Source: Nitrosopumilus sp.
Lineage (GTDB): Archaea; Thermoproteota; Nitrososphaeria; Nitrososphaerales; Nitrosopumilaceae
DNA length: 64,000 nt
Assembly: GCA_965223425.1 (NCBI GenBank)
Contig: OZ245003.1
Coordinates: 96,001-160,000, forward strand
Reading direction: 5' to 3'
Shown here one piece after another: positions 1-64,000 of this stretch. Made by a program: the position numbers and the translations under genes. Within the stretch, counting starts at the first letter, position 1, and each line of letters begins with the position of its first letter. The notes beneath the pieces were generated by a model, which did no database searches, was not told the DNA's origin, and saw nothing but the letters and a program-made list of their open reading frames with translations.

Positions 1-143
1 TCTCGTATTGATTGTATCAAGTTATTTCCTGCTTCTTCCTCTGTTGTTCCAAATGCTGTTACTTTGTCATTCGTACTACATCGTGAAACATAGCCTTCTT
101 CAACTTTATCTAATGTATAGGTAACAATCAACTTATCCTTCAT
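1..143 (-). CDS. HicB-like antitoxin, 5' part (runs off the window)
   Basis: Manual translation MKDKLIVTYTLDKVEEGYVSRCSTNDKVTAFGTTEEEAGNNLIQSIR; the GY...AFGxTxEEA pattern is typical of the HicB N-domain. Confidence 0.65.
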   Translation of the reverse strand, partial: MKDKLIVTYTLDKVEEGYVSRCSTNDKVTAFGTTEEEAGNNLIQSIR

Positions 144-209
144 GTTTAAATTTACTATTAGGGGTAATTATTAATCTTTACTAAGAAATTCAGATCTAAA
201 AGTGAAATC

Positions 210-482
210 CTATTGAGTAACAATGATCTCTTTACCACGGATAATAGTAACAGTTCGGATTTATGAAGCGTTGTGCCTGAATTGATCGTAAAATCCGTAA
301 TTCTGACGTATTTTACACACCCGACTCCACAAATCCGAACTGTTACGAATAATAAATTTTAATTTTTTAGGGTTACGTAGTTTTTCTACTATTGGTTTTG
401 GGACTATACAGATTGCGCCTCTTGACTCACCAAGATTCAAACTTACTGTAAATTCTACCTCATCTTTTTTCTATCTTGTCAA
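210..482 (-). pseudogene. Small AbrB-like protein, interrupted by a MITE and an early stop
   Basis: Removing 247-346 plus one TSD copy gives (L)TR*KKDEVEFTVSLNLGESRGAICIVPKPIVEKLRNPKKLKFIIRGKEIIVTQ*. Confidence 0.55.
247..346. mobile_element. 100-bp MITE
   Basis: 22-bp TIRs GTAACAGTTCGGATTTATGAAG / GTAACAGTTCGGATTTGTGGAG; flanks GGATAATA / GAATAATA (8-bp TSD, 1 mismatch). Confidence 0.85.
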
Positions 483-530
483 TTCCTTCAGTGTTTTTGA
501 TATCTATATTAACCTTAAGGATAATAGATG

Positions 531-1983
531 GTAAGAGGCTAGGTCTCTAGTACAGTCTCAGTATCTCTTCTTGAATGCTGGTGCCCCTTTTCTGCCATGT
601 CAGCAAGCAGCTCACAAGTATGCCAAATACCTTCATGCCTGCTTCGGTGACAAGACGCTGTCTAATCTTGCGCGATATGACGACCCGGCGAAGCATCCTT
701 TCTGATTCGTTGTTTGTGGGATCCATTCCGGGATGCTTTAGAAACGTAAACAGGTTTGGTGTGGCCTTTTCCAGCTTGTCTCCGAACTTGCAGTCCGGAC
801 AGCCCTTGTACGAATCCGCAATTGCCGTGCAGGAGATCACAAACGAGTCATAATGCGTGTGCGCGTCAGGCCGCAGCGCAACCTGCTTTGCATCGTGGTA
901 TAGCAAACGCAGTTTCTCATACAGCATGGTTTTTGGTTCATCATCACCATCACCATCATCCTGTTCAAATTCGGCATCACACAGTATGTGCGACCGGCAC
1001 CGTTGAATTGTTCTGAAACTGTTGTATGCCGCATAACCGTCGACTGTCACGGGAATATCCCAGTGAGGAAAGTGAAGATCCAGTACGGCAGCGGCCCTGC
1101 TTCTGTCCACATGAATCAGTACCGCATCATCACCGATGCATACCCAGACATATCCCAGTTTGTCGTATATTGTATATGACGTCTCATCAAGTTTCAGGTA
1201 TTTTGATCTGCCAATATTTTCTTTCCATGACTCTACCTCTGACTCCAACGCTCCTCCTAATGCAAACAGCGCGTTTTGTATTGTTTTTTTGCAGATTGAC
1301 GTGTCATACAGGCTTGCTGCCTCCCTGATTGAGTTCAGGCTGCAGCCTTGTTTATACATCGACATGATTATTGTCATGAGGTTCTTGCCAATCGATGTTC
1401 CGTCTATTCCGACCCGGGGCGTTGTGACATGTCCGCACCTGCAGGTGCAGTGCTGTATGACGTTGTTTGTAGATACGGTCCTTGGAATCTCCGGAATGTC
1501 GACTGTCATCTTTGTCGTGGTCTTTGTAACTGTAATGCCTTTGCTGCCGCACTTTGCGCATTTTTTTGGCCTGTGCACCGTTGTGTGACAAGGCCTTCTC
1601 TTGTGGGATGCGCCGACGTGGCCTGCCCTTGCTCCGCCCTTGTTTGGAGGGGAGGAACCGCCTTTTGCACGGTCTGCCTTTTTTCGGCGCGTGGGAATGG
1701 AGTTTGCCGACGGCGGTGAGTGCGGATTCTCGTAGAACGCTACGCGCCTCTTTAGTTCCGCTATTGTCAAATCCTTCTCGGCTTCCCTTGCCTGTAATTT
1801 TTTTACATCGCCTGCCAACTGGCTGACAATCTTTCGCAAGCTGTCGTTTTCAGCAAATGATTTTGCCAGAGCATCCCGTAATATCTTGATCTCCGAGTCA
1901 CTCATTAGACAGAATCAGGGATCATCGAATTTGGATCAGTATGATCTAGAATGTTTGAGTTCGTGACTAACCTAGCCTCTTAC
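531..1983 (-). mobile_element. IS66-family (single-ORF, ISBst12-like) element, copy 1
   Basis: TIRs GTAAGAGGCTAGGT at 531-544 and 1970-1983; the GTAA terminus is typical of IS66. Flanks do not form a TSD. Confidence 0.85.
547..1905 (-). CDS. IS66-family transposase
   Basis: Coiled coil, NPHSPPS, CxxC zinc ribbon, LDET, DGYAAY, QRC, PTNNESERMLR motifs. Confidence 0.9.
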   Translation of the reverse strand: MSDSEIKILRDALAKSFAENDSLRKIVSQLAGDVKKLQAREAEKDLTIAELKRRVAFYENPHSPPSANSIPTRRKKADRAKGGSSPPNKGGARAGHVGASHKRRPCHTTVHRPKKCAKCGSKGITVTKTTTKMTVDIPEIPRTVSTNNVIQHCTCRCGHVTTPRVGIDGTSIGKNLMTIIMSMYKQGCSLNSIREAASLYDTSICKKTIQNALFALGGALESEVESWKENIGRSKYLKLDETSYTIYDKLGYVWVCIGDDAVLIHVDRSRAAAVLDLHFPHWDIPVTVDGYAAYNSFRTIQRCRSHILCDAEFEQDDGDGDDEPKTMLYEKLRLLYHDAKQVALRPDAHTHYDSFVISCTAIADSYKGCPDCKFGDKLEKATPNLFTFLKHPGMDPTNNESERMLRRVVISRKIRQRLVTEAGMKVFGILVSCLLTWQKRGTSIQEEILRLY

Positions 1984-2237
1984 CATGCAGCAACTCCCTG
2001 TCTGTGAGGCTGCTGATGTTTTACCTGCCGCTGCTGCTGTACAACCTGTGGAGGATTGCCAGGTTCTGCCTTGATGCGGGAAAGAGGCATGGAAGAGTGT
2101 CTTCTGCGGGAAAAAAACTCACCATGGCGCTGTTTATCGTGTACATTACAAGCAGAAACGAGTTGTTTGTCAATGATCGAGGCAAGTAGAACCGATGCCA
2201 GTTGCGGTTGCGGTAAATCTACATCTGGGAACTACTG
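1984..2237 (+). mobile_element. ISH3-family right-end remnant
   Basis: Near-identical to the 3' end of the element at 33761-35129, including the TIR; cut off at the IS66 end. Confidence 0.85.
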
Positions 2238-2315
2238 ATGTGGCTGAAATGTCGGTTATTATGAAAAATTATTCTGGTCAATTAGGGATATAAGGAACTT
2301 TTTGATGGAATCAAC

Positions 2316-2468
2316 ATGGCAAAATACGATGGTCTGTTAGGACAGCCAATACTTGAGGTGGAAGAACCTGATAAAGAAGGCGGAATTACCTTTATTTTCA
2401 AAGATAACAGGTTTATGTTCATAAAAGCAGTTGACGGAAAGATTGAGACCGTATCAATTCCAGAATAG
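2316..2468 (+). CDS. Small hypothetical protein (50 aa), paralog 1
   Basis: MAKYDGLLGQPILEVEEPDKEGGITFIFKDNRFMFIKAVDGKIETVSIPE; below the ORF-track cutoff. Confidence 0.7.
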   Translation: MAKYDGLLGQPILEVEEPDKEGGITFIFKDNRFMFIKAVDGKIETVSIPE

Positions 2469-2474
2469 GCGAAC

Positions 2475-2624
2475 ATGATGGAAAAATTCGATCCAATCAA
2501 AATGCTTGAACTTGTAAAGGTAGAAGATCCTGATTCTGAAGGCGGACTAACATTGCTCTTTCAAGAAAATAAAACTTTGAAGATCAAGGTTGTTGATGGA
2601 AAACTAGTGTCAGAATTAACCTAG
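2475..2624 (+). CDS. Small hypothetical protein (49 aa), paralog 2
   Basis: MMEKFDPIKMLELVKVEDPDSEGGLTLLFQENKTLKIKVVDGKLVSELT; aligns with the upstream ORF. Confidence 0.7.
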   Translation: MMEKFDPIKMLELVKVEDPDSEGGLTLLFQENKTLKIKVVDGKLVSELT

Positions 2625-2625
2625 A

Positions 2626-3120
2626 CTAATTCCTTACATGTTTTTCATAAAAGCCGATAGCTAACTCTTGTACTTTAGATTGAATAGAGCCAGGTCTTTC
2701 ATCTCTAATTTTTTTGATTGCTTCATCTGTTGAAAATTTTTTATATTTTACAAAGTAACAGGCAAGAATTGTTCCTGCTCTTCCCATTCCAGCAGCACAG
2801 TGAACCATCACGGACTGATCATTTTTGATTTGCTCATGAATGAAATCTACTGCTGAATCTATCTCATCCATGTCAGGAGCAGTAAGATCAGGGGTTGGCA
2901 CATGTAAATAATCAATATTTTTTGTCCAATTATCTGGGAGAGCATTTTCAGTCATAGTTACAATGGATTTTACTCCTTGATCAAGAATCCAATTAAATTC
3001 ATCAAAACTTGTTGGCATTCCAGAACCAGCTAGCTTTTTGTCAATTAGCCAAGAGAAGTTAGTTGGTTTTTTTGTTATTTTCCCATGGACTTTTCTCCAG
3101 ATATTTCCAGGTTTGCTCAT
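2626..3120 (-). CDS. Dual-specificity protein phosphatase
   Basis: VHCAAGMGRAG (CX5R) motif. Confidence 0.9.
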   Translation of the reverse strand: MSKPGNIWRKVHGKITKKPTNFSWLIDKKLAGSGMPTSFDEFNWILDQGVKSIVTMTENALPDNWTKNIDYLHVPTPDLTAPDMDEIDSAVDFIHEQIKNDQSVMVHCAAGMGRAGTILACYFVKYKKFSTDEAIKKIRDERPGSIQSKVQELAIGFYEKHVRN

Positions 3121-3174
3121 GTTAGATGTCAGTATTTTCTATAGTTTTAGCATTACGGAGTTGATATGGGTAAA

Positions 3175-3816
3175 TTATAATGCAATTGCTCTTACAGGAG
3201 AGCCTGTAGCATCTTTTAGCTTTAGTGGGAGAATTGTAAAACTAAGCTCTGTTGATGAAATTTTGTTCAGGTTTGCTAAATTTTCTACAATCAAAATATT
3301 ATTTTTTGATAAAATGTGATGGACGCTAAATGATTCATCTTTTCCGATATCAATACTTGGAGAGTCTATTCCAACTAGATTGATTTTTTTTAATGCAAGG
3401 TATTTAGCTGCAGAGACATTCAATCCGGGATTTTCTGTAAAATAATTATCTTTTTTCAAATTTTTTTGCCATCCAGTAAAGAAGAAAACGGAAGAACGGT
3501 TAGGAATTTTTCCATTCTTTTTTTCAAATAGAATAATGTCTGACTTGGTAATGGCTGTATTCTTAGTTTTTTTGAGTTTGATTATTGTGGCTTTTCTTAC
3601 GAGTCTATCAAGTGGAATTTGATCGATTTTAAGACCATTTTTAACAAAATGATAGGGCGCATCAAGATGAGTTCCAGTATGTGAACTCAAGAATAATAAT
3701 TCAAGATTATATCCATCTTTTTTGATATCAGACCACAGAATGAATTGGGGTTTTGGAGAGCCGGGGAAGGTTGGAATGGATTCGGACAGTGTAAGGGTTA
3801 GATCAATTGGTTTCAC
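3175..3816 (-). CDS. Cyclase / kynurenine formamidase family protein
   Basis: HTGTHLDAPYH, GIDSPSID and GSPVRAIA motifs. Confidence 0.9.
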   Translation of the reverse strand: MKPIDLTLTLSESIPTFPGSPKPQFILWSDIKKDGYNLELLFLSSHTGTHLDAPYHFVKNGLKIDQIPLDRLVRKATIIKLKKTKNTAITKSDIILFEKKNGKIPNRSSVFFFTGWQKNLKKDNYFTENPGLNVSAAKYLALKKINLVGIDSPSIDIGKDESFSVHHILSKNNILIVENLANLNKISSTELSFTILPLKLKDATGSPVRAIAL

Positions 3817-3853
3817 ATCAATAGATTATGGTGGTGATTAATCAGTTTTTGAA

Positions 3854-4147
3854 CAGTAGTTGGGATTGTACATTTTGGATAGTCCAAACTGATCACTTTA
3901 AGAACAAAACACGATCAATCAGATCCAAATACAAGGCATATTCACCCACCTTGGCTTGTACGGAAAAGATGGGCAAACACACCAACAGAAGGAAGATATC
4001 AAGGGGTTTAAAATCTTCCAGTCCGCACTGCAGCGCCTGAATCTTGCCTTTGGCACAAGACACAACAGACTGCTGTACTGCCTCAAGGATGCAGCGCACG
4101 TGATCTTGGTTTGCCCGGTATCAGCATGCCGTCTGGCAGCTGGTTGC
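3854..4147 (+). mobile_element. Degenerate left end of a second ISH3-family element
   Basis: Starts CAGTAGTT like the ISH3 TIR; encodes GFKIFQSALQRLNLAFGTRHNRLLYCLKDAAHVI, similar to RFKILRSSFQKLGMPMSERHNAVYGCNDILDVL in the intact ISH3 transposase. Right limit approximate. Confidence 0.6.
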
Positions 4148-4364
4148 TCAGAAAACTGCGCCTCATAAACTCTAAATGAACACCTGTTTGAAAACGGTGA
4201 AAACATCCTAAGATTCAACAGTGTAATAACAGGTTCATTGGTTAGTTGACGGATGATTTCCAACTTTTCAAACAATTGTTTAGTTTCAGGCGATAAAACC
4301 AGTTTGAAAATTTGGTGTAAAGTTTAGAGTGATCCTTGTATGTCCAACTGTAAGAGACTAGACA

Positions 4365-4655
4365 TTGGCTGGAGCAATAATTTGTTGGTGTGGACATCAT
4401 GCCAAATACCACAGCACACAAATTCCAAATAGATGTTCCAAGCGCGATAAATGCCAGTATTTCAATCCCATATCACGAAGTTTAAAGTCAAGGAAAAAAT
4501 ACAACGGTATAATGAAGGCAAGATTCAACGGAACATGCAAGGTATGCAATTTGGAGATAAAGGCAACAAAACAGAGATTACAAAAGACGACAACGGCAAC
4601 TGGATTCATGCAAGCTGTTCTGATACCAAAGATGAGATTCCATAGCATAAAATGA
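4365..4655 (+). pseudogene. Virus-like Cys/His-rich small protein, probably frameshifted
   Basis: CWCGHH, MKARFNGTCKVC; continues in another frame as EITKDDNGNWIHASC. Confidence 0.4.
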
Positions 4656-4873
4656 GAGAATACCTCAACTCCAGGGAGAGATGCATGGTTTGTTTCAAAC
4701 CTCCCGAAAAAGACTATGAGTTAATAGTTCATCACGTGAGTTATTTTCCAGAGATATGTTGCTTTGTTCATTATTTGTGTCACAAAAAAATTCACGATAT
4801 TGACAACCCAATACGTGCCTTGATTCAATACAAGGATGGTGATTCCAGAGAATTTTATAAAAAAAATCCTTGA
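4652..4873 (+). CDS. Small HNH-like protein
   Basis: CMVC...LIVHHVSY...VHYLCHKKIH resembles the HNH signature. Confidence 0.55.
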   Translation: MREYLNSRERCMVCFKPPEKDYELIVHHVSYFPEICCFVHYLCHKKIHDIDNPIRALIQYKDGDSREFYKKNP

Positions 4874-4975
4874 ATTACATTATGGAAAAAATAATCTTAT
4901 TACTACAGACCAGGTTAGATTTTGAATTTGAGTCACTCTTATCATCATCTAATTTCCTTGATCGGGGCACATAAG

Positions 4976-5074
4976 AGACCTTATGCGCAATCGACTAAAA
5001 ATTCAAAATCAAATTGGTTTGCTAAGGCAAGAATCATCTAGCAATATTAGTTTGATCGATTACGCATAAGGTCT
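4976..5074. mobile_element. 99-bp MITE (IS5/ISL2-type ends), copy 1
   Basis: TIR AGACCTTATGCG(C/T)AATCGA; 3-bp TSD AAG; near-identical copy at 11916-12014. Confidence 0.9.
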
Positions 5075-5199
5075 AAGATTACTTTTCAAGACTTCAAGAG
5101 ATTAGCTTGGGCCAACAGCTATCTTTACCATTAGACAACCAGCCAAGCCCTGAGGTTTCAAAATATTGTTTGTCTCTCTCCAAGTGTTCTTTTGAATCC

Positions 5200-5460
5200 A
5201 ACCAGTAGGAGTTACCTTGACAAAACCGAAATTAGAAATAATAAAAGCCTTAGGAATGAGCAAACAAACATTCTACAGGTGTTTTGAAGATCTAGGAAAA
5301 TACGAATTAGTAACACCAAATAGGAAAAGCAAAGCTCTACAAAATTAATCAAGAAAATCCAATGGTAGAAATGATTATTGATTTTGGAAAAAACATGTCA
5401 GAGATGCAGATTGCAGAACGTGAAGCAGTGGAGATGGCAAAAGTAGTTCCTGCAAAATAG
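5200..5460 (+). pseudogene. Frameshifted winged-helix protein remnant
   Basis: Fragments LGMSKQTFYRCFEDLGKYELVTP and QENPMVEMIIDF...VVPAK* lie in different frames; 5' limit approximate. Confidence 0.45.
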
Positions 5461-5779
5461 ATCTATTAATCGAATTTTTATTCATAACAAAAAAGCTGAC
5501 AGGCGAGGATCACTTGCTCTCATCAAAGTGTCAGCTATTAGTCAACGGAACCGGTGAGTTAACGGGAGCTGATTTCTCGTAGAAAGCGTTGTGAGATGGG
5601 CTTGTAAAGTTGCCGATCAAAGTTTGGTTTAGAATTGTTGGTTTTTAATGTCTCAAAGTTTGAGTTTTGAGTAAAACCGGGTCTCGGCTCTTAACAGTGA
5701 GAAAAGTTCATCGTAGGTCTGGATTGCTTAACAGAACCGAACTATGAAAGGTTAAATACTCTTTGATGAAAAATTTCGT

Positions 5780-6037
5780 GTGCCAACTGCATACGTTTTA
5801 CTGAATTCTGATTTAGGATCAGATGAATCAATCATTAATGAGGTAAAACAGATTCTTGCTGATGAAGATGTTACATCTGAGGTTCGAGGGGTTTACGGGG
5901 TATATGATATTGTCTTAAAATTATCTTCTAATGATGCAGAAAAATTACGGGCAATTATTACCAACAAAATTAGAAAAATCAGCAAGGTTCAATCTACATT
6001 GACTATGATGGTAATCGAGGAACAAGAAAACCTATAA
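5780..6037 (+). CDS. Lrp/AsnC ligand-binding-domain protein
   Basis: AYVLLN...VYGVYDIVLKL...IRKISKVQSTLTM. Confidence 0.9.
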   Translation: MPTAYVLLNSDLGSDESIINEVKQILADEDVTSEVRGVYGVYDIVLKLSSNDAEKLRAIITNKIRKISKVQSTLTMMVIEEQENL

Positions 6038-7183
6038 TTTTTTTAACGCATTAATTACTTGAAGTATTTCTGATTCTGTATTAAAAAAGTGGGGGGACGC
6101 TCGTATAATTTTTTGCTCCATAATTTCTCTTACTGCTAGAACAATACCCTGTTTTTCAAGTTTATCCACTGTTTCTTGCGAATCAGACCCTTTGATGTTA
6201 AAAGAGACAATGCTTGTTCTGTCATTTGGATTCTCTGGTCCGTATAATATGACATTTGGAATTTTTGATAATTCATCTCGGAAAAGATTTGATAAATATT
6301 GGTTTTTCTTATGAATGTTTTTCATACCAAACTTTTGCAAGTACTGCATGGATGATGCCAATCCAACAATTCCGACATAGTTTCTAAAGCCGGTTTGGAA
6401 TTTATCAGGCAGTTCCTTGAAAGCAAGATTCGTATCATCATAAAGAATTGCAGATTCGCCGCCAATTGTAATTGGATCTAATAATTCACTTGACTTTCCA
6501 TCACAATAAAATAAACCAGTTCCCATTGGACCGCAAAGCCATTTGGAGCCATTAAATGACATGAAATTACATTTAATCTTGGAGACATCAATGTCACCTA
6601 TACAGCCTACAGTTTGTGCGCTATCAATAAAGAATGGTACTCTGTCTTGAAGAATACTTCCAATTTTTTCTACGGGCAGTATTGAACCTGTATTGTATAG
6701 TGCATGGCTTAGTGATACTAGTTTGGTATTAGCATCAATGTGGGATTCTAGATCATCTAATTTGAAAAAACCATTTTTATCTATGGGTAAATTTTTTATT
6801 GAAATTTTTTCTTTCAGTTTAATCCAAGGATAGAAATTTGAATGGTGTTCATGTGCCATTCCACGGATTATTATGTTGGAATTGGCATCAAACGAGAGGC
6901 CATTTGCTACAATATTGATCCCATCAGTTGTGCTTTGAGTTAGGATAACTTCATCAGGTTGACAGGAGATAGTTTCTGAAACAATTTTTCTTGCGTTTCG
7001 TAGCTTTTCAGTTACAAACGAATCAGAATCCTTAGAATCAGGACCGATAGAATTGTACGAAATCAGAAATTCTTTCATGGCTTCAATACTTTGAGAAGGC
7101 ATCAGAGATACTGACGCACTGTTTAGGTAGATTTTATCTGAACCAGGAAAATCATCTGAGATATCTTTGGATGCTAAATTCAT
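6032..7183 (-). CDS. Class V aminotransferase / cysteine desulfurase-like
   Basis: YLNSAS, EHHSN, DSAQ, GSKWLCGP (PLP Lys), IRASPHFFN. Confidence 0.9.
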   Translation of the reverse strand: MNLASKDISDDFPGSDKIYLNSASVSLMPSQSIEAMKEFLISYNSIGPDSKDSDSFVTEKLRNARKIVSETISCQPDEVILTQSTTDGINIVANGLSFDANSNIIIRGMAHEHHSNFYPWIKLKEKISIKNLPIDKNGFFKLDDLESHIDANTKLVSLSHALYNTGSILPVEKIGSILQDRVPFFIDSAQTVGCIGDIDVSKIKCNFMSFNGSKWLCGPMGTGLFYCDGKSSELLDPITIGGESAILYDDTNLAFKELPDKFQTGFRNYVGIVGLASSMQYLQKFGMKNIHKKNQYLSNLFRDELSKIPNVILYGPENPNDRTSIVSFNIKGSDSQETVDKLEKQGIVLAVREIMEQKIIRASPHFFNTESEILQVINALKKL

Positions 7184-7206
7184 TATTATATCTGTAAAAT
7201 GCTAAA

Positions 7207-7830
7207 ATGGTGTTGGATAAAAGTCCTGAGCAGGTTTTAGATAATGGTTTAACACAAATTCAAAATGAATTTAGAGAAAATATGCCAAGCATGATACTAT
7301 GTTTGGAACCTTTCAATAAAACAGATTTTCTTAACAGGCTGATCAATTCTGTTGAGGATCCCATCATCTTTGTAGATATGGATTTGCTATACACTGGATA
7401 TGTTAAATCTGGAATGATTCAGGAAAAGAAAAATGTAACAATTTTTCATCCTGATAAGACAAGTTGGAAAGAAAAACTAGCTAAAGTCATAAGTAAGGTA
7501 TCAGACGAAAAATTCTTGGTTATAATTGACTCATTTAACGGGGTTTACAATATGTTTGATGATCTCGAGTCTGCCAGATTCATCAATTCATGCATCATGC
7601 TGCTTTCATCTATTGGAAGACAAACAGATTCATCCGTTGTTATAGCTGCAATGGTTAGAAAAAAAGAAGACGGAGAAATGGTCATATCACCAGGAGGAAA
7701 ACAAATCATAAGCTCAGAAAAAACTGGCATTTTTTTTCTGAAAAAAATTGGTGATGACTTGTTGTTAAGTACGTTAGAAGGCACAGATGTCAGTTCAAAA
7801 ACATTCAGGATAGAACAAGAAAATGATTAA
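7207..7830 (+). CDS. Conserved hypothetical protein (degenerate RecA-like fold)
   Basis: 207-aa ORF with IIFVD and LVIIDS strands; the true start may be downstream. Confidence 0.7.
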   Translation: MVLDKSPEQVLDNGLTQIQNEFRENMPSMILCLEPFNKTDFLNRLINSVEDPIIFVDMDLLYTGYVKSGMIQEKKNVTIFHPDKTSWKEKLAKVISKVSDEKFLVIIDSFNGVYNMFDDLESARFINSCIMLLSSIGRQTDSSVVIAAMVRKKEDGEMVISPGGKQIISSEKTGIFFLKKIGDDLLLSTLEGTDVSSKTFRIEQEND

Positions 7831-7855
7831 TTCGGTTTGGATGCGATCAGAATTT

Positions 7856-7891
7856 AGAAACGCCGTTATAAAATCAGAAACGCCGTTATAA
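7856..7891 (+). promoter_or_regulatory. 16-bp direct repeat upstream of the ferredoxin gene
   Basis: AGAAACGCCGTTATAA at 7856-7871 and 7876-7891. Confidence 0.45.
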
Positions 7892-7944
7892 CTCGAGAAT
7901 TTTAGGTAAATTATATTAAGACCAAATTAAGAATGAATTTTGTT

Positions 7945-8244
7945 ATGCCAGTAGGAATTATTCCAGACATCAGCGAACAAATGTGTATCGGATGTGCACT
8001 ATGTGTAGAAATCTGTACCACGTTGGGACCAGATGTACTCAGAGTAAAACCAGTTGAAGGCTGGAAGAGAGGTAAAGCATTTGTATTTTATCCAGAAAGA
8101 TGTATTTCTGATGGTGCATGCATCGGTGTATGCCCAACTAAAGCAATCTTTTGGATGAGACCAATGGACTTTACTGTTGGACAACCAGTTCCACTCTACA
8201 AGAACTCAGTCTTCGTTAAAGGTTGGACCGAATTAATCGATTAG
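7945..8244 (+). CDS. 4Fe-4S dicluster ferredoxin
   Basis: CIGCALCVEIC and CISDGACIGVCP; start placed at MPVG. Confidence 0.92.
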   Translation: MPVGIIPDISEQMCIGCALCVEICTTLGPDVLRVKPVEGWKRGKAFVFYPERCISDGACIGVCPTKAIFWMRPMDFTVGQPVPLYKNSVFVKGWTELID

Positions 8245-8585
8245 ATTAGTTCAATCATTTTTTAATTTCTTTTTATTATTTTAGATTTTAACGGCATCTG
8301 GTTTGCTTTGTGAAATATTTGGCTTTTTCGGCTAGCTAGACATCATCATTCCTTGACACATTTGTAGATTACACTAGACGTATGGATCAGTTAGACTGAT
8401 GCCAAAAGGCATCCGTGAACAAAAAATACGGCCGCATGATCTATCCCGGTGCACAGAAGACTTTATGCACAATTGAATCGTTAAAATTTTTCCGAAAGAT
8501 TTAGATCCATTTTGATCGCCGCAACAGGTAATGGAATCTTCAGAACAGACTATACGCAGGCTGCAAAGGGAGCTCAAGCAAAAGG

Positions 8586-8664
8586 ACAGAGCAATCAAGC
8601 AGAACAACAGAGCAATCAAGCAGAACAACAGAGCAATCAAGCAGAACAACAGAGCAATCAAGCA
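8586..8664 (+). repeat. 21-bp tandem repeat (KQNNRAI heptad) in the transposase N-terminus
   Basis: ACAGAGCAATCAAGCAGAACA x about 3.7. Confidence 0.85.
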
Positions 8665-9004
8665 AAAGGACGCAGCAATCAGCAGGCGCGAGAAGACAAT
8701 TGGCCTGCTGCGCGAGCAGCTGCTGCGCGAGGACAGCCTGTGGGCCGTTACAGATGCAGGCCGCTCTGATACGGACACGTCGCTGCTACTGCACAGCAGG
8801 GAGGTGATCCACGGCATACTGCACAACAGCGCAAAGCTTGCAGGGATTACCGTATGACCTTGACCAGTTTGACTACACCTGCAATGACTTTGTGGTAGAG
8901 TCAAAGAGGCACAACAAAGACGCGCCGCTCTTTTCAGAGGACGAAACACCGGATCCCGGAAACCGCTGCCTGCTTGACCGCAGGTCCGTCCTGCTGCTTG
9001 CGCT

Positions 9005-9112
9005 GTTCCGCAAGCGCTCAAACGTGACGCAGGATGCACTCTAAAGTTAAAGAGCAAGCCCCTAATCAGCCTACAAGTTCCGCAAGCGCTCAAACGTGAC
9101 GCAGGATGCACT
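9005..9112. repeat. 36-bp direct repeat pair around a 36-bp unrelated insert (CRISPR-like unit)
   Basis: GTTCCGCAAGCGCTCAAACGTGACGCAGGATGCACT at 9005-9040 and 9077-9112; insert at 9041-9076. Confidence 0.85.
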
Positions 9113-10613
9113 GGGAGTGCTGTTTGATGTGGATCAGTCCACCGTGTGCAGGTACCTCAAGTTTGCAGATTCCGTGCTGGCAAAGATTCTGCCTACTGCA
9201 GACAGGATGACCCGTCTGGTAAAAAAGGCCGAGACATCAGAGCAGCTAGAGCAGCTAATGCCGGACAGAACCATCATAATTGACGGCACCGAGGTGGTGC
9301 CAAGGCAGCGTCCGCAGGACAAGGATAAAAGAAAAAACACGTACTCTGGCAAAAAGAAGCGCTTTACGATTAACACCACCATAACAACAAACAAGGCAGG
9401 CCTGATACTTGCAGCAGGCAGGTCCTTTGAGGGCGGGACGCACGACCTTGCCATGATAAGAGAGGATCCGACAGACTGGCAGGTGGTCTAAATCCATGTA
9501 CAAAAAAGACACTCCGGAAAAGGACAGGATACGGTGCTTGCAGACAAGGGGTACCAGGGATGCCAATCACTACGAGGGAATAGCACTTGAGATGCCGGAA
9601 AAAAAGAGGCCGCGGACGGAGCTGACGCAGCAGCAAAAGGACTCCAACAAAAGGATCAGCGCCAAGAGGGTAAAGGCGGGGCACGCCATCGGAAGAATAA
9701 AGCAGTGGGCAAGGATGACAGACCCGTACGACGGCACGGTAGAGGAGTTTCGCGAGGAGCTGGCTGTGTGTACCGGCCTTGCAAACTTTGGTTTGCTGTG
9801 GGATGCAAAAAGAAAGCGGCCGTCACTTGGTTATTGACGGTACGATACTGGGTGCATGATGATGATGATGATGATGACGCATCGCAAGAGTGCGCACGGA
9901 TTTCTAATTTCTGCGAATTTACAATGATCTTTTGCATCAAAATTAAATAATTTCCTGGACTGGCTTTGTGTGTCTTGGTAATGTATGCTGCAGAAAAAAT
10001 TTGACGGGTCAATTATGCATAAAGTCTATTGTATATGACGTCTCATCAAGTTTCAGGTATTTTGATCTGCCAATATTTTCTTTCCATGACTCTACCTCTG
10101 ACTCTAACGCTCCTCCTAATGCAAACAGCGCGTTTTGTATTGTTTTTTTGCAGATTGACGTGTCATACAGGCTTGCTGCCTCCCTGATTGAGTTCAGGCT
10201 GCAGCCTTGTTTATACATCGACATGATTATTGTCATGAGGTTCTTGCCAATCGATGTTCCGTCTATTCCGACCCGGGGCGTTGTGACACGTCCGCACCTG
10301 CAGGTGCAGTGCTGTATGACGTTGTTTGTGGATACGGTCCTTGGAATCTCCGGAATGTCGACTGTCATCTTTGTCGTGGTTTTTGTAACGGTAATGCCTT
10401 TGCTGCCGCACTTTGCGCATTTCTTTGGCCTGTGCACCGTTGTGTGACAAGGCCTTCTCTTGTGGGATGCGCCGACGTGGCCTGCCTTTGCTCCGCCCTT
10501 GTTTGGAGGGGAGGAGGAGGAGGAGGAGGAACCGCCTTTTGCACGGTCTGCCTTTTTTCGGCGCGTGGGAATGGAGTTTGCCGACGGCGGTGAGTGCGGA
10601 TTCTCGTAGAACG

Positions 10614-11746
10614 TAGTGAATTGGATTAACAATCGCTCACAAAACAGACAACATTATTCAACCACAAGATCTAGATCCCAGTGTATGGCAGAATCCGCAT
10701 GAAATACAACGATTCCATAGTAATACCGGCAGACAAAAGATTCCTGTCCGGCGTCTCCAGTGCGCGCCTGCGCAGCATGCAAAAAAAGGAGACAGATCCC
10801 AGGGCCGCAACAAGACTGCTGGCATATGCCATGCGCAAGGAGGGCATGTCCATACGCCGGATATGCATGGCCCTCAACAGGTCATATTCCACAGTACGGG
10901 GCTGGCTTGTGCGCGCCGCACAGCTTGGCACCGACGGCAGATACGACATCAAAAATGAAGGCGCGCCAAACAAGCTCGATCCGGAACAGATAGAACAGCT
11001 GCGCGCAGACCTGCTGGCAGGCCCGCGCAGTTGCGGCTTTGAGTCCGGAGTGTGGACGGCACCGCTGCTGGCCGTACACATCAGAAAAAAGTTCGGCGTG
11101 CAGTATGCCACTGTCAGCATATATGACATACTGCACAGGATGGGCTTTTCGTGCAGAAAGCCGCGTCCAAAGCACCCAAGTCAGCCTCAGAATCAGAGAA
11201 AAAAAAGTTTAAAAAAAAGCAGAGGAGATAATCCAGAGTCATCCAGACCATACGGTGATTACAGTTGACGAGGCCTCCTTTATCATTGGGTGGAATACCA
11301 AGAACGGGTGGTACCCCAAGGGCAGGCCCGTCACCACTCCAGTCAGCCTGTCGCGCAAAAGGTTCTACTCGTTTGGGGCGCTGTACGACGGCGGCTTTGA
11401 CTGCAGGTTCTATGCCAAGGCCGACAGCTACGGCTTTGTGGACATGCTCGGACACCTGCATCTCAAGCACGGCAAGATCATCGTCTTTCTTGATAACGCA
11501 TCGTACCACAAGTCAAAGATGGTCAATGATTTTGTCGACTCGTATGACGGCGACATAGTCCCTGTTTACTTGCCCGTGTACACCCCGGAGCTGAATACCA
11601 CGGAGGGGCAGTGGAGGCTGTTAAGAAGGGCCACTGCAAACGTGATGTATGAAAGCACAAAGGTGATGAAGGAATCCATATGGACAATGCTGTATAGACG
11701 TGAGGTCAGGATAACAAGGATGAGCGGTTATTTATCCTAGTCACTA
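10614..11746 (+). mobile_element. IS630-family element A, copy 1
   Basis: Imperfect ~26-bp TIRs TAGTGAATTGGATTAACAATCGCTCA / TAGTGACTAGGATAAATAACCGCTCA; CG duplicated on both sides. Confidence 0.9.
10681..11740 (+). pseudogene. IS630 transposase, frameshifted
   Basis: Two ORFs (10681-11268, 11255-11740) match the intact 352-aa copy at 30912-31970. Confidence 0.85.
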
Positions 11747-11915
11747 CGCTACGCGCCTCTTTAGTTCCGCTATTGTCAAATCCTTCTCGGCTTCCCTTGC
11801 CTGTAATTTTTTTACATCGCCTGCCAACTGGCTGACAATCTTTCGCAAGTTGTCGTTTTCAGCAAATGATTTTGCCAGAGCATCCCGTAATATCTTGATC
11901 TCCGAGTCACTCATT

Positions 11916-12014
11916 AGACCTTATGCGTAATCGACTAAAAATTCAAAATCAAATTGGTTTACTAAGGCAAAAATCATCTCGCAATATTAGTTTGATCGAT
12001 TATGCATAAGGTCT
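11916..12014. mobile_element. 99-bp MITE, copy 2
   Basis: Same sequence as 4976-5074; ATT TSD confirmed against the empty site in IS66 copy 1. Confidence 0.92.
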
Positions 12015-12090
12015 ATTAGACAGAATCAGGGATCATCGAATTTGGATCAGTATGATCTAGAATGTTTGAGTTCGTGACTAACCTAGCCTC

Positions 12091-12423
12091 TTACGATTCT
12101 TCTTCTTTCCAGAACTCTTCACAAAAATCATCAAACATTTGTTCACGTTTTTCAGGATCTGCAGTGGCAAAGGTTTGAAGATCAGCATTAAGCAGAAAGT
12201 TTCTAATGTTATCAACTCCAATATCGTTTATTTCCATTATTTCAAACTGTTTTTTCAAGACATGATTTTGAAGCATTATACCATCAAACATAACGTCTAT
12301 TTTTTCCTCTAAACTTCCAGATTCATTAAATTTCTTTTTAAGATCTTTTCTAATCTTGTCTAGCATATCGTGCATCTTAAAAATATTCTCATCTAATTCA
12401 AAATCGATATCTTCCTCATCCAT
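12091..12423 (-). CDS. Acidic hypothetical protein; stop codon supplied by the IS66 end
   Basis: 110-aa ORF whose TAA lies in the IS66 TIR. Confidence 0.6.
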   Translation of the reverse strand: MDEEDIDFELDENIFKMHDMLDKIRKDLKKKFNESGSLEEKIDVMFDGIMLQNHVLKKQFEIMEINDIGVDNIRNFLLNADLQTFATADPEKREQMFDDFCEEFWKEEES

Positions 12424-12506
12424 GATCTAACAAAAATTAAACTATGTCTTAAAGATGCTGATCACTGGATTTACCAGAACCTGATAATTTCATAAACTAA
12501 TTAGAT

Positions 12507-13583
12507 CTACTGTGGAGAATCAGGATCAGATGAATGAATTATAAAATCTATAGATTCGTTGACAAGCTGATAGAAAGTTCCCGCCCGGTCATAATCCACC
12601 CTCTGCTCTATATCTAGTTGAAAAGGCCTGTCATACATATGCGGACTATAATAACTAGTATTAATAAAAAATTCAAAAGTCCCGCCACGTGTATCAACCT
12701 CACATCTAGTATCTGAAAACTGCCAGACTTGACCACTAGCTATATGGTCTCTACAAACAGGTACAAGCAGATTTCCATCATTTGCCTCTCTAACGTCAAC
12801 TCTGTAAGTTACTTGTAGATCATCATGGTAACTTCCATCTTCATCATGCAGGTTCTCAGGAAGAGGGAAAAAACTGCCCGTAATCGTAATTATGTCACCG
12901 GCGACATATTCAGTTTTGTCAGTGGTCATATGAAAAGCATCCTGATTCATTGCCCTCGTTTTTTCTTGAAGGGCCATTAGTTCATTACCAATTATTGCCA
13001 TCTCTTTGGATTTCTCTATATACATTGCAGTCAATCTATCAATTTCGTTGGCAATTTGAGAAATAGTTTCAGTTTCCGGTTCCGGCTCTGGTGTTGGATC
13101 CGGCTCTGGTGTTGGATCCGGCTCTGGTGTTGGATCCGGCTCTGGTGTTGGATCAGGATCCAATATGGTAAGAGTTACACTATCAGTGTGGATCTCAACG
13201 GCCTCTCCATTCACGTAATCATAAAGAAAAGATTTTACCTCATACTCACCAGGAGGGCAATCAACCGATATTTCACTAATTCTAATTTCAGGATTTTCAT
13301 CCACTTTGTACATATAACGATAGTCACCCATGCCCCATCCCTCGCAGATTTCTCCAAGTCTAATATTCATGACATCAGCCCTGAAAATATAATCTGTGGT
13401 CTGTTTGTTGTTATCAAAGTCCAAATCATTGTATAGCATTGTGACGGTAACCAATTCACCTGCAGTTACTGAGTATCTTGTTAGCCCGATCTCAGTCGTA
13501 TCTGCAAAGGCCGGCATTGATAAATTAATCATAATAAATGCAAACGCTGCAATAATGACAATCTTGGGCATAGTGACCATCAT
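12507..13583 (-). CDS. Secreted/surface protein with a PEPDPT linker
   Basis: Signal peptide ending AFA; beta-rich domains; TDKTEYVAGDIITITG motif; 18-bp repeat linker. Confidence 0.8.
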   Translation of the reverse strand: MMVTMPKIVIIAAFAFIMINLSMPAFADTTEIGLTRYSVTAGELVTVTMLYNDLDFDNNKQTTDYIFRADVMNIRLGEICEGWGMGDYRYMYKVDENPEIRISEISVDCPPGEYEVKSFLYDYVNGEAVEIHTDSVTLTILDPDPTPEPDPTPEPDPTPEPDPTPEPEPETETISQIANEIDRLTAMYIEKSKEMAIIGNELMALQEKTRAMNQDAFHMTTDKTEYVAGDIITITGSFFPLPENLHDEDGSYHDDLQVTYRVDVREANDGNLLVPVCRDHIASGQVWQFSDTRCEVDTRGGTFEFFINTSYYSPHMYDRPFQLDIEQRVDYDRAGTFYQLVNESIDFIIHSSDPDSPQ

Positions 13584-13682
13584 ACGCTATCTCTAAAACA
13601 CGTATTAATAAAGTGTAACATTTGTGATTTTTGTGATTTATTGAAAAAAAGTAAGTTTGGTAAGTCATGCGGTTAGCTGTTT

Positions 13683-13826
13683 TTATGGCTTACCGGACTT
13701 GCCTGTTATTGTGTGATTGATTAGTTTCTGCATCAGCTCGGATTTTGACATTTTGTTTTCATGTGCAGCTTGATCTACTGCCCTCCAAACGTCAGCAGGT
13801 AGGTGAAACCATACAACCGGCTTGAT
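13683..13826 (-). pseudogene. Ribbon-helix-helix (CopG-like) ORF lacking a canonical start
   Basis: IKPVVWFHLPADVWRAVDQAAHENKMSKSELMQKLINHTITGKSGKP*; begins with ATC. Confidence 0.5.
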
Positions 13827-13861
13827 TAAAACTTTAAAGTTGAGTCAGGTTAACCTGCATT

Positions 13862-14365
13862 ATGCATCCTGTAGAAAAGGGCAACATGTTGCTATCTCGT
13901 GGCATGTTCAAAGAGGCGATGAAATTTTTCGACAAGGCAATCAAGATGGATCCGGACGATGAGAGAGGACACGGCGGCAAAGCTGTGGCACTTTTCAGCC
14001 TTGGCAGGTACAAGGAGGCAATCCCATACTATGACAAGTCGATCCAATGCGAGCCTTGCAGAGCAGCTACATATGGGGCAAAAGGGACGGCACTTGAGGA
14101 ACTCGGCAGGCTGGAGGAATCCCTGGAGTGTTATGACAAGGTGATCGAACTTGCGCCAAATGACATAGGGGGGTATTTTCGCAGGGCACTTGTGTCCGAA
14201 AGACTCGGCAGGCTGGAGGAGGCAATAGAGTATTATGACAAGGCAAGCACGGTAGAGCCTGATGATGATATCGGATACGAACTGCGCGAGAAGGCAAAAA
14301 AGACGCTTCAGATGATGATGAAGGTCATAGACGAATACGATCCAGATGCAACTGACCAGAGATAA
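13862..14365 (+). CDS. Tetratricopeptide repeat protein
   Basis: About four 34-aa units with the KG..L..LGR.EEA...YDKA pattern. Confidence 0.9.
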   Translation: MHPVEKGNMLLSRGMFKEAMKFFDKAIKMDPDDERGHGGKAVALFSLGRYKEAIPYYDKSIQCEPCRAATYGAKGTALEELGRLEESLECYDKVIELAPNDIGGYFRRALVSERLGRLEEAIEYYDKASTVEPDDDIGYELREKAKKTLQMMMKVIDEYDPDATDQR

Positions 14366-14504
14366 AATTATCAATCAGGAATTATTTGGCTACTTGTGTA
14401 CGTGAGACTTGTGTGTTGTTATGACCTATATGGAGATGCAGTTATCGTATGTTGTGGGCTTGCCAAGTACCAAGTGCTAGGGATTATTTTCAGAAAGGAT
14501 ACCA

Positions 14505-15659
14505 CTAGTTTCTGGAGAATCCAAATTTTGATGCCCAGCCATTTTTTTGTCTTTTAGCCGGCTTCTTTGAAAGATTGTCCAACATATCATACGTAATTGT
14601 AAATCCATACCCGACCATAGTGGCATCTTTTCCATAGCTTTCTTTGTTGGGGACAAATTTATCATCCAAGTCTTTGATTTTTTTGGTTTTTAGATCAAAC
14701 AACCTAATTTTCTTGCCGTTTTCAAGCTTGATGACTGCGTCACCGCTCAGTCCCTGAATTGAAAAGTTTTCAAAAAATCGTATCAGGCCGCCCTGCTTTA
14801 GTTCAATTACGGAATCATAGGTGAGTTTTCCTCCGTAGAACAAGATCTCACGTGCAGTTATTATTGCATCATCTTCCACATTAAGGACGATAACTGTATC
14901 AGCGTCAAGCGAAACAGTATTTGCCAGATTTTCAGCGACTATTCTTCCATTTGGAGCTGAAATGCGTGTTCGGTGTTCTTGAATTTGGAATACCCCAACT
15001 CGCCCCTCTGGATCTTCAACTCTAAATTTTCGACCAAAGACATTTCCCACTATGATGTCTCCGTCATCTACAACAATTCTGGCACCATTTTCAATTTTAT
15101 ATTTATTTTCTAAAGCATTGATAAATTTGAAATCTCCTTTAGTGAGATGTATGTTTGTCCTAAATTCTTGTGTCCATGATGGACTGGTGATGCTTCCCTG
15201 CATGATTATTGGCCCATCGTAGGTTAGACTTCCAGCCATAAAATTTCCTTTAATTGATAAAGCACCGTTTGCTTTTCTTTCCAGTTCAATTTCACCAAGG
15301 GTTTTTGATCCAAACAGTCTTGTGGCAGTCGAGTTTGATCTGTTCAATGCTGCTGCCCATTCTTCAGCAGTTTTCATTTCTTTTGACAACTCTTGACCTA
15401 AAATCTGATTTTTTCTTCTAACATCAGCTTCAGAATCGCCAGAATAAACTCTAGAGTTTTTTATTTTTTCAATATCTGTATCAGGATATTTTTTGCCGAT
15501 TTTGAGATCCTCATATGCCTGTTTAATTTTGATGAATTGGTCGTTTTCTCCGCCACGATCTGAGTGATATTGAAGAGCTAGGCGCCTAAATGCATCTCTA
15601 ATTTCCTTTTCAGTTGAACCCTCTACAATTCCCAAGATATCATAATTACTTTCCACCAT
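14505..15659 (-). CDS. DnaJ-domain protein
   Basis: YDILG...IRDAFRRLALQYHSD (HPD variant). Confidence 0.85.
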   Translation of the reverse strand: MVESNYDILGIVEGSTEKEIRDAFRRLALQYHSDRGGENDQFIKIKQAYEDLKIGKKYPDTDIEKIKNSRVYSGDSEADVRRKNQILGQELSKEMKTAEEWAAALNRSNSTATRLFGSKTLGEIELERKANGALSIKGNFMAGSLTYDGPIIMQGSITSPSWTQEFRTNIHLTKGDFKFINALENKYKIENGARIVVDDGDIIVGNVFGRKFRVEDPEGRVGVFQIQEHRTRISAPNGRIVAENLANTVSLDADTVIVLNVEDDAIITAREILFYGGKLTYDSVIELKQGGLIRFFENFSIQGLSGDAVIKLENGKKIRLFDLKTKKIKDLDDKFVPNKESYGKDATMVGYGFTITYDMLDNLSKKPAKRQKNGWASKFGFSRN

Positions 15660-15727
15660 ACTTACACCAGCTAGCTAATTTTTCACAATTCCTATACTTG
15701 TAGGTTATTGAACTGCTATGATAAAAT

Positions 15728-16387
15728 TTAGTTCTTTTTTGATTTCACTAGTGCTAATACCGCAATCGAAATTCCAACAATTCCAACTCCAATCCCAACA
15801 TATCCCACATTCGTTTGCTGTTTTGTTTGTTCTAGATTGCTTACCGATTCTTTCAAATCATGGATATCTCCAATCAATGTTGTGTGTCCATCAATTATTT
15901 GGGTTATTGTAAGATCTGATGGTTCAGGAAATTCAATGTAGCCACGTTCAGCAACAGGTGGCGGATGCATTGATAGGCTGATTGGGGTGTCTGCAATTGT
16001 TCCCAACATATTTGCTTGATAGTATCCAGCAACTGTCGGATTGACAAAGGCATAGTATTTTCCAGGGATGTTATGATCAGGGGAAAGTGGAAGCGTGATG
16101 CTTTCATCTTTGTAGATTAATTGCATTTTAACAGTTTTTTTCAGTCCTTTGACTCCATTTTGAAATTCCTGAGACTGTGCACATTTGATTGCTTCTGAAA
16201 TCCCAGAACACGGAACTAGTGGGCTAACATAGAACTCGATTGCATTTGTTTCTCCAGAAACGACAGGTTCATTCATCCAGCCAATTTCCACTCTATAGTC
16301 ACCAACAGAATCAATCGTGTGTCCGCTTGCAGTTACAACGAGACTTGGGAGAATCAGCAGGGATAACATTAAGAATTTTAATTCCAA
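15728..16387 (-). CDS. Membrane-anchored secreted protein
   Basis: Signal peptide, IGWMNEP motif, C-terminal TM helix. Confidence 0.8.
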   Translation of the reverse strand: MELKFLMLSLLILPSLVVTASGHTIDSVGDYRVEIGWMNEPVVSGETNAIEFYVSPLVPCSGISEAIKCAQSQEFQNGVKGLKKTVKMQLIYKDESITLPLSPDHNIPGKYYAFVNPTVAGYYQANMLGTIADTPISLSMHPPPVAERGYIEFPEPSDLTITQIIDGHTTLIGDIHDLKESVSNLEQTKQQTNVGYVGIGVGIVGISIAVLALVKSKKN

Positions 16388-16467
16388 TATTGAAAAAACC
16401 AGACATGATTTTAAAAATGTTCTATTTGTTTCCCTTAATTGAGTTTGAGTTTTGATGGTTGTACCAG

Positions 16468-17913
16468 TTAGGCATCTGCATACATTGAGACTTCCCAGGC
16501 TGTAGGGGTTTGTGCAAATGCTGTATATTCTTTGTATTTCAATTCAGAATATTTATCAAGAAAATCCTTTGTAAAAACATCTTCCAAAAATTTCGAATCA
16601 CTTGCTAAAGAGTCAAGTGCTCCTTTCAGAGAAACCGGCAAAGAGCCAATATTGAGTTCACGTTTCTTTTCTGTAGAGAGTTTGTATACGTTTTCTTCTA
16701 TGGGATCACCTGGATCCATTTTATTTTTTATTCCATCCAGACCAGCTAACAGTAATGCGGCTTCTAGTAGATAGATGTTGGCAGTTGGATCAGGTACGCG
16801 ATATTCAAGTCTTTTACTTTTTTCTTGATTTCGATTATACATCGGAACCCGAATTGCAGCAGATCTGTTCCCCAATCCCCAACAAACGTTAACAGGTGCT
16901 TCAAACCCAGGAACAAGACGTTTGTAAGAATTTGTTGTAGGATTTGAAATTGCACATAAAGCTGATGCATGACTTAGGATTCCACCAATATAATATCTTC
17001 CGGTTTGACTCATTTGTGCTATTTCATCATCTTGATCATACATTGCATTTGAGTTGTCATTCCACAGACTTTGATGTGTGTGCATGGCTGATGCGTTATC
17101 GCCAAAAATCGGTTTTGGCATAAAAGTAGCAACTTTATTTTTTCGTTTGGCTTTTACCTTTACCAAATTTTTGACTGCAATTACATTATCTGCCATAACA
17201 ATCATTTCATCATAAACTAGATTGATCTCACATTGACCGGAGGTTGCTACTTCATGATGTTCTGCTTCAATTTTTATTCCAAAATAGCTGTACAGATCAT
17301 CACATACGTCTTTTCTAAATCCCTCAAGTGTATCTTTGGGTTGTGATGGGTAATATCCTTCTTTGATGTCTATTGCAGTACTTACATTTCCTTTAGCCCA
17401 TGGTGATTCTTTAGACTCTATAGAATAACCAGAGCCTCCATAGGAATGAGTTGCAGCATATGGTGACGGATAAACATTGATTGTATCAAATACAAAAAAT
17501 TCTATTTCAGGCCCCCAGTTGGTATGAGTAAATCCAAATTCGTGAAGTTTTTTAGATGCCTTGTGTGCAATTCCCCTAGAATCTCGATTATATCTTGATT
17601 CTTTGCTTGTACTTCCATCATACAGATCACAAAATATTCTTGCATTCTTTCTATTACCTGGATCATAGTCATTTGGCAAAATTTTAAATGAACTTGGATC
17701 AGGCATCAGAATCATATCTGAGTTATTTACTGATTTGAATCCGACAATCGAGCTTGCATCAAGTTTTTCAAGACCGTTTACAAAACTATTTTTATCGATT
17801 GCATAGCTTGGCATTCCAACATTATGAAGTTCACCGAAAATATCCACAAACCAAAAATCAATGAACGAGATATTTTCATCTTGTATAGTCTGTATAACTT
17901 GATCTGGGTTCAA
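16468..17913 (-). CDS. glnA: Glutamine synthetase type I (copy 1)
   Basis: GPEIEFF, HHEVA, FMPKP, MHTHQSL, NSYKRLVPGFEAP, NRSAAIRVP. Confidence 0.95.
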   Translation of the reverse strand: MNPDQVIQTIQDENISFIDFWFVDIFGELHNVGMPSYAIDKNSFVNGLEKLDASSIVGFKSVNNSDMILMPDPSSFKILPNDYDPGNRKNARIFCDLYDGSTSKESRYNRDSRGIAHKASKKLHEFGFTHTNWGPEIEFFVFDTINVYPSPYAATHSYGGSGYSIESKESPWAKGNVSTAIDIKEGYYPSQPKDTLEGFRKDVCDDLYSYFGIKIEAEHHEVATSGQCEINLVYDEMIVMADNVIAVKNLVKVKAKRKNKVATFMPKPIFGDNASAMHTHQSLWNDNSNAMYDQDDEIAQMSQTGRYYIGGILSHASALCAISNPTTNSYKRLVPGFEAPVNVCWGLGNRSAAIRVPMYNRNQEKSKRLEYRVPDPTANIYLLEAALLLAGLDGIKNKMDPGDPIEENVYKLSTEKKRELNIGSLPVSLKGALDSLASDSKFLEDVFTKDFLDKYSELKYKEYTAFAQTPTAWEVSMYADA

Positions 17914-17985
17914 TTGATATTTTTGGTGGATTTGTTTACAAATGTTATCTAGTAAGATAGATTTGTCAAGATTGTCATGTAAATT

Positions 17986-19347
17986 CTAGGAATCAGCATT
18001 CTTAGTTGTCTTAGATGCTTTAAAATTCTCCAATTCATCTTCGAAGAAGAATTTTTTGGAAAATGCCGGTTTTAGATCGTCTAACCATATTGCGTTTTCA
18101 TCATATTTAGCAAAAAACAGTTCATGAGCCCAATTAGGATTTCTACCTTGCAAAAATCTCAAAGTTATTACCTTCTGATCATTAATAGCTGAAGTTCCAA
18201 CGACCTGTACTTTTCCTGGAGTTGCAGACATGCTAGGTCCACGAACTGTTCGTGCCAATCCACTTACAGAAGAATATGCCTTGCTGAAAATTTCATATGC
18301 CTTTACTAGAGGAATTCCAAAGTAGTGTTGAGCACCAGTGTCTCTTACCACAAACATGTAGTAAGGAATACAGCCTAGCTGAACTTGTGTGACCCACATT
18401 TTTGCCCACATTTCTGAATCATCATTTATGTGTGCCAAAAGCGGGGATTGCGTTCTAATTTGAGCGCCAGTGTCTATAACTTGTTTAATTGCAGATTTTA
18501 CAGCATCTGTTGTTAATTCATTTAGATGGTTAAAGTGACCCATAAATGCTAGATGCAAACCGCTATCAGTAATTTTTCTGAAAACATCTAACATTTCCTG
18601 TGAATCAGGATCTGTTAGAAATTTGTAAGGCCAGTAAGAAAGAGCTTTTGTTCCGATTCTAATTGTTTTGAGATTTGGAAGTTTGGATTCAACAAGAGCA
18701 TCAATGTATTTTGAAAATATTTTTGCCTTCATAATCATTGGATCACCTCCAGTGAACAATACATCGCTGATTTCTGGATGTTCTGAAACATATTGTACTA
18801 GTTGTTCTCCTTCTTGCATAGCAAATTTCATTTCATCCATTCCAACAAATTGTGGCCACCTAAAACAAAAACTACAATATGCATGACAAGTCTGACTTTG
18901 ACTAGGGAAAAAGAGGCATGTTTCTTTGTATTTATGCTGCATGCCATACAGCTTAGTACCATCTTTTAATGTTGGAACATTTAATTCCATTTGTCCTGCC
19001 GGATGTGGATTTAGTTGCAAACGAATTTCATTTGCAACAGATGCTATTTCTTTTTTATCAGAATCATTTTTTAAAATAGTTTCCATTTTTTTATAATGTT
19101 CTGGTTTTAACATTCCCTTTTGAGGGAATGTTAGAACATACATCGGATCGTGAGGGATGTTGTTCCAATCAATTAATTGTTCGACAACATAGTTGTTTGC
19201 TTTAAAAGGTAACACATTTCCTACAACTTCCATCTCAAATTGAGTTTCTTCAGAAAGATTTTGGATTTGTGGAAGTCGACGGAAATTGGACAATGTATAT
19301 GATTTTAATGATGGTGAATCGTCCCAAACCGATTCTTGGTGGGTCAT
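17986..19347 (-). CDS. KamA-family radical SAM 2,3-aminomutase
   Basis: CHAYCSFCFR, LFTGGDP, HFNH, PYYMF motifs. Confidence 0.88.
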   Translation of the reverse strand: MTHQESVWDDSPSLKSYTLSNFRRLPQIQNLSEETQFEMEVVGNVLPFKANNYVVEQLIDWNNIPHDPMYVLTFPQKGMLKPEHYKKMETILKNDSDKKEIASVANEIRLQLNPHPAGQMELNVPTLKDGTKLYGMQHKYKETCLFFPSQSQTCHAYCSFCFRWPQFVGMDEMKFAMQEGEQLVQYVSEHPEISDVLFTGGDPMIMKAKIFSKYIDALVESKLPNLKTIRIGTKALSYWPYKFLTDPDSQEMLDVFRKITDSGLHLAFMGHFNHLNELTTDAVKSAIKQVIDTGAQIRTQSPLLAHINDDSEMWAKMWVTQVQLGCIPYYMFVVRDTGAQHYFGIPLVKAYEIFSKAYSSVSGLARTVRGPSMSATPGKVQVVGTSAINDQKVITLRFLQGRNPNWAHELFFAKYDENAIWLDDLKPAFSKKFFFEDELENFKASKTTKNADS

Positions 19348-19476
19348 TTAGTAGATAATACGCAAACCCTTGTTAAATGTTGCAGATATCTTACGCACGA
19401 TATTTTTTGAATTTAATGATAATGGGGTTAACCTTTGTATTCTAGAACATGAATTTGATTAGAATGGTGGTTAAAC

Positions 19477-21219
19477 ATGGCTGAGGAAGATTTATCGCAG
19501 ATTTCTGTAGGCGAGTTTGAAACCGTTTCGCAGCTTTTAGCGTCATCTGAGTCACTTCAAATTGCATTTTTTGTAATGATTGTGGGCGTAATTGGAATTG
19601 TTATTGGTTATAGAAAATTTTCATCTTGGGTAGGTTCACAGAAATTTTATTATCAAAAACCACATTGTTCCAGGTTTGTACGGAGAGCTGTTCTTCCATT
19701 TTTTGCAATTGCGTTAATTACTGCAATCAACGTTCACATACAAACTGGTGTTTTGTTAGGAGAGAACCTGTCAATAATGGCAGATAATCATGTATCACCT
19801 CAAGAGACATTTGCAAAGATTCTCAATACTTTTAATATTTTGGTGATTGGTTATACGGTTTCTCATCTTGTTCCAATCGGTCTTACTAAACGTGAGAAGT
19901 CCACCTTGGAAAGAGAGGATTTTGATGCTTGGTTTGAAATGAGGGGGTTTGTCGATGATAAAGACGATCTATTTCATAAATTGTACAAATGGGTTCCACC
20001 AAAGATGATTCCAGAAGATTTTGAGGAGGAAAAGTTCAAGGAAATGCTCAAGACAAGAGAAGGAATGCTGCAGTTGGAACAGTTTCGTACAACAAAAGGA
20101 AATCCAATTGGCGGATATGAAAAATTAGTTGGTAAACCATTTGAAGAATGGAAAAAATCAGAGCGTGTAAAGTATCAGAAATACTTTGAAAACTGCGTTA
20201 CTGGCAATAATCAGTCTGGAAGAAAATTAAAAGCAGGTGCAAAACCTGATGAGATATTTCCAATTGATGTATGGAGGGAGGAAAAAAGAGTGCATGGATA
20301 TGAACCGATAATTCCAAGCTCCCGTCCTTCAGGATACGCAAAAAAGAAAAGAGAAGGAATTCCAAAGTCTGCAAAACAAATTCTTCCAGTGGGAATTTTT
20401 ATTGCAACAGTTTTGGGAGTTGTTGCATGGTGGGGAGTGGACTTGATTGTACTTGCTACAGCTACTGGAGGGTTGGCAATTGGATTAGGTTTAGCATTAC
20501 AAGAAACCATGCAAAATTATTTTGCGTATATCTTCATTCGAAAGGACAAGGTGTTTGGGGAAGGTGATCGTGTAAAACTCGATACGGGATATAATGGCTA
20601 CGTACACAAAATTACGCCTAGAGTGACCTATGTTAGAGATGCATTAAACGAGTCAATGGCAGTGATTCCTACAAGACAGTTAGTTAATGCTCAGGTGGTT
20701 AATTATACAAAGGGAGTAAAGATGGTACCTGCTATTGTAGATGTAGGTGTTTCTTATCTTAATGATCCTAAACAAGTTTCAGCAATTCTTGTAAAAGTTG
20801 GAAAACGTGCAATGAAAGAAGTTGTCGATGGCAAAGGCAGACACCTTATTAGACAAACACGATGTCCGTATTTAAAAAACAACCAACCAAGTTGTGGTTG
20901 TGATAAAGATATTCATGTTGATATAAATCAGCCAGTTGTGAGATTCAACCAATTTAATGACTCCTCATTGAATTTTTCATTATGGGTTTACGTTAGAGAT
21001 TACGGTGCACAATTCAAAACTAAAACAGACATGAGAATAATCATGTATGAAGAGTTCAAGAGATATGATATCAGAATCCCATGGCCAATTAGAACGGTAT
21101 ACCAAGGAGATGAAAAACGCGAACAGGAAGAGATCGACAAGCTAAGGAAGCAGAGAGACGGGGTTATTGATGAATACGGCGTAGGCGATCTTGGCCGTGG
21201 TAGTAATGAAGATGAATGA
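19477..21219 (+). CDS. MscS-family mechanosensitive channel
   Basis: TM helices, GLGLALQETMQNYFA, GDRV, IRIPWP. Confidence 0.9.
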   Translation: MAEEDLSQISVGEFETVSQLLASSESLQIAFFVMIVGVIGIVIGYRKFSSWVGSQKFYYQKPHCSRFVRRAVLPFFAIALITAINVHIQTGVLLGENLSIMADNHVSPQETFAKILNTFNILVIGYTVSHLVPIGLTKREKSTLEREDFDAWFEMRGFVDDKDDLFHKLYKWVPPKMIPEDFEEEKFKEMLKTREGMLQLEQFRTTKGNPIGGYEKLVGKPFEEWKKSERVKYQKYFENCVTGNNQSGRKLKAGAKPDEIFPIDVWREEKRVHGYEPIIPSSRPSGYAKKKREGIPKSAKQILPVGIFIATVLGVVAWWGVDLIVLATATGGLAIGLGLALQETMQNYFAYIFIRKDKVFGEGDRVKLDTGYNGYVHKITPRVTYVRDALNESMAVIPTRQLVNAQVVNYTKGVKMVPAIVDVGVSYLNDPKQVSAILVKVGKRAMKEVVDGKGRHLIRQTRCPYLKNNQPSCGCDKDIHVDINQPVVRFNQFNDSSLNFSLWVYVRDYGAQFKTKTDMRIIMYEEFKRYDIRIPWPIRTVYQGDEKREQEEIDKLRKQRDGVIDEYGVGDLGRGSNEDE

Positions 21220-21261
21220 TCTTCTCAAAACTTAAGAATCCCATTAAATCACATTTTCTTA

Positions 21262-22137
21262 TTGAATAAACTATCAGTAATTGCCGGAAAATCTTCAGAA
21301 GACTTGGCAAGAAAGTTGTCTGGAAAGATAAAAGCAAATCTTATAAAATCACAAGTTAGAATTTTTGCCGATGGAGAAAGTAAGATTACGCTTAGCGGAG
21401 ATCTATCCAAAAGAAAAACCATTGTTGTACAGTCGATTTATCCCCCTGTTGATACCAATCTGGTTCAAGCATTATCATTAATTTCAAAAGCCAAGGAAAA
21501 ATCATCCGAGGTAATTGCAGTGATTCCATACATGGGATATGCAAGACAAGATAGAGAATTTTTACCAGGAGAGATTGTTACAATGAAAGTTCTTGGCAAA
21601 TTGTTTAAAGGAGCAGGCGCATCAAAAATTATCGCAGTCGATATTCACAGCATTATTGGACTCAAACACTTTGCTATAAAAACAAAAAATGTAACTGCAA
21701 TTCCAGACTTGGTAAAACATTTCAAAAAATTGAGCCTAAGAAATCCTTTGGCGGTCTCCCCTGATCAGGGTGGAAAAGATAGAGCAAGAGAATTTGCAAA
21801 AGAATTTGATTCAGAATACATTGCTTTAGAGAAAAAAAGAGACAGAAAAACAGGTAAAGTGAAAATTAAAACAAAAAATACAGATGTCGTTAATAGGGAT
21901 CTTATTTTAGTTGATGACATGATAAGTACGGGAGGAAGCATAATCAAGGCAACACAGTTTCTTAAAAAACAAAAATGTAAGAGGGTCTATGTTGCATGTA
22001 CACATGCTCTTTTAATGAATAATGCTGAAAAGAAAATAAGAAAAGCAGGAGTTACAAGTATTGTTACTGCAAATACAATTCCCGGTAAAACATCAATAGT
22101 AGATGTTTCTAGTACAATTGCAAAGGCAATAGTGTAA
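21262..22137 (+). CDS. prs: Ribose-phosphate pyrophosphokinase
   Basis: FADGE, PYMGYARQD, VDDMISTGGS. Confidence 0.95.
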   Translation: MNKLSVIAGKSSEDLARKLSGKIKANLIKSQVRIFADGESKITLSGDLSKRKTIVVQSIYPPVDTNLVQALSLISKAKEKSSEVIAVIPYMGYARQDREFLPGEIVTMKVLGKLFKGAGASKIIAVDIHSIIGLKHFAIKTKNVTAIPDLVKHFKKLSLRNPLAVSPDQGGKDRAREFAKEFDSEYIALEKKRDRKTGKVKIKTKNTDVVNRDLILVDDMISTGGSIIKATQFLKKQKCKRVYVACTHALLMNNAEKKIRKAGVTSIVTANTIPGKTSIVDVSSTIAKAIV

Positions 22138-23084
22138 TGCCAGAAAGTTTTTTTATTTTATCTAAAGATTATCTGGAACTTGCAAGTAATGAGATAGCTT
22201 CCATAGCAAAAATGTATGATAAATTTGCTAAAATTAAAATAATTTCTAATTTGATAATTATTCAATCAAAAACAAGTTGGATTAAAATTGCTAAACGTGC
22301 ATCATTTGTCAAGGTTTCCGGACAAATATTACGAAAGATGTCAGGATTGTTTTTAGACGAAGATAATTTTAAGGTATTAAAAAATGCTAAAACATTTAGC
22401 TGTAGAATAATTAATCTATCATCAAAGGAATTCAATGTTCCAGAATTAGAAAATTCTATGGGAGACATGATATCAAAATTCTCTCATGCAAAAGTAAGAT
22501 TAGATGATCCTGACATCACTGTATATCTAATCTTTACTGATAAGGAGAGTTTTTTTGGATTTTCAAAACGAATTAAAAAAGAAGATAGGCCAAAAAAGAT
22601 CAAAAATCATCCTCATGAACTAGATTGGAAACTAACTAGACTCATGATAAATTTGACTGGGTTAAAAGAAGGAGAGACCGTATGTGATCCATTTTGTGGT
22701 ACTGGCACTACTCTGCTAGAGGCCGAATCTATGGGAATTCATGGGATTGGCTTTGATTTTGATGAAAAAATGTACAACATTTCAAAAGAAAATCTCAAGG
22801 CAAATGGGTATAAATCAAAGATTTTCAAGTCAGATTTCCAAGAATTATCTAAAATCTCTGGAAAATTTGATGGAGTTGTCACGGATTTGCCATATGGAAG
22901 AGCGTCAAAATCGTCAGAAAAACCCGAAGAGATACTGAAGAAGTTTTTCTCAATCATGCCCAGACATAAGAGAATGGCAATTATGTACAAAAAAGAATTT
23001 GATAGAAATTTGAAGCTAGATGGATTAAAGAAATACAAAATCTATAGGCATAAAAGCTTGACTAGGACAATTTTGATTAAATGA
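22137..23084 (+). CDS. THUMP/Trm11-like tRNA methyltransferase
   Basis: DPFCGTGT and TDLPYG motifs. Confidence 0.85.
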
Positions 23085-23980
23085 AACTTGTATTCTTAGG
23101 AACATCAGCAGCACAACCAACTGAGAGTAGGGGGTTATCGTGTATTTGTTTAGAAAGAGAGGGAGAAATTATGATGTTTGATGCAGGTGAGGCTGCACAG
23201 ATTTCCTACATGAAATCAGGTTTGGGATGGAATAAAAAGATGAAAATTTTTGTTTCACATCTTCATGGAGATCATTGTTTAGGAATTCTTGGATTATTAC
23301 AAACAATGTCAATGCAAAATAGAACTGAGAGCATAGAAATCTTCGGTCCAAGTGGAATTGATGAATTTATTGCGGCAAATATAAAAATATTAAATTTTGG
23401 ATTATCATTTTCTGTTTTAATTAATATCATAAAAGAAGGAAAAATATTTGAAGACGAAAAATTTTCAATACATGCATGTAAAGCTAGCCACTCAGTCACA
23501 TCATTTTCATATAGGTTTGAAGAGAAAGATAAGCCTGGACGATTTAATGTTGAAAAAGCTAAAGAATTAGGCATACCAGAAGGAGAATTATGGAATAGAT
23601 TACAGAACGGAAAAGAAATTATCATTAATGCAGAAACAATAAAACCAGAACAAGTATTAGGAGAAAAACGTTCAGGAAAAAAAATAGGAATTTCAGGCGA
23701 TACAATGCCAACAAAAGAATTAGAAGAATTTTTTGCCGGGTGTGATTTTCTTGTATTTGATTCAACATTTCTTGAAAAAGAAAAAGAAAAAGCACAAGAT
23801 GCATATCATTCTACTGCAAAACAAGCTGCAACTTTAGGAAAAAATGCAAATGTAAAAAATTTAGTTCTGACACATTTTTCAGCTAGATACAAAGATGAGA
23901 CTGAGCATTTGAAGGAAGCACAGCAGATTCATAATTCGGTAATAGCTGCAAAAGATCTATTAGAAATAGAAATCAAATGA
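23081..23980 (+). CDS. rnz: Ribonuclease Z
   Basis: FLGTSA, SHLHGDH, SGDT, HFSARY. Confidence 0.95.
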
Positions 23981-24705
23981 AAATGTTTGAATCAATTAAA
24001 GATAAAATAAAAGATGTCAGAAAAATTGTGTTTGTGACGGGAGCTGGAATTTCACAAGAGAGTGGAATTCCCACATTTAGAGGAAAAGATGGATTATGGA
24101 GAAATTACGACGCAATGAAATTGGCAACTATTGATGCTTTTTACAGCAATCCAGAACTGGTATGGGAATGGTACAATGAGAGACGAAAAAATATCTTTTC
24201 AGCAGAACCAAATCTTGGTCACAAGGCTATTGCTGAACTTGAAAAATATGCCCAGATTGTGGTTTTGACGCAGAATATTGATGGACTTCATCAACAAGCT
24301 GGTAGTTCAAAGGTGTTGGAATTGCATGGAAGTATAGTGAAAATCAGGTGTACAGTGTGCGATTTTAAAGATGAGACAATGACTGAATTTTCTAAAATCC
24401 CACCTCTATGTAAGTGTGGAAATATACTTAGGCCAGATGTAGTCTGGTTTGGAGAACCATTACCACAAGATGTATGGCAAGAATCTATAGTTTTTGCAAG
24501 TCAATGTGATTTGATGGTAATTGCTGGTACATCTCTTGTTGTATCACCTGCAAATACACTACCAATTTATGCAAAACAAAATAATGCAATTTTGATTGAA
24601 GTGAATCCAGATAACACTGAGATGTCATCAGAGATGAATTTAGTTATAAGAGATACTAGTGCAGCAGTATTACCTGAATTTGTTTCAATGTTTAGAGAAA
24701 ATTAA
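23977..24705 (+). CDS. cobB: NAD-dependent protein deacylase (sirtuin)
   Basis: [36 protein letters not shown]. Confidence 0.95.
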
Positions 24706-24938
24706 ATTATGATTGTAGAAATACGCCATTAATGTTTGTATCAGAAGCATCTCCAAGATTATGCACTGGGGATGTAATTGCACCATAATCTTCATGATCA
24801 GCAGTCATATCCATAAAATAAGGAAACGTGTGCAGCATCATTTACGGTAGCTTCAAACATTGAAGAGTAAAATGTGCCTGAAAAAAGTTCTTTTTGCCCG
24901 GTTAAGTACAACTTGAACGCTTGGTTTTTTGACTGGAA

Positions 24939-25295
24939 TCAGAATCCTGTAAAAATATTTTTAATTGATTCAATAGGATCAAAATTCGAAATTTCTTCAG
25001 TAATAGTTTGTTGAGATGATTCTTTTATTTCAGATATTTCATTATAGATCTTATTTCCAGTTTCACTAATTTCATTAGTTACAGCATTGCTTGTATTGTC
25101 CGTTATTTTATCAATTGATTCATCTATTCGTTGTTCAACAGAATCTGATGCTTTAGCACTAAAATTGGTTACATCCTCCTTTAAAGAGTCAATTACAGTA
25201 CCAGAAGTGTTAGGAAACAAAGTATCGATTTCATTTGAGAATATCATTCCTCCCAAGATCACAATGCCTGCAATTATGCCTAATTTTATGAACAT
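24939..25295 (-). CDS. Hypothetical membrane-anchored protein
   Basis: N-terminal TM helix followed by acidic amphipathic helices. Confidence 0.7.
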   Translation of the reverse strand: MFIKLGIIAGIVILGGMIFSNEIDTLFPNTSGTVIDSLKEDVTNFSAKASDSVEQRIDESIDKITDNTSNAVTNEISETGNKIYNEISEIKESSQQTITEEISNFDPIESIKNIFTGF

Positions 25296-25369
25296 CTAGT
25301 AATAATTCTAAAAAATGAATTTTAGATTCAAACTTAAAAAAATACTCAAAGATGATTGAATTTTCTTAG

Positions 25370-25786
25370 CTAAGTTTCATACTCTTTAGATGTCATCCAG
25401 TCAATAATTCTATCAATTTTTGATGAGGTAAGAACCACCTTAATTGGTCCTAAAGGAGATTCATCTGCATTTTCACAAATTGCTATTTTTTCAACAAAAG
25501 CAGCTTGTTTGTTTAGATAAAACCAAGTAGTATTATTTTCTAAATTTTGTTCAAGATTACGCCTATAGATTTTTTGAGATTTTCTTGCATGAATTGTTTC
25601 ATAAATTTTTTCAGAGGATTTCAAATCTTTGGATTGTCCATTAATTGAAAAACTTTCGGTGGCAATAGTTGAGTATGGAAAAATATTTGAGATAGCTTTT
25701 TTTATTTTGTCTGAATCTTCAGAAGACTTTACTGAGCTGAACATCTCTATTTTGCAGTCAATGTTTGGGATATTCATTCTATCCAA
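25370..25786 (-). CDS. DUF54/UPF0201 RNA-binding protein
   Basis: SEDSDKIKKAISNIFP...FYLNKQAAF...PLGPI. Confidence 0.85.
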   Translation of the reverse strand: MDRMNIPNIDCKIEMFSSVKSSEDSDKIKKAISNIFPYSTIATESFSINGQSKDLKSSEKIYETIHARKSQKIYRRNLEQNLENNTTWFYLNKQAAFVEKIAICENADESPLGPIKVVLTSSKIDRIIDWMTSKEYET

Positions 25787-26322
25787 CTTTGAATAATTTG
25801 AAATGCTGATTCAACAAGTTCATCTTTTGTTAAACCGGTATTAGATATTGCATCATCAGATAGTGCAATTGGATTACTAATTCCAACACCTAATTCACGA
25901 CTATCTCTTTCTACGAAATGATCTTTTGTTTGAGGATCATCTGATCGTCCTCGTTTTTGTAAGAAATCAAATCTAGTATCTGTTGATGCATGAATAGCAA
26001 GTAATTTTACATTATCAAATTTTCTAAGTACTTGTATCTCATCAATTGATCTTATTCCATCAACTAAGATCACGTTAGCTGAAGATGATTCTATTTTTGG
26101 TTTAATTAGTTCTGCAACAGCACCAAGACCATTTTTTTCTCTAAGTTCTAGCATTAATTTTCCAAGATTTGATCTTGATGGTTCTAAGTTCTGTTTTGTT
26201 GCCTCCTCCCTAACAGCATTTCCCATATTGATTACATCATATCCTTTTGATTTGAGTCCGTCAGCAATTGTAGATTTTCCAGCTCCAGGCATGCCTGTTA
26301 GGCATACAATTAGTTTTGTCAA
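25774..26322 (-). CDS. UPF0200 P-loop nucleotide kinase-like protein
   Basis: TGMPGAGKST, DGIRS, RGRSDD. Confidence 0.88.
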   Translation of the reverse strand: MTKLIVCLTGMPGAGKSTIADGLKSKGYDVINMGNAVREEATKQNLEPSRSNLGKLMLELREKNGLGAVAELIKPKIESSSANVILVDGIRSIDEIQVLRKFDNVKLLAIHASTDTRFDFLQKRGRSDDPQTKDHFVERDSRELGVGISNPIALSDDAISNTGLTKDELVESAFQIIQSWIE

Positions 26323-26393
26323 TACATATCAAAAAAAAGTCTGCTCTATGAAGCTACCGGAAATTATTATAAAGATGCACCAAAGAATGTTAT

Positions 26394-26936
26394 ATGCGAA
26401 CTTTTGTGGCAGTTGAAATCTCAAATAGTAATGTAATTAATTCCATAAGAAAATTTCAGGATGAAATAAACATTAGTGTAAAACCAGTAGAATCCAGAAA
26501 CTTTCATTTTACACTACAATTCTTAGGCGAGATCTCGGATGAAATTGCCCAAAAAATCATTCAGGCGCTTCGTACAATTGAGTTTTCAAGCTTTGCTGTT
26601 TATTTGAAAGGGGTTGGTGCATTTCCCAAGGCAAAATTTCCTAGAGTCGTTTGGGTTGGAACAGACGATGAAGGGGGCAATATGCTTGCTCAGTTATCAA
26701 AAAGGGTTGAAAAAGCATTAGAGCCATTGGGGGTTTTTTCAGACAAGCCATTTAAACCTCATATCACAGTATTTAGAATTAAAAAGAAGATAGGAGACAT
26801 AACAAAAGAATTGGATAAGCAACAAACTGTAGATTTTGGAAAACAAGAAGTTACTAAAATAAAATTTAAAAAAAGTGAACTTACACCAAATGGACCAATA
26901 TATTCTGACTTGGAGGAAATTGATGCAATAAAATGA
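26394..26936 (+). CDS. thpR: RNA 2',3'-cyclic phosphodiesterase
   Basis: Two HxT motifs (HFTL, HITV). Confidence 0.92.
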   Translation: MRTFVAVEISNSNVINSIRKFQDEINISVKPVESRNFHFTLQFLGEISDEIAQKIIQALRTIEFSSFAVYLKGVGAFPKAKFPRVVWVGTDDEGGNMLAQLSKRVEKALEPLGVFSDKPFKPHITVFRIKKKIGDITKELDKQQTVDFGKQEVTKIKFKKSELTPNGPIYSDLEEIDAIK

Positions 26937-28264
26937 AAGATATTATTTCTAAAGTTACCAAAACTGTCATTCCATCAAAAACAGTGGAAAAATCAAAAAA
27001 ACATATTGCTGAATCTGCATTTAAGCTAGTTGAAAAAGAAGTTAAAAAATTTCCAGAAGTAATAGGATTGGAATTTGGCGGTTCATTTGCAAAAGGAACT
27101 TGGTTATCAAAAGATGCAGATGTAGATATTTTTCTTAGGTTCAAGAAATCAACATCAGAAGAAAAATTTGAAAAAATTTCAAGAGAGATCGGTTTCAAAT
27201 CACTAAAAAAACACAAGCCCTATGTGAGATATTCAGAACATCCCTATGTTGAGGCTAAAATCAAGGATACTATGATCAATATAGTTCCATTTTATGATGT
27301 AAAAATTGGCAATTGGAAAAGCTCTGCAGATAGATCTACATTTCATACAAAATTTATGAAAAAATCACTAACATCAGAAATGAAAAATGAAGTTAGAATT
27401 CTGAAAACATTTCTTAAGGCAAATGGAGTCTATGGAGCAGAAATTGCAAAACAAGGTTTTAGTGGTTATGTCTCAGAAGTACTAGTCTTACATTTTGGAA
27501 GTTTTGAAAAAGTAATTAAATCAATATCAGAAATTAAGGAAAAGAAAATCATTGGAGACACTTCAAAGAAATTTGAAACTTCAGTAGTAATCATAGATCC
27601 TGTCGATAAGAATAGGAATTTAGCTGCAGCAATTTCTGATGAAAATCTAGGAAAGTTTATTCTATCATCTATAGCATTTAAAGAAAAACCTAGCCTAGGA
27701 TTTTTCAAGAATAAAAAATCCAGAATATCAGAGGAATATTCAGAAAATTTGTTGGTAGTAAAATTTGAATTTAAAATTAGAAGTCCGGATATAATTTGGG
27801 GACAGATTAAGAGAGTCACTTCATCATTGTCTACCCAGTTAGAGTTAGGAGGGTTTAATGTGCTACGAAGCAAGTCTCATACAGACCAACAAAAAGAAGC
27901 CTATCTCTTTTTCTTATTGGAATCTATAAAAATTCCTAGCATACATCAAAAAAATGGACCAGAGTTTTTCAGAGAAAATAGTTCCAAGAGGTTTATTTCT
28001 AAAAATCTGAAAGATTTAGAATTGATGTGGATTGGAAACAATAAAAAAATAATTTCGTTAGAAAAGAGAAAACATGCAGATGCTGCCAAATTCATGACAG
28101 AATTTTTGAAGAATAATATTCAGACAGGCATGCCAAAAGGTCTTTTGAATGATTTCAAACGAGGTTTCAAAGTTTCGGTGGGAGACAAAAATTTAAGCAA
28201 ATCAATTAAAGAGGCTGCAGATGAATTGATTTCAACAGATGGTACACTCCTTTATTTCAATTAA
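26933..28264 (+). CDS. cca: CCA-adding enzyme (class I)
   Basis: GSFAKGTWL..DADVDIF, YSEHPY, GFSGY, DPVD.NRN. Confidence 0.95.
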   Translation: MKDIISKVTKTVIPSKTVEKSKKHIAESAFKLVEKEVKKFPEVIGLEFGGSFAKGTWLSKDADVDIFLRFKKSTSEEKFEKISREIGFKSLKKHKPYVRYSEHPYVEAKIKDTMINIVPFYDVKIGNWKSSADRSTFHTKFMKKSLTSEMKNEVRILKTFLKANGVYGAEIAKQGFSGYVSEVLVLHFGSFEKVIKSISEIKEKKIIGDTSKKFETSVVIIDPVDKNRNLAAAISDENLGKFILSSIAFKEKPSLGFFKNKKSRISEEYSENLLVVKFEFKIRSPDIIWGQIKRVTSSLSTQLELGGFNVLRSKSHTDQQKEAYLFFLLESIKIPSIHQKNGPEFFRENSSKRFISKNLKDLELMWIGNNKKIISLEKRKHADAAKFMTEFLKNNIQTGMPKGLLNDFKRGFKVSVGDKNLSKSIKEAADELISTDGTLLYFN

Positions 28265-29000
28265 AAAATTTACTAAAGAACCATACTCAGAAATCCTTGG
28301 ATATCCAAAAGCTACTACTCGCCAAATAAAATCACGAATTAACGAATTAGAAAAATTGAAGATCAAGTCAATTTCACTAACAGGTTCTACTACGATTGGA
28401 AAGCTGGTAATTTTAGGAAAAGGATACGTTGGAGTTGTAGTTTTAGCAAAAAAAGGTAGCAAGCAAGTTGCATTAAAAATTAGAAGAACAGATTCGCAAA
28501 GAAAAGAAATGAAAAATGAAGCAACTTTGTTAAAATTGGTAAATTCAGTTAATGTTGGACCAAAGATGTTTCTTGCCAGTAAAAATTTTCTAGTTATGGA
28601 ATACATTGAAGGAGAAAAAATCATGGATTGGATACATGTGTTGAAAGGAACAGGTAGTGCTAAAAAATTAAAATCTACAATTAAAAGCATCTTAGAAGAT
28701 TGTTATAGATTAGACCAAATTGGATTTGATCACGGTGAGTTGAGCAATATTTCAAAGCATGTCATTGTAGGAAAAACAAAATCCACTATAATTGATTTTG
28801 AAAGCTCTAGTACTAAGAGAAGGCCATCAAATGTAACATCAGTTACTCAAGCAATTTTTATTGGATCAGGTATTGCAAAAAAAGTTCAGAAAATTTACAA
28901 AAATCCATCTAAGAAGAAGATCATAGGTGCATTAAAACAGTACAAACAAGAAAAAACACAAGAAAATTTTGATAATCTATTGAGGATCCTAAAAATATAG
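28239..29000 (+). CDS. Archaeal Ser/Thr protein kinase
   Basis: LGKGYVGVV, ALKIRR, HGEL, IIDFES. Confidence 0.88.
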   Translation: MVHSFISIKKFTKEPYSEILGYPKATTRQIKSRINELEKLKIKSISLTGSTTIGKLVILGKGYVGVVVLAKKGSKQVALKIRRTDSQRKEMKNEATLLKLVNSVNVGPKMFLASKNFLVMEYIEGEKIMDWIHVLKGTGSAKKLKSTIKSILEDCYRLDQIGFDHGELSNISKHVIVGKTKSTIIDFESSSTKRRPSNVTSVTQAIFIGSGIAKKVQKIYKNPSKKKIIGALKQYKQEKTQENFDNLLRILKI

Positions 29001-29191
29001 TGGAACCGGTAGGATTTTGTATTATATGAAAATTGGTTCTGTAACAAATTGGGGACATGAATGTGATTCGTGGTTCCGGTAAATTCCAACAATCTGATCA
29101 CCAAAATCTTCCGGAACCGCAAAGTTCAATGCGCCTGTTGCCGCAACCTTGCATTGAGATCATCATCTTTATATGAAATTTTTATATTAAA

Positions 29192-30118
29192 ATGGGAATG
29201 GTGGACAGTTATATTATTCCGATATTAGTTGGACTGGCAGTGTTGGCTGTCGCATTTGTGGCATTTGGGAATGGCAACGAGTCCCAGAAAGTGATGACTG
29301 TCAGCAGTGATGGCGAGTACTGCAAAGTGTCCGGTTCCAGCTATGACTACTACACTTATGGCTGGTGGAAAAGAACGCACACTGTTGCAGTAATGCCGCC
29401 TCCACCATATGCCGATTCAAGTATTGCCCTTGATTCTGTGGAGATGGCAATCAAGTCATGGGAAGACATCAATCCCGAACTGGACTTTGAAATTGTTGAC
29501 GGTGAGGCAGACGTGAGAATAGAGTGGGAGAGTTCGCTGGGTTCAGACAGGATAGGTGAATATAAACCCCCATCTGGATTTGGATGTGAATGTACCGGGA
29601 ATAATTACGAATGCGTTCTGCCAACATCAACAATCCGTGTGGAGCTGGGCAATACTGACTGCAGGGGCCGATACAGTCTTTATTCAGAAGATACTTTGAC
29701 GGACACGGTAGCGCATGAAATGGGACACTATAACGGCCTTAATCACACCGATAATCCAGATCACCTGATGTTCGGAGATTCTGATCCTGATTATCCGGCC
29801 GTTCCGCACGACATGTTTGAGACGCTCGGTCTGTCGATTCCTGCACAAATAGCCGGTGCGACTTATTTTTTGGACCAGGAAGGGATCCAGCATGAGATGG
29901 ACAGGCTCGACACAAAGCTGGATGATCTTAACTCAGAGTACGACAAACTTTTGGCAAAATATGAAGTGTATCCTGATGTGATATCAGACGATAGAAAATA
30001 TGCCGAGGCGATGCAGATCTATGCCGACATTGAGGATCTCGGCGGCCGAATCAATGTATTGGGGGACAAATACAACCGGTATGTGGATGAGTACAACTGC
30101 TTTTCAGAACACAGGTAG
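29192..30118 (+). CDS. Matrixin-like zinc metallopeptidase, membrane-anchored
   Basis: HEMGHYNGLNH (HExxHxxGxxH) with Met-turn; N-terminal TM helix; C-terminal coiled coil. Confidence 0.88.
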   Translation: MGMVDSYIIPILVGLAVLAVAFVAFGNGNESQKVMTVSSDGEYCKVSGSSYDYYTYGWWKRTHTVAVMPPPPYADSSIALDSVEMAIKSWEDINPELDFEIVDGEADVRIEWESSLGSDRIGEYKPPSGFGCECTGNNYECVLPTSTIRVELGNTDCRGRYSLYSEDTLTDTVAHEMGHYNGLNHTDNPDHLMFGDSDPDYPAVPHDMFETLGLSIPAQIAGATYFLDQEGIQHEMDRLDTKLDDLNSEYDKLLAKYEVYPDVISDDRKYAEAMQIYADIEDLGGRINVLGDKYNRYVDEYNCFSEHR

Positions 30119-30844
30119 GCCTCGGTCTTTGAACCTGCCCACAGGCTCTTGCATGTGCAACAGATGATGACCCGCATGACAAAAAATCCCGTTCGGCTAA
30201 ACAAGTTAAGGCCTAGCGGAGAATGACGTTTTTTGTAGATGCGTCAAAGTTTCCAAGTCTGTCTGATGCCTCAAACTTTACAATTACGGCATCGCCGCCT
30301 GACGGCGGCTCATCGCCAAGACAGCCGTATCCGAGAAATCCGGTGCCGTAGTCAACATACTAAATAATCGCTCAGCTTGACGGGAAATATCACGTTCTTC
30401 CTGATCATCTTGCGGATTGACTTTACCATCTCGCGCGTGTTGTCGTATACCCTGTTGCCGATCGCGTCCCTCATCACGTTCCACTGCGGCTCCTCCGAGT
30501 TCAGTTCCGGCGTGTGCGGCAGATAGTACCTCAGCTTCACCTCCCCGTTGAACTCCATGAGCCCGTCCCGCACGGCAGCCGACCTGTGCCACGACGCGTT
30601 GTCCACGAACACAAGCACCGGCCCGAACCTGCGGTGCAGGTGCCTCAGGAATGCGAGGAACGCTTCGCTGTTCTGCGCGTCACAGAATCTGAAGCAGAGC
30701 TCGCCGTCGCCCAGCGCGCCGAACACATGCTTCTTCTTTCTGGAGAGCGTGACTGGCGCCGTCCTCTTTGTGCCGCGGAGCTGCCACCCGTATCGGGGCC
30801 TCCTGTCCCCTATCGTCAGGGTGCATTCGTCGGCAGTCAGGACG

Positions 30845-31976
30845 TAGTGAATTGGATTAACAATCGCTCACAAAACAGACAACATTATTCAACCACAAGA
30901 TCTAGATCCCAGTGTATGGCAGAATCCGCATGAAATACAACAATTCTGCAATACCGGCAGACAGAAGGTTCCTGTCCGGCGTCTCCAGTGCGCGCCTGCG
31001 CAGCATGCAAAAAAAGGAGACAGATCCCAGGGCCGCAGCAAGGCTGCTGGCATATGCCATGCGCAAGGAGGGCATGTCCATACGCCAGATATGCAGGGCC
31101 CTCAACAGGTCATACTCTACAGTACGGGGCTGGCTTGTGCGCGCCGCACAGCTTGGCACCTGCGGCAGGTACGACATCAAAAACAAAGGCGCGCCAAACA
31201 AGCTCGATCCGGAACAGACAAAGCAGCTGCGCGCAGACCTGCTGGCAGGCCCGCGCAGTTGCGGCTTTGAGTCCGGAGTGTGGACGGCACCGCTGCTGGC
31301 CGCACACATCAGAAAAAAGTTCGGCGTGCAGTATGCCACTGTCAGCATATATGACATACTGCACAGGATGGGCTTTTCGTGCAGAAAGCCGCGTCCAAAG
31401 CACCCAAAATCAGCCTCAGAATCAGAGAAAAAAGAGTTTAAAAAAAAAGCAGGGGAGATAATCCAGAGTCATCCAGACCATACGGTGATTACAGTTGATG
31501 AGGCCTCCTTTATCATTGGGTGGAATACCAAGAACGGGTGGTACCTCAAGGGCAAGCCCGTCACCACTCCAGTCAGCCTGTCGCGCAAAAGGTTCTACTC
31601 GTTTGGGGCGCTGTACGACGGCGGCTTTGACTGCAGGTTCTATGCCAAGGCCAACAGCTACAGCTTTGTGGACATGCTCGGACACCTGCATCTCAAGCAC
31701 GGCAAGATCATCGTCTTTCTTGATAACGCATCATACCACAAGTCAAAGATGGTCAATGATTTTGTCGACTCGTATGACGGCGACATAGTCCTTGTTTACT
31801 TGCCCGTGTACACCCCGGAGCTGAATACCACGGAGGGGCAGTGGAGGCTGTTAAGAAGGGCCACTGCAAACGTGATGTATGAAAGCACAAAGGTGATGAA
31901 GGAATCCATATGGACAATGCTGGATAGACGTGAGGTCAAGATAACAAGAATGAGCGGTTATTTATCCTAGTCACTA
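30845..31976 (+). mobile_element. IS630-family element A, copy 2 (intact)
   Basis: Same TIRs as 10614-11746; CG TSD. Confidence 0.92.
30912..31970 (+). CDS. IS630-family transposase
   Basis: HTH, WTAPLL, VDEAS, LDNASYH, YTPELNTTE (DDE). Confidence 0.92.
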   Translation: MYGRIRMKYNNSAIPADRRFLSGVSSARLRSMQKKETDPRAAARLLAYAMRKEGMSIRQICRALNRSYSTVRGWLVRAAQLGTCGRYDIKNKGAPNKLDPEQTKQLRADLLAGPRSCGFESGVWTAPLLAAHIRKKFGVQYATVSIYDILHRMGFSCRKPRPKHPKSASESEKKEFKKKAGEIIQSHPDHTVITVDEASFIIGWNTKNGWYLKGKPVTTPVSLSRKRFYSFGALYDGGFDCRFYAKANSYSFVDMLGHLHLKHGKIIVFLDNASYHKSKMVNDFVDSYDGDIVLVYLPVYTPELNTTEGQWRLLRRATANVMYESTKVMKESIWTMLDRREVKITRMSGYLS

Positions 31977-32845
31977 CGGTATAGCCCAGCCTGCGGTACC
32001 TGAGGGCGATCCGCCGCGCTTTTTTTTAAACTCGCTGATCTCGCGCTCCGAGGCCGCCTTCGGGTTCCTGGGGCGCAGCTTGCGCCACGACAGGCCGAGC
32101 CTTGAGAGCAGCTTGTGCACCCCGTTGAGCGAGTACGCCGCGCCGAACTTCCTCTCGATGTGCGCGCAGACGATCCTCGCCGTCCACAGCCGGGTCTCAA
32201 ACCCGCAGTTCTCAGGTCCCGCTACAAGATCTGCGAGCAGCTCCGCCCTCTGGGACTCGTCGAGCCTGCACGGGCATCCCGGCCTGCCGCGGTCGCGGCG
32301 GCCGCGCAGGCCGCCGTCCCTTGCCCGCACCAGCCAGTCCCGTACTGTGGAGTAGCTGCGGTTTGTCCGCGCGGCGATGCCGCGTATGCTCATGCCCTCC
32401 TTCCGCATCATGTACACGAGGAGCCTGTCCCGTGCCTTGGGGTCAGTCTCCCTCTTGTGGCACTCCCTCAAATAACCTGTGCCTGTGCCCTTCAGAAAGC
32501 CGGATCCCCTCTCCAAATTCCTAGGTTTCTTCATAGAGTGGCTGGGAATCCGCATGATCTAGATCCTTCGGTCAAAAAACATTCCCAAAAGGATCAAGAT
32601 CGATTATATATTATGGGCACTACGGATACGGAGGCCCCCGGCTGCAGTATTCCGTCGGAAACCTCTGCCTTCTTAAAGCACCTGACAGTTATGTCAATGC
32701 TGGATATTTCAGTCGTTCCGATGTTGTACATAGTATAGTCCAGCACCATCACATTCCCTGCCATATGTGCATTGGCATACACGTCCGCCCCTATTCCCCG
32801 TGCCGTCCCTGAAAAATCAGAGACCATGAGTGCCACTGCCGCTAG

Positions 32846-32919
32846 GTTGTTGCATAACTTGGATCCTAGGCACAAAATTTACCCAACTTTTGACTGGATT
32901 AGGCATGTTATGCAACAAA
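32846..32919. mobile_element. 74-bp MITE flanked by CTAG
   Basis: CTAG-GTTGTTGCATAAC ... GTTATGCAACAAA-CTAG. Confidence 0.75.
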
Positions 32920-33091
32920 CTAGACGGTCAGTCAGTTGTCATATACGTTGGATCGTGGATTTTCAGTAGGCATTTGATGTTCACGGAAGAAACATTTGCA
33001 GTGTAGAGGAAAAAAGAGATTAGCATAATGGCACTATGCTAACGTAACCGAAACCTAGCATTATATTGTAATTGTATTATAAAAATCGTGT

Positions 33092-33163
33092 GGGCTAGTA
33101 GTATAATTGGTACTATTCGTAGCCGAGACCTGCGAGATCAGGGTTCGAATCCCTGCTAGTCCA
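33092..33163 (+). tRNA. Atypical tRNA-like gene (anticodon GAG, short variable loop, G3:U70)
   Basis: Acceptor GGGCTAG/CTAGTCC+A; D arm with GG; anticodon stem CGTAG/CTGCG with loop CCGAGAC; T arm CAGGG-TTCGAAT-CCCTG. Confidence 0.75.
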
Positions 33164-33358
33164 CACTTTAACGGTCTGATGGGTTTTCCAGTTTGTTTCA
33201 TGACCACCTACCTTGCCGCCATCACCTACGCATATTTTGACAATAATGCCTCAATAGAACCTGCAATGATCATGTTGGATGGTGTGCGTGAATTTACCTT
33301 GTGTACAGTACGGAGTTGTTGCCGAATTGTATCTTGCTGTTGGATTTGTGTGATATGT

Positions 33359-33390
33359 CAGTAGTTCCCAGATGTAGATTTACCGCAACC
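33359..33390 (-). mobile_element. Isolated ISH3 right end
   Basis: CAGTAGTTCCCAGATGTAGATTTACCGCAACC is identical to 33761-33792 and is preceded by ATGT. Confidence 0.85.
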
Positions 33391-33391
33391 A

Positions 33392-33580
33392 CTAGCTTGA
33401 ACACATGATAACCACCTCGTCGTAGTTGTAGTGATGGATCGACTCCTGTATGCATATGGGCCTTGCGCCCTTGAGCTTGAATGGGGCAATCCGAGCTGCT
33501 GTGTAATTGGGCCTTGCGCCCTGATAGGTGTATGCAGCTTCCGGTCTGTCAACACATTCGAAAGGAGGTGATAGAAAAGA
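33392..33580 (+). ncRNA. Candidate IS110 bridge RNA in the left non-coding end
   Basis: Two stem-internal-loop modules, each capped by GGGCCTTGCGCCC (33458-33470, 33509-33521), upstream of an IS110 recombinase start. Confidence 0.6.
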
Positions 33581-33760
33581 ATGAATGCAAACATTGGAAT
33601 AGACATTGGAAAGAAAAAATGTGACGTATGCGTGGTGGACGGGAATGGCAAAGTCCTGGAGACAGGACAGTACCCCAACACTGCAAGCGATGCTGGGAAA
33701 TTTGCACAAAAGATGGCGCACAAATACGCCGGCAAGGCAAAAAAATGCAGGGCAGCATGT
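33581..33760 (+). pseudogene. IS110-family recombinase N-terminal (DEDD) fragment
   Basis: MNANIGIDIGKKKCDVCVVDGNGKVL; SD GGAGGTGA at 33564; truncated by ISH3. Confidence 0.85.
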
Positions 33761-35129
33761 CAGTAGTTCCCAGATGTAGATTTACCGCAACCGCAACTGG
33801 CATCGGTTCTACTTGCCTCGATCATTGACAAACAACTCGTTTCTGCTTGTAATGTACACGATAAACAACGCCATGGTGAGTTTTTTCCCCGCAGAAGACA
33901 CTCTTCCATGCCTCTTTCCCGCATCAAGGCAGAACCTGGCAATCCTCCACAGGTTGTACAGCAGCAGCGGCAGGTAAAACATCAGCAGCCTCACAGACAG
34001 GGAGTTGCTGCATGTCCTGCCCATGATCTCCTTTATGACGCGAAACCCCGTCTCGATGCCCCATCTCTTGCGGTACTGCTCCGGTATGATGCCTGTCATG
34101 GCTCTGGCGCTCCTGATGGGAATGTTTGTTGCAAACGCAATGTATTGCTCCTCCCCCTCCTCTTCCCCCTCCCCCTTTTTCTTCTTCTTCCTGTCTCTTT
34201 TGACAATTACAAGGTTGTAGGTCACAGTTACGCCGTCTTTGTTGGTCATTGACTGCTGCGATACCTGGCTTGCCTTTCCGTCCTTGTACATCTTGACTAT
34301 CCTCTTGATCTTGGAGTTCATGATGACAGGCATAATGTAGCGGCACCCGCCCTTTCCTGCCTCTGTCATGCAGTCAGCGCTGTAAAAGGCGCGGTCGTAC
34401 AGGAACACATTCTTTGAGTGTGCGCCCCCTCTGAGGATTTTCGTGCGTGTTTTGGCTATAAAATCGGCCAGTTTTTCCTTTGCCGGCAGCAGCTGCGATT
34501 CCAGGACAATCTGCGAGGAGTCCCTGCCGGCTCCGTGCACTGCGACATACGAGAGAAACGTGGATGTTACTGCCCTTGGACGCGACTTTCTTGTATGCCC
34601 CTGCAGCTGCTCCCCATGGTATGGTATGTCCGTAACGTCTATTGCAATGGCGTCGATGTCCTGCAGCATTCCTGCACGGCGGGCGTGCCGCACCGTGCGT
34701 GCCAGCGTCCTTGCACACCAGCCCTGCACGTCTGCCGGTTCGACGCCACGGACTGCAGACATGACCAGGTCTGCATCAGGCGTACGTGCACCCGTGTCTT
34801 GAAGCCTGTTGCGCCGTACGAGGGATTCTACAAACGTGTTTCTCTCAGACGCCCTGATTAGCACGTCCAGTATGTCATTGCATCCGTATACGGCGTTGTG
34901 CCTCTCAGACATTGGCATGCCAAGCTTTTGAAACGACGAGCGCAGGATTTTAAACCGGTTTGATGTTATATTGTACTGGCGTGCGATCAGTTCGTCATGT
35001 AATTCGACTTTCATGACATATTGCACGCCGTAGCCTAATCTGGATCTTTGCATTGCAGTTACGCGGTAACGCACCGGCATCTGGGCATAAACCTACATCT
35101 GGGCACAAATCTACATCTGGGAACTACTG
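33761..35129 (-). mobile_element. ISH3-family element (complete)
   Basis: 23-bp TIR CAGTAGTTCCCAGATGTAGATTT; ATGT on both flanks. Confidence 0.88.
33809..35080 (-). CDS. ISH3-family DDE transposase
   Basis: AIDVTDIPYHG, YDRAFYS, YRKRWGIETGFR (YREK). Confidence 0.9.
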   Translation of the reverse strand: MPVRYRVTAMQRSRLGYGVQYVMKVELHDELIARQYNITSNRFKILRSSFQKLGMPMSERHNAVYGCNDILDVLIRASERNTFVESLVRRNRLQDTGARTPDADLVMSAVRGVEPADVQGWCARTLARTVRHARRAGMLQDIDAIAIDVTDIPYHGEQLQGHTRKSRPRAVTSTFLSYVAVHGAGRDSSQIVLESQLLPAKEKLADFIAKTRTKILRGGAHSKNVFLYDRAFYSADCMTEAGKGGCRYIMPVIMNSKIKRIVKMYKDGKASQVSQQSMTNKDGVTVTYNLVIVKRDRKKKKKGEGEEEGEEQYIAFATNIPIRSARAMTGIIPEQYRKRWGIETGFRVIKEIMGRTCSNSLSVRLLMFYLPLLLYNLWRIARFCLDAGKRHGRVSSAGKKLTMALFIVYITSRNELFVNDRGK

Positions 35130-35376
35130 ATGTTATCCTCAATTGTTTGTTTAAGACGTTTTTGCGTTCAGTTTTTTTTATTTGAAGTTCCAGGATTGAA
35201 TCCTCTAATTTGAATTTCTCTAAAAACTAATTCCCATTTCAATAAATCTTCTTTCATGAACCAAGTAAAATCATTATCGACTGGTAAGGCGTTGTCCAAT
35301 TTTTCCCAGCAAAATAGCTGACGTTATCGGACAGTGCCCACCATTAACCATAAAACCTATATTTCTTTATATATAT

Positions 35377-35390
35377 TCTCTATATAGAGA
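35377..35390. promoter_or_regulatory. Palindromic operator candidate for the AbiE operon
   Basis: Perfect palindrome TCTCTATATAGAGA, 5 bp upstream of the ATG. Confidence 0.5.
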
Positions 35391-35395
35391 GAATA

Positions 35396-36205
35396 ATGAC
35401 AAAAGAATATAAGCGTAATTTATCAGATAGAGAATCACGGATCATCACAGATCTTAGTTACAAAAACAAATCAATATTCACAATTAATGATTTGAAAGAA
35501 TATGTAAAAGATACAAAAAATTTTCTTCATCACCTAGTTGAGAGAAAATGGATTTTGAAAATACGAAATGGGGTTTATGCCATTACACCATTTGATGCAG
35601 GAAAGGAAGGTTCTGGAAGTTATACTCTACATAGCTTTGTAATAGGTTCCCTTCTCACAACACCATATTACATTGGATATTTGAGCGCATTAAATTATCA
35701 TGGTTTAACTGATAGAACACCATCACATGTATACATAGTAACAACAAAAGCAAAACATTCACGTGAATTACTTGATATAAAATTCAAATTTGTAACTGTG
35801 CATTCCAGAAAAATGTTTGGTTTAGAAGAAGAAATAATTGATGATAAAAAAGTGATAATGTCGTCTCTTGAGAAAACTATTGTAGACTGTTTAGATCATC
35901 CAGAATATAGTGGCGGTATTGAAGAAATTGCTAAATCACTGTTTTTTTCAAAAAATGAAATTGATGTGGAGTTATTGGTTAATTACGCAAAGAAAATTGA
36001 AAATAATACGGTAATCAAAAGATTAGGATACATATCAGAAATAATTGAGTGGAATGAATGTTTAGAGTTACTTGTTAATATAAAATTGAAGAGTGGATAT
36101 TCACTTCTTGAACCGAAATTTCCAAAAAATTCTACCTCAAAAATCAAGGAAAGATGGAAGTTATTAGTAAACACTAAACTAGAATCAAAGAGGTTCTTAC
36201 ATTAA
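35396..36205 (+). CDS. Type IV TA antitoxin, AbiEi family
   Basis: N-terminal wHTH, YIGYLSALNYHGLT, EKTIVDCLDHPEYSGG, KRLGY. Confidence 0.9.
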   Translation: MTKEYKRNLSDRESRIITDLSYKNKSIFTINDLKEYVKDTKNFLHHLVERKWILKIRNGVYAITPFDAGKEGSGSYTLHSFVIGSLLTTPYYIGYLSALNYHGLTDRTPSHVYIVTTKAKHSRELLDIKFKFVTVHSRKMFGLEEEIIDDKKVIMSSLEKTIVDCLDHPEYSGGIEEIAKSLFFSKNEIDVELLVNYAKKIENNTVIKRLGYISEIIEWNECLELLVNIKLKSGYSLLEPKFPKNSTSKIKERWKLLVNTKLESKRFLH

Positions 36206-37002
36206 TGATTTTAAGGCAAGAATTAGTAAATGAAGCAAAAAAGCACGGATTTGCTTTAGATATAATGGCAAAACATTATGTTTTAGGATGGCTTTTACAT
36301 GGAATTCTATCAACTACAATATCAGATAGTTTGATATTCAAAGGGGGAACAGCATTATCTAAAATTCATTATCCTAACAACTGGAGATTATCAGAAGATT
36401 TGGATTTTACAGCATCGAATAGTGAAGAATTTGATACATTTGGAAATGTTTTGAAAAATGAATTACCTGCAATAGTGAAAAATTCATGTGATTTGGACAT
36501 AAAACAAAAAGACGAACCATATACAAATGGCGGATATGTGCGGACAAGATTTTCCTATAATAGCAAAATTGGCACTGGCGCTGTAAAAATTGAAATTACA
36601 GCAGAAAATGTAATAGGAACAGTTGAAAAAAAGCAGTTATTCAAGATTTTTGATTATCCGGATTTGGAAGTTAGAACGTATTCAGTTTCTACAATTCTAG
36701 CAGAAAAACTTCGTGCCATTATAGAACGTGGTTATGTCAGAGATTATTATGATGCATGGAGACTATTGAAAATTGAAAAATTTGATAATGATGCTGTCAG
36801 AAATTTATTTTTAGAAAAATTAAAGCTTAGAGATACAAAATTTGAAGGTATAGAGCAATTTTTTCCTGAAGGAGTTGTTGAAGAATTTGAGACACAGGTT
36901 GAAGAGGGTTTAACAAGATTAAAGGATGAGGAATTGCCTACTATGAGTAATATGATAAAAGAGCTAGAGGCGTTATTAGAAAAAAATATTTTCTTGAATT
37001 AG
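36205..37002 (+). CDS. Type IV TA toxin, AbiEii nucleotidyltransferase
   Basis: FKGGTAL, RLSEDLDF, KIEI, AEKLRA, RDYYD; translationally coupled (TAATG). Confidence 0.92.
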   Translation: MILRQELVNEAKKHGFALDIMAKHYVLGWLLHGILSTTISDSLIFKGGTALSKIHYPNNWRLSEDLDFTASNSEEFDTFGNVLKNELPAIVKNSCDLDIKQKDEPYTNGGYVRTRFSYNSKIGTGAVKIEITAENVIGTVEKKQLFKIFDYPDLEVRTYSVSTILAEKLRAIIERGYVRDYYDAWRLLKIEKFDNDAVRNLFLEKLKLRDTKFEGIEQFFPEGVVEEFETQVEEGLTRLKDEELPTMSNMIKELEALLEKNIFLN

Positions 37003-37202
37003 GATTTAATTAAAATTTATTTTTAAGATATGTGTCATGATAAGTACTGTCATGTTTTGAAGATAGAAATTTCTTACATACATTCTCTTTGTTTCTTAGC
37101 TACGCGTTAATTTTAGAAAGTTATCATAGACATTTTCTCTAGGGTCTTCTATCTCTATCACATCTGAATTAGATGATGGGGCTTTGAGTCAGTAAAGTAG
37201 AG

Positions 37203-37276
37203 TGGGATCGGCAGGATTTGAACCTGCGACCACTAGTCCCCCAGACTAGTATCATACCAAGCTAGACGACGATCCC
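37203..37276 (-). tRNA. tRNA-Pro(GGG)
   Basis: GGGATCG...CTAGT-CTGGGGG-ACTAG...GCAGGTTCAAATCCTGC-CGATCCCA. Confidence 0.95.
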
Positions 37277-37316
37277 TTATCACATAGACGCAAAATGAAA
37301 TTATTAAATCGTCGTA

Positions 37317-37538
37317 TTGATTAACAAATACATGAAAATGTGCAGTATTTGTCACAAAGTTTCCGCAACAGAACAAGATCATCTTGATTGTATTCAGAGA
37401 AGAAGTATCGAAATGGAAGACGAGAATTTTAAAAATAATATTCCTGAAAAGCTGAATCTGTCAAAAAATAATCAAGATTTAGGTATTGAAGTGAAAGCTA
37501 TCTTAGAGCATCTTACAAAAGAAAAAGAGGAAAAATAA
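37317..37538 (+). CDS. Small hypothetical protein (CxxC)
   Basis: CSICH...HLDC; the real start is probably MKMC. Confidence 0.7.
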   Translation: MINKYMKMCSICHKVSATEQDHLDCIQRRSIEMEDENFKNNIPEKLNLSKNNQDLGIEVKAILEHLTKEKEEK

Positions 37539-37555
37539 TAATTATTTTGACTTGC

Positions 37556-38296
37556 TTATCGTTCTTGAGTTGTAGGTCTTATCAAAATCTCATTAACGTT
37601 AACATGAGATGGAGATTCAACTGCGTACAAAATTGCGTTTGCAATATCTTCTGCTTGTAGTGCTTGCATCTTTTTCGTATTTTCAACAAATCCTTTCAAA
37701 GATTCATCAGTGATTGTATCGTTAAGCTCTGTAGCTACAACTCCAGGTTCAATACTAGTTACTCGGATGTTAGAGCGTACGCTAAATTCTTGTCTTAGTC
37801 CTTCACTGAATGCTGCAACTGCATGTTTTGTTGCACAATAAACACTGCCAGCTGGAAAGACAATTCTTCCGGCTACAGATGAGAGATTAACAATATGGCC
37901 AGATTTTTTTTCTTGCATATGTGATATTACTGCACCTGTAGAATACAGTACGCCCTTGATGTTCACATCAATCATTTTATCCCATTCATCTACCTTGAGG
38001 CTTTTGAAGAAACTCAGAGGCATCAATCCGGCATTATTTACAAGAATGTCAACAGAATTCCATTTATCTAAAACTGCTTTAGCAAAATTTTCACATTCTG
38101 ATCTTTGTGTAACGTCTAGTTTTTGATAAAATACTTCTCCACCGTCAGCGGAGATCTTTTTTGCGAGTTCTTCTAACCTATCAACTCTTCTAGCGCCAAT
38201 AGCTACTTTAGCACCTGCTTTTGATAGTGCCAAAGCAGTGGCAAATCCTATTCCACTGCTTGCCCCAGTTATTATTGCCACCTTATCTTTAATCAT
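37556..38296 (-). CDS. SDR-family oxidoreductase
   Basis: TGASSGIG, NNAG, YCATK. Confidence 0.93.
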   Translation of the reverse strand: MIKDKVAIITGASSGIGFATALALSKAGAKVAIGARRVDRLEELAKKISADGGEVFYQKLDVTQRSECENFAKAVLDKWNSVDILVNNAGLMPLSFFKSLKVDEWDKMIDVNIKGVLYSTGAVISHMQEKKSGHIVNLSSVAGRIVFPAGSVYCATKHAVAAFSEGLRQEFSVRSNIRVTSIEPGVVATELNDTITDESLKGFVENTKKMQALQAEDIANAILYAVESPSHVNVNEILIRPTTQER

Positions 38297-38371
38297 CTAA
38301 ATACTTCAAACAGGTTCAATTTCAACATCGTAAAAATGTTTAGGCGTTAAGAGATTTCAGGCAGATACTAG

Positions 38372-39662
38372 GGTTCTGTGAAGTTATCGGGAGTTAACCC
38401 CTATAACTCGACTTTGACATATCGACTATTCGGATTACCAATGGTGTGCCGGATTCCGTCATCGCCGGCTCAAAAGTGCCGGACTGCGCTTCACATATGT
38501 CATCTCTACTGCCCCTAAACCTAGGGGGCAGCTTGCGTGATATGTTGTTCATGGCAGCGACAATATCCCTGTCCATAAACAAACCGCAATTATTACACGA
38601 CAGTTTACGATGCTGTTGCATGTCCTCTTGGAGTCTCTTTCCGCATTGCGGACACTGCGTGCTCGTGTTTCTTGGGTCTACTGTCTCGACTGGCGGGAGC
38701 CCGACCCGTTGGGCTTTGTATTCTATTTGGCGTTGCAGCTCGTAGAATTGCCACCCGTTCAATCTGCGCCTGTACTTGTTGCCCTGACCATTTCCTTTTT
38801 TGTAGAGTTTTCTAACTCCTTTCAGGTTTTCTAGAACGATTGCAGCCTTTTCTTTGACGGCATTATCCACAATATCCTTTGATATTCTGTGGATGCATTG
38901 TTTTGCTCTGTCAGTCAGTCTTCTCTGTTTTTCCTTGCAGAACTGGTTTTTCTTCCTGCGGTCATTTCTGTGGAAGCCTGCCCTGGCGTGTATTGTGTTC
39001 TCCTTTATGGATAGCAGCTTGTTTGTCTTGCAGACTGTCACCCCTTCCTCGCTCCCACACGTCACATTTCTTAGGTTTCTGTCTATTCCAACTTTCTTGG
39101 TGCACTCTATCTCTTGTACTTTTTTTGAAACACAAAGACTGATGTTGAGGGCAGTCAGTGAAAACGAGCGCACCGTCAGGGCGGGATCAGACAGGATTTT
39201 TTGGGCGTGATCGTTGAGTAAAATGTTGATTGGGTTATGCTTCTTGTATGGGATTGTTAGTAGTGCACCGTTGTGTTTTATGCCGTAACAGTTTGTCATA
39301 AAGGGATTTTTGACTATTGGGCCTCTTATTCTGACACCTCGTTTGACTGATTGTTTTCTGTTTGATAATATGCCTGCAGCCCTTGATATTGCATTTAGTT
39401 TGTATGACGATAAAATGTCATAGTTACGTAATTCATGATAACATAACATGGACAGCCTCTTCATATTGTGAGTGTCTTCTTTCAACCCTATCTTGATGCA
39501 ATGATTGGCCATCTTTGTGAATGTAGCCGCCATATCCATTAGGTCAGAGTTCGGCGCATATTTCTGTGATATTGGCTTTATCGCCTTCAGCGAATATCTT
39601 GCGGTTTGGAGGCTTGTACATTTTGGGAATTGACATATAACTCCCGATAACTTCACAGAACC
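38372..39662 (-). mobile_element. TIR-bounded non-autonomous element carrying tnpB
   Basis: Perfect 25-bp TIR GGTTCTGTGAAGTTATCGGGAGTTA; 8-bp TSD GATACTAG (38364-38371, 39663-39670). Confidence 0.93.
38394..39590 (-). CDS. tnpB: RNA-guided endonuclease TnpB
   Basis: VGIDRN, IVLENL, CPQC/CNNC, DRDIVAA. The start must lie inside the element (CTG at 39590 or ATG at 39539), not at 39758. Confidence 0.9.
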   Translation of the reverse strand: MKAIKPISQKYAPNSDLMDMAATFTKMANHCIKIGLKEDTHNMKRLSMLCYHELRNYDILSSYKLNAISRAAGILSNRKQSVKRGVRIRGPIVKNPFMTNCYGIKHNGALLTIPYKKHNPINILLNDHAQKILSDPALTVRSFSLTALNISLCVSKKVQEIECTKKVGIDRNLRNVTCGSEEGVTVCKTNKLLSIKENTIHARAGFHRNDRRKKNQFCKEKQRRLTDRAKQCIHRISKDIVDNAVKEKAAIVLENLKGVRKLYKKGNGQGNKYRRRLNGWQFYELQRQIEYKAQRVGLPPVETVDPRNTSTQCPQCGKRLQEDMQQHRKLSCNNCGLFMDRDIVAAMNNISRKLPPRFRGSRDDICEAQSGTFEPAMTESGTPLVIRIVDMSKSSYRG

Positions 39663-39704
39663 GATACTAGCAACTTTATTAAAAGAAAAATTGCAAAATA
39701 AGTT

Positions 39705-39926
39705 ATGAAGTCTGAAAAATGTGCTTATTGCGGCGATCTGACGGATTTGCCCTTTCAATGCAATTATTGTAAGGACCAGTTTTGTTCAGAACACAGGCTT
39801 CCTGAAGAACACAGATGTGTAAAACTCAGCCAGATTAGAGCAAAAAGATTTGGTGAAAAAAAAGTCATACGAGACGGCGGACCAAACAAGCCAAATATTT
39901 TCAAACGACTTTTTGGGAGATTTTAA
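39705..39926 (+). CDS. AN1-type zinc finger protein
   Basis: CAYC...FQCNYC...FCSEHRLPEEHRC. Confidence 0.9.
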   Translation: MKSEKCAYCGDLTDLPFQCNYCKDQFCSEHRLPEEHRCVKLSQIRAKRFGEKKVIRDGGPNKPNIFKRLFGRF

Positions 39927-39929
39927 AAA

Positions 39930-40214
39930 TCAATAAGGGCTTTTGTCAGGAGAAATCTTTGCGCGTCTACCTTGATAGATTAAGGCAATAGCAAGTGCAA
40001 ACATCACCATTGCAGTTAATGGAAAATTTTGGGGAGCAGGCAGAACAAACCAATAGTAAACGCCAAAACCAACAGAGACTGCCGCTTGTACCCAGAGTTT
40101 AATCCATTTTGGAGCTTTGATTAATCTGCTAACAACTTCAACAGAAAAGATTCCAATTACTGGATAAATTGTATAAAATAGAAAATCAATTACATCAACG
40201 CCTGTATGGGACAT
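39930..40214 (-). CDS. Small membrane protein
   Basis: Three hydrophobic segments. Confidence 0.75.
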   Translation of the reverse strand: MSHTGVDVIDFLFYTIYPVIGIFSVEVVSRLIKAPKWIKLWVQAAVSVGFGVYYWFVLPAPQNFPLTAMVMFALAIALIYQGRRAKISPDKSPY

Positions 40215-40247
40215 ATGGTATCAAAATAAAACATGCATAATTTCTAT

Positions 40248-40805
40248 CTAATCTTCCCAACGAACCTTGGTTGCAGCATTTTTGGTAATTAATGCCTGAG
40301 CATTCTCATATGGAATTGTGGCAATGTCCTCAGTTTTGAAGGGACCATATTTTTCAAGATCAGCACCAACAATCTCATCTACTTCTTTGAGAAACCGAAT
40401 AGCAATTTTCTTTATTTTGTGATTCTGGGCTACTGATTCAAGAAATTTTGACTTTCCGTTGATTGTTGCAGAAAGAATCATTTCTGTTCTTTCTTTTTGT
40501 TCCTCTTGTGAATCCAAGATGAATTTTTCTTCGTCTAGGAGATGTCCAATTTCTAGATCAGAAGATTTTGAAATTTTGTCTAATCGAATATGAATTAGTA
40601 GTGATGTTAGTTCTGTTGCCATTTCTATCAAAGCATCTTTGATTTTGCTTTCTATACCATCAAATTCTTGTTTTCTTAAATTACCGATAAAGTCAGCCAG
40701 GTTTCTATAAAAATTTGGATCAATTTCCAATATAGGATTGTTTTCAGTTTCCCGTAAAACTGTATGATGTAAAGAGTTGATATCAATTTGATTTGTTTCA
40801 GACAT
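40248..40805 (-). CDS. GINS complex subunit (Gins51-like)
   Basis: IDPNFY...RLDKI; C-terminal IVGADLEKYGPF..EDIATIP.ENA. Confidence 0.85.
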   Translation of the reverse strand: MSETNQIDINSLHHTVLRETENNPILEIDPNFYRNLADFIGNLRKQEFDGIESKIKDALIEMATELTSLLIHIRLDKISKSSDLEIGHLLDEEKFILDSQEEQKERTEMILSATINGKSKFLESVAQNHKIKKIAIRFLKEVDEIVGADLEKYGPFKTEDIATIPYENAQALITKNAATKVRWED

Positions 40806-40859
40806 TTCTTACCTAATCCTTAAATGCTGGATGTATTTGTGTTTGATTGAAGTACAAAA

Positions 40860-42320
40860 TTGCCCTATAAAGTCAGTCACGGTAAAGCAATACAGGTAAC
40901 ATATTCACCAGAAGAGGTTTTCTCTAGAATTCAACATGAGGGCATTCAGTTTATCGATCTGCAGTTTACTGGCCTTACAGGTCATTTTCATCACACCACA
41001 ATCTCAACTGATACGTTTACTCCCGAACAAATGAGGGATGGGTTACCAAAATTGGATGGTTCGTCAATCGTTGGTTTTACCAGTATTAATGATTCAGATC
41101 TGCTTCTCAAACCAGATCCAAACACATTTGCAATAATCCCTTGGATGACTGAAAACAAAACAGCTAGACTTCTTTGTGATGTGTATTGGGGGGGGAATAG
41201 AGGAAGGTTATCAAGAGATCCAAGAGGGATTGCACAAAAGGCTGAAGAATACATCAAATCTCAGGGATTTGATTTTAGTACTTGGGGTCCAGAGGTGGAA
41301 TTTTTTGTTTTTGATAAGGTACATTGGGATGTTCTAACTCCATACAAAGGACAATCATATTCAATTGAATCAAAAGAAGCGCCATGGAGCCAGGAAGGAG
41401 ACGGATACCCAATGGGATTACAAGAGGGATATTATCCAAGTACACCATCAGATACTCTCACACCATACAGAAACGAATGTGTGAATATTCTAAATAGGAA
41501 TTTTGGAATATTATGTGACAATCATCACCATGAAGTTGCAACTGCAGGACAATGTGAAATTGACATTAGATATGATCATCTTACAAATGCTGCAGATGCT
41601 GCACAATCTTACAAATATGTTATCAGAAATATTGCACAAAAGTATGGCAAGGTTGCAACAATGATGCCAAAACCAATTGCAATGGATTCAGGTTCCGGAA
41701 TGCACGTTAATGTTAGTTTATGGAAAGGAAAAGAAAACATGTTTTATGATTCAGAAGATGAGATTGAATTGAGTCAGACTGCAAGATATTTTTGCGGTGG
41801 AATTGTTAATCATGCCAAAGCATTATCAGCAATTTGTAATCCTACTACTAACTCATACCATAGACTTGTACCTGGATATGAAGCTCCGGCATATATTGCA
41901 TGGAGTTCAGGAAATAGATCTGCCATTGTTAGAGTTCCAAAACATCTTACAGGAAAAGGGTATGCACATCTAAAGAGACTGGAGTTCAGAGCGCCAGATC
42001 CTTCATCTAATCCATATCTTGTATTTGCTGCAGTAACAGGAGCTGGAATGGATGGAATCAAAAAGAAGATGGATCCGGGGGATCAAGTACGTGATGATAT
42101 CTTTAAGATGACCAGATCAGATAGAGCTAAAAGGGGCATTGGCGTTCTTCCAAAAAGTCTTGGTGAGGCATTAGATGAGTTAGAGAGTGATAGAAAGTTC
42201 CTTAATCCAATTTACACCAATGATGTAATTGACAAGATAATAGAGTTAGAAAGAAGAGATCAGCGTGAAATAGCTATTAGGCCACACCCACATGAGTTTT
42301 ATCTATACTTTGATGTTTAG
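40860..42320 (+). CDS. glnA: Glutamine synthetase type I (copy 2)
   Basis: DGSSI, GPEVEFF, HHEVA, MPKP, GSGMH, RLVPGYEAP, RLEFRAPD. Confidence 0.95.
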   Translation: MPYKVSHGKAIQVTYSPEEVFSRIQHEGIQFIDLQFTGLTGHFHHTTISTDTFTPEQMRDGLPKLDGSSIVGFTSINDSDLLLKPDPNTFAIIPWMTENKTARLLCDVYWGGNRGRLSRDPRGIAQKAEEYIKSQGFDFSTWGPEVEFFVFDKVHWDVLTPYKGQSYSIESKEAPWSQEGDGYPMGLQEGYYPSTPSDTLTPYRNECVNILNRNFGILCDNHHHEVATAGQCEIDIRYDHLTNAADAAQSYKYVIRNIAQKYGKVATMMPKPIAMDSGSGMHVNVSLWKGKENMFYDSEDEIELSQTARYFCGGIVNHAKALSAICNPTTNSYHRLVPGYEAPAYIAWSSGNRSAIVRVPKHLTGKGYAHLKRLEFRAPDPSSNPYLVFAAVTGAGMDGIKKKMDPGDQVRDDIFKMTRSDRAKRGIGVLPKSLGEALDELESDRKFLNPIYTNDVIDKIIELERRDQREIAIRPHPHEFYLYFDV

Positions 42321-42598
42321 AGTCTACCAGTGAGGTGAAAAACAGAGTATAATGAAATTATCATTAAAGCAAATCCTATTCCCAAGAATGTTCCTCTTTT
42401 ACTTTCAGATGTAGCGGCCTTGTACAATAAAACCCCACCAGCAAGACCTACAAATAATACCAAAACTCCAAGAACCACGTCATCAAAACTTGTGCCAGTA
42501 ATTAACGGATAAAAGAGTCCAGAAAGTAATGCAAAAAATACAATCAAGTAAATGTACTTGAAACCAGTAAGCATTGTGGATGATATTTTATTCAACAT
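42317..42598 (-). CDS. Small membrane protein
   Basis: Three TM helices. Confidence 0.75.
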   Translation of the reverse strand: MLNKISSTMLTGFKYIYLIVFFALLSGLFYPLITGTSFDDVVLGVLVLFVGLAGGVLLYKAATSESKRGTFLGIGFALMIISLYSVFHLTGRL

Positions 42599-42649
42599 TG
42601 TTCGTAAATATGGTTATCAAATAAACTTTTGAAAAAATTTCAAAATAAC

Positions 42650-44365
42650 TCACATCATTCCGCCCATGTCAGGCATTCCGCCCATTCCAGGTGGCATCCC
42701 TCCCATTCCAGGTGGCATCCCTCCCATTCCAGGTGGCATCCCTCCTTCTCCTCCACCGGGAGGTCCACCTGCAGATTTCTGGGTAGCAATTACATCATCA
42801 ATTCTAAGAATCATACATGCAGCCTCAGCAGATGCAGATACAACTTGAAGTTTAACTGCAAGTGGTTCAATAATGTCACTTGATTTCATATTAGCAATCT
42901 TTCCTTTCATAACATCAATTCCAGTCCATTTCTCGCCTTTCTGTTGTTTTGATCGAAGAAGTGTAAGGGTATCAATTGGATCCATTCCAGCATTTTCAGC
43001 AAGGGTTAATGGAATTGTCTCTAATGCATCAGCAAATTTTTCTGCAGCTAGCTGTTCTCTTCCTTCGAGAGATTTTGCCCAATTTCTTAATTTTGTTGCA
43101 GCAAATGTTTCAGGAGCACCTCCGCCTGCAACAATTTCTGGTTTTTCAATTACATCTTTTACAACCATTAAAGCATCATGAACAGAGCGTGCAACTTCAT
43201 CAACTACTCTTTGCGAGCCTCCACGAAGAAGCAAGGTAACTGATTTTGGGTGTTTACAGCCTTCTACAAATACCCATTTGTCTTCCTCAATTTTTCTTTC
43301 TTCAACAACATCTGCGCTACCTAGATCTTTTTCAAAAAGATCGTCAAGGTTTGTAACTATTCTAGCACCTGTTGCTTTTGCAAGTTTTGTAAGATCACTT
43401 TCTTTTATTCTTCTAACTGCAATAATTCCAGCTTTTGCTAGATAATGTTGAGCCATATCATCAAGGCCTTTTTGACACAAAACCACATTTGCACCAGAGC
43501 CAATGACTTTGTCAACCATTGTTTTTAACATTCTATTTTCTTCGTCTAGAAATGATTTTAGTTGTTGGGGATTTGAAATGTTAATCTTGGCGTCAGTTTC
43601 AGTTTTACTAATTTCTAATGCGGTGTTAATTAATGCAATCTTGGCATCGGTAATTTTTCTAGGCATACCTCCATGAACAATTTCTTTGTCAAGAACAATG
43701 CCTTGAATTATCATCGAGTCTTTGATAGACCCGCCTGCCTTTTTTTCTACTTTAACGTCATCAATATCAACATCATAACTTTCACTGTCTTTTTCAGAAA
43801 CAGAGAGAATAGATTTTACAACAATATCTGCCAGCTGATCAGAATCTTTTCTAACAAGTTTAGTTTGCATTGAAGTTTTTGCAATTTTGGTTAGGATGTT
43901 TTTATCATTTGCATCTACCTTGTCTGCAATACTTTCAAGAAATTGTTTTGCTTTTCTTCCGGCTTTTCTGTAACCATCTACGATAATTGTTGGATGAACA
44001 TCTTGATCAATTAGTGATTCAGCATGTTCCAATAACGCACCAGCCAAGACAACTGCTGAAGTTGTACCATCTCCAACTTCGTTGTCTGTAGTTTTTGAAA
44101 TTTCAACCAGCATTTTTGCAGCCGGGTGTTGAACATCAATTTCTTTTAAAATTGTGGCACCATCATTTGTAATAGTGACATCACCCAGAGAGTCAACTAG
44201 CATTTTATCCATACCACGTGGGCCTAGACTGGTATGAACAATTTCGGCAATAATTTTGGATGCAGCAATGTTGTTTTTTTGTGCGTCTCTGCCCTTGGTT
44301 TCTGAACCTCCTTCCTTTAGCAGTACGACAGGCATACTGCCTTTTGAAGTGGCTTGCATTCCCAT
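42650..44365 (-). CDS. thsB: Thermosome (group II chaperonin) subunit
   Basis: [25 protein letters not shown] tail; alpha/beta assignment uncertain. Confidence 0.92.
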
Positions 44366-44456
44366 AGATGCAAAAACTCCAGATTCCCCTTTTATACCTT
44401 CCAGATCAAGATGGGGGGATTTGATGTATCGGTGTTTTTAAATTGGGAAAATCAAG

Positions 44457-45788
44457 TTGCAAAATGTGGCCAAATCACAGAATAAAGAAGCCTACAATAA
44501 AATTTTCACTAAATTAAAGGAGCATCACAAATGGTTTGAAAATTCAATTCCGCTAATTGCAAGTGAAAATATTCCTAGCCCAGCTGTTAGAGAGGCAATA
44601 ATCTCGGATTTTGGTAACAGGTATGCTGAGGGTTGGCCGGGTGAGAGAGTGTATGCAGGATGTATCTACATTGACGATGTGGAGTTTGAATGTATGAAAT
44701 TAGCCAAAAAACTCTACAAAGCAAAGTTTGCAGATGTTAGACCAATTTCAGGTGTTGTTGCAAATCTTGCAGTATATTCAGCTTATTCAAATCCTGGAGA
44801 TGTAATGTTAGCACCGTCTATTCCAGCTGGGGGCCATATCTCACATGGTAAAAAAGAGCATTCAGGAACTGCAGGGTTAGTTCATGGATTAGAAATTGAA
44901 TTCTATCCATTTAACGCAGAAGAAATGACAATTGATGTTGACAAGACAAAACAGAAAGTTAAGGGATTAAAGAAAAACAATCGTTTGCCAAAGATAGCAA
45001 TGTTTGGCGGTTCGTTATTCTTGTTTCCACATCCTGTTAAAGAGTTGTCAGACTTTCTAAAGAGTTATGGCATGCATATCAATTATGATGCGGCTCATGT
45101 TGCAGGATTAATTGCCGGCGGAAAATTCCAAGACCCTCTTCGTGAAGGTGCAGATACAATGACTATGAGCACTCACAAGACTTTGTTTGGACCACAGGGA
45201 GGATTAGTTCTAGGTTCTGAAGAACATGAAGAGCCTATCAAAAAAGCAACATTCCCGGGTCTTACAAGCAGTCATCATATTAACAACATGGCAGGAAAAG
45301 CGGTTGCTTTTGCCGAGGCTTTAGAATTTGGAAAAGATTATGCCAGTCAAGTTATAAAAAATGCTAAATCATTTGCTGATGCATTAAATGATGCAGGATT
45401 CAAGGTGTTAGGAGAAAGTAGGGGATTTACAAAATCACATCAGGTTGCAGTTAATGTTTTAGATTATTCAGACGGTGGAAAAGTAGAAGCAGATTTAGAA
45501 AAAGCCAACATCATAGTTAACAGACAACTTATTCCAGGAGACATTAAGGCTGGAAGAAACTATTTCCATCCGGGCGGAATCAGATTAGGAGTTTCTGAAA
45601 TTACACGACTTGGAATGAAGAAAAATGAAATGCAAGAAATTGCAGGTTTAATTAAACAGGTAGTTATAGATAAAAAGAATCCAAAGAATCTACTTTCAAA
45701 AGTAAAGGCTTTCAGAAAGAACTATCAGAAAGTCAAATTCTGTTTTGATGGTAAATTGGGTGCTTATGAGTACGTCAAACTAAGATGA
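44457..45788 (+). CDS. glyA: Serine hydroxymethyltransferase
   Basis: LIASEN, YAEG, STHKT.FGPQGG. Confidence 0.95.
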   Translation: MQNVAKSQNKEAYNKIFTKLKEHHKWFENSIPLIASENIPSPAVREAIISDFGNRYAEGWPGERVYAGCIYIDDVEFECMKLAKKLYKAKFADVRPISGVVANLAVYSAYSNPGDVMLAPSIPAGGHISHGKKEHSGTAGLVHGLEIEFYPFNAEEMTIDVDKTKQKVKGLKKNNRLPKIAMFGGSLFLFPHPVKELSDFLKSYGMHINYDAAHVAGLIAGGKFQDPLREGADTMTMSTHKTLFGPQGGLVLGSEEHEEPIKKATFPGLTSSHHINNMAGKAVAFAEALEFGKDYASQVIKNAKSFADALNDAGFKVLGESRGFTKSHQVAVNVLDYSDGGKVEADLEKANIIVNRQLIPGDIKAGRNYFHPGGIRLGVSEITRLGMKKNEMQEIAGLIKQVVIDKKNPKNLLSKVKAFRKNYQKVKFCFDGKLGAYEYVKLR

Positions 45789-45789
45789 T

Positions 45790-48700
45790 TCAGGCATAAT
45801 CAGTAAGAAGTGATTGGTCTCCTTGACTTTTACCAAACACCAACTCAATTTCATCTGAGAGTGCATGAATTCTACCTCTCTGATATTCGCCAACATCATA
45901 TTTCTCAACAAGCCTTTTTGCAAGTTTTAGGTATTTTTCAACTGATCCTCTAGTTATTGTAGGGATCAGCTTATGACCGCAGACGCAAGTTTGGATGAGA
46001 GGCGTCCTACGAAATGATTTTCCACAACCGGTACATCTAAAATTTTGTCTGGCGTATGATCTAAGATTTCCCATTATATCTGGAACCAAGTGTGTTGAAA
46101 TAACATTTGAAACAATTTCTGAGGTATTTACTGCGTCAATTAGTTCGGCATTTTTAATTTGCATATCAAATTTGTCAAGCATAGATCCAAGTGTAGAATA
46201 TGCACTGCGTGATTTGGAAGTGGTCAAAGAAGATGTTGAATGTGTAAAGAAGTAGTCACAGAATTGTTTTTCAGTTTCAAGACGTGATTTTATAATTTCT
46301 ACAGATGTCACGTCTGATGCCTTAATTTGTTGAATAGTAGACTCGAAGAATTCCAATGGAAGTGATTTTGTGACTTCAAGATTGTGTGCTTGTGGCTGGG
46401 ATTCATGTGGCAATACAAGAGGCTGAACAAGTAATGGAGCATCCATTAATCCGCCTATTCTATCAGAAAGAAACTGTCTTGAGAAATTAAGCAAGCTGTC
46501 CATTAGAAGCATAATAGAATCAGCATCGCCATCTGCATCTCTTCTTTTTGCAGAATGCCAGTTTGGAGTTCCAAAACAAACATGGGTTTCAGCATAGCCA
46601 ATAATCCGCCCTACTATTCCAACAGAAGTATGGGGGGCCAAACCAATTACCAGATGGCCAATTAGTTCTTCAGAATTTTTTACATTGTAAAATGAGGATT
46701 TTCCATAAAACTTGACTAAAAGAGAATCAATGTACTTGCAAGTATCAACTAGATATTTTCCACTATCGTAAGGAATTATCACATCTTGCATGCGAAGTTC
46801 AACAATTTGTTCTGAATGTTCAAGAGGTTTTCCGTCAATATCACTAGAATATCCCAACTGCTTTAGTTTCTCTATGGATGTTCCAATCCATGACGGTTTG
46901 AATTGGGTCAGAGGTGAATTCGTTGCATCAAATCTAACAGTTCCATCTTTAAACACAGTAAGCCCGAAGTTTTGACGTGCAAGCCCTTTTTCAAGAGGTT
47001 CAGCAATTTTGTCTTGACTGATTAACTCCTTTACTCCCTTGAATGGTTCTTGGGCACGAAATTCCATCTTTTGTTGAGCTGAAAGCAGTTTCGCTTTTAG
47101 TGGGAATTCCTTGTGTGAATAAGCTGGTGCCTTACGTTTACATTTTTCACAGTATGGTTCATCCAGAGTATCCCTACAATTTGAACATCTGTAAGTGATT
47201 GTTGTCTTAGTACCACATTTAGAGCATTTTATGCCAATAGAAGGTTCATCACATTGATTACAACGTCTGTTGAAAATGTTAGTAAAGAAGTGTTCAGTTC
47301 TAGATGCTTTTAGAAGATCTCTAGTCAGTCCGCCTTTGTCACTAATTGGAAACAATACGTGTGTAGGAGGTTTCATTTGTCTAGGTGCAGCTTTCTCAGG
47401 TCTTCCTATTCTAACTCCAATAGAGTTTGAGAATTTGTTTCTAATTTGAATTCCAGATATTTTTGAAATGATTTTTGGAACTGACAAATCAGAAATTGTT
47501 AGTTTTTCTCTGAATAACAAATTAAAGAAAATTTTTGCCTCTAGATTTTCTAGAGTTATAGTATCATTTTCAATTTTATGAGGAGTCCCCAATTTTTCAA
47601 GAATTTTTTTGGTTTGAATTGAATATTCAATTGATGTTTCATTAACTTGTTTCGGTTCTAAAAGCTGTTCAAGTTCTTTTGGTGAAATTTTATCCCAAAA
47701 ATACAGATATTGTGGGTGGAGAGAAATTTGAAAATCAACAGAAATTTTTAATGCTTCATCTATTGTTGGGTTTTTGATCAGAAATTGTTTTAGATATTGA
47801 TCATTTGGTTCATGTTTCTGGATTTTTTGTTTTAGTTCTTCTATCCAAAATTCCTCAACATATCCTGAAGGAATAAGTTGGGCATTGTTTTCAAGAAAGT
47901 CTCCAAACGAAATTAAAATGTCTCCAAGATGTAGAATTTTTTCCATTTCATTTTTTATTTCTAGTCCGTGTTTTACATCTCTGATTTTTACGACATTGCC
48001 ATTTTTCAAACGAACTATAGGAGTGTCGATAGAGTCTACAAATGCTACAGTTGCCCCCTTTCCTGGAGTATCGATTTTGATCTGTGTTCCTACAGTAATT
48101 GTATGATCCAGAATTTCAGCAATTACAGGATGAAGCCCGACTGATGCAAACCCGGTATTACATGCTCTGCCATATCTTAGTCTAAATCCGCCTAATTTGT
48201 TAGGCATGGATAAGACTGATCTGCCTGTAATTACCTCACGCATTCTTTTGGCAGCTGCATCTTCCTGGTTTTCACCCGTTTGAACTGCGCCTTTAAGATC
48301 ATTGAGCCATTCCCAGCCATCAAGATGATACAACTCGATTCTTTTGAGAAGTTTTTTGGATCTTCCAATTAGTCCGTCATTTAAAACACGTAAAGCGCCA
48401 CCCCTAACTCTATCAGTTTTGATACGAGCCATAGATTTGTGATTTACAACCTCAAATGGATCTGTATCCACTCCATCTAACTCCACGGGAAGATTAGAGA
48501 TCACATGTTCAATATCTTCATCTAAGATATGGAATTGAAAACTACTGGCCTCTCTTTCATAAATTCTTAATTCTTCAACAAATCTACCAGTCTCATCATC
48601 AAAGGAATTAGCTTGGAATTTTGATAGTCCAACTGCTTTTCTTACATGATCTGCAATTAGCATTGTTACTGCAGATTCTGTTCCTCCTGCCGAACGCATC

Positions 48701-49167
48701 GGCCCTGCAATTGAAACCGAAAGATATTCAGTTCCATCTTTGTTTTTCTTTATCTTTACTTCACTAATTCCTTGCAAGGGTGCTATGGTTACTCCTTCAG
48801 TAACAATTGCCAGTCCCACACGAACAGCAAGATCCAACTTGTCTTCTAAGGAAGCATCGGGTAGAGAGTATTTTCCAAGCGCAATTTCTTTTGATAAATT
48901 TAGTGCAGAGAGTTCCTTTCCATTTGATTTTAATAATTTTCTTAAATGCTCAGCGATGTCAATATCGTGCATTTTGGCAACCCTGTCTGCCAGATCAAAT
49001 GCAATTTTGGGTTCTATAATCCCAGAAGAATCCACTAGGCTTGATTTAGCATCTGCTGCTTTCTCAAAAATAGAAAATGTTTCATTTGAGAGTTTTGAAT
49101 AATAGTCAAGATAATAATCAGGCATCTTGATACCACTAATACGAGAAATTGCATCATTATCAGGCAT
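45790..49167 (-). CDS. polC: DNA polymerase D large subunit (DP2)
   Basis: AGPMRSAGGT, GGFRLRYGR, FKDGTVRFD, KRRDADGDAD; no intein evident. Confidence 0.96.
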   Translation of the reverse strand: MPDNDAISRISGIKMPDYYLDYYSKLSNETFSIFEKAADAKSSLVDSSGIIEPKIAFDLADRVAKMHDIDIAEHLRKLLKSNGKELSALNLSKEIALGKYSLPDASLEDKLDLAVRVGLAIVTEGVTIAPLQGISEVKIKKNKDGTEYLSVSIAGPMRSAGGTESAVTMLIADHVRKAVGLSKFQANSFDDETGRFVEELRIYEREASSFQFHILDEDIEHVISNLPVELDGVDTDPFEVVNHKSMARIKTDRVRGGALRVLNDGLIGRSKKLLKRIELYHLDGWEWLNDLKGAVQTGENQEDAAAKRMREVITGRSVLSMPNKLGGFRLRYGRACNTGFASVGLHPVIAEILDHTITVGTQIKIDTPGKGATVAFVDSIDTPIVRLKNGNVVKIRDVKHGLEIKNEMEKILHLGDILISFGDFLENNAQLIPSGYVEEFWIEELKQKIQKHEPNDQYLKQFLIKNPTIDEALKISVDFQISLHPQYLYFWDKISPKELEQLLEPKQVNETSIEYSIQTKKILEKLGTPHKIENDTITLENLEAKIFFNLLFREKLTISDLSVPKIISKISGIQIRNKFSNSIGVRIGRPEKAAPRQMKPPTHVLFPISDKGGLTRDLLKASRTEHFFTNIFNRRCNQCDEPSIGIKCSKCGTKTTITYRCSNCRDTLDEPYCEKCKRKAPAYSHKEFPLKAKLLSAQQKMEFRAQEPFKGVKELISQDKIAEPLEKGLARQNFGLTVFKDGTVRFDATNSPLTQFKPSWIGTSIEKLKQLGYSSDIDGKPLEHSEQIVELRMQDVIIPYDSGKYLVDTCKYIDSLLVKFYGKSSFYNVKNSEELIGHLVIGLAPHTSVGIVGRIIGYAETHVCFGTPNWHSAKRRDADGDADSIMLLMDSLLNFSRQFLSDRIGGLMDAPLLVQPLVLPHESQPQAHNLEVTKSLPLEFFESTIQQIKASDVTSVEIIKSRLETEKQFCDYFFTHSTSSLTTSKSRSAYSTLGSMLDKFDMQIKNAELIDAVNTSEIVSNVISTHLVPDIMGNLRSYARQNFRCTGCGKSFRRTPLIQTCVCGHKLIPTITRGSVEKYLKLAKRLVEKYDVGEYQRGRIHALSDEIELVFGKSQGDQSLLTDYA

Positions 49168-49179
49168 AATAGAGCTCTA

Positions 49180-49932
49180 CTACTTGCTTCTTTGAATTGT
49201 TTTTGTTATTTCTTGGAGTTTTTTGATACTTCCACCTTTTTCAAGGAATGTTCCAATAACTAATGCATCAGCGCCTGCCTTGACCAGACTTTGAGCAGTT
49301 TTCACGTCTTTAATGCCCCCTCCTACTATCAGAAATCCATTAAACATGCGCCTTACAGTCTTGACCATCTCTGGAGTGACATTAGTTTTTGCACCAGAGC
49401 CTGCCTCCAGATATACAAATCTCATGCCAAGAAACTGGGCTGCAAGAGCATACGCTGCAGCAATTTTTGGCTTTTCAAATGGAATTCCTCTTGCAGAACC
49501 AACAAACCAGGCAGATGTTCCATCGCCTATTACCAAATAAGCAGTTGGGAGTGGTTCTAAACCAAATTTGAGAACGCTTGGAGCTCCTAACGCTTGTGCT
49601 TGAGAGATAAAGTATGGGTTTTCTGAATTCATTAACGAGCTAAACAAGATTGCATCTGCATCAGGAACAACCCCTGTAATGTTTCCAGGAAATAAAATTA
49701 TTGGAATTTTAATGCTTTTTTTGATACCTTTTACTACTTGTGCCATCTCAATTTGGTCAGTAGCAGAAGATCCTCCAATTAAGATTGCAGAAGCCCCCAT
49801 CTTTTCGGCGTCTTTGGCAAGCTTGCTTGATGCTTTCAAATTTGATACCTCAGAATCGATTAATACGAATAATAATGCATTTTTCTTTTTTAATTCAGAT
49901 TTTAGGAATGATTCAACTTTATTTCCAGTCAT
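49180..49932 (-). CDS. Geranylgeranylglyceryl phosphate synthase
   Basis: IGGS, LFPG, YLEAGSGA, VGGGI. Confidence 0.92.
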   Translation of the reverse strand: MTGNKVESFLKSELKKKNALLFVLIDSEVSNLKASSKLAKDAEKMGASAILIGGSSATDQIEMAQVVKGIKKSIKIPIILFPGNITGVVPDADAILFSSLMNSENPYFISQAQALGAPSVLKFGLEPLPTAYLVIGDGTSAWFVGSARGIPFEKPKIAAAYALAAQFLGMRFVYLEAGSGAKTNVTPEMVKTVRRMFNGFLIVGGGIKDVKTAQSLVKAGADALVIGTFLEKGGSIKKLQEITKTIQRSK

Positions 49933-49997
49933 AATGGGGGTTTGTAGATGACTCTTTAAAGTTTAATTGTAGTGTCAGTATACAGATTTGTATAGCT

Positions 49998-50360
49998 ATG
50001 GGAGAGTTTGAAGAATCTAATTTTAATAATATTATCCGTCAAATTATCAAAAAATCTCTGTTTACAGAGCGACAAATTGAAATTATTTTAAATCAGAGGG
50101 ATCTTCTAGAAACTGAGTTTTCTATAACAAAAGGAGCATATTATAGACAGGTTGGGCAGTCTAGAGAGAAATTAATCTCATTATTCTATTCAATCATACT
50201 TTTACGTGGTTTAGGCATACTTTTGCCTGATGATATTGATGTGATATCTAAACTATCTGAACAAATTAGTGTGATTAATCAAAGTGAGATCTTCCCAGAA
50301 AGAGAAGAAGATGTCATTAGTGTGATAGATAGGCTTGTTCGTCAGGCCTGCAATGTGTGA
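49998..50360 (+). CDS. Conserved hypothetical protein (HTH-like)
   Basis: SLFTERQIEII...ITKGAYYRQVGQSR. Confidence 0.75.
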   Translation: MGEFEESNFNNIIRQIIKKSLFTERQIEIILNQRDLLETEFSITKGAYYRQVGQSREKLISLFYSIILLRGLGILLPDDIDVISKLSEQISVINQSEIFPEREEDVISVIDRLVRQACNV

Positions 50361-50481
50361 TATTGTAATGATGTAAACAAAGCCAGATTGTTGTGTTTGT
50401 GATAGTGTATGTGAGTATGTTCATCTAAAGTGTGAAATAATGTTGTTCAATCACGATAAATCACAACATGGGCGTTAATTT

Positions 50482-51087
50482 GTGATGTTGGTAGAAATTC
50501 CTGATCCTGAAGTGATTTTAGGTGTGATTTTAGCGTTTTTGATTGGTTTGGGTGCATTGTATGCATTCTACAAAGCACGACCATTCATCAAATCTAGAAG
50601 TGAATTAACAGATACAACACAAACTGAGCGTTTAGAGTATTATGAAAGACAGTTAATTGATATGAAGATACGCCTAGATGCCTTAGAAATACAAGGAATT
50701 GAGCAGAAAACAGATGATCCTAACTTAGAATTAAAACAATTTTTGGAGAAATTAGTAAAGAATGAGGCACAGGAACCACAAGTTGAGAAAATTAACGAGT
50801 CCAAAGTCATGCCTGAAAAAACAGACTCTGCGCATAATGTTTCTAGTATGGAGCACACCAACCCAATACTTCATGTGTTGCAGCTAATCACAAACAAAGC
50901 TATGACATCACGTGACATACAAGTGACGTTGAATAGAAGCAGGGAACATACGTCACGTTTAATGAAGAAATTATTTGAAGATGGTTTTGTTGAAAGAAAT
51001 ATAGAAACGAAACCATACACCTATTCAATTACTGAAAAAGGAAAAACAAAGGTTGGTAAGCTGCAACCAAATCCTACAACTGTATAA
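50482..51087 (+). CDS. Membrane-anchored winged-helix protein
   Basis: N-terminal TM helix, coiled coil, TSRDIQ..RSREHTSRLMKKL..G.VER..Y.ITEKG. Confidence 0.82.
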   Translation: MMLVEIPDPEVILGVILAFLIGLGALYAFYKARPFIKSRSELTDTTQTERLEYYERQLIDMKIRLDALEIQGIEQKTDDPNLELKQFLEKLVKNEAQEPQVEKINESKVMPEKTDSAHNVSSMEHTNPILHVLQLITNKAMTSRDIQVTLNRSREHTSRLMKKLFEDGFVERNIETKPYTYSITEKGKTKVGKLQPNPTTV

Positions 51088-51221
51088 AAAATTCTCAAAG
51101 TTTTACGAATTCATTTTATGTTGTTTTATTTAGGATTTTGTCAAAATCTAACTAATTTTATTATTATTTACTAAATAGAGAATTTATTAAATTATATATA
51201 TTATAAAATTATAATGATAGT

Positions 51222-51383
51222 ATGTCTGTACAAGAGAATGAAGTGTTGGTTAAAATCACCTCAGCTGGAACAATTTCTATCCCTAAACAGTTTAGAAGGT
51301 TTATGGATATTCAAAAAGGAGAATATGTCAAGTTGATTCTTGGTAAAGACAGGTTAATTGTAAGAAAAGTTACCATTTCTTGA
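51222..51383 (+). CDS. AbrB/MazE/SpoVT-family DNA-binding protein (53 aa)
   Basis: MSVQENEVLVKITSAGTISIPKQFRRFMDIQKGEYVKLILGKDRLIVRKVTIS; below the ORF-track cutoff. Confidence 0.85.
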   Translation: MSVQENEVLVKITSAGTISIPKQFRRFMDIQKGEYVKLILGKDRLIVRKVTIS

Positions 51384-51788
51384 TGGGTTTTGTTGTTTTG
51401 GGTGTATTTTTATGGTCTGATATGTCCATTCTCGGCCTGTTCTGGTTCTATCAACCCTGCCTTTTGATGAAAATCGTGATAAATAGGTGGATATTACACT
51501 AAGTTTTACTGGTTCGTTGAACTCATCTTCGAATTTTTCAAGAATATTAGTAGAGGTAAATTTGCCCACAGGGAAGAACTTGTCCACAACATACCAGATT
51601 TTGGTTCCTATTGAGTCCATGTTTGTTGGTTCTTGTTCTTCCTCAATATTCATCAAATCCATCATTTCAAATATTTTTAGAACCTTATCACGGGTTACAT
51701 TACCCTCCAATTTGATGTCATAACGCGCACCATCTTGGTCCTGCATATCTATTCGAATACGTTTTTTGGTCATCTTTGAGATCTTCAA
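51354..51788 (-). CDS. Hypothetical protein with a C-terminal winged helix
   Basis: FTSTNI...LSVISTYLSRF..KG.V.R.R.GREW.Y. Confidence 0.8.
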   Translation of the reverse strand: MKISKMTKKRIRIDMQDQDGARYDIKLEGNVTRDKVLKIFEMMDLMNIEEEQEPTNMDSIGTKIWYVVDKFFPVGKFTSTNILEKFEDEFNEPVKLSVISTYLSRFSSKGRVDRTRTGREWTYQTIKIHPKQQNPSRNGNFSYN

Positions 51789-51789
51789 G

Positions 51790-52255
51790 ATCAGGTGTTA
51801 ACAATTCAACTGATCCAAGAATGTTTGTTAACTAAATGGTTTGTTAACATTGACTGCCTAGCCCACGCCTAGCCTGAATTTTATTATTAACAACATATCC
51901 CACTAACCATTATTGAATTATAGTATTTTTACGCTTGGAGTGGAAATAAGGGGGTCAATTTTACCATATTCACACTGTTAACATTCATCTTAACGCCTGG
52001 AGTGGAAATAAGGGGGTCAAAATAGGTTTTTTAAGAAATTTCTTAACAGGAGATTAACAAGATGTTAACATCATAATGGAGGAAAAACCCACACACCAAT
52101 CTTTCCACTCTATGTTTTTTTTATTTTTTTTTTTTGAGAAAACACAAAAACTAACTAAAAATAATTAATGACAAACTAAACTAGAGTTACTATTCTATTC
52201 TATACTCTCCTAATTTAGAAATGGTTATGAAACTGTTGACAGGAAACAAAGGTGT
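51790..52255. other. Replication origin (oriC) upstream of cdc6
   Basis: ORBs TGGAGTGGAAATAAGGGGG at 51936-51954 and 51998-52016; inverted mini-ORB TTTCCACTCT at 52102-52111; AT/T-rich tracts. Confidence 0.85.
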
Positions 52256-53464
52256 GTGAGTATGCCTGACCCAATAGATCGATTACTTGATGCATCAGAA
52301 TCTGGAAAATCCATAATAAAAAACAGGGCAATGCTTCATTTTACATACATACCGGACATTATACTGCATAGAAATTCTGAGCAGGAGCAGATAACCCAAT
52401 CATTATTGCCGATTCTGAAACAATCCAGACCATCCAACCTTTTGGTATATGGAAAACCCGGAACTGGAAAAACACTAGTTGTTAAGAAAGTGATTTCAAA
52501 AATCCAGATAAGAGTTGAAAAATCAAACTTCCCAATTAAACTTGTATATTCTAACTCTAAAGAGGAGACAACCCTTTATGGGCTATTAGTAAGCCTGGGC
52601 AGACAGTTGGGCCTGGCTGAGAAAGAACTCCCAACAACGGGCCTAGCAATAAGCGAAGTATTCAAAAGACTTCTTGCCAAAATTGATGAAGGAAAACTTA
52701 ATGCAATTTTTGTGATTGATGAGATTGACTATCTTGCCCAATTGGTAGCAAAAACAGGCAAAGACATCCTATACCAACTAACTAGGGCAAATGAGAGGTT
52801 AAAGGACGGTTCCCTTACTTTGGTAGGAATTTCAAACGATCTTACATTCAAAGAGAGGCTCGACCCCAGAGTAATCAGCAGCCTTGGTGAGGAAGAGATT
52901 GTTTTCACAAATTACAATATGGAGCAAATTCAAAAAATTCTAGAAGAAAGAACTAGCAAAGCCTTTGTAGAAAACTCCGTTGGCGAACCGGCCCTTTCCC
53001 TTTGTGCTGCCCTTGCGGCACAGGAACATGGCGATGCTCGCAGAGCAATTGATCTGATTCGTGTGGCAGGAGAAATTGCTGAACGAGAGCAATCAGAAAA
53101 AGTTACTGACAAACACATCAGATTAGCCTCTCAAAAAATTGAAGAAAATAAAGAGGAGACATCCCTTCAATCCTTCCCACTTCATGAAAAATTAGTAATT
53201 CTTGCAATCATGAAAGCGAACGGTTCGTCCACCGGGGAGATTTACTCATCATACAAAAACCTCTGCAAGGCAGTTGGAAGGGATGAGTTAACTCAAAGAA
53301 GAATCACACAAATGCTTAATGAAATTGAATTATCTGGAATTATCTCTGGAAGACTAGTCCACCAAGGAATTCATGGAAGGACAAAAAAATACAAACTTTC
53401 TATCACATTTGAGACGGTAAAAAAATCATTCAAAAACGATTCAGCTTTACAAGACATTGTCTGA
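52256..53464 (+). CDS. cdc6: Orc1/Cdc6 replication initiator
   Basis: YGKPGTGKT, IDEID, GDARRAIDL, C-terminal wHTH. Confidence 0.95.
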   Translation: MSMPDPIDRLLDASESGKSIIKNRAMLHFTYIPDIILHRNSEQEQITQSLLPILKQSRPSNLLVYGKPGTGKTLVVKKVISKIQIRVEKSNFPIKLVYSNSKEETTLYGLLVSLGRQLGLAEKELPTTGLAISEVFKRLLAKIDEGKLNAIFVIDEIDYLAQLVAKTGKDILYQLTRANERLKDGSLTLVGISNDLTFKERLDPRVISSLGEEEIVFTNYNMEQIQKILEERTSKAFVENSVGEPALSLCAALAAQEHGDARRAIDLIRVAGEIAEREQSEKVTDKHIRLASQKIEENKEETSLQSFPLHEKLVILAIMKANGSSTGEIYSSYKNLCKAVGRDELTQRRITQMLNEIELSGIISGRLVHQGIHGRTKKYKLSITFETVKKSFKNDSALQDIV

Positions 53465-54901
53465 GTTTGAGTTGTAATTTTCATGAAAAACTTGGAAAGT
53501 CTTTAGATTAACCATAATTGCAATTCCTGGGTTTGGAGTCATTCCAACACTAGCCTGAAAAGGCGTCTGTTTTTGCCATGAACCAGAATTAACCAACAAA
53601 ATGCCCTTGTACATATCTAATTCTGCCCTATGAACATGACCTACATGAAAAATATCTGGAACGCCTTCAACCACTAAAAGATCCTCCATCTCAGGTGCTA
53701 TTGGGGTCTGACTGCCATAAATTGGACTTAGGTGTCTTGCCCTAAGCAGGTGCCTCATTACGTTTGTTGGCTTGTCATAACTCAGGCCCGGCGTGGTTTT
53801 TACAATATCATCAATACTTTGTCCATGAAACATCAGTATCTTCACACCATTCAACGATACTACGGCTGGATTCCCAACCATCACCACATTTTCCATTTCC
53901 CATAAACCAGAATTGTATTTTTCTGGTATGGCAGGCTGTGGAAGCGCCCTTCTTCCAGGATCATGGTTTCCAGGCATTATTATGATCTTTACATTTTTTG
54001 GAATCTGGCTGATTAATTTCTCAACTTTTTTTAACTGCTCTTCGATAGTTTGGCAAACTAATTCTTCATCTTGATTTGGATATATTCCAACCCCGTCTAC
54101 AATATCCCCCCCAATTAACACAAAACGAATTTTTCTTGCAACCGGATCTGGACTTGATAACCATGAAACAAATTCCGAGAACTCCTCCTCCATAAAGTAT
54201 TTGCTTCCAATATGTAGATCTGAAAGAAACACTGCAAATGTTTCTGATTCTGATTTGTTAATGGCCTGATCAGGAATATCTGGCAGAATAAGATCTTTGA
54301 TAATAAATCCGGAATTCTTTCCTAAACTTATCCTTGCCATAACAAACTGGTCAATTAGAAGCGTGGCTGCAGTCTTTTGCAGCTCACCATCAAAAATAAT
54401 CCCATCAAAGAAGCCTGATGGATCCTCTAAAACTAACTTTGTTACATTTCTTTCGGCATTTCTTGTGGTTATAAGACCGCAAATGTACATTCCCTCTTCT
54501 GATTTTGTAGTTTTTACAGATGCTATGGATTTGAGCATTCTTGATTCTGGTCTATCTGAAATTATTCGTTTGAGTTTGTTAAAACGACTGGAAAATAATG
54601 CGTTATACCCTTTGACTCCCTCACCTGTTGTTATCTTGCTGGTCGGATCAAACAACACCTTGAGCTCGCTTTGTAGTGTTGGATCCTCTTTAATTCCAAG
54701 ATATGTTTCTAAATCATCTTGGTTAATCTGAAATAACTTCTGTTTTGTCTTTTCTCTGACTATTTCTCTTATGACCCTCTCTAGTTTTTTAACATCTACC
54801 TTTTCTAAGATTTTAAAAGCGTCTGGATGAATCTGGAATCCTTTGTTTAGTGCGTAGTTTAATGCTAAGGATAACTCCTTTTTCATATCAAAAAATATCA
54901 T
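53447..54901 (-). CDS. polB: DNA polymerase D small subunit (DP1)
   Basis: SDLHIGS, GDIVDG, PGNHD, HLSP, GHVH, WQKQT. Confidence 0.93.
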   Translation of the reverse strand: MIFFDMKKELSLALNYALNKGFQIHPDAFKILEKVDVKKLERVIREIVREKTKQKLFQINQDDLETYLGIKEDPTLQSELKVLFDPTSKITTGEGVKGYNALFSSRFNKLKRIISDRPESRMLKSIASVKTTKSEEGMYICGLITTRNAERNVTKLVLEDPSGFFDGIIFDGELQKTAATLLIDQFVMARISLGKNSGFIIKDLILPDIPDQAINKSESETFAVFLSDLHIGSKYFMEEEFSEFVSWLSSPDPVARKIRFVLIGGDIVDGVGIYPNQDEELVCQTIEEQLKKVEKLISQIPKNVKIIIMPGNHDPGRRALPQPAIPEKYNSGLWEMENVVMVGNPAVVSLNGVKILMFHGQSIDDIVKTTPGLSYDKPTNVMRHLLRARHLSPIYGSQTPIAPEMEDLLVVEGVPDIFHVGHVHRAELDMYKGILLVNSGSWQKQTPFQASVGMTPNPGIAIMVNLKTFQVFHENYNSNSDNVL

Positions 54902-54943
54902 GCGGTTTAATTAAATCTGCGCCTAACACCTAACCCTCAAATA

Positions 54944-55501
54944 TTGTTCAAAAACAAAGGCAATATGAATAAAGATAGAACAATTCTGTTTTTCATCTTT
55001 TTAGCAAGTTTTGCTGCGGTATATCAAATTGGTTCAATGTCTACTGTAAGTGAAGAAGATGCAAGCGCATTCATGGCTGAATTTGAAGAGCTTGTTTTAG
55101 ACATTGATGCATTTGGAATCTTTACACATAACACAACTATTGCACTACCGATGTTTATTCCAGGATTTGGTGTTGCATGGGGTCTTTTCTCAGCTTGGTC
55201 CACAGGATTTGCTTTTGCTGCAATAACCACCACTGCCCCACAATTAGGAAACATATCTCCACTTGCAATTCTTTTCTTATCTCCATTTGGGTTGATGGAG
55301 CTTGTTGCTTATTCATTGGGACTTTCAAGAAGCTTTATTTTGATACGAGCCATTTCCAAAAAAATCAATCTAACTCAATTTATCAAACCGACAATAATGG
55401 AAATCGGAGCTGTGGTTGGACTCCTTTTAGCTGGAGGGTATCTTGAATTTTACATGATAGAATTAGCTCAAGAAGAAGGTCTTGAGATGCCTGGGTTCTA
55501 G
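54944..55501 (+). CDS. SpoIIM-family membrane protein
   Basis: IFTHN, PFGLMEL, LLLAGGYLE. Confidence 0.82.
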   Translation: MFKNKGNMNKDRTILFFIFLASFAAVYQIGSMSTVSEEDASAFMAEFEELVLDIDAFGIFTHNTTIALPMFIPGFGVAWGLFSAWSTGFAFAAITTTAPQLGNISPLAILFLSPFGLMELVAYSLGLSRSFILIRAISKKINLTQFIKPTIMEIGAVVGLLLAGGYLEFYMIELAQEEGLEMPGF

Positions 55502-55629
55502 TCTTTAGCCCCAAACAGGATGCAGGGTTCTACAGATTACATGATCCAGACTGATTGGATGAGAGTTGTAGCATACGTATTTCCACTATCTGACAGTTTA
55601 ATTTTCGGTGATGGAAAAAATCTGGGAAA

Positions 55630-56346
55630 CTAGTTTTCCCACTGCCATTTGTAATTCATATATGAATCCAAACTTGCTTGATTAAACACCATTACAGACA
55701 AATCAGAAAATCCCTTTCCTTCCAAATCTTTTATTGTTCCTACAAAACTAGTCTCATTTTCAGTTGTTATTGCCTCAAAAACATGAACTTTCATTTTATC
55801 AGTAGGAAAACCATGTTCACGAAGATAAACGGCTATCTCTGATGGCATAAAATGTTTGTCAGGCTGTTTTGGCCAAGGCCTTGGAACTAAAACTACACTA
55901 AAACCATCAATCAACGCCTTTTGTAATTCTAATTTTTTACCTTCAATCGGGGTTGTAACATGCATTGTAATTACTTTGGATTTATCAAGAGGCACATTAG
56001 CTCTTGATGCAGCAACTTGAATTGAGCTAATTCCAGGAATAATCTCTACCTTGCCAAAAATTTCTACTAACCTATCCACAACTTCTGATTCAGAAAAATT
56101 CACATCTCCAGTAAATGGAATCACTAATGTTCTCTTGCCAAGCTTTGGAAGAATTTGCTGATAAGACTCTTCTTGATTATTCATGGTAATTTCATAGATC
56201 TCTTTTCCTTTGATTAGATGCTCTATTGTTTTTAGTGTGTATTTGTAACCAATTATAACATCACAGTTACTAACAATCTCTTTTACAATCTCAGTTACAT
56301 ATTTTGGCGAACCTGGACCAACGCCAACAGCATAGATTTTTCCCAA
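55630..56346 (-). CDS. cbiE: Precorrin-6Y C5-methyltransferase
   Basis: VGVGPG, GDVNFS, IPGISSIQ. Confidence 0.8.
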   Translation of the reverse strand: MGKIYAVGVGPGSPKYVTEIVKEIVSNCDVIIGYKYTLKTIEHLIKGKEIYEITMNNQEESYQQILPKLGKRTLVIPFTGDVNFSESEVVDRLVEIFGKVEIIPGISSIQVAASRANVPLDKSKVITMHVTTPIEGKKLELQKALIDGFSVVLVPRPWPKQPDKHFMPSEIAVYLREHGFPTDKMKVHVFEAITTENETSFVGTIKDLEGKGFSDLSVMVFNQASLDSYMNYKWQWEN

Positions 56347-56348
56347 TT

Positions 56349-56840
56349 TTACTTGGTAAATTTCTGTCTGTCTTTAATATATTGCACAAAAGGCTTCCAA
56401 TCTACCTTCATGTATTTTGTAGGCTCCTTCATTGGATATTTTACCCAATCTTGTGCTATTGCATATTGAAATTTTTCTTGTTTTCCACCTTTTTCATATT
56501 CTAGTTTTAGTACTCCTCCCCAAACCTTATCCTCATAACTAATGCTGGAAATATCGTCAAATGCTAATTCTGTATTTTTGGGATTTTCCAAATCTTCCCC
56601 CAAATCTTCTTCATTATACCCATCATGGCGAATCATTGTATTTTTTGACTTGATAAAATTAATCACTTGTCTTTGTGTAATGGCTTTCCACCAATTCATC
56701 TTGGCTTCTGTCTTGTGTACAAACATCAAATGCCTGTCAGTCAGCACCAACATTCCTTCCCTTCCTCCGATTGACATGAATTTTTTTGATTCTCTCCATA
56801 CTGAAACCAAATGTGCCTGAATCTTCTCATCAGATTCCAT
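56349..56840 (-). CDS. Conserved hypothetical protein (PH-like)
   Basis: GMLVLTDRHLMF strand pattern. Confidence 0.75.
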   Translation of the reverse strand: MESDEKIQAHLVSVWRESKKFMSIGGREGMLVLTDRHLMFVHKTEAKMNWWKAITQRQVINFIKSKNTMIRHDGYNEEDLGEDLENPKNTELAFDDISSISYEDKVWGGVLKLEYEKGGKQEKFQYAIAQDWVKYPMKEPTKYMKVDWKPFVQYIKDRQKFTK

Positions 56841-56912
56841 ATCGGTGATTTATTTGACTTTGTTAAAAACCAATACAATTAGCTTTTAAGTACGATTATT
56901 CATGCACAATTA

Positions 56913-58439
56913 TTGTACAAGATATTTCTGGCAGTGATATTCTTTTTACTTTTAGTTGGAGTTGGAAATCAAACATTTGCACAAGCTGAGACTTATCAAA
57001 TCGGCATACTTGATCCTGCAGTTGTTTTAGAAACCAATCTGGGAAATATTACAATAGAATTTTTTTATGATGATGCACCAAATCATGTTGAAAATTTTAT
57101 TAAATTATCACAATTGGGATTCTATGATGGCACTGTATTTCATAGAATAATTCCCGGCTTTATGATTCAAGGCGGTGATCCAAATACTGTTTCTGGTGAT
57201 TCAAGTAGTTGGGGAATGGGAGGTTCTGATGAAAGAGTAGATGCTGAATTTAACACAATAAAACACAATCGTGGAATTGTCTCGATGGCAAGATCAGCTG
57301 ATCCAAACAGTGGTGGCTCACAATTTTTTATAGTTCATAAGGACTCAAACTTCCTTGATGAACAATATACCGTATTTGGAAGAATTGTCACTGAAGAAAG
57401 TTTTGAAACACTTGATAAAATTGCATCAGTTGAAACAGGAGACGGAGACAAACCAATAAACCCAGAACAAGTCAAAATTCTTAAAACTACGGTAGTTAGA
57501 AGCTCTGAAATTTCAAACATGCTTGAATTATCCGAACCTGAGCGTACACAACCTACTGAAACCTCCTCTGTTGGCAATCAAAAATTTGAAAGCACTGAAC
57601 ATAATGTTGCATTCAGTGTACCTGAAGGCTGGCTATTACAACAACCCGATAAATCACAACAAAATTCTCCGGATGTGGTTGCAGTAGGACCTAAGGTAGG
57701 AGTAATAAACGCGATAATTTCATTAACAGTTCAGGAAACTAATCAAAAAACTTTAGATGATCTTATTTCTGAAAAAACTGAAACATTGAAAGATGCAATA
57801 GAATCAGGCAATCTGAACGTTCTATTACAAAAAAAATCAACTGTTAATGGCAATCAGGCATATGTGACTGATGCAGAAGGATATTTTTCATCTAATGGTG
57901 AAAAACTCGATATAAAATTTAGAGAAGTGTTGATTTATGATTCTGAAAAATTTTATACACTTGCTTACACTAACGATTTGTCTAATTTCAACTCTCAACT
58001 CCCAAGATTTGAGGACACGCTTGACTCGTTTGAAATATTATCCAAAAATACATCCCTGAAAGAAGAAGCGATAGAAAACGGCGGATGTCTTATTGCAACA
58101 GCAACATATGGTTCAGAACTTGCACCACAAGTACAACAATTAAGAGAACTTAGAGATAACACAATTTTACCAACAGCGTCCGGAAGCGCATTTATGAGCG
58201 GATTTAATCAATTCTATTATTCATTCTCACCAACAGTCGCTGATTTAGAACGTGAATTACCAATCTTTAAAGAAGCTGTAAAAATTGCAATTACTCCGAT
58301 GCTATCTACACTATCAATCATGGAATATGCTGAATCAGAATCAGAAGTTCTAGGATATGGTGTTGGTGTAATTCTGATGAATATTGGAATGTACTTTGCA
58401 GCACCGGCAGTAATCATCTATAAAATTAAAAAACTCTAG
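56913..58439 (+). CDS. Secreted cyclophilin PPIase with PsbP-like domain and CFI-box C-terminus
   Basis: FHRIIPGFMIQGGDP, SMAR, SQFFI; GGCLIATATYGS...LRELRD; terminal TM helix. Confidence 0.9.
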   Translation: MYKIFLAVIFFLLLVGVGNQTFAQAETYQIGILDPAVVLETNLGNITIEFFYDDAPNHVENFIKLSQLGFYDGTVFHRIIPGFMIQGGDPNTVSGDSSSWGMGGSDERVDAEFNTIKHNRGIVSMARSADPNSGGSQFFIVHKDSNFLDEQYTVFGRIVTEESFETLDKIASVETGDGDKPINPEQVKILKTTVVRSSEISNMLELSEPERTQPTETSSVGNQKFESTEHNVAFSVPEGWLLQQPDKSQQNSPDVVAVGPKVGVINAIISLTVQETNQKTLDDLISEKTETLKDAIESGNLNVLLQKKSTVNGNQAYVTDAEGYFSSNGEKLDIKFREVLIYDSEKFYTLAYTNDLSNFNSQLPRFEDTLDSFEILSKNTSLKEEAIENGGCLIATATYGSELAPQVQQLRELRDNTILPTASGSAFMSGFNQFYYSFSPTVADLERELPIFKEAVKIAITPMLSTLSIMEYAESESEVLGYGVGVILMNIGMYFAAPAVIIYKIKKL

Positions 58440-58665
58440 CTAGACTGATTTGGTTTTTTTTGATGAACACACATCATCACAACTATCCCAGTTACAATTA
58501 CAACAATTACTGTGACATTGTTTGTGAGATTTATTCTGAAAAAATCTAATAAAAAAATTGCAGCGAGGGAACTGCTCCGACTAAAAGAACCCTGTCTCTA
58601 AACGAGCTATCAACTTTCCCACTTTCTCAAAAATAAAACATATTTGATATGACAGTTTTCCCTAT

Positions 58666-60039
58666 TTACCAAACATCATCTACTTCATCAAGCAGCTTGT
58701 ATTCTTTCTCAGTCTCCCGTTTCATTAGTTTAAGTCTAGAAATATCCCTATCAAAGAACAAATCTATTATCCAATCAAGTAAAACTCTAGTTTTCTTATC
58801 AAATGTTGGAATTTTTGACAGATAGACATTTCTCCAAATTAACCAAGCCCAAAATCCAGAAACATTCATTCCCAAAAATGTAGCAATTCCTGCCCTCTTT
58901 CCAATAATTGCCATCTGCCCCTTTGACTGGTACACAAACTTTTCTTTTTGTGAGTTTTTAATTAACGCCTTTAAATTTTTAGCTCCAGTTTTTGCTTGAG
59001 CTTCTGCAATTTGTGCTGTTGGAGGAAATGGTCTTTTTGTTTCAGAATCTAAAAACAACGCACAATCTCCTATTGCAAAAACTCCCGGAAAGTCAGGGAC
59101 CTCTAGATACTCATTAACTATGACTTTGCCCTTGTCCGTTTTGAACATTGATCTCTTAATTGTATTAACAGGGGTAACTCCTGCAGTCCAAACCAAAGTC
59201 TTAGTTCTAATTGCATCAATCTTTGAATTGTCAATTGGATCTTTTGGATTCTCATCTAATAATTTTGTAGTAACTTCATTTCCTTCAAAACTGGTTACTG
59301 CCGTTTTTAGTCTAATATCTATTCCTCTCTCCATCATTTTCTCTTTTGCAAACTCTGCCAATTTTTGATTAAATCCTGGCAAAATCATTGGTAATGCCTC
59401 CAACACAACAACTTTGAGTTCCTCTTTGTGAATTGTAGGATAATATTTTCGTGCATCCAAAAGTAAATCCATCAGTTCTCCTGCAGTTTCAATTCCAGCA
59501 AACCCTCCCCCCACTACAACAAAATTCAAAAAGCTTTTTCGAAGAATTGGATTAGTCTCGTTTTCTGCCTGTTCTAACATGTCAATTACCCTGTTCCTTA
59601 GCATCACTGCATCATTGAGAGTCTTCATGGTGTAAGCATTTTTTTCTACATCAGCCATTCCAAAAAAATTCGTCTCACTACCTAATGCAATCACCAAAAA
59701 ATCATAATGAATTGAGATGCTTCTTTTATCTCCAGTGCCCCATATCGTTACCAGTTTTCCATATGGATCAATATTCTTGATCCTGCCTTCATAAAATTTT
59801 GTTTTTTCGCAGATGGTTCTAATGGGCAAAACTATGTGCCTGGTTTCAATCATCCCTGATGCTACTTGTGGTAGCATGGGTGTAAATAACAGAAAATTGT
59901 CTTCGCTTACCATTACTAATTGTATTTCGGGATCATTTCCAAATCCAGACTCTAATTGTCTAGCACACTCTACTCCAGCAAACCCCCCTCCCAAAATCAC
60001 AATCTTTTTTCTGCTTCTAGTCAATCGTGTTTTTCCCAC
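58666..60039 (-). CDS. Type II NADH dehydrogenase-like FAD oxidoreductase
   Basis: Two GGGFAG motifs, WTAGV, AIGD, PPTAQIA. Confidence 0.9.
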   Translation of the reverse strand: MGKTRLTRSRKKIVILGGGFAGVECARQLESGFGNDPEIQLVMVSEDNFLLFTPMLPQVASGMIETRHIVLPIRTICEKTKFYEGRIKNIDPYGKLVTIWGTGDKRSISIHYDFLVIALGSETNFFGMADVEKNAYTMKTLNDAVMLRNRVIDMLEQAENETNPILRKSFLNFVVVGGGFAGIETAGELMDLLLDARKYYPTIHKEELKVVVLEALPMILPGFNQKLAEFAKEKMMERGIDIRLKTAVTSFEGNEVTTKLLDENPKDPIDNSKIDAIRTKTLVWTAGVTPVNTIKRSMFKTDKGKVIVNEYLEVPDFPGVFAIGDCALFLDSETKRPFPPTAQIAEAQAKTGAKNLKALIKNSQKEKFVYQSKGQMAIIGKRAGIATFLGMNVSGFWAWLIWRNVYLSKIPTFDKKTRVLLDWIIDLFFDRDISRLKLMKRETEKEYKLLDEVDDVW

Positions 60040-60084
60040 ATTCTGGGTGAATATATGCTATGAGAAAAATTTCCCCTAAAACCA

Positions 60085-60750
60085 TCAGGTTCTCATAATA
60101 TCTGAATGTAAAATATCATATGCTCTAGATGAGTCCTTTTCATTGAGAATTACAATGATATTATCCTGACTGAAAAATGCATTCACCAATTCTATTCCAT
60201 TTGCATGCAGCACCTCCGCAACATAAGAAACCACATCTGATTGGTTCTGAGATGTAGGTATTGAGATTCTAATCTTTGCAAGACCTGTATTGAACATTTC
60301 ATCCCTGTCTGAGACATTACCGAATATCTGTCTAATATCTTCCATATCTTCCGTAAGGAATCTAAAAGAATCAGATAATCTGAAAAACTCATAATTGTTG
60401 GTTATTTTGGAGAATTTCTCTAAAATTGCCTTTGGATCCATTTCATTTGAATCCTTTATTGAAAATTTGATATCCATCATTCCATCAGTTAATGCCAATC
60501 GAGCATTCTTCAAAACTGGTTCTTCTCTAACCTCTTCCTTGGTTTCAAACGAGTCTGCATATCTTTTGATTGCCACCACCACCGTATTGAGATTGACAGA
60601 ATTTCCTAGAATTCTCTCGATTTCTGGTTGAATTTTTACTGCCAGTGCTGTGTAGTTTATCAAATCCATCTTCATACAGTCATAAATTGAGCGATTTCTG
60701 GTAATGATCTCCTTTACAACCTCAGGCACAGACATGCTTGAAACTCTCAT
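60085..60750 (-). CDS. ACT-domain regulatory protein
   Basis: LINYTALA N-domain; C-terminal ACT-like domain. Confidence 0.8.
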   Translation of the reverse strand: MRVSSMSVPEVVKEIITRNRSIYDCMKMDLINYTALAVKIQPEIERILGNSVNLNTVVVAIKRYADSFETKEEVREEPVLKNARLALTDGMMDIKFSIKDSNEMDPKAILEKFSKITNNYEFFRLSDSFRFLTEDMEDIRQIFGNVSDRDEMFNTGLAKIRISIPTSQNQSDVVSYVAEVLHANGIELVNAFFSQDNIIVILNEKDSSRAYDILHSDIMRT

Positions 60751-60848
60751 TAAGACTATTATATCATGTCAGTTATAATAGGATTATGTAAGAAATCAAG
60801 GAATTATCGATAATCTTTATATAATGTCATATATATTACATACTATAG

Positions 60849-61355
60849 GTGAATATGACAATGTTCTTTGATAGTGAATTTGATAGAATTTTCAAAAGAA
60901 TGTCAAACTCTTTTTTTAGCACAGATGACATTTTTGGGGAAATCAAAGGAAACGGTTCTGATTCTGGTCCATATTGTTACGGTTATACAATGACTGTTGG
61001 TCCGGACGGAAAACCTGTTGTAAAAGAGTATGGAAACATCAAACCAGGCCTTCTTCCAACTTCTGACACAAGAGAACCAATCGTCGACACAATTGTTGAT
61101 GAAAAAGAAAAAGCGGTAAAACTCGTAGTTGAGATGCCAGGAGTTGAAAAGACTGACGTCAAAATTGTTGTTGAAAACAAAACTGTGGATCTTTCTGCAG
61201 AACATGACGAAAAAAAGTATCACGCAAAAGTTCCTCTACAACATAAAGTTGATGAGAACTCTGCAAAGGCTTCTTACAAAAATGGAATTTTGCAACTAGT
61301 CTTCAAGTTAGTTGAAGAAAAGAAACCACAAGGCAAAACGGTGGAGGTTGAATAA
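60849..61355 (+). CDS. hsp20: Archaeal small heat-shock protein
   Basis: YGYTMTVGPDGKP, EMPGV, ASYKNGIL. Confidence 0.93.
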   Translation: MNMTMFFDSEFDRIFKRMSNSFFSTDDIFGEIKGNGSDSGPYCYGYTMTVGPDGKPVVKEYGNIKPGLLPTSDTREPIVDTIVDEKEKAVKLVVEMPGVEKTDVKIVVENKTVDLSAEHDEKKYHAKVPLQHKVDENSAKASYKNGILQLVFKLVEEKKPQGKTVEVE

Positions 61356-61383
61356 ACCCCCCCTTATTTTTTGAGGTAATGAT

Positions 61384-63522
61384 ATGAGCGAAATAATATT
61401 AAAAACAGATGAAATTCCACAACAACATGTTGGGAGAGGCAGAGCAATTGTTGATCCTAAAATTATCGGGGATCAAAAATGGAATACTGGACAAATTTTA
61501 GAATTAACGTACAATAAAAAAACCCATGTAAAACTCTGGCCAGGCACACCTGAAGAATACGGTTCAGGAATTATCAAAATTGACGGAATTACAAGACAAA
61601 ATATTGGAGCAGGAATTGGTGATAAAATTTCACTAAAATCAGTTGAAGCCACAAGTGCTGAACAGGTTGTTTTATCTCCAACTGAAAAAATTGCAGCTGA
61701 AGGGTTACAGGAATACATGATTTACAACTACCTTAATCATGTCTTTACAGCAGGAGACGCTGTATCTCTTAATACACAGATGGGTAGTCGAGTTCAGTTT
61801 ATTGTAACTAGTACAAAGCCACCAAAACCAGTTATTGTTACTGAAAAAACAATCTTCAAGCTTGGCGCTATGACAAAAGCAGTAGATGCGTCTTGCCCAA
61901 GAATAACATATGACGAACTTGGAGGTCTAAAAAATGAAGTTCAAAAAATTCGTGAGATGGTAGAACTGCCCATGAGACACCCAGAGTTGTTTGACAAAAT
62001 AGGTGTAGAGGCACCAAAAGGCGTTCTACTTTACGGTCCTCCAGGCACGGGAAAAACACTATTGGCAAAAGCAGTTGCAGGGGAGACTAATGCCCACTTT
62101 ATCTCTCTTAGCGGTCCTGAAATTATGGGAAAATACTATGGAGAAAGTGAAGAGAGGATTAGGGAAATTTTTACTCAGGCTGAAGAGAATTCCCCCAGCA
62201 TCATCTTCATTGATGAAATTGACTCTATTGCCCCAAAAAGAGATGAAGTATCTGGCGAAGTTGAAAAGAGAATAGTTTCTCAACTATTGACATTGATGGA
62301 TGGAATGAAGTCTAGAGGAAAAGTAGTAGTTATTGCAGCTACCAACAGACCAGATTCAATTGATCCTGCATTAAGGCGACCGGGCAGATTTGATAGGGAG
62401 ATTGAAATTGGAATTCCTGATGATGGAGGAAGAATGGAGGTTCTTTCAATTCATACACGCGGTATGCCAATTGATGAAAAAGTAGATCTTAAACAAATTT
62501 CAAAAACAACACATGGGTTTGTAGGGGCAGACTTGGAGGTATTATCCAAAGAAGCTGCAATGAGATCTCTTCGAAGAATTCTCCCTGAGATTGATCTTGA
62601 TGAAGCTGAAATCTCTTCTGAGATTCTTCAAAAAATCCAAATCACTAGTGAGGACTTTAGAGATGCGTTAAAAGAAGTTAGACCAAGTGCACTAAGAGAG
62701 GTCCAAGTACAAATTCCAAACGTTAGTTGGGACGATGTTGGAGGTCTTGATCAACTAAAAGAAGAACTTCGCGAAGCAGTTGAATGGCCCATCAAACATA
62801 AAGAAGCTTTTGATTATGTTGATGTCGAAACCCCAAAGGGAATACTTCTTCATGGCCCACCTGGTACTGGCAAAACCCTTATTGCAAAAGCACTTGCAAA
62901 AATGACAGAATCCAATTTTATCAGTATCAAGGGACCTGAATTACTCTCTAAATGGGTTGGTGAATCCGAAAAGGGAGTCAGGGAAATTTTCAGAAAAGCA
63001 CGACAAGCAGCACCGTGTATTATCTTCTTAGATGAGGTTGATGCGCTTGTTCCACGAAGGGGCAGTGGCGGGGGATCACATGTTGCAGAAAATACTGTCT
63101 CACAAATTCTAACTGAGGTTGACGGGCTTGAAGAACTTCATAATGTCTTGATAATTGGTGCAACTAACCGATTAGACATCGTAGATGAAGCTCTGCTAAG
63201 GCCGGGCCGATTTGATAGAATCATTGAAGTTCCTAACCCTGATATCAAAGGAAGAAAACACATCTTTGAGATTCACACCAAAAAGAAACCACTTTCACAT
63301 GAGGCTGACATCGCAAAACTAGCAGAGTTAACAGACGGTTTTAGCGGTGCTGAAATTGCTGCAGTTGCAAACAGATCTGCAATAACTGCCCTTAAGAGAT
63401 ACGTTATCGGCAATGCTCAAAATATCAAAGACATTAAAATAACACAACAAGATCTGATTGACGCAATAGATAAGGTAAAGCCTAAAAAAAGAGAGGCACC
63501 AATGGCTCAATCCATAAAATAG
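61384..63522 (+). CDS. cdc48: CDC48/VCP AAA ATPase
   Basis: Two AAA modules ([15 protein letters not shown]). Confidence 0.95.
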
Positions 63523-63551
63523 CCTAAATACTAAGGAAAATGACGTAAAAT

Positions 63552-63770
63552 ATGAAACTCTATCTAGACTTTGATCCATGTCAGGAATGTAATACGATGA
63601 TGGCAGAACTTAGCAGTCCTGAGATGTTATTTGCTGATGAAAAGAAAAGAGCAGATGAATCTGCAAAATTCCTTCGACATCTAACATATAATCACAACGA
63701 AGTCGTACAAGCTGTTATGAATGATCTTCCAAAACAGAAAAAAGACCAAGAGCCCGATTTTTACAAATAA
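63552..63770 (+). CDS. Small conserved hypothetical protein
   Basis: 72 aa, CxxC...H...H. Confidence 0.7.
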   Translation: MKLYLDFDPCQECNTMMAELSSPEMLFADEKKRADESAKFLRHLTYNHNEVVQAVMNDLPKQKKDQEPDFYK

Positions 63771-63842
63771 CTCTTTTATTCTTAACAATTAGTAATTATG
63801 TTCTTATACAATATCGCTCTATCATATCTGTGAAAATATAAA

Positions 63843-64000
63843 ATGAAAGCTATCCTTTCTGGATTAATTGTAATGATTCTTCTAGTTGGTTCTCTGCAAT
63901 TTGCCTTGGCATTTGAAACTGAGCAAGAACCAAAACCTCCGGAGATCCCAGAACCAGCTCCAGAACCAGAACCAATCCCACTGCCAAACCCAGAACCAGC
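63843..64000 (+). CDS. Secreted protein with a Pro/Glu-rich linker (5' part)
   Basis: MKAILSGLIVMILLVGSLQFALAFETEQEPKPPEIPEPAPEPEP..., open to the window end. Confidence 0.75.
   Translation, partial: MKAILSGLIVMILLVGSLQFALAFETEQEPKPPEIPEPAPEPEPIPLPNPEP

Follow-up and report, generated by a model that had tools for sequence, protein, structure and literature searches.

A 72-bp insertion in the transposase gene of an insertion sequence (IS) of a Nitrosopumilus chromosome is very probably the product of one full-site spacer integration, carried out by the organism's own type I-B Cas1-Cas2(-Cas4) machinery at a target that is not a CRISPR array. The insertion lies in the 64,000-nt window that we analysed, which corresponds to C1:96001-160000 of this genome (here called G000; two contigs, 2.64 Mb, GC 0.41). 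Natural off-target spacer integration by Cas1-Cas2 had already been proposed for this site in a first-pass annotation, and every check proposed there that could be run was passed. A set of similar scars elsewhere in the chromosome, many of which hold copies of the organism's own DNA, places the site among a series of such events.

The duplication at the focal site is exact: two 36-bp copies that are 100% identical enclose 36 bp of unrelated sequence (Table 1). Because the bases that adjoin the two copies differ (T/A before the copies, C/G after them), the 36/36/36 borders are unambiguous. As the first-pass annotation had described, the insert is more AT-rich than the duplicate (GC 0.42 versus 0.58), has no terminal inverted repeats, and adds a TAA in the transposase frame, at which an ORF terminates. 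It also encodes no transposase. When 72 bp are removed, the frame is uninterrupted at this point, and intact IS copies read ...LLLALFRKRSNVTQDALGVLFDVDQ... across the site. The duplicate begins with GTT, and its reverse complement finishes ...GCGGAAC. A hairpin had also been proposed within the duplicate, and this part of the description did not hold up: the fold has an energy of -3.8 kcal/mol with z = +0.45, and 130 of 200 shuffled sequences fold equally well. The native repeat adjoining cas1 is likewise unstructured in the folding test.

The unit sits inside a 1580-bp IS with 40-nt inverted ends. Domains HTH_Tnp_4 and DDE_Tnp_4 are recognized in the transposase of intact copies (Pfam PF13359, 2.2e-24; PF13613, 1e-08). 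The IS family has more than 20 further genomic matches in G000, and intact transposase ORFs of 430/431 aa are present in the copies c1186 and c694. The focal copy shows 4.5% divergence from an intact copy and, in comparison with c694, has frameshifting deletions at approximately 8850 (2 bp), 9476 (2 bp), 9532 (1 bp) and 9560 (2 bp), in addition to the 72-bp insertion. Because of these deletions, the focal IS copy is a multiply broken pseudogene. The claim that the integration had knocked out an IS is therefore only partly correct: the four deletions also destroy the frame, and any of the lesions may have come first. The two halves of the scar are still identical, which suggests that the scar is younger than much of the decay of this copy. 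Towards its N terminus, the transposase has heptads (AIKQNNR / AIKQKD) that are encoded by a 21-bp tandem repeat at positions 8574-8699. The number of these repeats differs between IS copies, and in comparison with an intact copy, the focal one has lost 42 bp here.

Other copies of this IS lack the insert, as expected from the original proposal. A model of the site minus 72 bp was aligned over the junction in paralogues (88-97% identity), and this analysis yielded 20 empty paralogous sites and 0 filled ones. Also, a Logan contig of public run X6 joins position 9004 directly to 9077. It follows that the insert was gained and its target duplicated, and that the arrangement is not ancestral. Six public runs contain 0.41-0.68 of the sampled words. 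Depth over 9045-9074 is zero in four of these (X1, X3, X4 and X6), whose contigs are short unitigs from other IS copies or related organisms, and for that reason they neither support nor contradict the insert. One contig of run X1 links the IS piece 9144-9175 to sequence like the repeat of the second array of G000 (described below), so that a CRISPR array in that sample appears to contain a spacer that matches the IS family.

Intact cas1 and cas2 genes and arrays with repeats of approximately 36 bp, which the first-pass annotation had advised looking for, are both present. Genes for a 331-aa Cas1, Cas2 and Cas4 (profile scores of 216, 56 and 83 bits, respectively) adjoin an array of 74 identical 36-bp repeats that lies directly beside cas4. 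A divergent operon beside them contains a 557-aa ORF without family match, cas7 (Csh2-like), cas5 (Cas5h-like), cas3 and a weak cas6, and by this predicted gene content, the locus is type I-B-like. Apart from the 331-aa gene at the CRISPR locus, the only Cas1 match in G000 is a fragment of 131 aa. Nitrosopumilus and Nitrososphaerota MAGs contain the nearest Cas1 relatives, at no more than 62% identity. The cas1 fragment and a cas2 gene make up a remnant second adaptation module at C1:1379849-1380392, to which a multi-copy IS is directly adjacent.

The 73 spacers of the native array are 34, 35, 36, 37 or 38 bp long (n = 22, 21, 17, 11 and 2). Based on gene order and on the crRNA handles of type I/III systems, we infer that this array is transcribed on the minus strand and has its leader at the cas4 side. 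The reverse complement of the repeat ends GATTGAAAC, a 3' end that we take to serve as the crRNA handle. A second array, at C1:1682473, has 7 repeats of 36 bp and spacers of 35-38 bp. The focal duplicate has the repeat length of both arrays, and the focal insert is within the native spacer range of 34-38 bp, at a length shared by 17 of the 73 native spacers. From these lengths, it follows that the scar has exactly the native geometry.

A genome scan for additional scars, which had likewise been recommended, found about 27 others in G000. We used an exact scan for isolated two-copy direct repeats (length at least 24, gap at least 10, period 21-400), in which 23 of 44 units had periods of 71-77. 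In a tolerant scan (at least 30 of 34 matches, periods 40-160, isolated units only), 27 of 45 units had periods of 71-75 (binomial, 3.6e-26), one had a period of 77 and one a period of 78; outside periods 70-78, the scan found 16 isolated units over the remaining 112 periods. On curation, C1:1104350 (period 78) was removed as a coding tandem repeat, C1:1341215 was added (the isolation rule had excluded it, as it is approximately 290 bp from scar 1341502), and the copies at 252320 and 532092 were counted as one event. The curated set comprises 28 events, with periods of 71 (3), 72 (11), 73 (6), 74 (5), 75 (2) and 77 (1). Non-isolated candidates at 1174178, 1271796 and 1721174 bring the total to about 31 ectopic sites.

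Each scar has its own "repeat," which is drawn from its own locus. The duplicates are perfectly identical in 20 of the 28 events, and their exact lengths range from 34 to 39 bp. The mean period is 72.9, compared with about 71.3 in the native array, so that ectopic periods are approximately 1.5 bp longer. In view of this scatter and the longer mean period, the reaction is less precise than at the array. Empty paralogues exist for several scars (Table 1). For a scar in a 1117-aa SNF2-like ORF, the closest homologue (in genome G015, 37% local identity) has a single copy of the segment, and a gap at the insert.

Two loci have more elaborate histories. One scar near the right end of the IS is found in three copies of the family to which the focal copy belongs (C1:252320, 532092 and 1305095), with 8 copies empty, and seems to have been carried along by transposition. 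At C1:1721174-1721350, three duplicate copies of approximately 34 bp surround two identical inserts, as if a tandem duplication had followed the ectopic integration. These inserts derive from the same IS family as the focal copy (IS positions 417-455, 92% identity), which shows that the family supplies spacers in addition to receiving them.

Table 1. Coordinates of the focal unit and its IS, of an insert source in the window, of scars with empty paralogues and of the units in the congener. Entries of the first eight lines are window positions; scars of G000 and units of G061 are given by genome position.
Feature	Position	Strand	Basis or remark
IS left terminal inverted repeat	8453..8492	+	40-nt arm, 83% complementary to 9993-10032
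IS transposase remnant, frame in pieces	8531..9837	+	ORFs and comparison with intact copies
Duplicated 36-bp target, first copy	9005..9040	+	Exact repeat; single in 20 paralogous IS copies; presumed "leader-side" copy, from its GT start
36-bp insert (putative ectopic spacer)	9041..9076	+	Unique in genome, longest other match 13 nt
TAA stop introduced by insert	9042..9044	+	End of ORF 8838..9044
Duplicated 36-bp target, second copy	9077..9112	+	100% identical to 9005-9040
IS right terminal inverted repeat	9993..10032	-	Partner of 8453-8492
Chromosomal source of the 38-bp insert of scar C1:2401614	45958..45995 (C1:141958-141995)	-	36/38 nt identical, sharp edges
Scar	275655		5 empty paralogues, 99% identity
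Scar	311394		3 empty paralogues
Scar	1565093		9 empty paralogues
Scar	2466835		35 empty paralogues
Scar	2320571		8 empty paralogues
Scar	1951927		1 empty paralogue
G061 units	C1: 43914, 61661, 381767, 879346, 1174536, 1536512, 1589657		

Comparison of the scar set shows that the inserts are all different and have no common sequence or inverted ends. Fifteen of the 28 match elsewhere in the genome over at least 30 nt, including one that matches only its own paralogous filled copies, and 14 of the 28 are sharp-edged, 34- to 38-bp copies of other chromosomal places. Among native spacers, only 1 of 73 is self-derived (Fisher, 1e-8). The 10 insert-source alignments that were inspected end at the insert borders, or within 1-3 nt of them. 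Mismatches between insert and source cluster at positions 1-3 of one end, and this cluster is left unexplained by the model proposed below. Multi-copy IS elements are the sources of two inserts, and the source of the insert of scar 311394 is at 308856, approximately 2.5 kb away. One insert source is an element of about 36-50 copies.

The self-matching native spacer (C1:1362329-1362362) occupies the fourth place when counted from the presumed leader side. It is perfectly identical to C1:198216-198249 (5' flank ...TTAT), and this match suggests tolerated self-targeting or a non-permissive PAM. The difference between inserts and native spacers would be accounted for by a loss of self-derived spacers from the expressed array through selection, with no such cost to the cell at ectopic sites. 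Of the 13 self-protospacers that were mapped, four are in C1:141958-198249, a stretch of 58 kb with a GC of 0.33-0.37 (post hoc P = 2.7e-4) that starts at window position 45958 and is partly inside the window. One possibility is that spacers are acquired here with unusual frequency; another is that the stretch is an island.

For the focal insert, the possibility that it derives from nearby DNA, which the first-pass annotation had raised against its own proposal, is ruled out, because the longest other match in a search of the whole genome is 13 nt. The focal 36-mer has no exact match in viral_contigs, genome_contigs or metagenome_contigs, and a blastn comparison with phages gave only one chance-level hit (E = 0.4). 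No common PAM motif is apparent in the flanks of 10 self-protospacers and of the one self-matching native spacer, and the ends of native spacers show no fixed base. When the native array was compared with 150 congeners, only repeat-to-repeat matches were obtained, and no protospacers.

Taken as a set, the targets show two tendencies that recall the native repeat. GT is located exactly at the duplicate border in 10 of the 28 events (expected frequency 0.10; P = 2.5e-4) and at offset 0-1 of the border in 14, and the other half have no GT at or beside the border. In the 14 events oriented by GT, A accounts for 39 of the 84 bases at positions 4-9 (background frequency, 0.29; P = 7e-4). Although the orientation of these events was set by GT, the enrichment of A is independent of that choice. 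The A-rich positions recall GTCTAAAAGAAA in the native repeat. At the focal site, the junction is ...GCT/GTTCCGCAAG, compared with ...ACT/GTCTAAAAG in the native array. The focal target as a whole is weakly like the native repeat: the two agree at 14 of 36 positions, and just 2 of positions 4-9 are A. Identities between ectopic targets and the native repeats number 4-17 of approximately 36, an apparent resemblance that is weak and uneven; two targets look closer to the repeat of the second array (17 and 21 identities).

Comparable units exist in G061, a complete 1.70-Mb congener with a related type I-B array that has a 36-bp repeat and periods of 70 (10), 71 (33) and 72 (19). Of 20 isolated units in G061, 7 have periods of 69-73 (P = 1e-5). 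These 7 units have exact duplicates of 35-37 bp and inserts of 34-36 bp, and for two of the inserts, a 100% identical sequence exists at another G061 locus from which it was copied. At 43914, the duplicate has the end ...GGATTGAAAC, resembling a true repeat. In the genus, Cas1 was found in 35 of the 61 genomes searched, G000 included, and many congeners have Cas1 ORFs of 410-450 aa.

Scars are overrepresented in repeated DNA, which constitutes 21.7% of G000 (at least 100 bp and at least 80% identity, self-BLAST in 1-kb chunks): 12 of the 28 have a flank in repeated DNA (P about 0.01), and 16 are in unique DNA. G000 is unusually IS-laden for its lineage, in which congeners are 1.2-2.6 Mb. Seven scars are located in C1:1706815-1730982, an ORFan region with ArdC-N and DUF2958 hits that is probably an integrated mobile element. 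The region C1:1704000-1733000, which has these 7 scars within 25 kb, is 24-48 kb from the second array. Scars have a period that is a multiple of three more often than native units do (13 of 28 versus 17 of 73; P = 0.03), and several in-frame scars keep long ORFs open, extending them from 413 to 437, 1092 to 1117, 272 to 296 and 277 to 301 aa. This pattern of persistence would fit purifying selection on a random-ish mutagen. Cumulative GC skew, which is lowest at approximately 1.48 Mb and broadly highest between 2.3 Mb and, across the contig end, approximately 0.1 Mb, has no clear link to scars or protospacers.

The first-pass annotation had interpreted the focal unit as a fossil of array birth, and our data do not bear this out. 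None of the approximately 31 ectopic sites has a second, different spacer, and the duplicates are without the 3' end of the native repeat. The sole three-copy unit (C1:1721174) has the same insert twice. At the focal site, the duplicate terminates in ...GGATGCACT (...TTGCGGAAC when read on the opposite strand), whereas the native repeat ends ...GATTGAAAC. We therefore regard the scars as dead ends rather than growing arrays, and judging from their sequences, they are presumably non-functional by-products.

We infer catalysis by Cas1-Cas2, the orientation of events and the order of the two attacks from sequence, and the model is as follows. The adaptation complex would carry a prespacer of approximately 36 bp and attack the top strand at a GT that resembles the native leader-repeat junction. 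The bottom strand would then be attacked approximately 36 bp away, at a distance set by a repeat-length ruler, and gap repair would copy the 36-bp target on either side of the spacer. The product would mimic a repeat-spacer-repeat unit, yet be built of transposase coding sequence. The same reaction would account for approximately 28-31 events in this chromosome, and for a minimum of 7 in that of G061. Its products would survive mainly where the harm is small, that is, in IS copies, in the putative integrated element, and as in-frame insertions of 24-25 codons.

Some of these observations could also result from Cas-independent repair, in which template switching or end-joining leaves a short tandem duplication with filler DNA. 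Genome-derived filler is typical of such repair, half of the inserts are self-derived, and the source at 308856 is only about 2.5 kb from its scar at 311394. However, repair offers no reason for a constant duplication of 36 ± 2 bp with an insert of 34-39 bp, and units are scarce at other periods (just 16 across the 112 periods outside 70-78). Moreover, the peak of periods shifts along with the native array in G061, the preference for GT at the border matches the start of the native repeat, and the focal insert has no genomic source. We therefore consider repair very unlikely. A different integrase, be it a Cas1 homologue of the casposase type or some unknown element whose target duplications measure 36 bp, appears slightly less likely again. 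Casposons with family 1 casposases are known in Nitrosopumilus, according to an excerpt of PMC8464041, and the Cas1 ORFs of 410-450 aa occur in many congeners. Against this idea, G000 has no casposase-sized ORF (its Cas1 matches are the 331-aa gene and the 131-aa fragment), the inserts lack a common sequence or inverted ends, and the length of the duplication is that of the CRISPR repeat. Casposon target duplications are about 14-15 bp, and a duplication of 36 bp is far longer than those usual for IS elements and casposons.

Assembly or polishing might have created the 72 bp inside a multi-copy IS, and an IS with more than 20 copies at 88-97% identity is an error-prone setting for assemblies. 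Four public runs gave the insert no independent confirmation, but as their contigs stem from other IS copies or other organisms, they are no evidence that the insert is absent. About 28 units with the same precise geometry, 16 of them in unique DNA, a period that matches the native array, inserts that are exact copies of distant loci, and 7 equivalent units in the independently assembled G061 make an artefact highly improbable, more so than either repair or another integrase. Least probable of all, and close to negligible, is a genuine mini-CRISPR array, imported or decayed, for which a mobile element was the carrier and which was not made in place. Mini-arrays on mobile elements and isolated arrays are known, transfer by mobile genetic elements is one of three proposed origins of the latter (excerpted from PMC13142298), and the scar in three copies of this IS family shows that units can travel with an IS. 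Nevertheless, the "repeat" of the focal unit is transposase coding sequence that is single in 20 other copies and has only 14 of 36 positions in common with the native repeat, and every scar has a different "repeat" from its own locus.

Off-target integration by Cas1-Cas2 is already established in vitro and under overexpression. The events described here, about 28 clean ones in G000 and 7 in a congener, are in the chromosomes of wild archaea, and for many of them an empty site is provable and the source is identified. With this number of scars, the self-derived half and the insertions that remain in frame within genes, G000 is an unusually rich natural case. It provides natural data from which the target rules of a type I-B integrase can be read (GT start, A-rich stretch and 36 ± 2 bp ruler), and indicates that genes and mobile elements are scarred by mutations that arise from CRISPR adaptation itself. 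The contrast between 14 of 28 and 1 of 73 self-derived sequences bears on the autoimmune cost of adaptation. A broader proposal, to which we give slightly less than even credence, is that the type I-B adaptation module of this lineage is habitually promiscuous, and thus is both a recurrent endogenous mutagen and the author of an unselected natural record of Cas1-Cas2 captures. If so, ectopic integration breaks IS copies and adds 24-25 in-frame codons to proteins, and the record it leaves is approximately half self DNA, compared with approximately 1% in the expressed array. Such a record would give an in-genome estimate of how much of the self/non-self bias comes from post-acquisition selection and how much from choice at acquisition. 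Similar scars can be sought in other genomes as isolated repeats that are present in two copies, at a period that is the sum of native repeat and spacer lengths; array finders that need repeat families or at least three repeats probably miss such units.

The literature searched, in which Nivala 2018 and Shmakov 2020 were covered through papers that cite them, contains no report of such scars in Nitrososphaerota. Off-target spacer integration in E. coli generates "neo-CRISPR" units (Nivala, Shipman and Church 2018, as related in parts of 10.1101/148544, PMC6698737 and PMC11788318). In these accounts, as in G000, the genome encodes Cas1-Cas2, and an insert of spacer length is enclosed by a repeat-length duplication at a chromosomal site that is not a CRISPR array. 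The E. coli units, however, arose on overexpression of Cas1-Cas2 in a type I-E bacterium, whereas G000 is a wild archaeon with a type I-B system and approximately 28 fixed events, half of them with self DNA. Also, the scars in G000 show no sign of growth. For natural off-target integration in two other species, 10.1101/148544 describes circumstantial evidence only. Off-target spacer acquisition is one of three origins proposed for isolated or orphan arrays (Shmakov et al. 2020, as cited in an excerpt of PMC13142298). Orphan arrays share with our scars this proposed origin far from cas genes, but the "repeats" in G000 are unrelated to the native repeat and are locus-specific.

Insertion sequences and casposons likewise leave direct repeats of the target around the inserted DNA; the inserts in G000 differ in that they have no inverted ends and no gene, and are all different. 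Two archaeal adaptation systems can also be compared. Cas1-Cas2 of Pyrococcus furiosus integrates in vitro at off-target sites with features of a repeat (PMC6698737, in part), namely, a leader-repeat junction and an adenine-rich internal block, which have their parallel in the GT border and A-rich stretch of the G000 targets. The P. furiosus reactions used plasmid substrates in vitro, whereas those in G000 are fixed in vivo events with complete gap repair. For the type I-B system of Haloarcula hispanica, the excerpted text of PMC4872114 describes one end that is defined by sequence and another that is defined by distance. The H. hispanica repeat is 30 bp long and has AACCC/GTGGG motifs, compared with 36 bp in G000, but a ruler of the same kind fits the 34- to 39-bp scatter of the G000 duplicates.

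Follow-up and report, generated by a model that had tools for sequence, protein, structure and literature searches.

Cas12 descends from TnpB, whose accepted role was established in IS605 and IS607: by homing, it makes up for the loss caused by scarless excision. The window analysed here, a stretch of 64,000 nucleotides from Nitrosopumilus sp., contains an intact tnpB gene enclosed by the inverted ends and the target duplication of an IS6-type transposon. This locus raises the questions of what the element is, how it moves with tnpB as its only gene, and what TnpB may do in it. We consider it probable that the element is a non-autonomous transposon on an IS6 chassis, which carries TnpB and its omegaRNA as cargo, is moved in trans and is maintained by homing.

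Anatomy, copies and relatives of the element

The element lies at positions 38372-39662 of the window (1291 bp). Its two 25-nt inverted repeat arms (38372-38396 and 39638-39662) are 100% complementary. The octamer GATACTAG at 38364-38371 is repeated at 39663-39670, and both copies touch the repeat arms. The initial annotation had described a 1291-bp unit of IS6-like character with perfect 25-bp terminal repeats and an exact 8-bp duplication, and the coordinates, the complementarity, the GG-tipped ends with CTGT and the duplication all bear this description out. With the gene on the minus strand, the arm at 39638-39662 is the left end (LE; IS6 type, with GG tip and CTGT), next to the duplication copy on the gene-start side (39663-39670, GATACTAG as read on the plus strand). 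The arm at 38372-38396 is the right end (RE), next to the RE-side copy (38364-38371). The tnpB stop codon had also been placed inside the right repeat, and TAA at 38396-38394 is indeed the innermost 3 nt of this arm. No gene other than intact tnpB was found in the 1291 bp. Since tnpB is the sole ORF and a transposase is not encoded, the element can at most be a non-autonomous IS6 derivative.

All 11 of the 11 related genomes that were read at the orthologous locus had the empty site, with contiguous flanks and a single GATACT(A)G-like octamer. This result indicated that the duplication was made by the insertion. Among all contigs of four sequencing runs, none bridged the empty site. Two contigs of one DNA run joined 38393 to 39641, with 22 nt on the short side; this joint probably arose where the assembly folded back at the inverted repeat, and it was not used.

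The genome contains 8 intact 1291-bp copies with 96-100% identity, together with 2 more diverged copies, 2 copies split by IS630-like elements, 2 sister-subfamily copies and fragments. The 8-bp duplications were perfect in seven copies, all of them different, and reached 7/8 in one. Two copies have reciprocally exchanged flanks, which points to an inversion between them. The several copies with different 8-bp duplications that had been proposed as a check are thus present, as eight intact copies at different sites.

A competing scenario is that an IS1341-type tnpB was inserted once into a miniature inverted-repeat element that was already there, and that the two never became lastingly associated. 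In its favour, the genome does contain miniature elements of 86-333 bp with GGTTCTGT ends. However, we did not see the pattern that the initial annotation had linked to this scenario, tnpB without inverted repeats plus a common empty miniature element. Every intact copy of this tnpB in the genome has the repeats, and gene and repeats moved together to at least 8 different sites. A genome search with the 25-mer (up to 3 mismatches) gave 26 matches, versus 0 for the reversed control, which is far beyond chance. Each of the 26 belonged to a tnpB element or a fragment of one, and an empty mini-element of this end subfamily was therefore not found. Mini-elements of 81-111 bp were also absent from a pattern search of 5 genomes. 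Nor was a Y1 TnpA found: the genome, which is 99.99% complete, had 0 matches to PF01797, and the control search gave matches in 6 of 14 known genomes.

The same frame was found around TnpBs from other genera and families. Relatives with 30-90% identity lie in the same GGTTCTGT-ended, 8-bp-duplicating frame in Nitrosopumilaceae, Nitrosotalea, Nitrosotenuis and soil Thaumarchaeota, and the sharing of the frame down to 30-40% identity argues further against a single event. We counted 78 related loci in named archaeal assemblies with a finder that made no assumption about the motif. GGTTCTGT-type ends with an 8-bp duplication were obtained at 30 of them (29 perfect, one 7/8); the others mostly gave spurious or no repeat pairs, and some contigs were cut at the gene. 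As judged from these comparisons, the association of tnpB with the IS6-type frame is not a one-off. The single-insertion reading is already contradicted, and we give it next to no weight.

The tnpB ORF occupies 38394..39656 on the minus strand. Its upper limit is a GTG inside the LE inverted repeat, which is the sole canonical in-frame start; two of the 8 intact copies have GCG there. The conserved N-terminus begins near 39593, no in-frame ATG was found near it, and the start codon is uncertain. The protein matched Pfam Cas12f1-like_TNB (8e-20, over the cut-off) and NCBIfam guided_TnpB (NF040570; 110 bits versus a cut-off of 100). The RuvC D/E/D residues and the zinc finger had been called intact, and in an alignment with 5 relatives D194, E278 and D364/D366 were invariant, as were the zinc-finger residues C337, C340, C356 and C359. 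ISDra2 TnpB has the same D-E-D triad and zinc finger, although the sequence match to its solved chain is weak (E 4e-4). Over the 8 intact copies pN/pS of tnpB was 0.35, and by this measure the TnpB protein is under purifying selection.

IS6-like transposases and movement in trans

PF13610 was over the cut-off for 4 genome matches. The best family for the transposases was NF033587, which was aligned over 1-202 of 202 with 111-122 bits, just under the NCBI cut-off of 125. The LE end family is also present on IS6-like transposase elements, and the end subfamilies of the TnpB elements match the ends of the transposase elements. On these profile and end matches, the transposases of the genome appear to be of a divergent IS6-family DDE type, with ends related to those of the element, and they sit in separate elements. 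A tnpB match was found at 0 of 62 transposase loci, and a transposase fragment at 1 TnpB locus. The initial annotation had also asked for an IS6-type transposase with the same repeat, and transposases with the same kind of ends were found in the same genome and in relatives. One decayed transposase element has a 25-nt end shared at 24/25 positions with the sister TnpB subfamily. No intact transposase element in the genome has exactly the 25-nt end of the present subfamily, and the nearest share its first 16-18 nt. The IS6-like DDE transposases encoded elsewhere, on elements with the same end family, most likely mobilise the element in trans.

The partner transposases are long (~345-385 aa) and have N-terminal zinc-binding regions, and their elements are 2-4 kb. 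One intact gene, of 358 aa, lies at C1:917264-918337 of the genome, and further cognate transposases are found in the relative G395. An unbiased search for inverted-repeat pairs within 1.5 kb of 29 metagenomic IS6-like transposase genes gave no good ones, because the autonomous elements are longer and their left end lies at least 1.3 kb upstream. The transposase elements were therefore examined in 11-18 kb regions. In one relative (L253), three such elements form a tandem array with one common octamer, which resembles IS26-type insertion beside an existing copy and may hint at replicative cointegrate formation.

The element resembles IS6/IS26 in its GG-tipped inverted ends with CTGT and its 8-bp target duplications, both given as family features in PMC7986276, and in a partner DDE transposase that best matches IS6. 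It differs from them in that it has no transposase and carries tnpB instead, and the partner archaeal transposases differ in their length, their zinc-binding N-terminal regions and a score just under the NCBI IS6 cut-off. One passenger-carrying member and two miniature elements are named in the text of that review, in which TnpB has 0 occurrences.

It had been stated earlier that TnpB normally travels in IS200/IS605/IS607 elements, which have no inverted repeats. This statement was too strong, since TnpB branches linked to IS630, ISL2 and IS1031 DDE transposases have been published (PMC10691335; PMC13565253). These branches share with our element a TnpB within a symmetric-ended, DDE-moved transposon. 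In the branches of Altae-Tran et al. 2023, however, the DDE gene lies beside tnpB, whereas here it is never in cis and its best family match is IS6. The whole word 'IS6' has 0 occurrences in the main text of PMC10691335, whose SI appendix and Zenodo tables may list it.

Thaumarchaeal tnpB elements were previously filed under IS200/IS605 (PMC6563490). The present element is similar to the IS1341 group of that family in its single tnpB with an omegaRNA overlapping the 3' end. In contrast to that group, it is bounded by inverted ends with an 8-bp duplication, lacks a left-end hairpin, and resides in a genome in which no Y1 TnpA was found. The duplication also separates its TAM-like motif from the left end by 8 bp, whereas in IS1341 the motif abuts the element.

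The right inverted repeat in the predicted omegaRNA

The predicted omegaRNA scaffold (38372..38590, minus strand) overlaps the tnpB 3' end and runs to the end of the element. From 12 sequences RNAalifold predicted 40 pairs, and 18 of these showed compensatory changes. In a second clade (10 aligned sequences) 44 pairs were obtained, 15 of them compensatory, and the terminal hairpin was recovered. The inner part of the right-end repeat serves as the 3' arm of this hairpin (38378..38412, minus strand), and a 6-nt tail, AGAACC (38372-38377), follows the hairpin. The mean folding energy of the RE hairpin was -10.7 kcal/mol, versus -3.6 in the equivalent LE stretch (30 distinct elements, Wilcoxon 2e-8). 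Synonymous divergence was 6-fold lower over the omegaRNA region than in the gene body, and on this comparison the region is under extra nucleotide constraint. A search of Rfam with the omegaRNA region gave no relevant family, its single match (E 0.2) being an unrelated lncRNA model. The RNA data were metatranscriptome contigs, which carry no strand, end or level information; their depth was higher over 38344-38787, a weak hint of an abundant 3' RNA.

An upstream loop (GGTTT/GGTTC/AGTTC), complementary to the repeat tip, is invariant or near-invariant in 12/12 and 10/10 aligned sequences. The repeat tip GAACC is probably the strand of a pseudoknot; as this putative pseudoknot pairs two invariant segments, covariation cannot bear on the pairing. 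A guide-proximal hairpin (stem 4), a 5-6 nt pseudoknot strand and then the guide also make up the ISDra2 omegaRNA (PMC10097598), and the difference is that the last stem and the putative pseudoknot strand would here be made of the inverted repeat of a DDE transposon. The omegaRNA would be transcribed from the tnpB 3' end through the right inverted repeat, with the inner repeat as its last stem. From the position of the motif described below, the RE hairpin with its 6-nt tail and the ISDra2 layout, the predicted guide segment is 38352..38371 (minus strand), which comprises the octamer and ~12 nt of flank, outward from the right end.

The guide could also be internal and fixed. It would then begin at the end of the conserved scaffold helix, and the target would be the spacer and inverted repeat of related IS6-type elements. 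The conserved long-range helix does end early: the covarying scaffold stops at ...GTCAAAGTCGAG, 35-100 nt before the element end, the length of the spacer varies, and in subfamily L036 the repeat directly adjoins the scaffold-end block. Nevertheless, the hairpin formed by the spacer and the inner repeat is conserved, shows compensatory changes and has a constant tail of 6 nt, which is scaffold-like rather than guide-like. No empty mini-elements of this subfamily were found that could be targets, and the oriented motif outside the element would be left unexplained, which makes an internal guide quite improbable in our judgement. A pseudoknot of an ACUUU loop with AAAGU at the scaffold end and a guide starting at AGAACC were both rejected, as each leaves the external motif unexplained.

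An oriented motif beside the octamer

On the gene-start (LE) side, the three nucleotides immediately 5' of the octamer read TTG on the gene strand (39671..39673, minus strand), a candidate TAM. A T at -2 and a G or A at -1 before the octamer were found on this side in 39/39 main-clade insertions, and TTG/TTA in 28/39. At any other offset the motif occurred in at most 11/39, at the mirrored position on the other side in 9/39, and its background frequency in the genome is 0.13. TnpB-less elements with the same kind of ends had it on 7/43 sides (Fisher 1.5e-16 versus 39/39), and transposase-bearing elements on the equivalent side in 2/12. The divergent TnpB clades showed other motifs, ATAT in just 3 sites and TTT in just 3. 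The empty sites of relatives already carry the motif.

Because T-G/A stands directly upstream of the octamer at every insertion, an unoccupied site reads TAM, octamer, flank, and this placement fits a TAM with the guide read out of the right end. In the mechanism that we favour, the guide would be the duplicated octamer and the adjoining flank, and TnpB would cut the unoccupied site. The occupied site would be immune, since there the element stands between TAM and target. If the cut were repaired with an occupied copy as template, the insertion would be spread or retained. The omegaRNA architecture and the TAM-like motif give the homing idea a concrete form. In eukaryotic DDE transposons, Fanzor1 is likewise a TnpB homologue within inverted-repeat, duplication-making transposons, and there the duplication is taken to form part of the TAM (PMC13565253). 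The present case differs from it in being prokaryotic, and the variable 8-bp duplication would be guide and target, with the TAM beyond it.

The motif could instead reflect a target preference of the transposase, or a flank that completes the tnpB promoter. The flanks upstream of the insertions are AT-rich, hybrid promoters are formed by IS6-family elements (PMC7986276), and in this subfamily there is almost no promoter room before the possible GTG start. However, the motif is also present in other subfamilies, in which a start at ATG or TTG is preceded by 45-70 nt of upstream sequence belonging to the element itself. Archaeal TATA boxes, moreover, do not resemble two invariant nucleotides held at a single offset. 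With identical ends, a transposase should prefer its target symmetrically, which the mirrored position does not show, and the low counts in transposase-bearing and TnpB-less elements also speak against a preference of this kind. A motif other than a TAM therefore appears improbable to us, though less so than an internal guide.

With the motif read as a TAM, its frequency deserves attention of its own. Simple homing does not obviously predict the motif in 100% of sites. It is possible, though we hold it to be unlikely, that TnpB also selects the target for the DDE transposase. TnpB, tethered to the right end through the nascent omegaRNA or the transposase, would dock on the TAM, and the transposase would join the ends with an 8-bp stagger beside it, so that docking would set the position and orientation of the integration and the motif would be imposed at that step. 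This would account for a motif that is found in 39/39 insertions yet at background level in TnpB-less elements with the same kind of ends, and for an orientation that is fixed although the ends are identical over 25 bp. The standard geometry of DDE strand transfer agrees with it: the 3'-OH of the right end would be joined to the strand that bears the TAM, precisely where TAM and octamer meet. On the other hand, we know of no precedent for guide-independent target selection by TnpB. The compared copies are all at least 0.8% apart, the closest pair by 10 nt, and no very recent copies are at hand to part integration from survival; the 39/39 may thus reflect long-term survival and not an insertion rule. 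TnpB-dependent resolution of cointegrates was rejected as the cause of the 39/39, as elements that lack TnpB also arrive at simple insertions, and do so without the motif.

A recent review holds that DDE transposons should profit little from TnpB (PMC13565253). Our analysis suggests that a whole TnpB clade of ammonia-oxidising archaea is housed in an IS6-type DDE chassis with no transposase in cis, and neighbourhood-based surveys would class such TnpBs as IS1341-type orphans. An inverted repeat built into the guide RNA would be under a two-way constraint, as transposase binding site and as RNA scaffold, and the variable 8-bp duplication would belong to the guide. Should the nuclease prove active with a TAM of 3 nt (TTG/TTA), it would be a compact (~400 aa) editing candidate. 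The motif at every insertion bears on whether TnpB acts solely after insertion or also steers it. If target selection were true, these archaeal IS6/TnpB elements would represent, in minimal form, a natural link between an RNA-guided nuclease and DDE transposition, and each new insertion would be born with a valid TAM-plus-guide for homing.

A tnpB element with inverted repeats in many copies

The element (window 38372-39662, 1291 bp) is bounded by terminal arms of 25 nt each that are 100% complementary, and the octamer GATACTAG is present on each side. Its only long ORF is tnpB on the minus strand, whose stop codon (38396-38394) lies within the arm. This ORF matched Pfam Cas12f1-like_TNB at 8e-20 and NCBIfam guided_TnpB with 110 bits (cut-off 100), and the closest solved structures were Cas12f and TnpB chains. 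D194, E278, D364/D366 and the four zinc-finger cysteines were invariant in an alignment against five relatives, and pN/pS was 0.35 among eight intact copies. The perfect 25-bp repeats, the exact 8-bp duplication, tnpB as the sole cargo with its stop inside the repeat, and the intact RuvC and zinc-finger residues described in the initial annotation were all found. The observed element is real, and the reading as a TnpB nuclease within a DDE-type transposon is supported.

This subfamily has TCG CTG at the conserved N-terminus where its relatives have ATG or TTG-TTG. No canonical start codon was found there in window 39593-39662 (minus strand) or at the corresponding positions of the remaining copies. 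In most copies the tnpB frame extends upstream without a stop to a GTG inside the left repeat; two copies read GCG at this codon, and in the related genome G395 a stop codon occupies this position in some copies. A 30-codon frame starting with ATG overlaps this N-terminal stretch out of frame. At 35396-37002, elsewhere in the window, an ORF of 269 aa overlaps a neighbouring ORF of 265 aa by a single base; the two resemble an AbiEi/AbiEii-type pair of antitoxin and nucleotidyltransferase.

In the host genome (2.64 Mb, 41% G+C; the window corresponds to C1:96001-160000), the 25-mer of the arm occurred 26 times with at most three mismatches, versus 0 for the reversed control. BLAST of the element detected eight intact 1291-bp copies (96-100% identity), two further copies at 95% and 85%, two sister-subfamily copies (83-86%) with a different inner repeat, and three fragments. 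In two copies (C1:594234-596770 and 2292571-2294969), an insertion of 1.1-1.3 kb splits the element and encodes a protein of 350-370 aa that resembles IS630/Tc1-type transposases; further copies of the insertion in the first of these sit inside other elements. The expectation that several copies would carry different duplications was borne out: perfect 8-bp duplications, all mutually different, flank seven TnpB copies, and one has 7/8. Two copies in opposite orientation (C1:1325308-1326598 and 1451399-1452689) are each flanked by the octamers of the other, in reverse complement, which implies that recombination between the two inverted about 127 kb. At the locus of the element, the flanks were contiguous with a single GATACT(A)G-like octamer in all 11 related genomes whose orthologous locus was read.

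The IS6-type frame and IS6-like transposases

A TnpB match was found in 9 genomes among 41 relatives. Among the relatives' TnpBs that were inspected (30-64% identity), the ends were the same, and the duplications were perfect in four. A scan of named assemblies gave 78 loci, which belong to Nitrosopumilus, Nitrosotenuis, Nitrosotalea, soil Thaumarchaeota and a single Bathyarchaeia bin. With a repeat finder that assumed no motif, ends of the GGTTCTGT type together with an 8-bp duplication were detected in 30 of the 78 (29 perfect, one 7/8). At several other loci the ends were present but not duplicated target sequence, and the rest gave spurious pairs or none, some of their contigs being cut. 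The same frame was present in part of 30 loci of a second, divergent TnpB clade from 301 genomes of the order. G395 holds about 25 copies, and the element is likewise present in DNA runs that bear the labels of four coded organisms.

Our full-text literature search found no description of a TnpB carried by an IS6-type chassis. DDE-associated TnpB branches have been named and IS630 described in PMC10691335, whose main text does not contain "IS6" as a whole word. ISL2, IS630 and IS1031 have been listed as TnpB-associated, with the argument that DDE transposons gain little from OMEGA (PMC13565253). Thaumarchaeal tnpB elements have been placed under IS200/IS605 (PMC6563490), and PMC7986276, on the IS6 family, mentions neither TnpB nor OrfB.

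The genome is 99.99% complete, and a search for Y1 TnpA gave no match in it. PF13610 matched eight places, and tblastn revealed one transposase family, represented by three long ORFs and by numerous decayed fragments. Its best NCBIfam was IS6, aligned end to end at 111-122 bits, below the cut-off of 125. These transposase elements end in GGTTCTGT-type repeats as the TnpB elements do, with 8-bp duplications wherever both ends were located. The autonomous elements are 2-4 kb long and often carry passengers, e.g. a DNA methyltransferase. Passengers lie between the left end and the transposase in L165:142-1419, C1:1207405-1208193 and L164:163-1284 (L-numbers are loci from other assemblies); in the IS6-like elements of these archaea they include a DNA methyltransferase-like ORF, recognized by eye from motifs, and small opposite-strand ORFs.

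tnpB adjoined a transposase at none of 62 transposase loci, and one TnpB locus held a transposase fragment. The 25-nt end of a decayed transposase element at 793017 equals that of the sister TnpB subfamily in 24/25 nt, and the ends of several metagenomic transposase elements closely match those of other TnpB subfamilies. The initial annotation predicted an IS6-type transposase with the same repeat; IS6-like transposases with this kind of end are present, and none of the intact ones found in this genome bears precisely the 25-nt end of this subfamily. We infer that the TnpB element is mobilized in trans by an IS6-like transposase. In another locus (L253, in the related genome G021, C1:1775655-1793400), three different IS6-like transposase elements stand head to tail at 3980-13293, each separated by the identical octamer TGTTTCGA, reminiscent of IS26-type insertion adjoining an existing copy.

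An oriented motif and a predicted guide RNA

We tabulated 42 distinct insertion sites with duplications of at least 7/8 and oriented the elements by tnpB; 39 belong to the main clade. Directly 5' of the left-side octamer (the gene-start side), position -2 was T and position -1 was G or A in 39/39 main-clade sites, with TTG or TTA at 28. The genome-wide frequency of this dinucleotide is 0.13; it occurred at 0-11 of the 39 sites at other offsets and at 9/39 in the mirrored position beyond the right-side octamer. Copies whose duplication was lost by recombination also show the motif, and it is already present in the empty sites of relatives. The motif was found on 7/43 sides of 22 tnpB-less elements with the same kind of ends, one of which later proved to be a TnpB-derived remnant (Fisher 1.5e-16), and in 2 of 12 transposase-bearing elements oriented by their own gene (also tested by Fisher). 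A one-sided, oriented preference is not expected from a DDE enzyme that works on identical ends; the motif is therefore associated with the tnpB cargo. Two divergent TnpB clades had ATAT and TTT in its place, which is suggestive of clade-specific motifs at the small number of three sites each.

The last ~200 nt of the element has a conserved fold with compensatory changes in 18/40 pairs (12 sequences), and the same region of a second clade in 15/44 pairs (10 sequences). Synonymous divergence falls from 0.061 to 0.010 over this RNA stretch. Immediately before the right repeat lies a segment that pairs with the inner portion of this repeat, leaving a 6-nt AGAACC tail, and this pairing holds across subfamilies whose repeats differ. 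Mean folding energy was -10.7 kcal/mol at the right end and -3.6 at the left end, where the repeat is the same (n=30, Wilcoxon 2e-8). About 130-150 nt upstream, a loop with GGTTT, GGTTC or AGTTC, complementary to the repeat tip, was present in 22/22 aligned sequences; the two may form a pseudoknot. In the ISDra2 RNA, the stem 4 hairpin precedes a pseudoknot strand (-6 to -2), after which the guide begins (PMC10097598), a layout paralleled here by the right-end hairpin and the repeat-tip tail before the predicted guide. By this analogy, the guide would start at the first base outside the repeat and comprise the octamer and flank. A TAM is then predicted directly 5' of the octamer in the empty site, and the motif sits at precisely this position. 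In the occupied site, the TAM slot of the right junction reads ACC, and no more than 8 bases match at the left junction. Less probably, an internal guide may start after the conserved long-range helix, which ends 35-100 nt before the element end.

In sponge metatranscriptome contigs, word depth over window 38344-38787 (the 3' part) was several-fold above that of the remaining gene, and one contig continues past the right end into a different flank. These are contigs only, from which level and strand cannot be read, and they weakly suggest a 3' RNA. Two mini-elements (C1:1199933-1200276, 344 bp, outside the window; L083:35-422, 388 bp, from another assembly) retain nothing between the repeats except the omegaRNA region (the last ~300 nt); the 8-bp duplication of each is perfect, and TTG or TTA stands on the side where it is expected. 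These could be guide-only derivatives using TnpB in trans, or simple internal deletions.

Since no two of the compared copies differ by fewer than 10 nt, the 39/39 may reflect either survival or a rule of integration. A rule imposed at integration seems rather unlikely. With about even confidence, we read the motif as the survival of homing-competent insertions in recombining populations.
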